From the NCBI GenBank assembly GCA_951406725.2, contig OX597815.1, positions 26,350,001-26,414,000 of the forward strand: 64,000 nt of DNA, read 5' to 3'. Under the pieces are notes generated by a model. That model had not been told where the DNA came from. It saw only the letters and a list, made by a program, of their open reading frames with translations, and did no database searches. Of the stretch, positions 1 to 64,000 are shown piece after piece. The stretch is from Octopus vulgaris. Its lineage: Eukaryota. The number at the start of each line of letters is the position of its first letter. Positions within the stretch are counted from its first letter, which is position 1. The position numbers were made by a program, and so were the translations under genes.

Positions 1-58
<58 letters not shown>

Positions 59-134
59 TGTTGGAAAATATACATATATAAATATTTATATTGGACAATA
101 AATAAATAAAGTTTTGTGAAATAAAATATTTACA

Positions 135-169
135 TAGTCGACCGGTTTCGCTTGTGCTAATCAAGACTA
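135..169 (-). ncRNA. Degenerate minimal type I hammerhead ribozyme motif (Penelope pLTR-like)
   Basis: Minus strand reads TAGTC-TTGATTA-GC ACAA GC-GAAAC CG GTC-GACTA: 5-bp stem I, palindromic stem III ACCGGT, GUC triplet. The core has 2 mismatches to CUGAUGA. Confidence 0.55.
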
Positions 170-261
170 AGACGTTAGTGATTATGTTACAGTTTCATGT
201 TATCAAAATAAGCTTTCATTCCATGTTAGTAGGAAGATGGATGCATATATAAATATATATG

Positions 262-317
<56 letters not shown>

Positions 318-429
318 TGTATATACACACAAACACAAATGTACAATCCTAATCATATGCTGATTACTCTACTTCTTTCCGTTCTAATACCCATATTTCC
401 ATCTCTTTATACTTCTATACACACACATA

Positions 430-494
<65 letters not shown>

Positions 495-683
495 GTGCAT
501 GCATGTATGTATAATGTATATGTATTGTTTGTCCAGGAATGGAAACCACTATCTTACAATCATGAGTGCAACACCTTTAAACACAAAGTCACATGCCTCC
601 AAGTAGAAACGTACACGCATACATACATACAACTTACATACATATTTACATACATACATGCGTACATTTATAACTGTAGGTGC

Positions 684-749
<66 letters not shown>

Positions 750-1306
750 ATGTATGTATGCATACACACATAGATTACTGTGTCTATATTTCTACATTTG
801 TACGCATAACATTGTCTGTTTTCAACCTGTCTCGGTATTTATCGTTTCGGTTTTATAATAATAAAAATTACCAGTTGTTACATTTAAAAACTATAAATGC
901 TAATCACATTTGCGATCAGCTGCCTTTCACTAATTGGAAAACAAATAAATAATTATCTACATCTCTAAACTTACACTTTTATATTTTTGACAGACAGTTT
1001 ATAGAACTCTTGTGGAGGCACGCCTACATTTTGCCTGCCTTTTAATCTTAGTGTATTCATGTTTGCATCTCTATACAAATGTATCTGCGTACATATGAGT
1101 GTAGAGTCACGCACACACACACACATATATATACTTGTATATGTATACAATTATATACAAATATATATTTTATATGTATACACATACACACACATGCATA
1201 CATGCAAACATACATGCATATATACATACATACATACATACATACATACATACATACATACATACATACATACATACATACGTACATACATACACATAAC
1301 CAGAAA

Positions 1307-1432
1307 TGGCTCTGACGAAAGTAGCATTAATTTTTTTTTAGGTCATTCAATTTTTCTCAGTTGATTAATAGACCAGTTGAGTAAACCGATCAGTAATGTA
1401 CCTATAATGATACTGGAAACAGCTGTAAGCCA
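1307..1432 (+). ncRNA. Type I hammerhead ribozyme with intact core and ~97-nt stem II
   Basis: TGGCT(1307-11) CTGACGA(1312-18) ... GAAA(1416-19), palindrome ACAGCTGT(1419-26), GUA triplet, AGCCA(1428-32). Stem II pairs 1320-29/1405-14, 1339-47/1395-1404 and 1356-63/1374-81. AATAAA at 1443-48. Confidence 0.8.
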
Positions 1433-1487
1433 AATTTGCTCCAATAAAGGAAAGATATGTAATGACCATTACTTTTATTTTTTTACT

Positions 1488-1555
<68 letters not shown>

Positions 1556-1745
1556 AGAGAGAGAGAGGAAAACACAGAGGGCACACAACACACATATGCA
1601 CACACAAACATGCACATACCTTGTTAATAGCAAGAGTAAGCCCTAAATCATATTGTACGGACAATATTTAACATATTTATATATCTGCGTACATCCAAGT
1701 ACATAACTCCATATATAGATATTTGCAAATACAATAATGTACATA

Positions 1746-1804
<59 letters not shown>

Positions 1805-1980
1805 GAATTAGAGATAAAACCATTATTAGGCAACTCAAACAGTGATAGACATAAACCAATACATAAATAACAAATAATATAAATATAATTAATATAATAT
1901 ATGATATATAGTGAAATTTGATTTAATCCTAAATCTAATTTTTCCCTGTAAGTTTGGACCCATACTCCCTAATATTATTA

Positions 1981-2084
<104 letters not shown>

Positions 2085-2339
2085 GTTTATAAATAAATAA
2101 ATTAATAATAAATAATGTATATGCATTATATGCTGAAATATAATATATATGTATGTATATGTATATTATATATATGCATGTATATAAGCCCATTCACATG
2201 CACATACATAGAAACATTCATGCAAATATGTATGTGTGTGTGTGTGCGTGCGTGTGTGTGTGTGTGTGTGTATCTGAAACAATGGGTCTGATTCATTTCT
2301 ATTATACTTGCATTAAAAAATATATAATTATCTTCTACC

Positions 2340-2505
2340 GTACAAATTTTTGTGAGATACTAGAAGAACCCACATCACGGCAGGAGGGCAGTTCCGTCCA
2401 ACTCGCTACTGAAGTACAGAAAGAGATATCGAAACTCACTGATAGGCAGTACCCCAGCATGGTCACAGCCTCTGGCTGACATCGGTGAAGATAAAAGATA
2501 AAAGA
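2340..2505 (+). mobile_element. CR1-like LINE 3' end remnant with SINE-shared tail
   Basis: Fragments EILEEPTSRQE and SNSLL resemble the CR1 ORF2 C-terminus (PDEP...NSL). They are followed by ccccagcatggtcacagcctctggctg and (GATAAAA)2. Confidence 0.55.
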
Positions 2506-2797
2506 TATATGACTTAAATGCTAACTTGTAATTAGAATCAGCACCCTTTAGTAATTTTAAATCAATTTCTTATGTTCACCAATAAAAGAACTCTATATAA
2601 TTTTGTAAGCTATCCCTAGAATACTTTAGCTTGTTTCATTCGTATTTCTTCTCTTCATTATAGTTGTGCCATACATACATACATACATACATACATAATA
2701 CATACATACATACGTACATACATACATACATACATACATACATACATACTTACAAACCTATCTACCTACATTATATATATGTATGCATTTATGCACG

Positions 2798-2829
<32 letters not shown>

Positions 2830-3141
2830 TGTATGTATAGTAAATAGACTGCGCGGTTTTTGGAAGATTTGTTTCTGGAAAAACAAAATAATGTTATTTG
2901 ATTCAATTAAATAGTTAATCTAGTATTTAGTAGACATGCCTTGTGCATTAACAAGTTTGAAGAACCAGGTAGTGTCCTCACACATAAAACGGTATAACGT
3001 GGTTTAGTGACGGATATCTGTTTTCTTTTGAGCTACCATTTTTTTTGTACGTATGTATTCATATGTATGTGTGTGTTTGTATACACATATATATCCGGTG
3101 ATGTACCTTTTCTACACACACATAAAAATACATACGTATAT

Positions 3142-3205
<64 letters not shown>

Positions 3206-3928
3206 GTATGTATATATATTACTTGACGCGTTCATTTTTTTCCCAGTTATACTTCGTAAATTAATTTCTTTTATGCAAATATAGTTTCGTTTGATATCTC
3301 AAGACGAGTAATTAAGGTGTCGTGTGATGTTATCGCCTGTGTACACGTGTTAACATTTTTTTAATATTTGTATGTATACTAATCAATTATGTAATTACTC
3401 TTATATGTATACATACATTCATGCACGCAGATATATCAATCAATCTACTTACCTTTCTATCTACCTATCCGTCTATGCATCTACCTGTCTAGCTGTCTAC
3501 TTACCTATCTTTCTATATCACTACTCATGTACTACGTCTGTCTATCTGTTCGTCTGTCCTTTCTCTCTCACTCACTTTCTCTCACTTTCTCTCTCTATAT
3601 ATATACATATATATATATATATATAATTATATATGTGTGTGTATGTGTATGCATATAGGTTCATGTGTATCCATATATGTGTGTATATACGTGAATATAT
3701 ATATGCACATATATCACATATATATGCATATATATCACATATATATGCATATATATATGCATATGCACATATATATTTGCATATATATATATACACACAT
3801 ATATGCATGCATATATACATGCTTAAATAGATGATTGTACATACTGTACATGTATCCATAAATGTATATTACATTGTAATATACTACCTATTTTCATTTC
3901 TCTCTCTAGTTATAATATTTACGTATAT

Positions 3929-3976
<48 letters not shown>

Positions 3977-4724
3977 TTGTGTATTTGTGTATGTGTGTGA
4001 ATGTGTGTTCTGACAATTGAATATATATGTGCTTGTATGTAATGTGTGTGTGCGCGTGTAATATTGTGATTTTGCTGTGTCTCTAGAGAGTCGGATACAT
4101 AACGTTGCTCTTCTCGTTGCATCCCTCTGTGCTCTGATCATCTCGACTTTGCCTTCTGTCCCTTCGATAAATAAATTACCTGTTCTGTACTGGGTTCGAA
4201 TCTACTTTATCTATATCTTACTATCCATTTTTTTCTCTTTCTCTCTCTCAATAAGTCTCTTTCTCTCCACTTCTCTCTGTCTATCTTTGTTTCTACCTTT
4301 CGATGAGTTTCTCACACCTCTCTCTCACTCACTCACTCTCTCTCTCCCCCTCTCTCTCTCTTTCTCTCTCTCCTACTCAGTAAGAATTTGACCATATTAA
4401 GGAGCCGGAGCTAGTGGAGCTCTGCCAGGTTTGAAAATGTTCAAAATCTGCCTTATGATTTTACGAACCATCAAGAATTGATGGCCCAAGAGATGTTAAC
4501 GTATGTACATGATTGGGTTGATGGATGGATGCTTGTATGCATTTATGCATATATGTATGGAGAAAGTACCCCCCACACACACACACACACACTCACATAC
4601 GCACTCAAAAACACACACACTCACAAATCTATCTATTTCAGGTTGCATGCTTGTGTGCATAGGTAAAAGATAGCAAATGCAGACACAATAACTGTGACCA
4701 TATTTTAAAATCTATAAAACATTA

Positions 4725-4777
4725 CGGTGCCCCAGCATGGCCACAGCTCGTGAGCTGAAACTAGAATCAATCAATCA
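4725..4777 (+). mobile_element. Extremely 5'-truncated CR1-type retroposon tail
   Basis: cggtgccccagcatggccacagctcgtgagctgaaactag plus (AATC)n. Near-identical copies at ~18014-18060 and ~21296-21358. Confidence 0.65.
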
Positions 4778-4824
4778 TGTATGTAATTAAGTTCCTGCGT
4801 ATATAATGTGTGTGGGTGTGTGTT

Positions 4825-4956
<132 letters not shown>

Positions 4957-5254
4957 TGTGTGTGAAATATTTTAGAAGTAATTTGTTCTATTTAGAGTCC
5001 AAATTCTGCCAAAGTCATCTTTGACATTCCTCTTGGAGATGGGATGATAAAATATCTGAAGTTAAAATTCTTAGGGTTAGCTGTTTCTTCTCCCCTAGTG
5101 TTGTGGTCTTCTGCCAATGCTGGGAATCGATAATGTTAATTTGAACTAAATTTTGTCGATAAATCTTTCGCAGATAAAGAGAACAAGTAATGTTAAAATT
5201 TCTGTCTTACTTCCATATTGGGATGTATTGGAATGCTTATTACAGAGCGCGACG

Positions 5255-5440
5255 AACAAAAAATGCTTAGCGGAATTTTGTTCGTCTTTACATTTCCTCG
5301 TTGAAATTCCGCCCAGGTTAACTTTGCCTTTCACTCTTTTGGGATCGACAAAGTAAGTACCAATCAAGTATTGGGGTTGATGTAAACTATTGTCCCCCTC
5401 CTCATAACTTTTCAAACTCTGTACCTGTATCAGAAAAGAT
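5255..5440 (+). mobile_element. Degraded short tRNA-derived SINE (family of 51627-51855)
   Basis: aaatgcttagcgg...aaattccgcccagg...tttgcctttca...ggatcgacaaagtaagtacca aligns by eye with the intact copy. Confidence 0.6.
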
Positions 5441-6420
5441 TATTGTAATTTACGGCATTCTTTTAACTTCGCCACTTCTGCTTTCCAATTTGTATTCCAT
5501 ATCTTTGGCTCATGATACCTGCAAGATATACACCTGTACTAATATAATATATTTTCATATTAATTAATTTTTAAATCTCTACTCGCAAATTTATATTGAT
5601 ATTTAGTAAATAAAATCATTATTATTTCCTGAGTAGTATTCTCTCATAAAAAAAAGTCATATAATTTGTCGAACTAATAACTAGAATAATCATAGAATAA
5701 TAAGAAGGTACTTCACCATAATTTTTCATCAATTTTTTTTTTTCTGAAGAATATACACTACAAAGTATTTTTCTAATATTTAATCATTTTTGATTGCTCC
5801 ATATGTGTTTGTGTGTGCATATGTGAGTGTACAGACAACGCGGGTTCATCTGCTTGATCGCTCGACTTATTAGACTTAGCAGACAAATATCCTTCAAATC
5901 ACATTCTGTAGACTTAATAAAACGAACAGTCACATTTAATAATTACATAATGCGTCTAGAAACCCTTTAAAATCATGGTACGGTAAGATTGCAATACCTT
6001 TGATCAAAGTTGTTTTCTATCATCAACAACAATGTATAAATCTATAATAGTAAAGCAACATTATGTGCGCGCGCGCGTGTATGTGTGTGAGAGAGAGGGA
6101 GACGGGGGGGGGCAGAGAGTGTGTTGTTTTGACCTTCTAAAATAACTTGACCTGCAATTCAAGCATTAAAGCTTTCGCGATGAAGTGAATATAGAAGAGG
6201 AGGGCTTCTAGAAATCAAGTGATATGGATTGTTGTGTCAGTTACTCGAGATGTCAGCGACTTTTCGCTTGTTTTTCACCTGATGACAGGGAAGCATGGGT
6301 TGTTTTTTGTTTTGTTTTGTTGGGTTTTTGTTTTCAGGAGGTAAATTATTTAAGGCTTAATGTAAAGCATAAGATTGAGGCTCAAATCCAGATAAACATA
6401 ATATCATATATTGTATATAC

Positions 6421-6635
6421 TCTTTTACTCTTTTACTTGTTTCAGTCATTTGACTGTGGCCATGCTGGAGCACCGCATTTAGTCGAGCAAATCGACCCCA
6501 GGACTTATTCTTTGTAAGCCTAGTACTTATTCTATCGGTCTCCTTTGCCGAACCGCTAAGTTACGGAGACGTAAACACACCAGGATCGGTTGTCAAGCGA
6601 TGTTGGGGGGACAAACACAGACACAAACATCTACA

Positions 6636-6702
<67 letters not shown>

Positions 6703-6861
6703 GACGGGCTTCTTTCAGTTTCCGTCTACCAAATCCACTCACAAGGCTTTGGTCGGCCCGAGGCTATAGTAGAAGACACTTGCCCAAGGTGCCACGCAGT
6801 GGGACTGAACCCGGAACCATGTAGGGTAAGCAAGCTACTTACCACACAGCCACTCCTGCGC
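6421..6861 (-). mobile_element. Full-length composite tRNA-derived SINE with internal microsatellite and CR1-type tail
   Basis: Minus-strand head gcgcaggagtggctgtgtggtaag...ccgggttcagtcccactgcgtggcaccttgggcaagtgtc, then (TA)n(TG)n, body, and tail cagtcaaatgactgaaacaagtaaaaga. Many copies in this window. Confidence 0.85.
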
Positions 6862-7499
6862 AAGATTATTTCTCTCTTCTTTCGCTATGAGTATTACAGA
6901 ATATTAGTCAAATTCAGTGTATTCCACATGATGCAAGTTCAGTGTATTCCGAATGCAACACATAACGTTTCACTAATAATGAGGAAAAGTGTTATCAGCA
7001 CCTGTTCTTAAACAGAAGTGGTTTATATATATATATATATATATATATAGGGTTTCAAAGTGATGTACTTCACTTGCTAACTGAACAAATACATCTTTTG
7101 CCATATATATATTTATAATATAGATGTTCTGGCTAGCCATCGAATGCACATTGTTACATTTGAATAAACAGAGCCTGATATTTCTATAGAGCCTGATGTA
7201 TGACAGTAGTGAATAGTTAGACATTTACACACTACATATCTAAATTAGTTACTGATATCAATTTGGTCATTTGTATACGTTGTACTAGGAATACTGTGCT
7301 CTGACTGTTTCTGTAATAGAAGCCGTTCTACAAGGATCTGGAGAAAATAGCAGGGGACATAGTGTCACTGCTTTATGTGAACATGATCAATATATTTCTT
7401 TCTGTAAAGTTTTTCCCGAAACTATGTAGAATTATTGAAAATCATTTTGAAATGTATCATACCCGCTCCTAGATACGATCGTTGTCTCAAAGATACCGA

Positions 7500-8670
7500 A
7501 AATGTATTGAGTATGTTGAAGCAGTTCTCACTGTTGCATTGTTCTAAGGAAGTAGTTCTGCAACTGCTTGTTCACCTTCTCATGATCAAATTTCTGTTGA
7601 CTGGGATTTTGTTTGACGTATTGATGTCAACAGGAAACTAGCAAAAAGAATCCGTGACTATGATTTCATCTGTTGGGCGGAAGCGCTACAAATGTCAAAG
7701 AATGTGTCCATCAAACTGTTTATTGCACATTTCGTGGTCTTCCGTAAAATAATTTGTTTTAATGATGATAACATCATGTTATTTCTAGATGATTTTAGAA
7801 AAGCACTTCCTACCTTAACTGAGTTAAGAGGACCATAAATGGTCCGATTTTCTGTTCCATGTCGATGAAACAGGGGAGAATCTGGACTATGAAATAAGAG
7901 TAAACTTCTAAAAATGACGTTGAGGTGCTATCAAATGAATATGAAATGATAAGTCAAATAACGGGCATAGAATATTTCAAACCGCATAAACTTAGCAATA
8001 CTATCCACTACTAATTACGTTATTGATTCTGTAAATGAAGAGACTATCAAAATATTTGATGGAGAATCGGTCACTTACAAAAGCATGGATTAGTGCGCTG
8101 ATAAAAATAATTTGTACAATTATCCAATGGACATAATCAGCAGTAATTACAGAGTGGCTTCCTTTCCTTCCCCCGCATAATTTGATTTAATAAAAGGGAT
8201 GTTTTGTAACACTATTGTGAAATTTAAATAAGGTTAATGGACTTGGCAATGGAACAATAATTCTAATAACCCATTTTCATGAGTGCATGACTGAAGGCCA
8301 TATTGTTGAAGAAGTTGAAATTATGGAAAATATGTCAGTGTGTCAAGAATTAAACTTAGACTTTTCAAATCCACTCTGCCATTCACCCTGATGCGTTTGG
8401 TCTCCAGTTCGAGCGATTTTCGCCATGACACTCTATAAACTTCCATGTTGAATCACTAAATAAAATAACAGACCGGCTCTAGGATTTACAGGATTCTCAC
8501 ACTCATATGATTTTAAATAAATTAGGAACTGATCTGGTTGTGCATAGTCATTTGTATATTACACTATTGAGACCTTCGCAGAGTACTGTAGATGTAGTGT
8601 CAATGTCAAAACGCTATGTCAACTCTTCGGGTAGATACATAATGCAAGGAAAGTGATATATACATATTTT
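7500..8670 (+). pseudogene. Decayed Helitron Pif1-family helicase domain
   Basis: Motif remnants in order: FICWAEALQM (WDEAPM), LFLDDFRKALP (GGDFRQ.LP), AILSTTN..IDSVNE...GESVTYKSMD, PPHNL..L*NLN..NGLGNGT, PVRAIFAMTLYK (PVRLAFAMTINKSQG), HSHLYITLLR (HGQLYVALSR). Many stops and frameshifts. Confidence 0.8.
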
Positions 8671-9081
8671 TATATTTATTTATGTTCTCTTAATTTATTG
8701 TTTTTTAATTGTCGTCATTCAGCATCGAATAGACGAGCGAATACACTCTTTAATTATTAAGAATACACCAGATTTTGTATAAAATTAAGTTGTTCAACAT
8801 CCAGTCCCAAATTCTATACAAAATAAGATGCTAGATTAATACTCATTCGCCTTGGTTGTCACGACAATATATGGTGAACGATGAAAATAAGACATTTAAT
8901 AAATTTTAATAGATCAACGATTAAAATATAATGGTGTTTGTTTTGTTAGTGTTTTTCTTCTTTTTTTCCAGTGGGAATCCATTTTTATCAGAAATATGTA
9001 TTCCAATGTCTGTTGATCCTAATCCGTTTATAGGAAATTGTTAATTCCTTACTTTGATAATGAATGTATATATATATATAT

Positions 9082-9146
<65 letters not shown>

Positions 9147-9464
9147 AACATAAATAAATGTAGATACATACATGTGTGTGTTTGTCTGTTTGTGTGTGTG
9201 TGTGTGTGTGTGTGTTTCTGCGTGTGCATTTATGTAAACAGTGGGTGAGTTGATTTATTTGCTTCAATATGAACATGCCATTTGTAGAACAAATATGGAA
9301 ACTTTTGTAACATTTGCAATATTTTACCTTTTAAAAGCATTTTGGTGGGTATAATCATGAATAAAATTAGTAATTCTGTCTAATCTTGAAGTGAGGTGGC
9401 AAACCGATTACATCGACTCCAGTACTGAACTGGTACTTATTTTATCGACCCCGAAAGGATGGAA

Positions 9465-9467
<3 letters not shown>

Positions 9468-9533
<66 letters not shown>

Positions 9534-9535
9534 TA

Positions 9536-9599
<64 letters not shown>

Positions 9600-9608
9600 C
9601 ATCATTAT
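9468..9608. repeat. (AAT)n immediately followed by (ATT)n (self-complementary microsatellite)
   Basis: Read directly from the sequence. Confidence 0.9.
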
Positions 9609-9840
9609 TGCCCATATCCTAAGAAAAGGATTCTCGACTTGAAAATATCGGATTACCTTAAGACTCCTTTAAAAGTTGATATATTACAAACGTAACAGAA
9701 TTTTAGCCCTGAAATTCTGGTCTTCTCCTTCAATGTATCATTTTTAATCATACCCTTAGAAAAACACCCGACATGCTGTTTCTTGGGGAAAAACTTGGAA
9801 CAGTTCGTGCGAAACAAACCAACAGCAAAGTTAGTAAGTA
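9609..9840 (+). mobile_element. Probable 3' end of an R4/Dong-like element (different subfamily)
   Basis: AHILRKGFST* resembles the terminal GTAHILRKVL motif; a UTR follows and ends in taagtaat. Confidence 0.4.
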
Positions 9841-9842
9841 AT

Positions 9843-10125
9843 GGGAAATACGAAGGTTGTGGTCAATGAAGAGAGTAGACGTGATACCAATCGTAATTGG
9901 TGCACTTGGAAGTATCAGCCCTCAACTACCAACATGGCTCAAAAACATTGGTGCAAGTGTGAAGGTAGAAGAGCTACAAAAGTCAGCATTGCTTGGAACT
10001 GCATGAATTCTTCACAGGGTTTTTGAAGCATGACCAGTAAACAAGTGTCACCTTATTCTGCTGACTGTGGACAGTTGACACTTTCCATTCATACCCAGCA
10101 AAATAAGCTGAAAGTTTTCATATAA
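9843..10125 (+). mobile_element. 5'-truncated R4/Dong-like non-LTR retrotransposon 3' end (copy 1)
   Basis: IRRLWSMKRVDVIPIVIGALGS...LQKSALLGTA, then 3'UTR and taataata. Paralogous to 10242-10464. Confidence 0.75.
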
Positions 10126-10130
10126 TAATA

Positions 10131-10464
10131 GTTGTGGTGAAAAAAGAAAGAACATTCATGATAATCGACATGGCATGTCTCGGTGACAACAGGATCAAAG
10201 AGAAAGTAGAAGAAAAACTGAACAACTACGATGATTTGAAGTGGGGAATACGAAGATTGTGGTCAATGAGTAGAGTAGACGTGATACCAATAGTAATTGG
10301 CGCACTTGGAAGTATCAGTATTCAACTACCAACGTAGCTCAAAAAGATTGGTACAAATATAAAGGTAGAACACCTACAAAAATCATCATTGCTTGGAATT
10401 GCAAGAATTCTTCGCCGGGTTCTTGAAGCATGATCAGCAAACAAGCGTCACCTTAGTCTGCTGG
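10131..10464 (+). mobile_element. 5'-truncated R4/Dong-like non-LTR retrotransposon, restriction-like endonuclease remnant (copy 2)
   Basis: IIDMACLGDNRIKEKVEEKLNNYDDLKWGIRRLW...PIVIGALG...LQKSSLLGIARILRRVLEA*; ends in (TAA)n at 10465-10587. Confidence 0.8.
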
Positions 10465-10523
10465 CTATGGACAGCAGACACTTTCCATCATACCCAGCAA
10501 AATAAGCTGTGAGTTATCATCAA

Positions 10524-10587
<64 letters not shown>

Positions 10588-12169
10588 TGAGATATAACAT
10601 TCAAACCCCATCAATCTTCAGTATACATTGAAAAGCAGAGAAAGGTTGCGCTAGATAGTATAGTCCTACGAGACAAAATGCAAACGGCTGGAATGTCTTT
10701 GATCTGAAGTCTGCTTGATCAGTGAAGTTTTTTACATCGATATAGCGTCACAGATATGATTGGAGGGGAATGATCGATTAATTTCAATCCAGTACTTGAT
10801 TAACCCTTATTTTAATCAACCCCTGAAATTAACGAAAAGATAAATCACACAAAAGTTTGTTGAATTTGTTTGTAGAAATTTGTCAAGGTAAGAAAGAACA
10901 GTAAAAATAACCTTCGTCAACCATCTCAGGTTGATGAAATAGAGAGTCTGATGATCTGGTCTGACCATCTGGAAACGAATGATTGCATGATAAGTGATGT
11001 GGGGTTTGAATGTTTGTCACAATGATACCTCTAAAGCAGCCAATAACCAGGTGATGCAGCGTTTTATGTCTATTGAAAATGTGATAATATTTGAAGTAAC
11101 CGAATTTTTCTCATCAATTAATAAATATATCGCCAAATAAATAATATGTTTGAGTATTTATTCTGACATAATTATATTCATGTGCATAATTGCTAAAGAT
11201 GTTTAATCTTTTATTTGTATGTGAAATATCAGTAACTAACGTTATAATTCTTATAATTATTATTGTAATAGGTCTGATAACAAATTTTACTTCACCTAGT
11301 AAAATTTTTAAGTGAAATTAGTAACAAATAATAATGTATATTTAAATTATAAAGTGTTGAATAAATTCACAATAAATCACTTGATTTTATATCAAATTAT
11401 AAACATCTACTCGTGTGCACGATTACGTAGTTGTTCCCACTAGAGTACATTGACTAGTGTGGCGAAGTTTTCGTTAACAAGGTTTAATAAGACAGAAATA
11501 AGTAGATTTCCCTCTTCTACAATTGCTAAAGTAATAAAATAAACTAATATTCAAATGATAGTATCCTTTCCTTATGACATACATACTACTAATCACATAT
11601 TACTTGCTTATTAAGTTTCACGTGTTCATACTTGCTGGATGATAAACAAATATCATTTTTAATTATCTATATTTAGCTCTTTAAAGCCAGATTTGACCAT
11701 AACACTATTCCCACAGATATATACATATTATATATTATTTATATAATATTGTATTATATTACATCATTATATATATATTTATTATTATATATATAATATA
11801 TATAAAATATCATATTATATATATATATTATTATTACCCGTGCACATATATGTGTATATATTTCATATTATTATATATTATATACAAAATACATCATAAT
11901 ATCATATATATCAATTTTATATTTATATATTATATATATTATAATTTATATACATATGTGCTTTACAAAGATATTATATTTTATATATATATTGTATTTT
12001 ATATATCTTGGATTATATATATACATACATTCTGATAGAGAGACAGATAGATAACTAGCACTTTAATACGTGTATTGTGACCTTTAAATAAATAATATTT
12101 ATCTCTAACCAGCTGGAGTACATTTTTGTTGAGTTTTCTGTTACGGATCAGTACATTATATATATACAT

Positions 12170-12247
<78 letters not shown>

Positions 12248-12403
12248 GTACCAGACATAGGAATTAAGTCGATTACATCGACCCCAGTGCGTAACTGGTA
12301 TTAATTTAATCGACCCCGAAAGGAAGAAAAGCATAGTCGACCTAGGCGAAATACCGCTAAGCATTTGGCCCGGCGTGCTACCGATTCTGCCACCTCACCA
12401 CCT
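12248..12403 (-). mobile_element. Short tRNA-derived SINE, internally deleted
   Basis: Reverse complement of ggtgaggtggcagaatcggtagcacgccgggcc...cctttcggggtcgattaaattaataccagttacgcactggggtcgatgtaatcgac. Confidence 0.75.
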
Positions 12404-12410
12404 TAAATAT

Positions 12411-12583
12411 AGGTGCAGGTGTACCTCTGTGGTAATTAGCTTGCTTATCAACCACATAGTCCCTGGTTTTCTGTCCCACTGCGTGGTATCTTGGGCAAGT
12501 GTCTTCTACTATAGCCTCGGGCCGACCAAAGCCTTGTGAGTGCATTTGGTAGACGAAAACTGAAAGAAGCTCGTCATATATAA

Positions 12584-12624
<41 letters not shown>

Positions 12625-13041
12625 GTTATTATTATTATTATTATTATATAATATACAATATATCATATTGTATATAATATATATATATATATTATTACTC
12701 GTACACTTACATGTATGTATATAATATTTTATATTATTAAATATTATATATAAATACATTATAATATATATAATACATATGTGTGTGTGTGTGTGTGTGT
12801 TTGATCGGGTGTAAGTGTGTGTACATGTTTGTGTGTCTACGTTTGCCCCCCCCACACACACACACACAACATCGCTTGACAACCGATGCTGGCGTGTTTA
12901 CGGCCCCGTAACATAGCGGTTCGGCAAAAGAGACCGATAAAATAAGTACTAGGCTTGCAAAAAATAAGTCCTGGGGTCGATTTTCTCGACTAAAGGCGGA
13001 GCTCCAACATGGCCGCAGTCAAATGACTGCAACAAATAAAA

Positions 13042-13043
<2 letters not shown>
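12411..13043 (+). mobile_element. Composite SINE with expanded internal microsatellite
   Basis: Head 12411-12575, AT-rich/microsatellite expansion, body and tail 12825-13043. Same family as 6421-6861. Confidence 0.8.
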
Positions 13044-13118
<75 letters not shown>

Positions 13119-13132
13119 TGTATATATATATA

Positions 13133-13258
13133 AATCCACTCACAAGGCTTTGGTCGGTCCTGAGGCTATAGTAGAATAAACTTGTCCTAGGTGCCACACA
13201 GTGGGACTGAACCCGGTATCATATGATTGAGATACAAGCTTCTTACCACACACCCACT
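13133..13258 (-). mobile_element. Composite SINE 5' half
   Basis: aaatccactcacaaggctttggtcgg...gtgggactgaacccgg...cttaccacac. Confidence 0.7.
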
Positions 13259-13307
13259 TATACATATATTATTATTTTTATTGTTGTTGTTATTGTTGTT
13301 GTTGCTG

Positions 13308-13386
<79 letters not shown>

Positions 13387-13874
13387 CATTATTATTATTA
13401 TTATTATTATCTATATTATTATTGTTATTATTGTTATTTAAAACAGTTTGATTCGTCCCCAAGAAAATGCCGTATACACATGTATGTGTGTGTGTGTGTG
13501 TCTATATTATATACGTGTATGTGTCTTTGCATATCTATATGTGAGTGTATGTATTGATGTATGTATGCGTATGTTTGTTATGTATGTAAGTGTGAAATAG
13601 TGTAAATATTTTATGCCTGTAAAATAAAGTTTAGCATATCTGATTCTCTTTTTCCGAAAACAACGTTATAATAAATATATTAACGCAATAAAACTGGAGT
13701 TTTGGAAACCGTTGTAAAGATTTTATTTTCCAACGTGTAGTCAACCGTCTTGTCTCCGATTAAACGACGCATACTTGCAGGACACACAACTGCTGGAATT
13801 TCCTTTCTTCCTGACACACATTTACACTTAGCCTTTACACACACACGAGTACAGCTAAATTTTGCATCTCTATA

Positions 13875-13921
<47 letters not shown>

Positions 13922-13946
13922 GTGTGTGTATATATGTATATGCAGA

Positions 13947-14039
<93 letters not shown>

Positions 14040-14260
14040 AGGATATAAATGTATGTATGTATATATACATATATATGCATATATATATGCATATATATAT
14101 ATATATATATATATATGCATATATATATATGCATATATATATATATGCACATATATAAATATATGTATATATATATATATATATATATAAAATATGTGTG
14201 TGTGAATGTATATAGGTATACATATATATGTATACATGCATGAGTGCACGTGTGTATGTA

Positions 14261-14324
<64 letters not shown>

Positions 14325-15125
14325 ACCGATACCTTAAGCTTCTCATCTAACACCTAAGTCTGAAGCTAGGAAGCGAAAAACTCGGAGTAACAATTTTTCT
14401 GAAATCTCAGATATTCGTCAAATTTACATATAACTACTCTTTCTCTTCTCTTGTTCCTCGTATGTGTATGTGTGTGTATGCGCACACATACGGTTTCAGT
14501 CTGACTTATTCCCCATCTCCTCTCTCTTCCCTTCTCTCTCCCTCTCTCTCCTTTACTCTTTCACGCTCTCCTCCTCTCTCTCTCCTTTCTCTCTTTCTCT
14601 CTGTCCCCCCTCTCTCTCTCTCTCTCTGTTTTTCTATCTTACTTTCTCTCTCTTCTCGCTTTGTATATGTGTATATGTGTATATATAATTATCATTATTT
14701 TTCTTGCAAAATTTTGATACGTATAAAAATATCCTTAATTACTGCTTAATAGCAGTTAAAAATCGATATTATACTGGGATTTTCACAGAAAATGTGAAAA
14801 TTTTAAATGAATTGTTCACAGTCGAATATTTTCCATAAATTCGAAGTCGTTTATGTATCAGAGCTATTTTACAGCGCCGGATTAAATGATTTCTCAGCAT
14901 TTAGCTCCGTTGCTTTGACTTTAAATCTACTCCAAGATGACTTTTGCTTTTCATCTTTTCGGAGTCGATTAAGTAAGTGCCTCTTCGTATACTTGGCTAA
15001 ATTCAATTAAAATTTCAGATTTCTCGCGCTATGCCTAATGAAATAAATGCGTATTAAACCTAAATTTAATTATCTAATTTCATTTAACAACAGTGTTGGA
15101 TTGCGGAATTTATTTCGAAAGATAA

Positions 15126-15193
<68 letters not shown>

Positions 15194-15218
15194 TAATAAC
15201 AACAATAATAATGATAAT

Positions 15219-15694
15219 TGTCTTGGTGTAAAAGATGGGCTACAGCAAATATTCTGCTCAATACCACAGATTTGCTTGTTAGTTGTTTGACCTTAACCAG
15301 TTGACCATGTCCCTTAGTGGGTGATGGTATGTGCATCTCTGATCACGAGCAGAAGTAGTGGGGGAGCATCATAGCCATGTGTTGAGAGGAATTCTTTGGG
15401 GTTTGAATAATCCACCTCTGGAAACATGGGTGTTTCGTTCAACATCCTTAAACAACCCTTATTCAGGGATCTTTTGAGCGGGATGGGTTACTTGATCAGA
15501 AGAAAATTCTAACTGGGCCCCACCTGCAAGGTCATGTGCTGTTTATCTAGATATGAGATCACCATGTCGCGCACATATGGTTGTGATGCATGTGCCTAGT
15601 GTACCCTTATCAGACGGGTAGTCATGATGGGTATACTGGGCTTCGTATATTTTACCCCAGTGTCACTTTGATGGTATGCACTGCTCTCTCACTC
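15219..15694 (+). mobile_element. Non-coding interspersed element inserted in (TAA)n (probable retroelement 3'UTR)
   Basis: GC-richer island flanked on both sides by (AAT)n. Its 3' end is repeated at 15995-16105. Hairpin ctggg...cccag lies near the 3' end. Confidence 0.55.
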
Positions 15695-15754
<60 letters not shown>

Positions 15755-15764
15755 TAATAATAAA

Positions 15765-15884
15765 TGAACGAACTACTGAGTTTGGTTTAATGGCCTACCA
15801 ATGTATACTATGAGTTTCTTTGCCCTAGGAGTCGGGAAGACACTCGGCAAGAAATGTAAGCAAATTTAAAAGAAGAAAAAAAAA

Positions 15885-15886
<2 letters not shown>
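15765..15886 (+). mobile_element. Dong/R4-like 3' tail in (TAA)n
   Basis: Inverted repeat tttctttgcc...ggcaagaaa, then an A-rich tail and (TAA)n. Confidence 0.4.
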
Positions 15887-15919
<33 letters not shown>

Positions 15920-15920
15920 C

Positions 15921-15995
<75 letters not shown>

Positions 15996-16307
15996 GAGTC
16001 TGGTGTATCCCTTTCAGAAAGGTAGCAATCCTAGGTATATTGGGCTTCATATAATTGTACCCCAGTTTCACTTTAATGGCACTCTTTCTCTCCCACTCAG
16101 TGTAAATAATAATTATAAGAATAAGGAAAAAATTAATAAATAAAGTATATTTAATTCATACTTGAAGCACAAAATTCTAACTCACTCCACCTTTTAAACC
16201 ACACCGTGTAAGCTTCAGCATAGTTCCATGACCTGCTGGATAGGCCAACCAAATCTACCTCTGGTCACCTACTCACACACAATCACTAAGGTAAACAAGG
16301 GAAGACG

Positions 16308-16338
<31 letters not shown>

Positions 16339-16724
16339 ATGTGTGTGTATTTAATCCTTCAACTATATCTATCAATCTATCTGTCTGTCTGTCTGTCTGT
16401 CTGTATGTCTGTATGTATGTATGTATGTATGTATGTATGTATGAATGTATGTATATATGTATGTATGTATGTATGGTTTACGTTAATAATTTTTGGGGTG
16501 TATATATATGTATACATGTATGTGGATGTCTCTCGTTTCTGTGTAAGAATATATATACGGATAAGTGTATTGAGCTGATAATGATTACTTAGTAAGTGTA
16601 CGAGCGTTTATCTAATTATTAGAAGCTGGATAACTTTTTTCATTTTTGCTTTCATTTTCGTACTGTTGTTGTTGGAAGGGAGAAAATCAGAGTATCGACA
16701 AAGTATACCATGTAAAGCACAATC

Positions 16725-16787
<63 letters not shown>

Positions 16788-16861
16788 AGCCGGGGATAGG
16801 GGCTAGCACAACCAGAAACACACACACGCACACATACATATACATACATATGTATGTATAA

Positions 16862-16924
<63 letters not shown>

Positions 16925-17477
16925 CATATATATATATACATATATATATATGTTTATACATATATATATACATATATACATATACATATATACACATATA
17001 TATACATATTCATGTATATCTGTATACATACATATATATATATATCGTCATGTGCATATAGATATATATATATATTTAAAATTTATATAATATATATATG
17101 TGTGTGTTTGTCTGTGTGTATGCGTGAATGAGCATGTGAATATGTGTGTATCAGTACGGCAGGATTCTTTAAGTTTTCACTCATAAGTCTTTGGTAGGTG
17201 TACCGGGCAACAGTACACGACACTATCCCACGGCTTCATGGAAATGGGACTAAAGTACGAACCATGTTGGCGTGAAGCGAACACCTTACCTAGGCCGTGT
17301 GCCTATGTGTAATTTTTCACAAATACCTGGTTGCAACTTCGAAGAGATGGTCAATACTATACTTGATCAAATATAATAAATTTGTACGCTACAAAAGCAT
17401 TGAGTAATATTTCATTGTATGGTAAATTTATTCCTATGATGACATAGAAAGAACCATTTATATATATATGTACACAT

Positions 17478-17558
<81 letters not shown>

Positions 17559-17661
17559 TATCCACACACACACATACACAGAGACACACACACAAAGGTG
17601 GGTGAGTGAATAATAGAATTGGTATGTAAATTATGTGCGTGTGTGTGAGGGTGTCTATGTA

Positions 17662-17730
<69 letters not shown>

Positions 17731-17884
17731 ATATATATATGTATATATTATATATATATATGTTCGCAGTTACAAAATTGTTTTTAAGCATTCAGGGAAA
17801 CATTTAATGACATTCCTAGACAGTAGTATACTCATGCCTCAAACATTGGCTAGTGAAAGTCGATGGTAGATTATTGAAGGAGAC

Positions 17885-17966
<82 letters not shown>

Positions 17967-18404
17967 TATACATACATATAAATATATATATACATATATG
18001 TAGCAACACCAAATGGCGGTGCCCAGCATGGCCACACCTCGTGAGCTGAACTAGATAAAATTAAAAAATTAAATAAATAAATATATATACATATATATTT
18101 CCGTCCAACCCATGCTAGCACGAAAAACGGACATTAAACGATGATGATGATATATGTATATATATATACATATATATATATATGTAAATGTATATATGTA
18201 TATATACATAATATGTATATGTATATATGTATATATACTTATATGTATATATTTAATGGCAAACAGGTTTAGTGGCACATACACACAATAGAGCCAGAGG
18301 CACACATATTGGCACAAAACTTTGTATGGTGTGGCTGTGCCGATGCGTGTATGAGTGTACGTAATTGTTACAATCTAACACTGCGTATATTCTCACATAG
18401 TCAC

Positions 18405-18463
<59 letters not shown>

Positions 18464-18505
18464 ATATACATATATGGATGGATGTATGTATATATATATA
18501 CATAC

Positions 18506-18536
<31 letters not shown>

Positions 18537-18547
18537 TATATTTATAC

Positions 18548-18597
<50 letters not shown>

Positions 18598-19014
18598 CGT
18601 CATGTACATATATATACATATATATATTTATATATATATTTATATGATATATATATATATATGTGTGTGTGTTTGTCTGTGTGTATGCGGGTATGAGTAT
18701 GTGAATGTTTGTGTATTTGTGAGTCGGTGTGTGCCTGTATGTGTCTGTGCGTGTCTACCTGTGTATATGCATGTCTGTGTGGTTGTATATGCATGGATCC
18801 ACTCTATAACATGGTTACACGATAGATTAACCAACGTATATAACTCAGGATAAAATACAATTTTTGTGCATTGTCTAATATATATTAGAATTTTCATGGC
18901 ATTGAATGTAAGTTACTGCTTAAAGCCTTATCGAAACAATTCGTTTCAGCTACCACTGGCGAATTCACTACAAAGCGTACGATGTGTGTGTAAGTCTGTG
19001 TACGCAGGACTAGA

Positions 19015-19070
<56 letters not shown>

Positions 19071-19449
19071 AGACACACATTTATTTATATGTTATATTTC
19101 TACGTATATTCATATATATATATATGTGTGTGTGTGTATGTATGTGTGTGTTTGTGTATGTATGCATACCTGTATATGATATAGATTATATACGTTATAT
19201 ATGTAATTGTATATATGCATATATACATATTTAGAAACATAGATATAATTTTGTTTGTACCAGTATGTATATATACGTATATGTGAGTGTGTGTATGTAT
19301 GTGAGTGCGTGTGTTTGTGTTATACGCGTAATTTTAATCAACTATTTTAATTGACAAAATTTATGTTGTGTCTAGAATTATTCTGTACATGTTCATTATT
19401 AGATATTTGCTTGTAAATATATATATATATACATATATATGTATGTATG

Positions 19450-19482
<33 letters not shown>

Positions 19483-19771
19483 CGGTATGTATGTATGTAT
19501 GTATATATGTATGCATGTATGTATGTATGTATATGTATGTATATATATATCATATATATTTGTTTATATATATATATTATATATAAATATATATATATAT
19601 ATATATACATATTTATATATATATGCACATATATATATATATTCATATATATACATACATATACGTACTCACACACAAACATATATATGCGTATGTATGC
19701 ATGTATGTATGTATGTATATATATATAAGTTTATATATATATATATATATATAATATATATATATATAGTA

Positions 19772-19829
<58 letters not shown>

Positions 19830-20028
19830 CATTACAAACAGGAGTCTAGAGAAGATGCTAAATCCTATACAGGCACCGGTTTAAATAGAATACTGCAGTA
19901 TACATTTGTACTGAACACAATTTCTGCATCATTTCTTACGTACGTCTCTGTTTTTCATACAGTTATTCATACATACATATACATTATACATACACACACA
20001 CATATATATATATATAAAAACCTTCCCG

Positions 20029-20075
<47 letters not shown>

Positions 20076-20380
20076 TGCATATATGCATGTATATATATAC
20101 ACACATATACATATATGCATGTATATATATATATACATATACATATACATATATATATCGCAACACCTAGTCTTTCTCGCAAGGTTTTCTGAATATCTAG
20201 ATTGATGCTTAATCCCACATATACAACCCCAAAAATTAAATATTGGATATATGAATTTTTGGTGAGGTATATATGTGTGTGCGTGTTCTTGAGTGTATCT
20301 GTATTTGTATGTATGCATATAAAAATATGCACGTAGTAGTGTATCTTCTATATATACAGTACATATACACATATGTATAC

Positions 20381-20526
<146 letters not shown>

Positions 20527-20864
20527 TTATACGTATACATATATGCATATATATATATATATATACACTTGCGCGAGTGTAAGAAATTGACTGTGCATAC
20601 AATATTGTGTGTTTGATGTCTTTGAATTAGTATGAATGTGCCTAGTTAGCTATCTCTTTAATTTACCGCTCTCACTTTCTATAAACATGGACACACCCCT
20701 CATACTCACACACACACACACATATATATATGAATGCATGTGTAAATGAATGCATATATATATATAGTTAATCCAAACAAGAAAACACAAAAAAACACAA
20801 CAACGCGAGGATGTGGAACAAATATAGTATTATTGGACGCTCAGGAAAGAAGGGAAGAAGGAGG

Positions 20865-20899
20865 GTTTAACGTTTCGAGCGGAGCTCTTCGTCGGAAAC
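20865..20899 (-). ncRNA. Minimal hammerhead motif (U4C variant) in ~200-bp pLTR-like element 20763-20960
   Basis: Minus strand GTTT-CCGACGA-A-GAGC TCC GCTC-GAAAC GTT-AAAC, with palindromic ACGT stem III. The element is flanked by (TA)n. Confidence 0.7.
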
Positions 20900-20959
20900 A
20901 TAGGAGAAGAGAAGACAGAGGGAAAAAAATCGCCAACGGTACACACGCGGTGACATTTT

Positions 20960-21045
<86 letters not shown>

Positions 21046-21227
21046 ATGTATATATGTACATATATATGCATGTATATATATTTGTGTGTGTATATATACA
21101 TATATACATATGTATATATGTATATACATAAACATGCATATATACATACACACACACTTTCACACATATATATATTCGTATATACATCTACATATACGTA
21201 TAGCATTGTATTGTGTTGTACAACAAA

Positions 21228-22555
21228 ATGGGTTGGACAAAATAATGGAAATAAATTATAATTTCAAACAAATTCATTTTAAAATGCTGTTGAATGGCGG
21301 TGCCCCAGCATGGCCACAGCTCGTGAGCTGAAACTAGATGAGATAAGATAAGATAAGATCGCATTTGGCAGTAATTACACCTTGAATTCTACGAGTCGGA
21401 ATTGTTTCCAGAGGGATTTTTGTCAATTCTGTAGCTAGAACAGTCTCCACTTCTTGTTGTGATGATGGTGGAGGATGTCGACTCCTTAATTGTGTTTATA
21501 AAATGCACCATAAATGTTCAATAATATTGAAATCTGGGAACTGTTTTTGCCAGATAAGATGTTTAACTTCACTAGAATGTTCCTCGTGCCATTCAGTAAC
21601 AATTTTTGCTGTGTGAATTGGTACATTATCATCCTGAAATATTGCGTTTCCCTCTGGAAACAGTTCCGCAACCATAGGATGAATTTGATCAGATAAAATG
21701 CTTAAATAGTCTTGACTATTAATTCTGCCATGAATGGAAACCATTGGGCAGATTTCCAAGATATAGCCCCCCCCCTCCGCCAGATCATCACAGATCCTCC
21801 TCAATGTTTATCAGTTGGAAGAAAGCAGTGTGGGTCAAGTGCTTCGTTAGGCTGTCTCCACACCTATACTCGGCTGGTGGTCGGAAATAAGGTAAAGGAT
21901 GACTCGTTTGAGAAAATAACATTCTTCCACTGCTCTAGGGACCAATTCTGTAGGTTTTTGCTCCACTCTAAACGCTTTGCAACGTTTGTTTTTGAAAGTA
22001 GTGGTTTTCTGATTGCAGCCCTTTCTTGAAATCCGACTTTATGCAGCTCCCAGCCAACGGCTTTTCTGGAAACTGGGTTCTCGAGGTGGCCATTAAGCTC
22101 TGCAGTAATTTTGAAAGCTGTACTTTTGTGATCCTTTCTAACAATTCGCGTAAGAGTCTGATGGTCCCGATCCGTATGTTTTGGTTTCTTCCGGAGTTTT
22201 GTTTCGGCGAGGAGGTTTTTCCCTCTTTCTCAAAGGCTGTCATTACTTTCGAGACAGTACTTCTTGATAAACGAGATGTTTCGGGCGTTTTCATTACGCT
22301 AGCGCCTGCCATTTAAGCACCGACAATTTGACCTCTTTGAAAGTCCGATAGATCTGTCATTTTAATGAATTTTAATTACCTTTTTCTGATGATATCTGAA
22401 AAGAAACTGCAATTTTAGCAAAACATATTGAGCAACACTAATAAGAAATAATATTAAAAACATAAAAATAAAAAGGCTTTTGACGGTTTTATAGGTATTT
22501 CAAAATTATAATACTATGATGTTGCTATTTTTCATTATTTTGTCCATTTTCTGTA
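21228..22555 (-). mobile_element. Tc1-family DNA transposon, decayed, DD36E spacing
   Basis: TIRs tggacaaaataatggaaata (21234-53) and its inverse at 22526-46, ending ctgTA. Transposase from ATG 22360: MTDLSDFQRGQIVGA...SRSTVSKV...SGR; VIFSNESSF; IFQDDNVPIH...PDFNIIEHLW. Contains frameshifts. Confidence 0.9.
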
Positions 22556-22604
22556 TATGTTTCTGAATGCGTTTATTTAACTAAAATCTACCTCTGACTG
22601 CATC

Positions 22605-22663
<59 letters not shown>

Positions 22664-22679
22664 AGTGTGTGTGTGTGTG

Positions 22680-22713
<34 letters not shown>

Positions 22714-22934
22714 AGTATACGTACATATAGATATATACTGCTGAAAACATAAGAGTCGAGAGAACGGGAAATAATTATGCTGTGGAAATAAATATAAGTT
22801 ATAGATAAGATTATGTTAAAAAAAATGTGCATTCTTCGACTTCTGTCCGAAAGGGATGACTTATAGCTTTGTATGTACTTCGACATCAAATTCTATTATA
22901 TGTTATGCGCATATATATATATATATGAATATTG

Positions 22935-23178
22935 TTTGCCATAACAAAATACATCAAATCGGAAACAGATCCCATAAAATTCAAAAGTTCAGTGGACAAA
23001 TTTTTTCAAAATATCCCAGACCATCCTCCTAAAATTGGATAGGTTTCCAACACTAATAATTCTTTGCTACATTGGGCCATGATGCCCCGTATATGACTAA
23101 AATAATGCACCAGGTGGTGCTATTAAGTTAGACATGCCCTGGACCTCTACTGGCCGAAACCTATCAAAGCTATCAAAG
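22935..23178 (+). mobile_element. CR1-like LINE 3' end
   Basis: KFKSSVDKFFQNIPDHPPKIG*VSNTNNSLL matches CR1 FK..LD.FL..IPDQP..GY..NSL. Tail ggtggtgc...ggccgaaac(ctatcaaag)2. Confidence 0.7.
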
Positions 23179-23181
23179 TTT

Positions 23182-23276
<95 letters not shown>

Positions 23277-23862
23277 TAATAGCTAAGTCCGTTTGCACCC
23301 GGTCAATTTGGCTGATGTGGCTGTAAAACCTGCTCTGTGTAAGCATTCGACTTGTTTGGGCATGCTTACGTTAAAAAACAATCTTAGAATGACATTTTTC
23401 TGTCGAAACGCTAAAAATAACTGACTAACAAAAAGAAAACCAACAAAGATTCAACCAAATCAAAAACTAAACCTAAATACTAAGCGAACAAAGATAAACT
23501 ATCCCATTTCCAGTGCGCATGCACACAAACACACACACAGATTCACATACCCCCTATTACATACACACATATTCACACAGAGTTGAAACGCTGTTTGATT
23601 TATTTTTCAGCGTATACTACCAAGTATGGCATCCCCCTTCCTTCCATATTCATCTATCATCAATTCCTTTCTCATTCATAAACACAAGAGTATTATTATG
23701 GTAGATTATCTTGGTAACCATGGGAGCTATGAAAAAATACAAAGCCCAGCATCACCACCAGATCATTCTACACATCTGTGTAATTTTTCACGCAATTCCA
23801 CCCAGCCGTTTGACAGTGAGTCCCAAGACAAGAAAGAATCGCCCATGTCAAATTTATGTGTG

Positions 23863-23897
<35 letters not shown>

Positions 23898-24095
23898 ATA
23901 ATATATATATATGTATGTATGTATATATATCTATAATATATATATACATATATATATATATGTGTGTATGATATATATATATGTATATATATATAATATA
24001 TATATATGCATATATATATATATATGTGTGTGTGTGTGTATGTGTATAATATATATATATGTATGTATATATATATATATATATCTATAATATAT

Positions 24096-24174
<79 letters not shown>

Positions 24175-24194
24175 TGTATGTATATATATATCCA

Positions 24195-24340
24195 GCGTCG
24201 TATGTTCCAATACAGACATTTCAGAATGTTTGGGTGTCAAGCTGAGGTCAGAGCAGAGGATTTGGAAAGAGTTGGATGAGTCTAATGATGATTACGAAGG
24301 TACGGCAGCTGGGAAAACTCACTCTGATCGTTCTGATAAG
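24195..24340 (+). pseudogene. Tc1/mariner-superfamily transposase N-terminal HTH fragment
   Basis: [26 protein letters not shown]...KTHSDRSDK fits the HTH pattern IS..LGV..RTVQRI.K. Confidence 0.45.
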
Positions 24341-24373
24341 TATTAGTTTAACGCTCGGGAAGTGAGAAAAAAT

Positions 24374-24409
24374 CTTTTACGTTTCGAACCTACACTCTTC
24401 AACAGAAAG
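24374..24409 (-). ncRNA. Minimal hammerhead motif (A6U variant) in pLTR-like element 24341-24480
   Basis: Minus strand CTTT-CTGTTGA-A-GAGT GTAG GTTC-GAAAC GTA-AAAG. Downstream ttcccgagcgttaaactaata is shared with the copies at 20865 and 32444. Confidence 0.65.
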
Positions 24410-24583
24410 GAACACAGAAATAAAGAGAGAGAGAGAAAATTAACAAAAAGGCTTAGAGGCTATTTACATACCTAGGTTTTGGCACACACACACGCACACA
24501 CACACGCTCACACATATATAGGTTATATAGATAGGTACATACATACATACATACATACATACATACATACATACATACATACA

Positions 24584-24614
<31 letters not shown>

Positions 24615-24669
24615 GTTTGACGTCACATGGTGTCATATGATGAAGTGTCCTGGATCCAAAGAGATGAAC

Positions 24670-24870
24670 TCAATATCTCGTGTGACAACAGTTAGCGTTG
24701 ATTTCCGCCAGGTTACTTCTGTACATTGAATGCACCAAACGATTGATGAAGGCCATGGGGATAGCAGCCCACAGTCTGATAAAACTTGCAGTGAATTGTG
24801 CTGTAGTTATCCGTCTCGGACGGATGTCGTTTAGTTACTCTGTCCAGATTACAAGTTAAGGATTATACTT
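24670..24870 (-). pseudogene. Tc1 transposase C-terminal remnant
   Basis: FIRLWAAIPMAFINRLVHSMYRSNLAEINANCCHTRY* matches Tc1 W..IP...I..LV.SM.RR..AVI.A.GG.TRY. Confidence 0.75.
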
Positions 24871-25451
24871 GTAATTATAAGGATGTGTAACACACTGCCT
24901 AAATATCAATGTTGAGAAATTAGACTTCTCAAAACCAGAAAGGAGAAAGCTAATTCGAAGACCACAAATCTAATACATCACTGGAACTGTAAAAGTCTGT
25001 AAAACTTTCCTGAAGTTTATCATTTAAATATATATGAGCATGTCTAGATATGCAACTATATGCATGAGAATACATACATAAAGCAAAACATACAAACCTG
25101 CACAATACATACATACATACATGCATACATACATACATACATACATACATACATACATACATACATACATACATACATACATACATACATACATACGTAC
25201 ATACGTACATACATACATACATACATACAGGAAAAACTACCCTATTCTTGATGTTGAAATTCTAATTAAGGAGCCTTGAATCTAGGTTAGAAACCGGCTC
25301 TTTCTCTATTGACGAGAACTCTTGAAATAGTACTGATCAATGACATACATATGCATATATATATGAATATACCTACATAAATACATACATACATACATAC
25401 ATACATACATACATACATACATACATACATACATACATACATGCATACACA

Positions 25452-25520
<69 letters not shown>

Positions 25521-25920
25521 ACATAGGGGTTATTTATTGTTTCTGACTGGTTGTTCTTTTGCCGAAGCTTGTGTTGTAAGACGAATTATTTATGATTACT
25601 CATAAATTATTCGTTGAGCCATTGGTGAGTCATACTTTTATTAAGAGTTAAGAGTTACTCTGATGAGTTCATGTAAGCTGTATTGTTTCATAAATAATAT
25701 TCGGAACATTGTGTTTCTACTTTATGCGATATGAATTGCCTCCAAGTTACTCGTTTCGGTTTGATCGTCCGTTCTGGTTCCTGGTCGACTTTGTATCTGT
25801 TTCTTGTGAGCACCTTTCATCAGACGTAATATATTTAACTGTTTGGCCTATTTGTTACAGGGAAGAGCACGGAAACAAATCCATAGCTGTGATATTCGAC
25901 TAAGCATATTTATGTTAATA

Positions 25921-26424
25921 CTAGCAGTATCGCCCGGCGTTGCTCGGGTTTGTAAGGGAAATAACTATATAAGCATTTTTAGAGAGTTACTTCCCTTATA
26001 GATGCCAATTCGGGCTTTCTTAGCCATTTCTGTTTTGGTGTCTTCAAGCCATGAAGTCGTTGTTCTAAAAGAATGATGGTCTCCTTGACAACGCTTTACG
26101 ACGTTGATTTCCTTACACTCCCTTCCCCACAGCTTCACGAGGGAGGGGAGAAGCAAACAGGTGCAGGTGTGACCATGGACGCCAACTCCGCCGCCATCGA
26201 CACACGAAAAATTATGCATTAAAATGGAATAAAAAATAATGTTAAATTATTTTTAAAATCGTAGACTCATCGTAGACGCGCGCTAATACTCAGACGGGCT
26301 CGATATGAATCACGACTATAAGATACCCGAATTTGGTTAAACTGCACCGCAATATGTGGGAGTAGTTAGGAATCTAAATCGAAGGGGACAGACACTCACA
26401 CAACTACAGTTTTATATATATAGA
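25921..26424 (-). mobile_element. Intact non-autonomous Helitron (504 bp)
   Basis: Minus strand A|TCTATATATATAAAACTG ... hairpin CCCGAGCAACGCCGGG ... CTAG|T; inserted between A and T with no TSD. Confidence 0.85.
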
Positions 26425-26685
26425 TATATGCTCAGAAGCATTTGCATGCTCAGTGTGTATGTGTGTATGTGTGTGTGTTTATATATGCTACATGTATTTA
26501 CCGACTTCTAAAACTAAAATCATCTCAGATACTCAAAGGCTTCAACTTCTTTACGGGATTGATAGATATTATACATGTAGCATCGGGGTTGTCACTTCGT
26601 GTGAGAGAAGAGAAAAAGAGACAGGGACAGAGACAGCCGGGCTGCCAGACGGAAATATGAAATCATATGCATGTGCGTATATATT

Positions 26686-26742
<57 letters not shown>

Positions 26743-26768
26743 GTAAACGCACACATACACGCACACAC

Positions 26769-26801
<33 letters not shown>

Positions 26802-27006
26802 TTTATATATCCTCATGTAAATACACACTCACACTTATGAGCAAACACACACATTCATATATATTCATATTTATGTTATATATATATATATATATATGTA
26901 AGTATACATACACACACACATATATGCACACACACATATATGTAATATATATATATATATTACATATGTGTGTGTGTATGTATACTTACATATATTAATA
27001 TGTATG

Positions 27007-27098
<92 letters not shown>

Positions 27099-27122
27099 CA
27101 TGTATGTATGTATGTATGCATG

Positions 27123-27156
<34 letters not shown>

Positions 27157-27545
27157 TGTATGTATGTATGTATGTATGTATGTATGTATGCACATGTATG
27201 CATTGTTTCGAGTTTATTAATCCGGAAAATATAGGTGACCATTTATTTGCTTCCGGTCGTTGAATCTCATGGCTTTTTTTTTTCAAGTAAATCGGCCTCT
27301 TTACAGAAAAACAATGTCTCATAATATTTTGTTGAATATACATATGCGTGTTTACACATATTCTTATATATTGATATGCATATATGCATGCTTTATATAT
27401 ATACATATATATGTGTGTGTGTGTATAGGTGTATATATATACACACACACACGCACAATATATATATATATGTAATATATTTATACACGTATATATATAT
27501 ATGTGTGTGTGTGTGTATGTGTGTATGTGTGCATATATATTATTT

Positions 27546-27745
27546 TATTCTTTTACTTGTTTCGGCCATTTGATTGCGGCCATGCTGGAGCACGGACTTT
27601 AGTCGAACAAATCGACCCCAGGACATATTCTTTGTAAGCCTAACACTTAGTCTATCAGTTTCTTTTGCCGAACCGTTGTTACAGAGACATGAACACACCA
27701 ACATCGGTTGTCAAGCGACGATGTAGAATAAACACAGTTACTCAA

Positions 27746-27825
<80 letters not shown>

Positions 27826-27983
27826 GACGGGCTTCTTTCAGTTTCTGTCTACCAAATCCACTCACAAGTCTTCGGTCGGCTCGAGGCTATAGTAGAAGAC
27901 ACTTGCCCAAGGTGCTACGCAGTGGGACTGAACCCAAAACCATGTGGTTGGGAAGCAAGTTCCTTACCACACAAACACTCCTC
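27546..27983 (-). mobile_element. Composite SINE
   Basis: Same head, internal (TA)n and tail as 6421-6861. Confidence 0.85.
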
Positions 27984-28029
27984 ATAGATAGATATACAGA
28001 CATGGAGACAGACAGACAGACAGACAGAC

Positions 28030-28098
<69 letters not shown>

Positions 28099-28204
28099 TG
28101 CGTACGTGTATACCGATGCATAACAGAGTTTCCTAACCTATCTCACTCCGAGGAGCACTTGGTTAAATATGTTACAATACACGCACACACACACACACAC
28201 ACAC

Positions 28205-28278
<74 letters not shown>

Positions 28279-29351
28279 ATCTGTGTATCTGTGCGTCTGG
28301 AGAGACGAAAGAGAAGAATGTAGAAACAAATACATTCCACAGTTTCAGTAAAAACATATTGATTTAAATACATGAGCATGTACCTGGATACTAATTTACA
28401 CGTACATACTCATATACATAAGTTTCCCCCAATACACTGACGCACATACATGCTCAAACATATAGTTTCACACATACACACACATACATATTCACAGGTG
28501 TTTCATTCAAATCTATGTGCAAATCTTGTGAATTGACACAAATATTGATGTATGTCTAGGTATGTTTGTATATATGTACTTACCTGTGTGTATGTGTAAG
28601 CCAATATAAACATATTGTGTTCAAGGTCTTTTGTTTCGGCACAAACCGTGATAATGGTTTGTTTTGTATTTAAAAGAAGTAAAACAAAATAGCAATAAAC
28701 AAAAGTTAAACAAATTGTGATAAAATAATAAAATAATAAAATCTAGCAAATTAGCGAGACTGTCAACTAAAACCAGTGTCCCAAATCCTTGGTCAGTGAC
28801 CATCAAATGGTTTTGTTCACTTCCTGAAGCATAAAAGAAATGTTATCATTAACTGAATCGAAAGAGAAGTTGAACAAAATGCCAAACCGTATTTGTTCAG
28901 ATTCTTTACATCCTTGGTTCAAATTTCGTCAACAGCAACTCTGATTTTCATCCTTCCAATGTAGGTCGTGTAAAGCATCAGTCAAGTACTGAGATCGATA
29001 ATATCGACTGTTCTTGTCCCCACCAGATTTGGAGCAATGTATCATAGTTAGAACTTATTTAGCTTCTGTATATTTTGAAACATAAAATTCTCTTGTGTTG
29101 TTTACTGGGGTGGATGGCAGTAATGGTAGAATGCGGGGCGAAATGCTCCGTAGTTTTTGGCTATATTATTTGAAAATTCAAGGCAACCCCGGAGCTACAA
29201 AATATAAACAAATGCCTTACAAGTTTCTTTTACAATCTATGAAGTATAATATTAGTAGCACGCTAGGGTCGACTGAATCACCTGTAGCCCTCCCTTTTCT
29301 TCAACAGTTGGTTTCGTTCATGAGCAATATACATTTATTGCTTGAATAAAA

Positions 29352-29545
29352 GGTGGTGAGCTGTCAGAATAACTAGACCGCCGGAAAAATGCTTTGCAGC
29401 ATTTCTTCGTGCTCTTTACGTCCTGAGTTCAAATCCCACATACGTTAACGTTGCTTCTCAGTCAAGTCCTGGGGTTATTGTAATCGAGTGACCACCCCAA
29501 TCCCCTGAAATTGCTGGCCTCGTGCCAAAATTTGAGACCATTATT
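29352..29545 (+). mobile_element. Degraded short SINE (further decayed copies ~28830-29330)
   Basis: ggtggtgagctgtcagaa...aaatgctt...tttacgtcctgagttcaaatcc. Confidence 0.6.
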
Positions 29546-30469
29546 GTTTAAATAAAGTTCCCAAAAATGAAGAGAGTTAATCTCTGAATAAGTACTTTAG
29601 TTCCAATACACTGACTCCGGTATTCTAAAGAAGCTGTACCGACCCTGCCTTGACATACCAGAGGATGTTCACATAGTACCAGTAATATAGTGTAAGCGAT
29701 TCATATTCTCTCTATCATATCTCAGTAAAATATGTTTCCTGGCCTGTATTGTAAGAGATATTTTGTTCCGCATCTTTACAAGCTGCATTCAAGTCTTTGA
29801 GGTTGACTTTACCTTCTCATACTTTCTCTGTCAATAAAATAAAGTACATGTCAAATACTTAAATTTGTCGCTTTATACCCTAGTAAGAAACTATTATTGT
29901 TAAAAAGAGGGTGCATCAATAACGTAGTCAATGGGGCATCGACAGAGGGCAATCCACCCGGAGAGACGCTTTTATAGAAGCAGCACTTTTGGATCTACAG
30001 TATAAGGACTCGGAAGCCCGGTGAACGACAAGCTCAAGGTCTGTCCCGGACGACACACACACACTGTAGGTACACCGCTGCAATCTATCTTAAAGAATAT
30101 TTTAGTCCTATGTTCCGGTATATTCATCTCACAAACATTCTGTTTTTTTTTTATAGAATTTAGACTCATTTATCTGTACTTTCTACTGAGGCGAGAAATT
30201 GCAAACCAATGCAGAAAAAAATCAAAGGCAACAAATGTTGTATATTTTTTTGTTTTTATATATATCATATATATATATTATTCATTGCAACGAAAAAAAA
30301 CTTGCAAAATCAAATTGGTTAAAGAATGTTCTTTCTGAGACTAGTTGTATGAATTACACACTGAGAAACCGAGTAACAGATAATTTGTATTGCTATATTA
30401 TTAAGGGTTAAGCAGAGTAGAGTGATGGAATATATAAACTCTAGATATTGTCCTTCATATTCTAATTTC

Positions 30470-31005
30470 ATCAGTATTGTTAATTCAAGGAATACTGTAA
30501 GCGATTCCTGTACTTGATTTAACGAGTACACGGTATGGTTCTTCATCGATACTCCTGACTCAAAGTATATCTGGAGTTGTTCTTTACCAAAAGTTTGCGA
30601 GTATTTTGAGTTATTCCTTATCAGTACTCATGCTTAAATGAGTGTTTCGGATGATTCCATAACAGAATTGTTGATGTAACGAGTAGTCTATTTGGATCCA
30701 AATCAGCGCATGATTTAGCAAGAACATGGAATGAGACTTTATCAACACAATTGATAGGACATGTGTTTTGAGTGATTCGTTAAGGACACTCGATCTGGAG
30801 AGTACCTTATGTGATTCGTTAACACCACTGTTGAAAGAACTCCGAGTGATTTCTCAACACTGTTGATATAATGAATACCTAGTGTGACTCCTTTTCATTG
30901 CTGTTGATCTAACGATTTCACGGAGTGATCAATTCTTAGTACTATTGATCTAACGAGTACTTGGCGTGATTTCTTATTAATAATATTGATTAGATGTGTA
31001 TCTCG
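30470..31005. repeat. Highly diverged ~41-43 bp minisatellite
   Basis: Recurring unit approx. gtactgttgatctaacgagtacttggagtgattccttatca (e.g. 30670, 30860, 30901, 30940). Confidence 0.65.
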
Positions 31006-32087
31006 AATATTTATTCACCTTGAAACTCCGAGATCTTTCTCTTTTTTTGTGGGAAAAATTATGATAGACCAGCGATCTATCTAGTAACAGGTATTTCTCT
31101 CAACTAACTAAATGCTAAGAAAACTACAAAGACCCGAAGGAGATCATAGCGATCCACGGGAGGAATGGAGTCATGTTGTGATTTGGTGAAATGACCTGTG
31201 AGATTTTGTTGCAGTTAGTAGTGAATCACACTACACTTTTCTAACTTATTGCTGATGTTTAGCCTCAGGTCAGCTCTAATTGAGATCTATGATCGAGGAC
31301 ATGACAGTTTGCGGGAGAGGAGGCTGCATCAATACTCGGCTGTATACACGTCAGTTGAGTTAACTGGGAAACACGAAATGAATCGCTTTTCTCAAGGGCA
31401 CAAAGCACTACCGTTGTGATTGTAAGCCCAAAGATCCAGAAAAAAAAATACTCTAAGATATTTTATCCGATTCTCTAACTGTTCTCTCTATCCATTCCCC
31501 TAAAAATAATTGCTTATATCATAGACAGAAATTTGAGGGAGGAGTTAGCCGTTACCATCAACCGCACTAATTTAGCGGTACTTTATTTTTAACCACTGCA
31601 AAAGGAAAGCAGCCAAATTTGATCTTGGCGGGATTTAAACTTAGAACGTATAACAATAACAACAGCAGCAGCAACGATAACAACATTGACAACAGCTTTC
31701 TCAAGCTCATTGATGTTATCGTGATACACACTTCACAGTTCCATATGATATTAATAGCGATAGGTGATATTTATAGTGCTATTTGATATGAGAAACGTGT
31801 ACTTTTGAAGGATGTACATATAGACTTACATACAATTACACATATAAACATACTATATATATATATATATATATATATGCCTCTGTGAGTTGGATCTGTA
31901 AGCGTGTATATGTATATTTGCATGTGTGTATGTGCCTTTGTGTTGGTATTATTGTTTTATCACCTGACATCAAGAGTTTATTTTACATCCCTGTAACTTT
32001 GAAGTTTGGCAAAACAAAAAATTTAATGGGCACTAGACATAAAAACGAATAGAGGGGCAAGGATAGAAGAGCGTATGTATTCTGTCA

Positions 32088-32765
<678 letters not shown>

Positions 32766-32795
32766 ACGTATATGTTTTATATATGTATATATGTA

Positions 32796-32869
<74 letters not shown>

Positions 32870-33680
32870 TATGTATGTATAGATGCACATGTATACACAT
32901 ACATAGACACACATAATTTATAGGTTTTATTCTTTTACGTATTAGGAACCCCTTTTCTTTAAAACATAGATTGAAATACTTCATCTTTTGTTTAGGAGTT
33001 TTCTCTAATTTCCTTGTAAGTTATTTTATAATTTGCTTTGAACCAATGAATTTATTAGGACCATAGCGTTTCTTGATCTTCACATCGATATCATCTGGAT
33101 GAAGTACTTGCGGGTGGCTTTGTGACACAACCATTTTTTTTACTCGGGCGACAATAGAATTGATTCTTCGTTAGTGTTGACAGTACCGGTAGATTTGAGC
33201 TTTTGAACATTGACTAAACTAGTACATTGGTCAAAGAACCAAACGGCTCAATATGCATTTACATCAGAGAAAAACCGCAGTGAAGTATTTTACAGTATGC
33301 ATAACAAATATCTGCTGATAAAGCATAGAGAATTCCTTGCAAAACAAATCGATTGCTGATGGGAATAGTACTAATCGCATAGCAATGTGTATAGCAACAA
33401 AGGTAACTTACTGTTGTCACACGAAAACATTAATTACACACTAACATATAGTGAAAAGGGAATTAAAAAAAAAAAGGATAATGGCCAACGGTTGAATATC
33501 GAAATCCATTGATAATATCACCTCTAAGAAAACACCAATGTCATTGTCATTGTGTCTATGAAATATCAGGTGCATATCCTAGTTGCTTCAGACCGTGAAG
33601 GTTAATGGAATAAACAAACATTAAATAGATCTCAAGGGAAATATGAATAATAGGACTTTAAAAAGAGAGTAATTATGTGT

Positions 33681-33740
<60 letters not shown>

Positions 33741-33887
33741 CATACATATATATATACATATGTATATACATGCATATACATATACTTACATACATATATA
33801 TACATACGTATATATATAAATACATATATATATATATACATATGATGATATATATGTGTATATATATATATAAATATATACATATGC

Positions 33888-33970
<83 letters not shown>

Positions 33971-35885
33971 TGTATGTATTATGAAGTCAGGTTTCATGCA
34001 TCATGAAATTTTCTATTTGTAACATACATATTTCAATGCCACGAAATGCGTTTTACAAATTAAAGTTACAAATGACCAAAAACTTGAGAAGCAAAGTATC
34101 TTTGATCAATCTTCGAATAAAGCTGCTCTTCTTTGATTGATAGGACTTGAATTTCCAGCTTTCTTCTTTTCTAAGGAAAATTTCCGTTTTACTCATGCTT
34201 ATATATAATTTGCATAAGTCATTCTAAAACAATATATGTTGAACTGAAGTTGACTGGATGATATTCAGTTGAAGGTTGAGCTTTTTCTATGACTCATTTA
34301 TATGCTCGAGCATACATCTGGTCCATTTATGGGCTACACAAAAATGCGATTCATCTAAATGCATATGGATGCTCTTTACTATTTTGGTAACATACAAATA
34401 TATTCTCCTTGTCTTCTACATTCATTCATTCATACATTCATTTATTCATATATACATGTTCTCGTGCCAGAGATCAACCACTTCTTGGAAAGTTTCTAAT
34501 TTCTTGGATCTTTCCGTGGAATTCTGGGAATAGTAGATAACTGTCACCGCGTGGTTACTTGCTAGATCCAGATTGAGGCATGCTTTATCTAGAACACCTT
34601 TTCTAAGTCCTTTCCAACTATCAGGCGAGCAGTGCTATTGCTAGAGGAGAATGCTCAGCAACTTGAGGTGTTGCTGAATCTCCCCACTACCATAGTTTGA
34701 GAATAAAAGATCGACCGATATCTGAAGACACCAACATGCAGGTTTGTAATTACATCATTCCAACAGGCCAAACTTGTCTGTTCCGCAATTACCCGTAGGA
34801 CTTATTTCCATAGAGCGTTTTCCAGGAATTTCTTATTTATGAAATTGATTGTAGTGATTGAAGCTTGCACAAAATTGCACACATTTCCCCCTTGGTTACC
34901 TATTACTGTCTGAGGTATTCTGAAGCTTAAAATTCCTTGGGTGTTACATCAAAATACCCTTCTCCTATACAGATGTTCTAACATCTATCACTTCTTGAGT
35001 AGTCTGATTAATTTCAGTCACTATTACTGCACCCATTGATCGATTATTCACGTCTTTACTACAGAGAAAGACTAGTAGCTCATAGCGATTTATAAAATGC
35101 GCAAACTTTGGCAAACCTAAACTTATCTAGCTAAATTGCATAAAAATATAAGCATTGGTAACGGAACAGTTCAAGTAAGAGCTAATGTGTTATATGCTTC
35201 ACGCAAGTTTAAAGGTTTCAGAAGGAAAATATATGTTCAAAACATCACAACAGAAATTCTTATACAACCACCAAACTTTATCGTTCATTAAGTACACATC
35301 TATATTAAGACAATGTTACGTGATGCCTTTCTATATCATACCTGCTGAGAGGGAAGATATATCAGGTATAACTATGGATTATGACAGTTTACATAAGAAG
35401 CGATGTCTTCGTTACAGGTATGTCCTTCTTAAACGTGAACGCCAGTTAGAAAATATAATGTCAATCCAAAACCCAAGCGGCATTAACTAAAAGAGATGTC
35501 TTAATCCTAATATTCTGCTCAACACAACACTCCCGATAATTGTTGATTAAAATTATGATAAAAATAATAACAAAAAGACCCCGTACTAACACAGGCTAAT
35601 TTCGCATACACACACATGCATACATACACACGCATGGATACCCCAGAGAAAGTGCTAGTTTATAAGTGAGGCGCCTGAAGATGAAGAAACTTTTTGAGAT
35701 CATGAAATGACGATGAAATGGACCTAGGAATATGTCCATACACACACACAGACACACATGTATATATATATATATATATATATATATTAGTAAAAACGGT
35801 AAGTTAAACAAAAGAAAGAAAGAGACCTCAATATTATGTAAATAGAAGAAATTTATCTGTAAAATAATATGTGACAAATATTTGG

Positions 35886-35959
35886 TAGCCAAGATAAAAC
35901 TTTGAGTTTCGGATGCCGAGGTGGAAATCCACACTACCATCTCTTTGGTTATCTGGCCA
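35886..35959 (-). ncRNA. Hammerhead-like motif with decayed core in element ~35790-35960
   Basis: Minus strand TGGCCAGATAA-CCAAAGA-GATG..GTGGA TTT CCAC..CATC-C-GAAAC TCAAA GTT-TTATCTTGGCTA; stem I about 11 bp. Confidence 0.55.
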
Positions 35960-36224
35960 TATACACACACATAAACCTATAAGCATATATTTTCGTTTGT
36001 ATGAGTTTCTGAGTACATATGCGTGTGTATATACGCGTATGCATTTTATAAGCATAACGTAAACACACACACGTATTCATATACATACACACTTACGAAG
36101 ACAATTGCACACATCTACACACTTAGACACTTTCACAGTGAGCGACCCATGCAACAAAACTGCGTCCAGGATCCCAATGGATTTAATTTCATTTTGTGTG
36201 AGTCACTGAAGGAGTTTGTAAATC

Positions 36225-36410
36225 GCTGTTGAACCTGTTTGACAAATCTCCCTCGGATCACGCCGTACCGTCTTAAAAAAGACAAACCACACTGGATAAT
36301 TGAGCCGTAGAAGTATCACGTCTGAAAGAAAAGGACTTGTCCGTCATAGTCGGAACGGGTCTGCTCATCAGGGCGGACCAAGAACTAAACAGCAGCAACA
36401 ACGACAAGGC
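36225..36410 (+). mobile_element. Interspersed repeat (SINE-like 3' part, CAA tail)
   Basis: caaatctccctc..atcac..taccgtcttaaaaaa...ggtctgctc..tcagggc..acc..ctaaac; related copies at ~5850-6030, 10600-10725 and 50860-51030. Confidence 0.5.
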
Positions 36411-36736
36411 CACAAACAAAGACGATTACAAATCTACCGAGAAAAGGATTTTCTTCGTGGTTGTAGTTGCAGTTATGGCTATCTCCATTAATTCATCCCT
36501 GATGAGCCCTATTCAATCAGGCTCATAAATCGAAACAAGTAGACAGTAATCGAACTTTCTGTTTAGCCAATGAGATAGATCCTCCATTCTCAAGGTATTA
36601 GGACGACTAGAGACGCCCAAGTATTTCCCGCTTTGTTTGATATTCCCTATTATATTGATTAATTAAACATTTCAGGCAACTCAAATCTAATTATTTCGTG
36701 TTCATCCATGTATAATAAGATATATATTTATCTGTA

Positions 36737-36767
<31 letters not shown>

Positions 36768-36969
36768 CGCAGATACATAAAGATTGATAAATAAAGTAAA
36801 CCTCAGTGTGTACACACATATAAAAATGTAACATCGTATGTCTGTCTAGCACACATTAAGTGTTTGCGTGTGTGATCATATACATACATGTTTGTGTGTG
36901 TATATATATATATATATACTCACGTGTATGTATGTTTGCGTATATGTATACATGTGTGTCTATACATAC

Positions 36970-37021
<52 letters not shown>

Positions 37022-37162
37022 GTATGTATATATATATATGTATATACATAGATATACATACATACAGAGAGACAGATGAGCATATAGGTGAGGAAGAGGG
37101 GCAAAAAGGCAGGGATTTAAACAGATATATATTTGCACGGCAACATATATATATATATATAT

Positions 37163-37248
<86 letters not shown>

Positions 37249-37436
37249 TCATAGATGTATATATACATATTGATATACATATATTCAATAAACACATATA
37301 CACAAACGTGTCTCACAAGTGATTTTCTTTCATATTATGCGCAAAATCAAACCAGTACAAATTAACACTGTGGTATACGTTATTATTAGTAATATAATTA
37401 TGATTTTTGCAATATTTAGAAGCAGTAGCAAGATTG

Positions 37437-37505
<69 letters not shown>

Positions 37506-37608
37506 CAAATGCGTATATTGGTATTTTTGTATGTAAATATTTAATATTTGAATAATACATATATTTAGGTAAACACACGCACACAAGATGCACACACACA
37601 TACTCATA

Positions 37609-37660
<52 letters not shown>

Positions 37661-37700
37661 TATATGTGTGTGTGTGCATATGTGTACATATTTAATTATG

Positions 37701-37765
<65 letters not shown>

Positions 37766-38406
37766 GTAAATATATATATATATATATTTACATACACACG
37801 TACACACACAAACACACACATATACCCACTAATTCTTATAAAGTACACATTACACGCGTATAAGCACGCGCTTCTTAATGAATATGTGAGGAATTGTACC
37901 ATAAATCTATTTTTGTGAATAATTTGGTTGTTATATATGTGTGTGCGTGTTTGTGTATACACATAGGCGCACATATGACTACACATGTGCATATATATAT
38001 ATATATATCTACACATACATTTATGTATATGTGTGTGTGTGCCAAAATCTTGAATTGTTTTCTTATTAGATGTATAATATAGCATGAAATGAGCCATTAC
38101 TTCAATTTATAAGAGATTTTATACTTCTAATCTTTACAAACATACAAATACAACTTCCGGTGAATGAACTAATCCGGAAGTGGACAAACGTTCCTGCTTT
38201 CCGACTCCTGGCAACCATCAGCATCATCATCATCATTATAAATAACCTCAACAGTAATATTATGACATCAACCACCACCGCCACCATCACTGCAGCAGCA
38301 GCAGCTGATATTATAACTATTACTAACACCATTAATTGAGGCTGCTAATACTGCTACTACAACTGACGTTACAAATATTACTATAACTGTTGCCGCCATC
38401 ACGATA

Positions 38407-38472
<66 letters not shown>

Positions 38473-38569
38473 GCTACTACTACTACTACTACTACTGGAA
38501 ATTGGAAAGTGAGACAGTATGACATTCCTGTATTATTTTCTCAATTCTGTTTGTGGCCTACGATGCACG

Positions 38570-38638
<69 letters not shown>

Positions 38639-38993
38639 CACTTCCGCATTTTCACCTGTACTTATTCTAATTGCGCGCGCACGTACACACATACTGAAAG
38701 ACATATATTTACAATTTGCACATACATTATATAATCGGTCACATATGCATGAATACTATTCACTATTATATATATTTTGCATTTATTTAGTACACATATA
38801 GACACACAACAAACATGTACGCGTATATATATAATATAATATAACATAATATAATATAATATAATATATATATATATAATATGTATATATATACACATAT
38901 GTATATATATATATTTATATATAAACATAAATATGTTTACATGTATATATATATAAATATACATATATACATGTATATATGTATACATATATG

Positions 38994-39027
<34 letters not shown>

Positions 39028-39076
39028 CATACATATATATATATACACACACATATATATATATATATACATACAC

Positions 39077-39138
<62 letters not shown>

Positions 39139-39353
39139 TTGCGTGTGTGGTGTACGTGTGTATTTGTGAGACTTTTATTGCGTTGCGTTACTTGGGATAG
39201 CATATTTCTATTCGCAGTTAACACTGTGTAGGACCTTCTACCAAATATATATTTATGAAATCCATTCTATGAAATTTAACGACAGAGTTGCCAACGTTAA
39301 ACAGAAATATAAAACACACCAACCATCTGTGTGTCTGCGTGTGTGTGTGTGTG

Positions 39354-39419
<66 letters not shown>

Positions 39420-40012
39420 CTTCTCGGAGGATATCGTATGAATAAACGGTATCTCTATGGTTTCTATGCGTGCGTGTACCTGTATAAGATATGGGCATGG
39501 ATGTGCTTCTGTGAGCATGTTTAGTACGAACGTGTCCAGTAATGGTGACTTTCCAATATGTCGATATTACAGACGCGTTAGAAATTGGACGTTTGAACCT
39601 GATGACACATCTCATTGTTGATGCTGGTGACCAGAGCAAAGAGCACAAGAAAATTTCTTTGAAAAAAAAAAAAAAAGAGAAAAAAAAATGCTTTGAATGA
39701 TCACGTGTCTGCAACAGTTTGCACCAACGAAGCTGCACCGACCAGGCTGCACCAACCAAGCAGCATAGTCTAACCATCAGCATTCACTCGTAAACCAATC
39801 AACCACAATATAATAATGAAAAAAAAAGGCTGACGCTGTTTGACATAGGCTCTGCTGTCTGTACGGATGCTCATTCTTATTTTCTCTTTATCACTCTCAT
39901 TTTATCCTCTCTTTCAATCACTTTCTTCACCCCACTCTCTCTCTCTCTCTGTCTTTCTCTCTCGTTCACTCTTTTACTACTCCTCCCTTCTTTTTCTCTT
40001 TCTCTCTCCCTT

Positions 40013-40061
<49 letters not shown>

Positions 40062-40262
40062 TGTCTGTCTCTTCTATCCCCCGCCATACGCGGACACACC
40101 ACGTACGTACACTCGTTCTTTACAAGAATTTCAAATATATACATACACACACACGCGCACACACGCACACACACACACACGCACACACACACACATAATA
40201 TTAGGAAGTATTATAGTGGTTTTTCTCTAATTTATATATTAAACACACACACACACACACAC

Positions 40263-40332
<70 letters not shown>

Positions 40333-40527
40333 ACACACACATGCGCGTACACGCACACGCACACACGTATTTGCTTACACATATATGCACACAGTTTAAT
40401 ATACATATATAGGTAATGTAAGGTAGATTTGAACGGGGAACAACTTTATCAACGTGTATGTGTGTGTATGTAAACACATACACATTGACACACACACACA
40501 GAGAGAGAGATATATATATACATATAT

Positions 40528-40841
<314 letters not shown>

Positions 40842-41151
40842 ATTCTTCCCCTTTGATTTATGTTGTCTTTCTTCTAATCGTCCTTTCTTCTTTCATTTCT
40901 AATCTTTCTTCCTTCGTTCTTCTCCACTTCCATTTTCTATTCCTCCCTACAATTTATCTCTCTATATTTTATCTTCCTTCAGCTTTGCTACTTTCTACCT
41001 TTCTTACGCAATTCGTTTCGTCTTTTCTATTTTGCTCTATTTTTTTCTTTCGTAAATCATTGCATACCTTCCTTCATTAATTCTTTCCTTTTCTCATTCT
41101 TTCAATCAGTTATCCGGTCATTCTTTCTTTTAACTTTTTGTCGCTTTCTCC

Positions 41152-41200
<49 letters not shown>

Positions 41201-41448
41201 CCCCTCCCTCCGATTATCTACACATACATGCACATACACGCACATACACGCACACATACACATTGCCTTGGTACAAGGTAACAGTTTTGTTTGGAAGCAA
41301 TATAACTGATTGAATCGATCCAGGTACATTCCTGGTCTCCAACACAATTTACTGGAGGGGAATGATGAAAGTTGATGTGGCTTTAACAGAACGTAACCCA
41401 TGTGTGCCATTCACAGATACATACATATATATGTAGAGAAGTGTGTGT

Positions 41449-41519
<71 letters not shown>

Positions 41520-41520
<1 letters not shown>

Positions 41521-41662
41521 TAGCTGTATGGTTAGAAGCTTGCTTTCCAGCCACATGGTTCCGGGTTCAGTTCCACTGAGTGACAATTTGACCAAGTGTC
41601 TTGTACAATAGCCTCGGGCTGGCCAAAGTCTTGTGAGTGGATTTGGTAGACGAAAACTAAAA

Positions 41663-41663
<1 letters not shown>
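41520..41663 (+). mobile_element. Composite SINE 5' half
   Basis: agaagcttgctttccagccacatggttccgggttcagttccactg...gtgagtggatttggtagacg. Confidence 0.75.
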
Positions 41664-41709
<46 letters not shown>

Positions 41710-41760
41710 ATTGTAAGATCCAGGGATCGAGGTGTAGGAAGAAAGTTAGCTTCGAGCAAT

Positions 41761-41890
41761 CTGTAGTGATTATAAAAAAAACTTTCAGGCACAATAATGG
41801 CTTATTGAGACGGAAGGTTGCAGATCTGCAACCTTCCGTCTCAATAAGCTATTATTGTGCCTGAAAGTTTTTTTTTTATAATCACTACAG
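41761..41890. repeat. Near-perfect spacerless 130-bp palindrome
   Basis: Centre AGATCT at 41822-27. The arms differ by one substitution and by an A8 versus T10 run. Confidence 0.95.
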
Positions 41891-42450
41891 GAACTGTACT
41901 CATTGTAAACTCCTCTTGTAATTTTTACGTTACATTCAGGATTAAAGTTATTTTCAGAGAACTCTTAAAGACCTTTAGCAATACTCATTACAGTGAATCT
42001 AAGTGGAATTTCCGTATTCTCATCTGTATTCCTAACTTGTCTGGTTCTAACGGCACCAGCTCCTTATTAGATAAAATTACTCTCCGGGACACTAGCAATT
42101 CAATCACATCATCTTCTACAGCTTTTCCAAACCCTACATCATTTGAAAACGTCATAATATCTTTCCAAATCTGATGTACACCTTCTGATTTTGGGAAGCT
42201 TGTAAAGTTACGGATTCTATTTGGTCATGTGTTGTTCCAGGCACCATTCAAACCTGCGGGTTTCACTTCAGCAGCTTAATATCATCAGCTTTTATTATGC
42301 TGGACCTTTTCTCGAAGTTTCTGACTGTAGGTTTATTCTCCTAACCACCTACTTTCATAAGTTATTTGAATGTTTCCAGTCTGTATAACCTGAAGTCATC
42401 TATCACAAATTGATCACTTGGCCGGTGCAGAGAAATTGTGTCCAACATCA
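41830..42450 (-). pseudogene. pogo/Tigger transposase remnant
   Basis: DTISLHRPSDQFVIDDFR (NTTSLIQPMDQGVI..FK), VKPAGLNGAWNNT*P...FTSF, VGFGKAVEDDVIELL...LSNKEL. Confidence 0.7.
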
Positions 42451-42927
42451 AATTTTTATTTCATAATCGAATTAACACGAGAGTTGTCAACCTACGATAC
42501 AGAAATTACAAACGTTCGAATGAAGTTTTAAAAATATATGGGACCTATGGTTATTTGTCATTTAGAAGTGTTTGTCTTATCGTGAAATTATGCAAAGACG
42601 TTTTTTAAGTCTTCTAGGTATATTGACTGAGAAAACAAGTAATAAATCAAATAAATTCTCACGAACATCGACTGAAATTGCAAGACGTCTACACAACTCG
42701 TCCGTATATACGTTTATGGACTGCTAACGGTGAAGTCAGTTGCAAAATACATCAGCTAGAGTTCGTAATTTTGTCAGCTTACCTGTATATTATGAATCAA
42801 GCTTTTGAATATGCAGATAAAGCTCCTATTCAATTATGCCGGCCACAGTCTAATGATGTTGACTGGTGAAGCAGTTTTGTGGGGGTTGCATCGAACTATC
42901 CCTCCGTTGTACATCCATTAACGTGAT

Positions 42928-43061
42928 ATCGCCTGAAGAAATGAATTCATGAAGATGATCAACCCGATGCCCACGGATACAATGAAGTACACTGTAATCA
43001 TCCCAGAAATACGGACTGTGATCTTAAGAGACATGTGATTTGTGGAAACGCGCGTAGCGAT
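42928..43061 (+). ncRNA. Type I hammerhead ribozyme with intact core and ~105-nt stem II
   Basis: ATCGC(42928-32) CTGAAGA(42933-39) ... GAAA(43045-48), palindrome ACGCGCGT, GUA, GCGAT(43057-61). Stem I extends via TGAT/ATCA. Stem II pairs CATG/CATG, GATCA/TGATC and CCG/CGG. Confidence 0.8.
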
Positions 43062-43133
43062 GCATCAAATGTTTATAAATTCCATCCAAGGACTATTGTT
43101 ATTATATATATATATACACACACACACACACAG

Positions 43134-43227
<94 letters not shown>

Positions 43228-43308
43228 ATATATATATATAGATATATATATCCATAAGTAGACAATTTTAATTAATATCTATATATATCAGCTCCATTCT
43301 TTCCTATA

Positions 43309-43408
<100 letters not shown>

Positions 43409-43464
43409 ATAGATATATATATATATATATATACATGTATGTATGTATGTATGTGTACACACAC

Positions 43465-43518
<54 letters not shown>

Positions 43519-43599
43519 GAAAAAATAGTACTCGAATACTAGAGGTAGTGTAACATGCTTTATTAAAAAACAGCAAAAATATCACAAAAACTGTTACTC

Positions 43600-43646
43600 A
43601 AAACGGTCCGAAGAACGGGTACGTGAAACTGTGAGTAACAGGTTTT
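43600..43646 (+). ncRNA. Minimal hammerhead motif (U4C) inside an inverted-repeat element 43510-43665
   Basis: AAAACGGT-CCGAAGA-ACG GGTA CGT-GAAAC TGTGA GTA-ACAGGTTTT; 30-bp inverted repeat 43571-43600/43632-43661. Confidence 0.6.
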
Positions 43647-43661
43647 GTGATATTTTTGCTG

Positions 43662-43709
<48 letters not shown>

Positions 43710-44070
43710 AGCAGCCTTTCGTAATCCTGGAAAATCGTTTCTGCAATTTCTTGCCCAAAACTCTGCACAAATCGTATGCTTATTGTGAACAAATGCTTGT
43801 CCTGTACCCAACCTCACTCCTTCCGTCAAATCGACGATGTCTGAACAGTTGCACAGTATACGACATCTCACGTGTCGAAGGTATTGCATTGCAATGTGAG
43901 CTGAATTGTTGTGCTTTAGAACACAAGCACCACCCGATCCGGAAATTAAGACCACGATAGCGAGACCGTGGGTATAACACCCTAACCACTACGCTATGCG
44001 CCTTTATATATTAATATGAATACTAATATATATACATGTACACGTGAACACACACTTATGTGTTTGTATG

Positions 44071-44115
<45 letters not shown>

Positions 44116-44409
44116 CTTAAAATGGTATTATTTTTTTAAACAATGTTCGTGGCCTAAAGATTAGACAACTGGGCTTTCAGCCTGCGGTAAAGTCTCGGTT
44201 CGTAACATGCGTTTTGCCTTTGTACTTTACTTCACTTTGCTTCAGGCCACCTTATAAGCATCAAAATGGCTGACTGTTCGGTCATTGACAAATTAATGAT
44301 TTAAAGGTACTACTAAAAGTCTTCGGGCGTGAAGAGGGATACGCCCAGTTGTGCACTTGGCTATATCCTATCTTTCACACACAGACACACACACACATAC
44401 ATTATATGA

Positions 44410-44441
<32 letters not shown>

Positions 44442-46599
44442 TATACTTATACACACACACATATATATATGTATATATGTATATATACATACGCACACAC
44501 GTATGATCGTATATATGAATACACATAAATATTATATGCATGCATATAATCACATAAATGTGAGTATGTGTACTCTCATCAAATAGCAATATCAACTATG
44601 CTTGTAGCCGTAATTGAGATCTTTATATTCACTTTGTTCTTTTTCCAATAACACTCGTTATAATCTTCGCTCATAATCTCATAATATGAAGATTATAGAA
44701 ATCATGATTGCCCGATCACTCAAACCCTCGACATCATTATCTTCCCCGTCATCACCGTCATCATACGCTTCGTCATCATTACGACCATTGTAATTATTGT
44801 CATCATCATTAAAATCGTCATGATTCTCGTCAATGTCATTCGTCACCGTCATCCCCCTTGTCATCATCATCATCATCGTCGTCACCATTATAACCATCTC
44901 CTATGTTAACCTTATCCAAGATTATATTATACTCAGTCTAATCTTTATCGATTGTATAACAATTGAATCACTCATTCTAAATTAAACAGCCAACTGTATG
45001 ACTTCTATTGATTTCATCTTTGTTCTGCTCCGATAATAATCGATCTAAATGATAAATACCACAGCAGTTTTTATTGATTTTGTCATATCTGTGCTTATTA
45101 CTAACTTTCTATTCCGTTATATGCTCTTACTCTAAGCTACAAAACCACTACCAACCAGCCAACGCGACAGGTACCTTTTCACCAAATGTTCGCTACCACT
45201 AAGCAACATAACGAAACCTCTCTTTTTTACAGAGTGAACCAATTTAATTCATTGCAAATATAAATTAGAGAAATGTTTGCGTAGACCTTACTCCAAGACA
45301 TTACTGATACTTATTTTATCGGCTTCCAAGCTGATGAACGACACATTTAAACACGGGAAGATTTCAAAGTAGGACAATAAGGTGACACATTGGTTAAAGA
45401 AAAGCATAGATTTGTGCCTTAATTTCTTGGACGTCTTTCAAACTTTGTCTGCATCATTATTTATACTATCAGTTACAATGCAGTGTATATTCCTATCTAT
45501 ATATCGTGTGTATATCATAGAACCATCCTTAAAGGTCGGTGACGTTCATGAAAACCGGTACAGAAAGATCATGTTTAAATTATGATCAATGAATAAATCT
45601 CCAAGTATTCAACATATTGTCCACCTTAGTTTGGATTCGTCAAATCATAAAACTGAATGAACGAAATGACTGCAAATATTTAACTCACGAAGCCTCACAA
45701 CTTGCAAATTTTGCTTACTAATATTATATAGCGAGTTCAGTACTATATACCGTGTTAAAAACAGTTTCATAGATTAGTGTTACATCGTGTTCTTCTGAAA
45801 AACATTTTCCCCGTTAAACTGCTGGAAGCAGATGTATTTAATATGTATTGTCTTGTGGGAAAAAAAATGACAATAGTTGATCAAGATTTTCCTGTAAATA
45901 TTGACTATACGAGTAAATAAAAACGAAAGACGTGGTGTTTTTCATTGAAGAATGGAATGTTAGTCTTACTACCATTTAATATTACATAAATATCCTATAA
46001 CCAGTTTATTATGCATAAGCTAAGAACTCACACATAGAAACACATATATTCATACACACACACACACATACACACACACACATACACACATACATATATG
46101 TACGTGTGCGTGTGTGCGCGCGTGCGTAGAGGTGTATTTGTCGTGGATATAACTTTAAACTGCATCCGGTAGTGGGTCTGTGTTTCGAGAATTCTGGGGT
46201 TTTGATGACTGTAAAACCACATCATATCCACTATTGCTCCCAGGTCTACTCTGGCCCAGAATAGTAACAAATGTCAGGCTCCCAGCTGTGAGTTAGCTAG
46301 CATATGTGATGACAATGCATCTGAGCGCGGGGATGCAGAAATACCTTGGTTGGTGTTAGGGTGCACAGTAAATCCACTGAGAGTGAGGGCCCCCGAGCCG
46401 TTGTCACACCAACCTTCTAGGAGAGATAGATTCTCTGATGTAAAACCCGCGGTTTCACGTGATGCCTGGTCATCTCACACCGGCCTATATTTTGGCACTA
46501 ATTATGGAAACTCAAAGAGCCGTACACGTGGTGTACAAGTGTTTATCACAATAATTCAATGCCATACAAATGTTTTTCTATGGTAACCTTATTCGTCAT

Positions 46600-46835
46600 T
46601 CCATCTGCTGAAAATCCTATGGCGATGGAAAAGTGGTGATGTGTGCAGACCTAACCAGCCAGAAACGTTCATAAAGTTACAACTTTCGACTGTTACCTAT
46701 GCTCCAAACTCTGTAGATCTGAAACGGGGCTGCGTGGCCATTTAAGAGGTTATGGATGGAAAGCCAGAAATGCTATTTGCAACGAGGAAGCACAAAGAGA
46801 CAGCAATCATCTATAAAGATGGAGCAATCACCATG
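46600..46835 (+). mobile_element. RTE-clade LINE 3' end remnant
   Basis: FDCYLCSKLCRSETGLRGHLR matches the RTE terminal C..C.R.CRS.IGL.SH.R; tail hairpin catct ataa agatg. Confidence 0.6.
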
Positions 46836-46853
46836 TATATATGCATGTTTGTG

Positions 46854-46894
<41 letters not shown>

Positions 46895-49047
46895 AAGTGT
46901 GTGTACGTGCGTGTGTGTGTGTATTATGTACGCATGCGAGTGTGTTTAAGAAGCAATTGTTATTTCTCAACAAGCTTCAGGCTTTCTTTTTGTGCTTCTG
47001 ACCAAGAAGAGACTGCAAGTAGAGTCACTGATTAATTTTGGTTTCTAATTCTGCGCCGAAGTATTTCACACTCATTAATTAAGCGTACTATTAATTAAAT
47101 ATTGTCTTTACTTCAATGGTCCATGATTTTCTTCCACAATTGTTTGTCTTACTTGTTCTGACATCTTTAGTTGTAATTATTCTGATTTGAACATTTTATG
47201 AACATGTAGTCCAACGGTAATCCAACTACGACTTAAAAATTGTATTTTTTTTTCTTTTTTACTTTTTTGCCTTTTAGTATTTCTAAATAATTCACAAATA
47301 TCTTGAAATTATTTTTTGTATTTTCTTTCTAAACAAAGAGCTTTAGTAATTTGCTTCTAAATCTCTACAAAATACGTATAATGTAAACATTCAATTCAAT
47401 TTTTTTTTCAATTCAATTTTTATTGGCTCAAAAAGCAACAGCAAGGCCAAAAGCTTGGTTGATATCTATAAGCATCTAGTAAAGAAATATATATATGAAG
47501 TAAAGAAATAGATATCTATAAGCATCTATGCTCAGTAATTTAAAATTTAAATCTTCAATTTAAAAGAAGTACTTACAGATCATTAATGATTTACTGTTTA
47601 CTTTGTTCAGGGGAATGTTTGTAGCCTTACGTAAAATATTAAACCATATCAAGCGGTATTAGTCAGCTGTTAACTTGCCATTTTCAAATGAATAAATCTG
47701 ACGGCTAACTGACAAGAGTTGTTAGAAGGTCGGAGAGATTTCCCTTTGGTCTTCGTTCCGACTTTACGTTCCAAGCTCAACTCCTACCGATGAAAAGAAT
47801 GAATAGGATGAAAATATCGCTCTTCATCCTTTATGGTCGATTGAATTGTACCTAGCAGCATGAATGTTGGACTAGATACTTGGCAGTATTTGTTCTGGCT
47901 CTTTGCGCTCTGAGTTCAAATCCCGCCATGGCCTCTTTGAGTGGTACACTTAATCTGTTATCCAGCTTAATACTCTACCTTGGGTACCTTGAGCAGACCC
48001 CACTCTATTTTAAGTATACGGGCTAGTTTTCCGGTATAAGGATGGATACTTTAAATTTTGGCGACTCTGACTAAAAGCTAAAGAATTCAGTACTGAAGTG
48101 AAAAACAAAATATTTTGTTTCCTATTGATTAAGCAACGAGGACGGAGAGATGAAATGAATCGACTTCTATGTATCACTGATACGTATTTCACTGTCGATA
48201 TAAGAATGAATACCAGCGTGCCTATCCTGATAGAATTTGAGCCTAAAACCTTGAGAAATAAATCTAAAAGAGAAACTAAATATGATTTAGATGCAGTAAA
48301 GTATGGAGTTTTAAAAATATAGAATCAAAAGACAAAAAATTAAATATAAATTAAACAGTATATCAAAGATAATGCACAAAACATTAAAATAAATATACAC
48401 ATATACAAACCAACTCTCTTTCCCACTGTCTCTCTCTCTCTCACTCTAGCTCTCTCTTTCTCTCAATTACGCTCGCACATACACACACATACGCACACAC
48501 ACATAGACATACATACGCCTTGCGGATGTTGGTGTTAATATGTCGTCAGCAATAAATAACACAATGGTTTTAATATGTCGTTTACCCATAAATAAATTCA
48601 TTGTTCTTAATATGCCTTTATTCATAAATTCATTCAGTGAAGCTGTTTCGTTGTAGGAAAGACGCCTTGATGCAAAGTGGTTTGTTTATTCAAACAGTCT
48701 TTGCTCGGCTAAGGAAGACGACAAGAGTGAATAGTATTTAGAATCAAAACAGAGAGAGAGCAAGGGTGGTCTGTAGTTGTACACGCGTTAATATCACATG
48801 AAGTGATACGATGGAAGCTTGCTGTGCTCGAAACAGCGCTCCTTCACCTTGCACAAAATTGTCTGATTTGTGTGTATATAATAGTGTTAGCAGGTGTGTG
48901 GGAGAAGAATTTTCGAAAAAACGTGTACCCAGCATGTCTGAATAATAAATTGTTGTTTGCCAACTTTATTTTAATCAAGTGACACACACGTGCATACGTT
49001 TATATATACACGTTTACACAGATATATAATATATATATATATATCTC

Positions 49048-49243
49048 GTCATCATCGTTTAACGTCCGCTTTCCATGGTAGCATGGGTTGGACGATTTGA
49101 CTGAGGTCTGGCGAACCAGATGGCTACACCAGACTCCAATCTGATCTGGCAAAGTTTCTGCAGCTGGATGCCCTTCCTAACGCCAACCACTCCGAGAGTG
49201 TAGTGGCTGCTTTTACGTGCCACCGGCACGAGGGCCAGTTAGG
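49048..49243 (-). mobile_element. SINE 3' part with RTE-type tail
   Basis: Minus strand ggcgttaggaagggcatccagc...ccaacccatgctaccatggaaagcggacgttaaacgatgatga; tail-only copy at ~18100-18150 (+). Confidence 0.75.
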
Positions 49244-49244
49244 T

Positions 49245-49315
<71 letters not shown>

Positions 49316-49870
49316 CTGGGTGCGCATGAATGGATGTGTGCATGTGCGTGGGTATGTGTAAATATCGACGTTAAAGCCGGGTCAGTAATGCTCAAATAAC
49401 ACCTCACATTGAATCGAGGGTTTGGTCGAGCCATCGCAGAAAGCATCTACATGACCGCTTGACTGAACAGAAACAGCAACTAAATCTAAGTCAAAGATTA
49501 AAATTCATGTAGATTATATAAGAAAGAAACTTTCTAAAAAATAATATCGAACGACATTATTACCGTAGAAATTAAATAAATGCTGAATCAACCAGTTATC
49601 CCACCAAAATTTAATCATTAAGGACTTCAAAAACTCCTTTATATGAAGTGTATGTATGTGTATATCTACATGTGTGTGACTTTGTGTCTGTGTTTGTCCC
49701 TCACCACCGAATCACAACCGGTGTTTATTTATCCATTTATAAGTTAACGGTTCGGCAAAAGCGACGGATAAATAAGTATCATGCTGAAAAGTAAGTACAG
49801 CGGCCGAATTGTTCGACTAAAACCTTCAAGGCCGTACCCCGGCATGACTGCAGTCCACAGGCGCCGTATC

Positions 49871-49914
49871 TGCCAGATTACCTGAATTCGACTTATTGTG
49901 TCTCATCAGTGACA
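49871..49914 (-). ncRNA. Type I hammerhead motif lacking one A of GAAA
   Basis: Minus strand TGTCA-CTGATGA-GAC ACAATAA GTC-GAA[-]TT CAGGT AA TC-TGGCA. Confidence 0.55.
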
Positions 49915-49954
49915 AGCAGCAGTCATGGGCACACCAAGCAAATCTCACTGCCAA

Positions 49955-50099
<145 letters not shown>

Positions 50100-50181
50100 C
50101 ATACATGTATATATATATATATACATGTATGTATATATATATATATGCATATAAATATATATATATATATATACATGTATG

Positions 50182-50229
<48 letters not shown>

Positions 50230-50242
50230 AATAAATAAATGA

Positions 50243-50305
<63 letters not shown>

Positions 50306-50553
50306 CATGTATATATATGCTCGCACACACATACATGCATCTGTGTACGTGTACGTGTGCGTAAATTTTTAGAATTTGATAATGAAAATCAAACAGCAAC
50401 ATATATCTAAAATTTCTAATTTATTAATGTTTATAAATATACTTTATTTATTAACAAATATTTAAGAACTACAAAAATACATTTCACTATGATATTACAT
50501 TCGTTGACCAAATATTACTAATATTCTCTCACTTCCTCTTTTTACTCGATCAG

Positions 50554-50643
<90 letters not shown>

Positions 50644-50709
50644 ACTTTATTGATATTGGGTTTGCATTTCCTGTTTTTAACTATTCATTCTAGTGAAAAC
50701 AAACACATC

Positions 50710-50751
<42 letters not shown>

Positions 50752-51050
50752 CATGCACACACTCACATACATATAATATAGACCCTCGTTCACACACACA
50801 TATAATTACGTATGGTTATCTGCGTACGTGTGTGAAATATGAGAAGGAAGGCGACCTGGTATGATTACTCGACCTGTCGGAAATAGCATACAAATCTCCC
50901 TCAGACCCCAACTGACAATCATATCGGGGGGAAAAAAAGAAGCATTAGGTTTACTATATCAGAGACTAAAGCGGGTTGGTCCAGACTAGGACGAATCTTA
51001 GAGTAGGTTTGTATCATCCGAGCCTAAAAGTGCACACACTCCCACACTCT

Positions 51051-51128
<78 letters not shown>

Positions 51129-51159
51129 AACACGCGCACACACATACACACATATATAT

Positions 51160-51378
51160 TTTGTTTTTGTGTTTGTTTGTCTCCCACCACCGCTTGACAG
51201 CCGGTGATGGTTTGTTTACGTCGCCATAACCTAGCAAATCACCAACATAAAAGTAACAGTAACAGACTTAAGAAATAAGTCCTGGGGTCCAATTCTTCGA
51301 CGAAACCCTTCAAGGCCGTGCTCCAATATGGCTGCAATCTATAGACTGAAACAAGTAAAAGATAAAAGAGACAAAAGA
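51160..51378 (+). mobile_element. Composite SINE 3' half (also ~49680-49858)
   Basis: caccaccgcttgacagccggtg...aagtcctggggtc...ggccgtgctccaatatggctgcaatctatagactgaaacaagtaaaaga. Confidence 0.75.
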
Positions 51379-51552
51379 CATACATTCACAGACACATACA
51401 TACATACATATACGCACGCACACAAATACACATACATACATACATACATACATACATACATGCATGCATACATACAGACACACATACATACATACACACA
51501 TACATACATGCATGCATACATACATACATACATACATACATACATACATACA

Positions 51553-51586
<34 letters not shown>

Positions 51587-51626
51587 AATACATGCATACA
51601 TACACACATTCATACACACACATGAA

Positions 51627-51855
51627 GGTGGCAAGCTGGCAGAAACGTTAGCACGCTGGGCGAATGCGAAGCCATAATTCGTCTGCCGTTACGTTCTGAG
51701 TTCAAATTCCGCCGAGGTTGACTTTGCCTTTCATCCTCTCGGGGTCGATAAATTAAGTACCAGTTACGCACTGGGGTCGATGTAATCGACTTAATCCTTT
51801 TGTCTGTCATTGTTTGTCCCCTCTGTGTTTAGCCCCTTGTGGGTAGTAAAGAAAT
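51627..51855 (+). mobile_element. Full-length short tRNA-derived SINE with probable 15-bp TSD
   Basis: B box gagttcaaattcc and central ttcatcctctcggggtcgataaattaagtaccag. TTCATACACACACAT occurs at 51609-23 and 51859-73. Confidence 0.85.
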
Positions 51856-52490
51856 ACTTTCATACACACACATACATACACACACACACATATATATACA
51901 CACACATATATATATGCACATGCACAGACACACAAATACATGTGTATGTGTGGCTGTTTGGGGTGGGTGTTTAAAGGTTCTATGAAATATGATCTACATT
52001 ATGGATCTTAACGAAAACCGATGTATTAAGTTGTTTTAGGCCCTCATCTGAGAAAGCAATCCAATCCTTTCATTAGTTGTAATGTTTTGAAAGGAATTAG
52101 AAACACACAAAATCTTTTTGAAGTCTACATCTTAGAGAAGGTAGACAACACACACATTTCCCCCGCTTACACGCTTACACAGACGCATAGACAGAGGCAT
52201 GCATATTCGCAAACACAACAACAAAATACATATACACTCATACGCATACAAGTGTACACTACTAACACCTCTCGATAAACGAGCACGTCTCACGCGCACA
52301 CTCAAATACATACACAAATACATACGAACACACGTGCGCACACACACACACACACACACACATACACTCACGCACACATACACTCACGCTCACAGACATG
52401 GTTGACGAGATGACAACAAAAATATCAAATGCAGTATAGATATTAAAATAAATATAGAGAGAGAATTCGCGTGGACATAATCATATTTCT

Positions 52491-52584
<94 letters not shown>

Positions 52585-53493
52585 TGTGTGTCTACTCACA
52601 GATGTTGTCTTCTTCAGCAGGCCACAGAATAAAGAACAGTGTTCTAAGTATATTTGTTTATGTAGCCTCGTAACTAACGCAAAGCAAACTGAGGTATATT
52701 ATGAACTAAGCCGAAATGTCGAGAAATTCAAATACGGATTTATGGGTGTAAAAGTCTTTACATCAAAGTGCTCTACTTATTCTGGAATTAATAATTAAAC
52801 AACAAATCGGAGTTTAGAAGAATATATATTTTTCAAATACAAGAGTTGTTTTCACTGCAAAGTTTACCAAAGGGCTTGATAGAAGAGTCTAGAGCAATGG
52901 TATAATAAAGTATCATTTAGCAAACGGCATAGTAACAGAAAAGCCACCAAGGTATACATATTGATTTCAAATTTTACAGGAGGGAATAAGTCGATTAACT
53001 CGACCTTCAGTGTTCAACTGGTGCATATTTTATGGTACTTATTTTAGACAAAATCTACATGTATAAATATAAACACACACATGTGTATATATGTGTTTAC
53101 GTGTGTGTGTATGTGTGTGTGTGTGCGTATGTGTGTGTAACTGTCAGAAACACGTTATGTCCGGGAAAAGATATTTTGTTATATTGTTAGGCAATATTTT
53201 TCTAGTGTTTCCTTCTTCACAAATAGCATCGAAATACATTCTTGAACTTTGAGAAATAATTATTGCTATTGTTATACACATAGAAACAAACATATGTACA
53301 CAGAAGTACACGCTTAGATACACACTCACTCACGCAAACACGCATTCATATATATGTATGTGTGTGTTCAGTTTCCGATGAACATTTGAATTCAGTGAAA
53401 GCAGCTTGTTAGTTGAAATCAATAAACCTATCTAATATAATTACTTTCTCAGTCTTATGCCTATCTCGATGTGTGTGTGTGTGTGTGTGTATA

Positions 53494-54768
53494 CAAAGGA
53501 CGACTGAAAAGTTCAGACTGACCAAGATACCCTCATGTGACCAAATGAGGTTTATTTTCAGCATAGACTCCTTTACGGTCCACAAACATTTCCCATCTGT
53601 GTTGCAGTGCTTGGCTCTCATTGGTGAGAAAGCTTTCATCCTATTCGACAAAGAAGACGACAACACCAGTTATGACGTCATCGCCATTGCAATACTGCTT
53701 CCCTGTCAGATGGGGCTAAATCAGGAGAATCGGAAGGGGATCAACTATTTCAAAGCTACTGTCACGCGCAGCAGCCATTGAAACAAAGGACTTGTGCTCT
53801 GGAGCATTGTCTAGGTGAAAGAACACTTTCATTAGTTTTCTAAGGTGTTTGGCTTTGAGAGTCTTTCGTAACTGCCTTAGTAATTTGAAAATAATACTCC
53901 TCGTTAATGGTGTGGCCATTTCGAAGAAAGTTAATAAACACAATGTATTTTTGCATCCCAAAAAGCGCAGGCTATCACCTTCTCTGCAGGTGAAGCTACC
54001 TTGACCTTCTTCGGAGCAGGTGAAGGGAGGTGTTTCCACTGCATGGATTTTCTCTTTGTCCCTAGCTCAAATTGATGGAACTAGCACTTATCTTGGGTTG
54101 CGAAACGTTCGAGGAAGCCAGCTGGATCTGCTTCAAACAATGTCAGATTTTCTCGTGATCTGATCAGCCTGGTGCAATTTTGATCAAGTGTTAGAAGACG
54201 TGGTACCCACCAAGCAGAAATGTTTGTCGTGCCAAGTTCATTGAGCAGAATATTCTCAACTCTCTCACGGCATATGTTAATAGCATTGGCTATTTGACTT
54301 ATAACAAATTACTTGTCATCTATAACCATGTGGTGAACACAACCAACGTTTTCTTCGACGGTAACAGTTGCAGGAGGTCCAGACCTTGAGTCGTTTTCAA
54401 GATTCTCCCTTCTCTTAAATTCAGCTGATGATGCTTCAGTTTTATCAACACTGCAAAATCACTTTTGCAGTGTTGATAAAACTGGAGCATCATCCCATAC
54501 TGTAGTAACCATGGCAGCGTGAATGTTCTTGGAGACAAAACCCTTTTGCTTCAGGTACCTGATAACACTACGATGCCATATTTTGTCCCTTTTCAAGAGG
54601 AGTCATTACTAGCTACTTTTGAAGTCTTTGAACAGTCAGATGTCTGTTTAGCGGGAAAGAAACAATGCTGGTATTCATAAGTAGAGTTTGAAATTGATGA
54701 ATGCAAGATTTCACAACTCTAGCATCTCTCCTTCTTAGTTAGCCTATGAACGTTTCAGGTCATCCTCT
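53494..54768 (-). mobile_element. mariner DNA transposon (irritans/Himar1-like), decayed
   Basis: TA-flanked TIRs (ctgaaaagttca..ctgac / ttagcctatgaacgtttcag). Motifs WVPRLLT, VFFHLDNAPEHKS..SMAAARDSSFEIVD..P..APSD and a C-terminal RW..FV..KG.Y.E. A solo TIR lies at ~54951-54976. Confidence 0.88.
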
Positions 54769-54794
54769 TATACATATATATATGTATATGTATA

Positions 54795-54853
<59 letters not shown>

Positions 54854-54923
54854 AAATAGATGTGAGATATGTAGGGATATTGAAGTTGTAAATCCTTTGG
54901 GTCTCAATGACACCATTACCTCT

Positions 54924-54955
<32 letters not shown>

Positions 54956-55846
54956 CTGAAAAGTTCATAAGTTGACTATGTGTGTGAGCGTATTTGTGTG
55001 CATGCATGTGCATACGTGTGTAAATATATATATATTTATATATAACATATACTTGAATATACATATGTAAATGCATACCTACATATATGCATATGTGCAT
55101 ACATATACATATATACATATATGCAGATTTCTATGATTGTATGTGTGTATGTCCATATATCCATACATACACACACACAAACAGAAACACAGACACACAC
55201 ACACACACACATACACGCACGCACTAACACACAAACCTACACTCACTCACACACACACACACAAATGTATGTGAAATTGGTTACGTGTAACTTAGAAGTT
55301 TTTTGTAATTACTAGGTTAAGCTCTAGGACACTGCGGTGCATATTTTATTACAAGCGACAGCTTACCATTTTCAATTAAAACATAATGTCAAAACATAAA
55401 CCTTTCTCAGTCGTAAACGAGACTTTTCAGTTTTAAAAAGCAATCAGCTGTTGTAGTAATTAATGCACAAAGTATCAAGATTGTTCGATTCTCGCTGCAA
55501 ATCTTTGCACTAGGACGTTACACTAGACACTTTATCCTATACACCAGACTATAAGTTGGCTTAACTCTGCATGGTTGCTAAAAGTAATATCATGTTACGT
55601 ATTCGCAGCCATTTTGCAATGGGTCGTCAAGTTTAGCATAGTTCTCTCTTTGTTTCAGTCGTTTGCTAGATTTTCTTTTTGCTTTTCTGTGTATCTTTCC
55701 TTTTTACGACTTTTGCCTGAGGTAAACTTTGATTATGGGCCGACGGAATTATCAGCTTTCGAGCTTATAAATAAATTATACTTCATGTATTCAGTACTTT
55801 GTTGTACACTGGTTTGTACATTTGTGTGGATGTGTGTAGCTAGATA

Positions 55847-55893
<47 letters not shown>

Positions 55894-55918
55894 CATACAT
55901 ATATATATATATATACAT

Positions 55919-56006
<88 letters not shown>

Positions 56007-56970
56007 ATGCACACAAAATTCAAAGTATGCATTTTAACAAATATAGTATTTGAGTTTCATCATGGGCAGAATAGTTGATGCCCATCTTGAAGTTTTTCTA
56101 ACAAAGAATATCCATCTTCTTTTTGCGAAGTAATTAGTAGCTTATAGGTAATGTATAGAAACTAAGATAAATCGGCTCAACTGATCGGACTAATTTGTGC
56201 AACAGTACATGTATTGGCACTATAGATTTATTATTTCATAAGGCATTGCATTGTATTTTTCTTTTCTTTTCTTTCTTTCTTTCTTTTTTTTTGTTTGGTT
56301 AACTTTAAAAACATGGCATACATTTTAATAAGCATAAAATTTAATCTATAGCTGTGTTATAACCGATTTGTTTACTTCTCAATTAAAACTAACCCGAAAC
56401 ATTATGGCGATCACTTTGAATAAATTAATTAAACAACGTTGTCAGCCAATGCACTATTATGCAAATCAGATAAACCGTTTTAACGGAGTTCTGTTTCAAT
56501 ACACTATAAGTAGTTGTAAGCTATCACCACTCCGGTGACAGATGCTGAATATTCTTACTCTGTTAGAACGATTTTAGGTTTTCTGTCAACAGAGAGATAA
56601 ACCCTGTAGTATAGCCATTATATTTACTTTTCACTGCAAGACTAAACTTTTAGGTTTATCAAAAGGTATACCTTACATTTTAAATTTCCCCAAAACGTTG
56701 TATAGTGCACTATAAATAAATATCTGTGCGTGTTTATGTATATGTTGTGAATGCGCGTGTAAACAAACAAAACTAAAATAGCATTAAAAATTAATCTACA
56801 TATTAAAAAAAAACTGCTATAACGTCACCACATGCCTTTTAATATCTATTCAGTCGTGTATCCCGTTAACAATCACATTTGGCTTCTTTGAATATTTGAT
56901 GCTTACATTTTTAAAGCCAACCACACTGATATCCGTTTCTATTTTATTTATCTATTTATTACTATTATTA

Positions 56971-57037
<67 letters not shown>

Positions 57038-57052
57038 CATCATCATCATCAC

Positions 57053-57153
<101 letters not shown>

Positions 57154-57907
57154 CGTTATTTCATTGCGAGTAGTAGTAGTAGCAGCAGCAGCAGCAGTAA
57201 TGCTTGTCATTGGGATGGTGGTAATGGCGGTGTCGCTCCTGATGGTAGTAGTAGTAGTAGTAAATTTAGACGAAGTATTTTATTGTTAGTTTGTTGTTTT
57301 AGATATTTATTTTTAGGGGTTATTGAAGTTAGTGGTGGGGGAAATGGCGGCGTGAGAGAACATGTTTCGCATGAAAAATCTTTTCCTGCTATAACTTATT
57401 TATTTATTTATTCCTTTTCTATGCGTTGGGTTATTTCCAAATCTGGGCCATATAGAATTCTTCTCTTTTTACCAAGTTGTGTAAGATCTACTATAGATTT
57501 ATTTCACTCGAAAAATAGTAAAGGACATAACTGCGTTAGAAAAATGCTGCAGGTCGCAGTTGTTTTGCATTTGTTTTACAAATAAAAATGTATAACCTAA
57601 AGTTATACAATTTTTATTTGTTCAGCGACAAGATGATTGCAACTCGTATCGTTTTAAACAACATATGGAATGCTATTACAATCCATGGTCTTTCTTATGA
57701 GCACATTTGTACCAGAATAAAAGTAATGAAGTGACAAATATTCTGCCGTGCACCGTATAGCGTGTAAGTTGTTTATATAAATATATATATATGAGATGAT
57801 GTTGTAATAGAAATTTTGGAGTAAAACCCCCAGTTAAAAGGATAGTGTGTGTTCAGCAACGCAAAATTAAGAATTATGGTTAGAATTCTATTGAAAAACT
57901 TCCTGCG

Positions 57908-58131
57908 TTGAGCTGGCAGAAACGTTAGCATGCCAGGTGAAATACTTAGGGGTATTTCGTCTGCCGCTACGTTCTGAGTTCAAATTCTGCCGAGGTCGAC
58001 TTTACCTTTCATCCTTTCGAGGTCGATTAAATAAGTACCAGTTACGCACTGGGGTCGATATAACCGACTTATTCCGTTTGTCTGTCCTTGATTGTCCCCT
58101 CTATGTTTAACCCGTTGTGGGCAATAAAGAC
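57908..58131 (+). mobile_element. Short tRNA-derived SINE
   Basis: Closely matches 51627-51855. Confidence 0.85.
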
Positions 58132-58534
58132 TATATATATATATGAGTACAACTAGATATGGAACTCAAATTGCAAGTCACCATACAAGAAGGATTTTTC
58201 TTGCAACTTATGTTGCCCCATAATGTTTATAATTCAGCAGCTGTAAAGCGTTCTACCACAAAACGATTGGACACGTAGTATAATCGTTGACACAAGAAAT
58301 AATGTTTTGTGAAGAAAACAGGAAATATGAAGAACAAAAGCCTAATCAGTCAGAGCATCGCTTTGAATGTATCAAACACGAAATCAACAGAATATGAAAT
58401 ATATTTTACATAATCACTCATTGGTGAACATGTCGGCGGTGATTTAATAAGATATCGTATTTTAAAAACACGCCGAACACACACACATACGCACATACAG
58501 AAAACACACACACATACACATACAGACATGATAT

Positions 58535-59311
58535 CAGCGTCGCTTCCTCGTCTCTGGCTCCCTGGACCAGCGGTAAAATGGGCCTAGACGACTGGAGGCA
58601 TACCAGTGATGCAGCAGGATAACCAAAGGGGGATACGTGCTTCTCTGTGCTCTCGGGAAAGCGTCCTGCTGAAAAATTATTGGCTATCGTGTTTTTGTCT
58701 GTAAAATTTAAAAACTAGTGGTTGGATTTCACCACACGGTCTGCGGAAATCCGTTCTTCAAATGCATAAGATGACAGGCCCTAAAAGACTTTCGTAGAAG
58801 GTTTAAAGCTCTCGGATACACGTGTCGAGAATTCTGTTGCGCAGCAGGTGACCCACTGCTACATGCAGGCAGTTCGTGAAGGACAAGAGTAATGGTCCTT
58901 TTGAGGAGAACATTACAACCACTGGCTCTCACCTCGAACCTAGCTCATACCCTTGGTTCCTCGATCTGTCTGAATGCAGCTGTGCTCTACCTGCCGCGCA
59001 ACAGAATTGTTGACATGCTGGTTAAACCGAGTTGTGGGCACCCGAGAGGTTGAAACCTTCAGTAAAATTCTTTTAGGTCGTGTCATCCGACGCATTTTGC
59101 AGATCGGATTTCTGGCAGATTGTGCAGAGAGTTATCAACTTCAACAGGCAAAAACACGATATCCAATCATTTCACGGTATGACGCTTTCCTCAGAGAACA
59201 AAGAAACATGTAGTCCCCAATGCTTACCCCGCTGCACCACTGGTATACCCCCAGTTGCTTAGGCCCACCTTGCTACTGGTTCAGGATGTCAAAGACGAGA
59301 AAGCGAGACTG
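58535..59311. mobile_element. Fold-back (long-TIR) non-autonomous DNA element
   Basis: ATAT|CAG...CTG|ATAT; diverged inverted arms of ~360 bp (e.g. gggccta, ataccagtg, gaaagcgtc, tatcgtgtttttg, aattctgttgcgc all mirrored). Confidence 0.8.
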
Positions 59312-59985
59312 ATATTGTGCCCGTGTGTATGTGTGTGTGTGTGTGTGTGTGTATTTGTGTATGCATGTGTGTGTATGTATTTGAAATACGAAATCTTATT
59401 AAAATCCCAACAGACACGTTCACCAATGAGTGATTGAGCAAAATACATTTCATATCCTGTCGATTAGGCTCCTGTTCCTCAATGACACCCTATACCGCCT
59501 ATATGCGCGTAAGTATGTTTATGCGTCTGTGCGTGTGCGCGCGTGCACAGTTAAAGCTGGGTACTTCATTGCTGATGAAATACCTACTAAGTGATCCCTC
59601 ATTTTCCGTCCGCAATTTTATTGCATATGAAGACAATATGTTTAACTCTATCCATACAAAGAGTGTTGACTAAAAATCTGTAGATCAATTTTGTAGCACC
59701 GAACAGCAATGAAACAAAGTATTGTTAGCTTACCAGTTATTTCCTACTCGAACTAAGTGCCAAAAATGCATTACATGTGCAAACTGGTCAATCAGTCCCA
59801 GTACTTGAGTGCTTATAAACAATGTCACAATAGACAGTTACAGAGGGTAACCAGGTGCTGATAAAACCCCAACACAGTATTGAAATTAGAGTAGTTAATC
59901 AGTTTCTTTCTGCCAGTGCGAAGATATTTTATAAGAGAACAAGGCGTGCACATCTGGCAAAACACATGGTGTTCTATATAGAGAG

Positions 59986-60394
<409 letters not shown>

Positions 60395-60422
60395 ATGGGT
60401 ATATATATATATATATACACAT

Positions 60423-60478
<56 letters not shown>

Positions 60479-61234
60479 ATATGTATATATATATATATGT
60501 GCGTATATATATATGTGCGTATATATATATACATATATTTAGATAGATAGGTAGATACACACATACATACATACATACATACATACATACATACATACAT
60601 ACATACATACATACATACATACATACATACATACATACATACTTATATACGTGTGAGTGTATATATTACATTTTGTGGGGGAAATAAACTTCACATCATT
60701 TAATATTGTGATATGTGAATATGTGAAAAAGCAACTGGGACAAAAATATCTGTTTTCACTTTCAGTAATATTCAGTTACAAAGTAAATAAGTGGTATTTC
60801 AGTTTGTATTATGATAGCTTGCACGAAATGTGCAATGTAAATTGCAACGTAAAATATCTGCAATTATACAGAAGAGGGTGTTTCTTTACAGTAGTTTTAT
60901 GATTGAATATAAAATTATATTATAAAATCTGCAGAATTATAAAATCTTCTGCAGAATAACACAAACATGTAAAAACTATGAAAAAAAATCAACATCTTCC
61001 TTAAGGTCCAAGCATAGTTGTGTCGTTAAGAAGCTGTTTCTGAATCCACGTGGTTTCCTGTTCAGTTCCACTGAGCAGCATTCCCTACTATAACCCGGGC
61101 CGACCGATGTCTTGTGAATGAACATGGTAGACAGAAACTGTTTGTGCGTGTGTGTGTATGTGTGTGCGTGCGCTCGTACGTCTTTGAGTTTGTCTCCTAT
61201 CACTACTTAGCAACTGGTGTTGGTTTCTTTATTG

Positions 61235-63075
61235 CACCCATCTGCCCCTCCAGCTCCGATATAGGTAAGATCAGCGAAATTAAGCTCGATCGGTTAATAA
61301 CCCAACTGTCCACCACATCTACATTAAAACTCTGGACCAAAGCTACTAAAGCTATCCAGTGGTCCAATTCTTTATGCTCTAAGCACACCTTTAAATTTAT
61401 ACAAATCGACATTGATCAATACTACACCAGCATATCTCCTGTTCTCCTAAAAAAGGCCCTAATCTTCGACAAAACCCATTCCAACCTATCTCGCGACGAT
61501 ATTGATATAATATTAGCAGCCTGCCGAAATATCATACTGTTCGATGGGAAATCCTGGACCCACAAGGGTACACCCAACTTTTTCGACGTTCCATGGGGGA
61601 AGTGACTCCGCCCAAGTTGAGATTACATAGTTAATGGTCTCCATGAACAAGTCCCTAACATTTCCGGTGGTTTATTCAGAGACGACGCTGTATTCGAAAT
61701 CCAAAATTCTAGCAATCGACAAATCGAACAGACCTGAAAAAGATTAAGAAACTGCTAATTTCTTAGACGCAACCCTGAGCTTGCAAAACCAAGCCTTCTA
61801 CCCAAACCTGGGAAAAACCTCCACTACGTGAACGTCTTCTCCACCACTCCCTCCATCCTATAATATATTGTGTAAAGAGTTTCCTACGGGATTTCCTCAC
61901 AATCTACTAATAAGGATTTATTCGATCAATATGCTGAATATCATAATTGTGCCCTACAAAGTGCCGGATATAAAAGCTCAATCGAATACATCCCCATGTG
62001 GAATACTCCTCTCTCTACTAAACCCGGAACTGAAACCAGTTCCGCACCGCCGTATAGTAAACACTATCCTCATCCATTTACCCACCTCCCCAATCGGATT
62101 AAACAACTAGAACCCGGGACATTATCTGATTCCACCCCTCTCCTCCACCCTTAATATTCAGACTCGAGTACCTAGACTCTTCCTCGCCCTACTCGAAAAA
62201 CTTATCCCTAAATCTAGCCCCTTTAGAAAAATATTTAAAATATTTAATCTATAAAATTGTCCTACTCCACCACCACCAACATTGCCGGAGTTAACCGACA
62301 TCTTAACAAGAAACTCAGAAGTCCACAACCAGAAAACCTCCAATCTAATAAATTAACTCAACATAACAGCCCAGATCCATATGTATAAACCAAAAACACC
62401 AATTGACCCCCTTATAGTTGGAACTATAACTCCAACTATAATTCCACTACTAACACCCGATCCTTAAATTTACCACAACGCCCAACTATACCTCTTGTAT
62501 AAATAGAGAGCGACACAGAATATACCAGATATCATATCATAGAACCCTACAATATCACACTCAACTCCTTAACAAATATTAATCTTAACGCCAGCAATAA
62601 CGACGAATCTAACACCGGTTCCTGACTAAATAACAATCCGTTCACAAGTTCATCCGGAACACCTCCTACAAACCTATCTAGTTGTAGACGCCCAACTTCC
62701 TGACCTTTAGATAACTGCTGTCTCACAAAAAACATCGTTTATAATTGTACGGTATCAACTGCCAACTATAACTACATATATATCGGCTCATGTAGCACCA
62801 CTTTCAAAGCTAGAGTAAGCAACCACTACTCCATTTTCAAATCCCAAACAAAATCGAGAAGTACATCGTTATCTCAGCTTATCAATAAACTAAAATTTGA
62901 TTCAACTTCTTACACTCTCAAGTGGTCCATAGTCACTCACGCCAAGCAAGCCATAACAAGTGTGATTTCTGCATAACTGAGGTCTTGACTATCTTGCAAT
63001 TCATGTCTTAATGGACACAACAGTATAAATTTTACCTGCAAACATCGGTCACAAAATGTATTCTCAAAATATTAA
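61235..63075 (+). pseudogene. Penelope-like element, Naiad-type RT + C-terminal GIY-YIG endonuclease, decayed and 5'-truncated
   Basis: RT: ICPSSSDIGKISEIKLD, FIQIDIDQYYTSIS, SW.HKG...FDVP(M)G..DSAQV, GLFRDD. Endonuclease: SSCRRPTS*PLDNCCL..NIVYNC...YIGSCSTTFKARVSNH...STSLS...LKWSI...KCDFCITE...CKHR. It interrupts a SINE (61005-61235). Confidence 0.85.
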
Positions 63076-63602
63076 TAACAACAACCCCACACCGCTTTTG
63101 CCCTAACCTTCATAAATCTTCCCTCTCATCTACCTTCACTACCACTATATATTAAACCAATCTATCTTCCCTTTAATTCCTTATTGTCATTTACATACTT
63201 CTCTGTAGTTCTCCTTACCATTTAAGAATTTTCTTTTTCTTATTTCACCTGCCTCCCCACTTATACCTTAAAGTGATGGAAGAGAGGTTTTGTTTGTGCG
63301 CCTTTCACTGTATTCATATCTTCATAGATGCGAAGTATAAATTAAAAATTTAGAGTTCAGAAGCGTTTGTTACTATTTCCGGTTTACTTTCATATTCAAA
63401 ACCAACCTCTGTGCGTGTGCGTGTGCGTGTGCATACATGCGTGTGTATGTGTATGCATGAGAGTCTGTGTATATTTTCACGTATAGTAAAGATCAAGTTA
63501 TCTGAGACGTCACGATGAATTCGACTTCGCTCTCAGTATAGAGTAACGGTATCAGAGTACATACTTTGTTATTATTCTTAAAAGTGCTTTAAAATACATT
63601 AT

Positions 63603-63641
<39 letters not shown>

Positions 63642-63680
63642 CACACACACACACAGACACACACACACACACATATATAT

Positions 63681-63840
63681 AGGCGTAGGTGTGACCGTGT
63701 GGTAAGAAGCTTGCTTACCAACCATATGGCTCTGGGTTCAGACTTACTGCGTGGTTTGTGCAAGTTTCTTCTACTATAGCCTCGGGCGGACCAAAGCCTT
63801 GTGAGTGGACTTGGCAGACGGAAACTGAAAGAACCCCGCC

Positions 63841-63905
<65 letters not shown>

Positions 63906-64000
63906 GTCTGTGTTTGTCACCAACCATCGCTTGGCAACCGATGTTGGTTTGCGTACTCTGTAACCTAGCGGTTCGACAAAGAGATCGATAGAATAGGTAC
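63681..64000 (+). mobile_element. Composite SINE (runs off window end)
   Basis: aggcgtaggtgtgaccgtgtggtaagaagcttgc...(TA)n...accatcgcttggcaaccgatg...tagcggttcg. Confidence 0.85.

Follow-up and report, generated by a model that had tools for sequence, protein, structure and literature searches.

A probable truncated Hydra-type Penelope-like element in the Octopus vulgaris genome with a type I hammerhead motif and a 105-nt stem II

Positions 42928-43061 of the 64-kb stretch of the Octopus vulgaris genome analysed here (the window) read as a hammerhead ribozyme whose two core halves are separated by a stem II domain of 105 nt, and this raises the question of whether such a motif is a hammerhead at all, what kind of element carries it, and whether its RNA is cut. 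The reading that we favour, and consider quite probable, is that a 5'-truncated Hydra-type Penelope-like element (PLE) left its 3' end, with a type I hammerhead, at this locus, that the RNA of its parent element was likely cut after GUA as a palindrome-joined dimer, and that this particular copy is likely dead.

The motif and the repeat that carries it

The features of the locus are as follows, by window coordinates and strand.

42803..42897, minus strand: a fragment of the optional 3' tail, truncated and inverted, which faces the forward copy head-to-head (on the opposite strand it matches positions 800-895 of the family majority at 83%)
42898..43115, plus strand: 5'-truncated 3' UTR end of a putative Hydra-type Penelope-like element (92.7% match to family majority positions 562-777)
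42928..42932, plus strand: stem I 5' arm, ATCGC (pair probabilities 0.87-0.92)
42933..42939, plus strand: catalytic core CUGAAGA (DNA CTGAAGA), by sequence and script
42940..43044, plus strand: stem II domain, 105 nt, opening with A and closing with G; the majority sequence of the 42933 family folds here as one long hairpin
43045..43048, plus strand: catalytic core GAAA, by sequence and script
43048..43055, plus strand: palindromic helix III, ACGCGCGT, the predicted dimer interface (computed energy +2.4 kcal/mol as a hairpin versus -13.3 kcal/mol as a self-duplex)
43056..43056, plus strand: N17, the A of GUA, with the cut predicted 3' of A43056 from the hammerhead consensus position
43057..43061, plus strand: stem I 3' arm, GCGAT, by sequence and script
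43106..43220, no strand: (TA)n/(CA)n microsatellite at the 3' junction, read from the sequence

An earlier note on this DNA had described 42928-43061 as a hammerhead, one of two in the window with like architecture and unrelated helices. The architecture is borne out: by reading and by script a type I core is present base for base at 42933, with CUGANGA and GAAA, the A15.1-U16.1 pair and NUH, and none of 200 block-wise local dinucleotide shuffles gave a descriptor match that had a palindrome of at least 8 nt together with five stem I pairs. Stem I consists of five Watson-Crick pairs (P about 0.9) in an open-ended helix I, and stem II runs from an A.G mismatch through a basal helix of ~11 bp with one bulge into an irregular hairpin. 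The first stem II pair of type I hammerheads is usually, though not absolutely, G10.1-C11.1; here the position is occupied by A-U, followed by two G.U pairs. A descriptor scan of the window that left the length of stem II free from 7 to 200 nt returned exactly two matches, at 1312 (stem II of 97 nt) and at 42933 (105 nt); in both, helix III is an 8-nt palindrome, GUA is present and stem I has five pairs. Their sole common sequence is a 7-nt core match and the arms of the two families are unalignable, which confirms the pairing of like architecture with unrelated helices.

Rfam at E<=10 over 42560-43100 gave neither a hammerhead nor a SECIS, only three weak unrelated matches, and among the matches listed for the whole window (150 of 643) there were only microsatellite-driven miRNA matches. 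A 98-aa frame at 42945, inside the motif, is closed in the context of the family majority and was dismissed as a gene. Elsewhere in the window, a 130-bp near-perfect inverted repeat (95%) occupies 41761-41890 and is adjoined by a minus-strand frame at 41991-42224 for which Pfam is blank; this frame resembles the tail of a pogo/Tigger transposase, and frames 21496-22316 and 53716-54066 (-) look like remnants of Tc1/mariner transposases.

The host genome is large (2.8 Gb) and rich in microsatellites, and the repeat at 42898-43105 has 2098 first-look candidates genome-wide, of which 40 were scored. Copies of this 42933 family are dispersed, nested 5' truncations of a coding element with a common 3' end, often in head-to-head inverted arrangement, and they form no tandem array of non-coding monomers. 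The optional tail is ~130 nt long and directly follows the unit in other copies; its start is present in 27 of 73. Read by eye, the 3' junctions of most copies are (TA)n or (ATT)n, which matches the (TA)n insertion preference of the Hydra clade, and the microsatellite at 43106-43220 is likely the insertion target. Of the 73 5' ends, 16 cluster between 175 and 200 nt upstream of the cut, immediately 3' of a pyrimidine-rich tract, which possibly reflects a stall of reverse transcription. The short forward copy with its inverted tail would be a product of target-primed reverse transcription that began at one of two 3' positions; for an Anolis PLE, two internal priming sites have been shown (PMC11167929), in agreement with the two classes of 3' end seen here.

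The linked coding element

The linked PLE ORF that the earlier note anticipated was found by walking upstream in the longer copies of the 42933 family, where ~510 nt of 3' UTR separate the hammerhead core from the stop codon of a Hydra-type ORF comprising RT and a GIY-YIG domain. The majority translation of the GIY-YIG region from 30 copies has the linker CNCRRKEEC, no CCHH, and the strings CNLC..E and N..SE...SCKH; that is, it has a CxCX5C linker, lacks CCHH, and carries CxxC and CxH flanking E and N, all of which are given as Hydra-clade features in section 11 of Craig et al. 2021 (PMC8557442). The longer copies extend to the RT motif YRDD and the SNHP thumb. Nine of ten long loci tested match the 806-aa Hydra-type frame of locus L349 from the same genome, and seven of eight match another homologue, P0137, which carries RWR, DKT and CxCX5C. 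All eight long copies examined end by 5' truncation before the N-terminal DKT/RWK region, and the corresponding RT motifs are present in the homologues (DKT in L349; RWR and DKT in P0137). Pfam named no family for the local ORF and gave only sub-threshold RVT_1 and GIY-YIG matches, on homologues P0041 and P0002, while word-indexed protein searches returned no matches. Judged by its motifs and protein matches, the 42933 element is classed as an EN+ Hydra-clade PLE.

Near-intact young elements of Hydra type also occur in this genome (L349, positions 787-3204, and also L353 and L354), with an 806-aa open frame, a stem II of 50 nt and the palindrome ATGGCCAT. The family of the 1312 motif, by contrast, is left unlinked to an ORF because 15 of its loci gave no PLE protein match up to 1.5 kb upstream. 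That family (window 1297-1445, plus strand) has 1301 first-look candidates with ~1 kb of upstream sequence in common, and its arm of about 96-97 nt is well folded (z -4.6). A degenerate Hydra-type PLE lies at 61240-62937 on the plus strand, its RT and GIY-YIG regions matching the L349 frame, and the descriptor scan of the window placed no hammerhead behind it.

Eukaryotic SECIS elements combine a quartet, an 11-14-bp helix and an apical AA, and a K-turn has a 3-nt bulge before tandem G.A pairs. The earlier note had speculated that opposed AUGAU and UGAU words in stem II could form such a quartet or turn; a SECIS would serve a selenoprotein ORF. The words do exist, with UGAU on both strands of the 42933 arm, and the Naiads include selenoprotein PLEs with a 3' UTR SECIS. 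Their reading as SECIS or K-turn falls, however, on several grounds. The words lie 59 nt apart, which fits no simple SECIS spacing; quartet, 11-14-bp helix and apical AA were not found together in the arm; and the sequence AAG-AU-GA opposite GA-U-CUU lacks the 3-nt bulge that a K-turn would require. Of 27 family members only 10 retain the two UGA words together, and divergent subfamilies have Watson-Crick partners in their place, GACU/AGUC or GGCU/AGCC, swaps which point to a plain GAUC/GAUC helix. In the endonuclease region of the linked ORF, moreover, conserved Cys codons are TGT or TGC, no single one of them being TGA in more than 3 of 30 copies, and the Rfam search described above returned no SECIS. 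We give this interpretation next to no credence.

Fold, dimerization and cleavage

As a monomer the window copy folds no better than its shuffles (z +0.96; stem II alone, +0.63), and the stem II of the family majority, one irregular hairpin, reaches a z of only -1.66. Reaching the hammerhead-ready fold costs 1.9 kcal/mol over the minimum in the majority sequence and 3.5 kcal/mol in the window copy. A C-to-T change at 42947 is predicted to create a competing local hairpin in the window copy, and in basal stem II, where five of seven pairs of the majority sequence have probabilities of 0.8-0.97, the pair probabilities of this copy are at most 0.01. The description of this copy as having an intact core holds for the core itself, but the copy carries 7 differences from the family majority over 136 positions, and the predicted fold leaves its basal stem II unformed. 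Misfolding is predicted for the window copy, which is likely dead.

Across 27 family members 77% of stem II cells pair, yet no measure beats shuffles; the distal stem II has no covariation beyond shuffled alignments of these members (149/500 for pairing, 65/500 for score), and RNAalifold gave no consensus stem II for them, just a spurious 4-bp hairpin. Conservation of the core was assessed in 73 copies at 70 loci (~70 of 177 matches), picked by a downstream anchor and regardless of the core. Core mismatches number 34 of 536 against 56 expected from base-matched sites (site permutation P=0.02, the copies being non-independent), and the whole core is kept in only 8 of the 36 copies that span the motif.

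The computed energetics of helix III match the dimer model described for PLE hammerheads (PMC4209133, PMC6765202), and on this basis we infer cleavage after A43056 for the parent element. Two RNA copies, either tandem repeats or two transcripts, would pair their palindromes to form helix III, and the RNA of an active parent would likely be cut after GUA as a dimer. Stem II would be an outward-pointing arm whose base must pair and whose length, from 8 to ~117 nt in this genome, would be tolerated rather than required.

Two footprints of cleavage, both of them insensitive for a motif at the 3' end, were sought in copy ends and in RNA reads. The 5' ends of the 73 copies are spread over 200 nt without a pile-up at the cut: none falls exactly there and five fall within 3 nt, three of which sit at the alignment anchor. 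RNA reads of a related organism occur on both strands, all from diverged copies, with no pile of beginnings or ends at 43056/57; reads on the young element L349, at 0-3 per run, are too few to show one. The lack of a footprint would fit an alternative that sees the motif as a structural signal retained in the 3' UTR, with cleavage negligible or irrelevant to transposition. So would the weak basal pairs of the 42933 stem II, the finding that metazoan PLE hammerheads have little activity in vitro (PMC4209133), and the behaviour of the Anolis PLE, whose catalytic mutants insert in vitro unimpaired and for which no RNA-seq ends fall at the cut site (PMC11167929). A structural signal would not explain why many unrelated families retain the catalytic core and GUH and conserve them more strongly than neighbouring bases, and we regard it as improbable.

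Long stem II arms across the genome

Genome-wide counts of exact patterns were set against reversed-pattern controls. With no A.G constraint, stem II lengths of 7-37 nt gave 9066 matches versus 644 in the control. At 87-117 nt there were 4682 versus 574, a count that may be inflated by repeats that are not ribozymes and by a few short motifs with a core sequence lying upstream by chance (L081 is one such), because helices were checked on A.G-type matches only. When the stem base was restricted to A and G, there were 868 matches versus 35 at 56-86 nt, 666 versus 42 at 87-117 nt (an excess of 624), and 63 versus 52 at 118-148 nt, which is background. The excess at 87-117 nt is thus 8- to 16-fold, and the counts per length class indicate continuous arm lengths up to a ceiling near 117 nt. 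Where the earlier note proposed a conserved structural class marked by A.G at the base of stem II, the recurrence of long-stem-II motifs with unrelated helices stands, whereas A.G fails as its marker, being present in ~15% of long motifs (624 excess matches versus about 4100 unconstrained at 87-117 nt).

Two further observations concern these searches. A highly uniform, high-copy repeat, for example at C1:2814482-2814593, fits the long pattern and makes up ~10 of the first 100 matches listed. The short-stem hammerhead matches (7-37 nt), with an excess of ~8400, belong to many families and are often found as inverted pairs.

A sample of 147 motifs, hand-picked for diversity among the first 100 matches listed per search and from family searches, and leaving out 20 loci of the 118-148-nt A.G search, fell into 42 sequence clusters, of which 33 are singletons and some are surely chance. 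The central 4-mer is palindromic in 22 of the 42 clusters versus 6.5% expected; among 109 pattern-picked copies, 58 form at least four of the five stem I pairs, against 4-6 in slid comparisons; and of the 42 clusters, 23 form at least four of five basal stem II pairs, where swapped arms give 13%. The first stem II pair is A-U in 14 clusters and G-C in 6. Chance juxtaposition of the two core halves within a repeat would be in keeping with the unremarkable fold of the window copy and with the rise in chance matches as gaps lengthen. It is refuted by the positions that the pattern leaves free, which obey the fold, by the shuffles of the window and by the excess over reversed controls, and its probability is negligible. 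The long stem II is a genome-wide class that recurs in many unrelated families.

We found no arm of ~100 nt in the literature consulted on long stem II or on cephalopod PLE hammerheads, though Lunse et al. (PMC5785218), reportedly on PLE hammerhead variants, and bioRxiv supplements could contain examples. Hydra-clade PLE hammerheads (PMC8557442) resemble the 42933 motif in being of type I and at the 3' end, downstream of an ORF with a C-terminal GIY-YIG domain and the same CxCX5C, CxxC and CxH motifs, and in their (TA)n targets and short helix III. As in 42933, the base of their stem II is often flanked by an additional nucleotide on either side, and many Hydra rows of File S2 also lack G10.1-C11.1. 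They differ in stem II itself, which by our own count measures 12-26 nt in the 26 Hydra rows of that file against 105 nt, some four times as much, in 42933; the longest stem II in the file, 54 nt, belongs to a spike-moss element flagged as deviating. That study searched spacers of 7-17 nt and noted half-cores at 35-50 nt, and three motif strings from the two window families were not found in its supplement.

The minimal, palindromic PLE hammerheads of Cervera and de la Pena 2014 (PMC4209133) share with 42933 a short helix I, an extra base after A9, a palindromic helix III implying dimers, and occurrence mostly as single truncated copies with opposite-strand pairs. Their helix II, however, is 6-8 bp with a conserved G10.1-C11.1, whereas in 42933 an A-U pair opens a ~100-nt arm. 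Poseidon PAc of Anolis (PMC11167929) likewise has no RNA-seq ends at the cut and has an optional 3' tail, explained by two reverse-transcription start sites, but it belongs to another clade and its ORF begins inside stem II, while the stop codon precedes the 42933 motif by a wide margin. Animal non-LTR retrozymes (PMC7229834; bioRxiv 10.64898/2026.07.22.740005) also carry a type I hammerhead in a dispersed PLE-related repeat; unlike them, the 42933 family has no tandem short units and consists of nested 5' truncations of a coding element.

An arm of this size might be more than tolerated: it could be a selected second domain, for docking of the RT/endonuclease or as a helper in dimer folding, in which case its length and shape would matter. 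In favour of selection, strong folding of stem II is found in several unrelated families (of eight further multi-copy clusters, five reach z -4.3 to -5.0 and three do not), and arm length has the ceiling near 117 nt described above. Among 50 loci picked by endonuclease alone (52 locus-strands), 14 motif calls have a stem II of 44-65 nt, mostly 50-65 nt; the calls at 44-48 nt look like chance, and near-intact young elements retain an arm of 50-53 nt. The Anolis PLE hammerhead, moreover, is cut only when protein is added (PMC11167929). Against selection, no sequence motif common to the families was seen, arm lengths run continuously from 8 to 117 nt, the distal part lacks covariation, and a stem II of 12-26 nt suffices for the published Hydra elements (PMC8557442). 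A selected domain is possible in our view, though on the unlikely side, and we prefer to see the arm as a tolerated extension of a hammerhead that was likely cut as a dimer in the parent PLE.

The association of PLEs with hammerheads, the dimer design and the inverted-tail layout are already known; what is new is the scale and shape of the stem II arms. The excess of ~4100 matches at 87-117 nt, compared with ~8400 at 7-37 nt, suggests that a large share of the hammerheads in this genome lies beyond the spacers of 7-17 nt searched in PMC8557442. As a tentative and rather doubtful extension, stem II of the PLE hammerheads in this lineage may have turned into a large modular domain, 50 to ~117 nt long and capped, which brings in the RT/endonuclease of the element itself or permits cleavage of dimers. 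If that were true, thousands of ribozymes would be invisible to standard descriptors and counts of animal hammerheads would be much underestimated. Long-arm motifs are natural constructs for relating arm length to dimer cleavage or protein binding, and provide a handle on what PLE hammerheads do.
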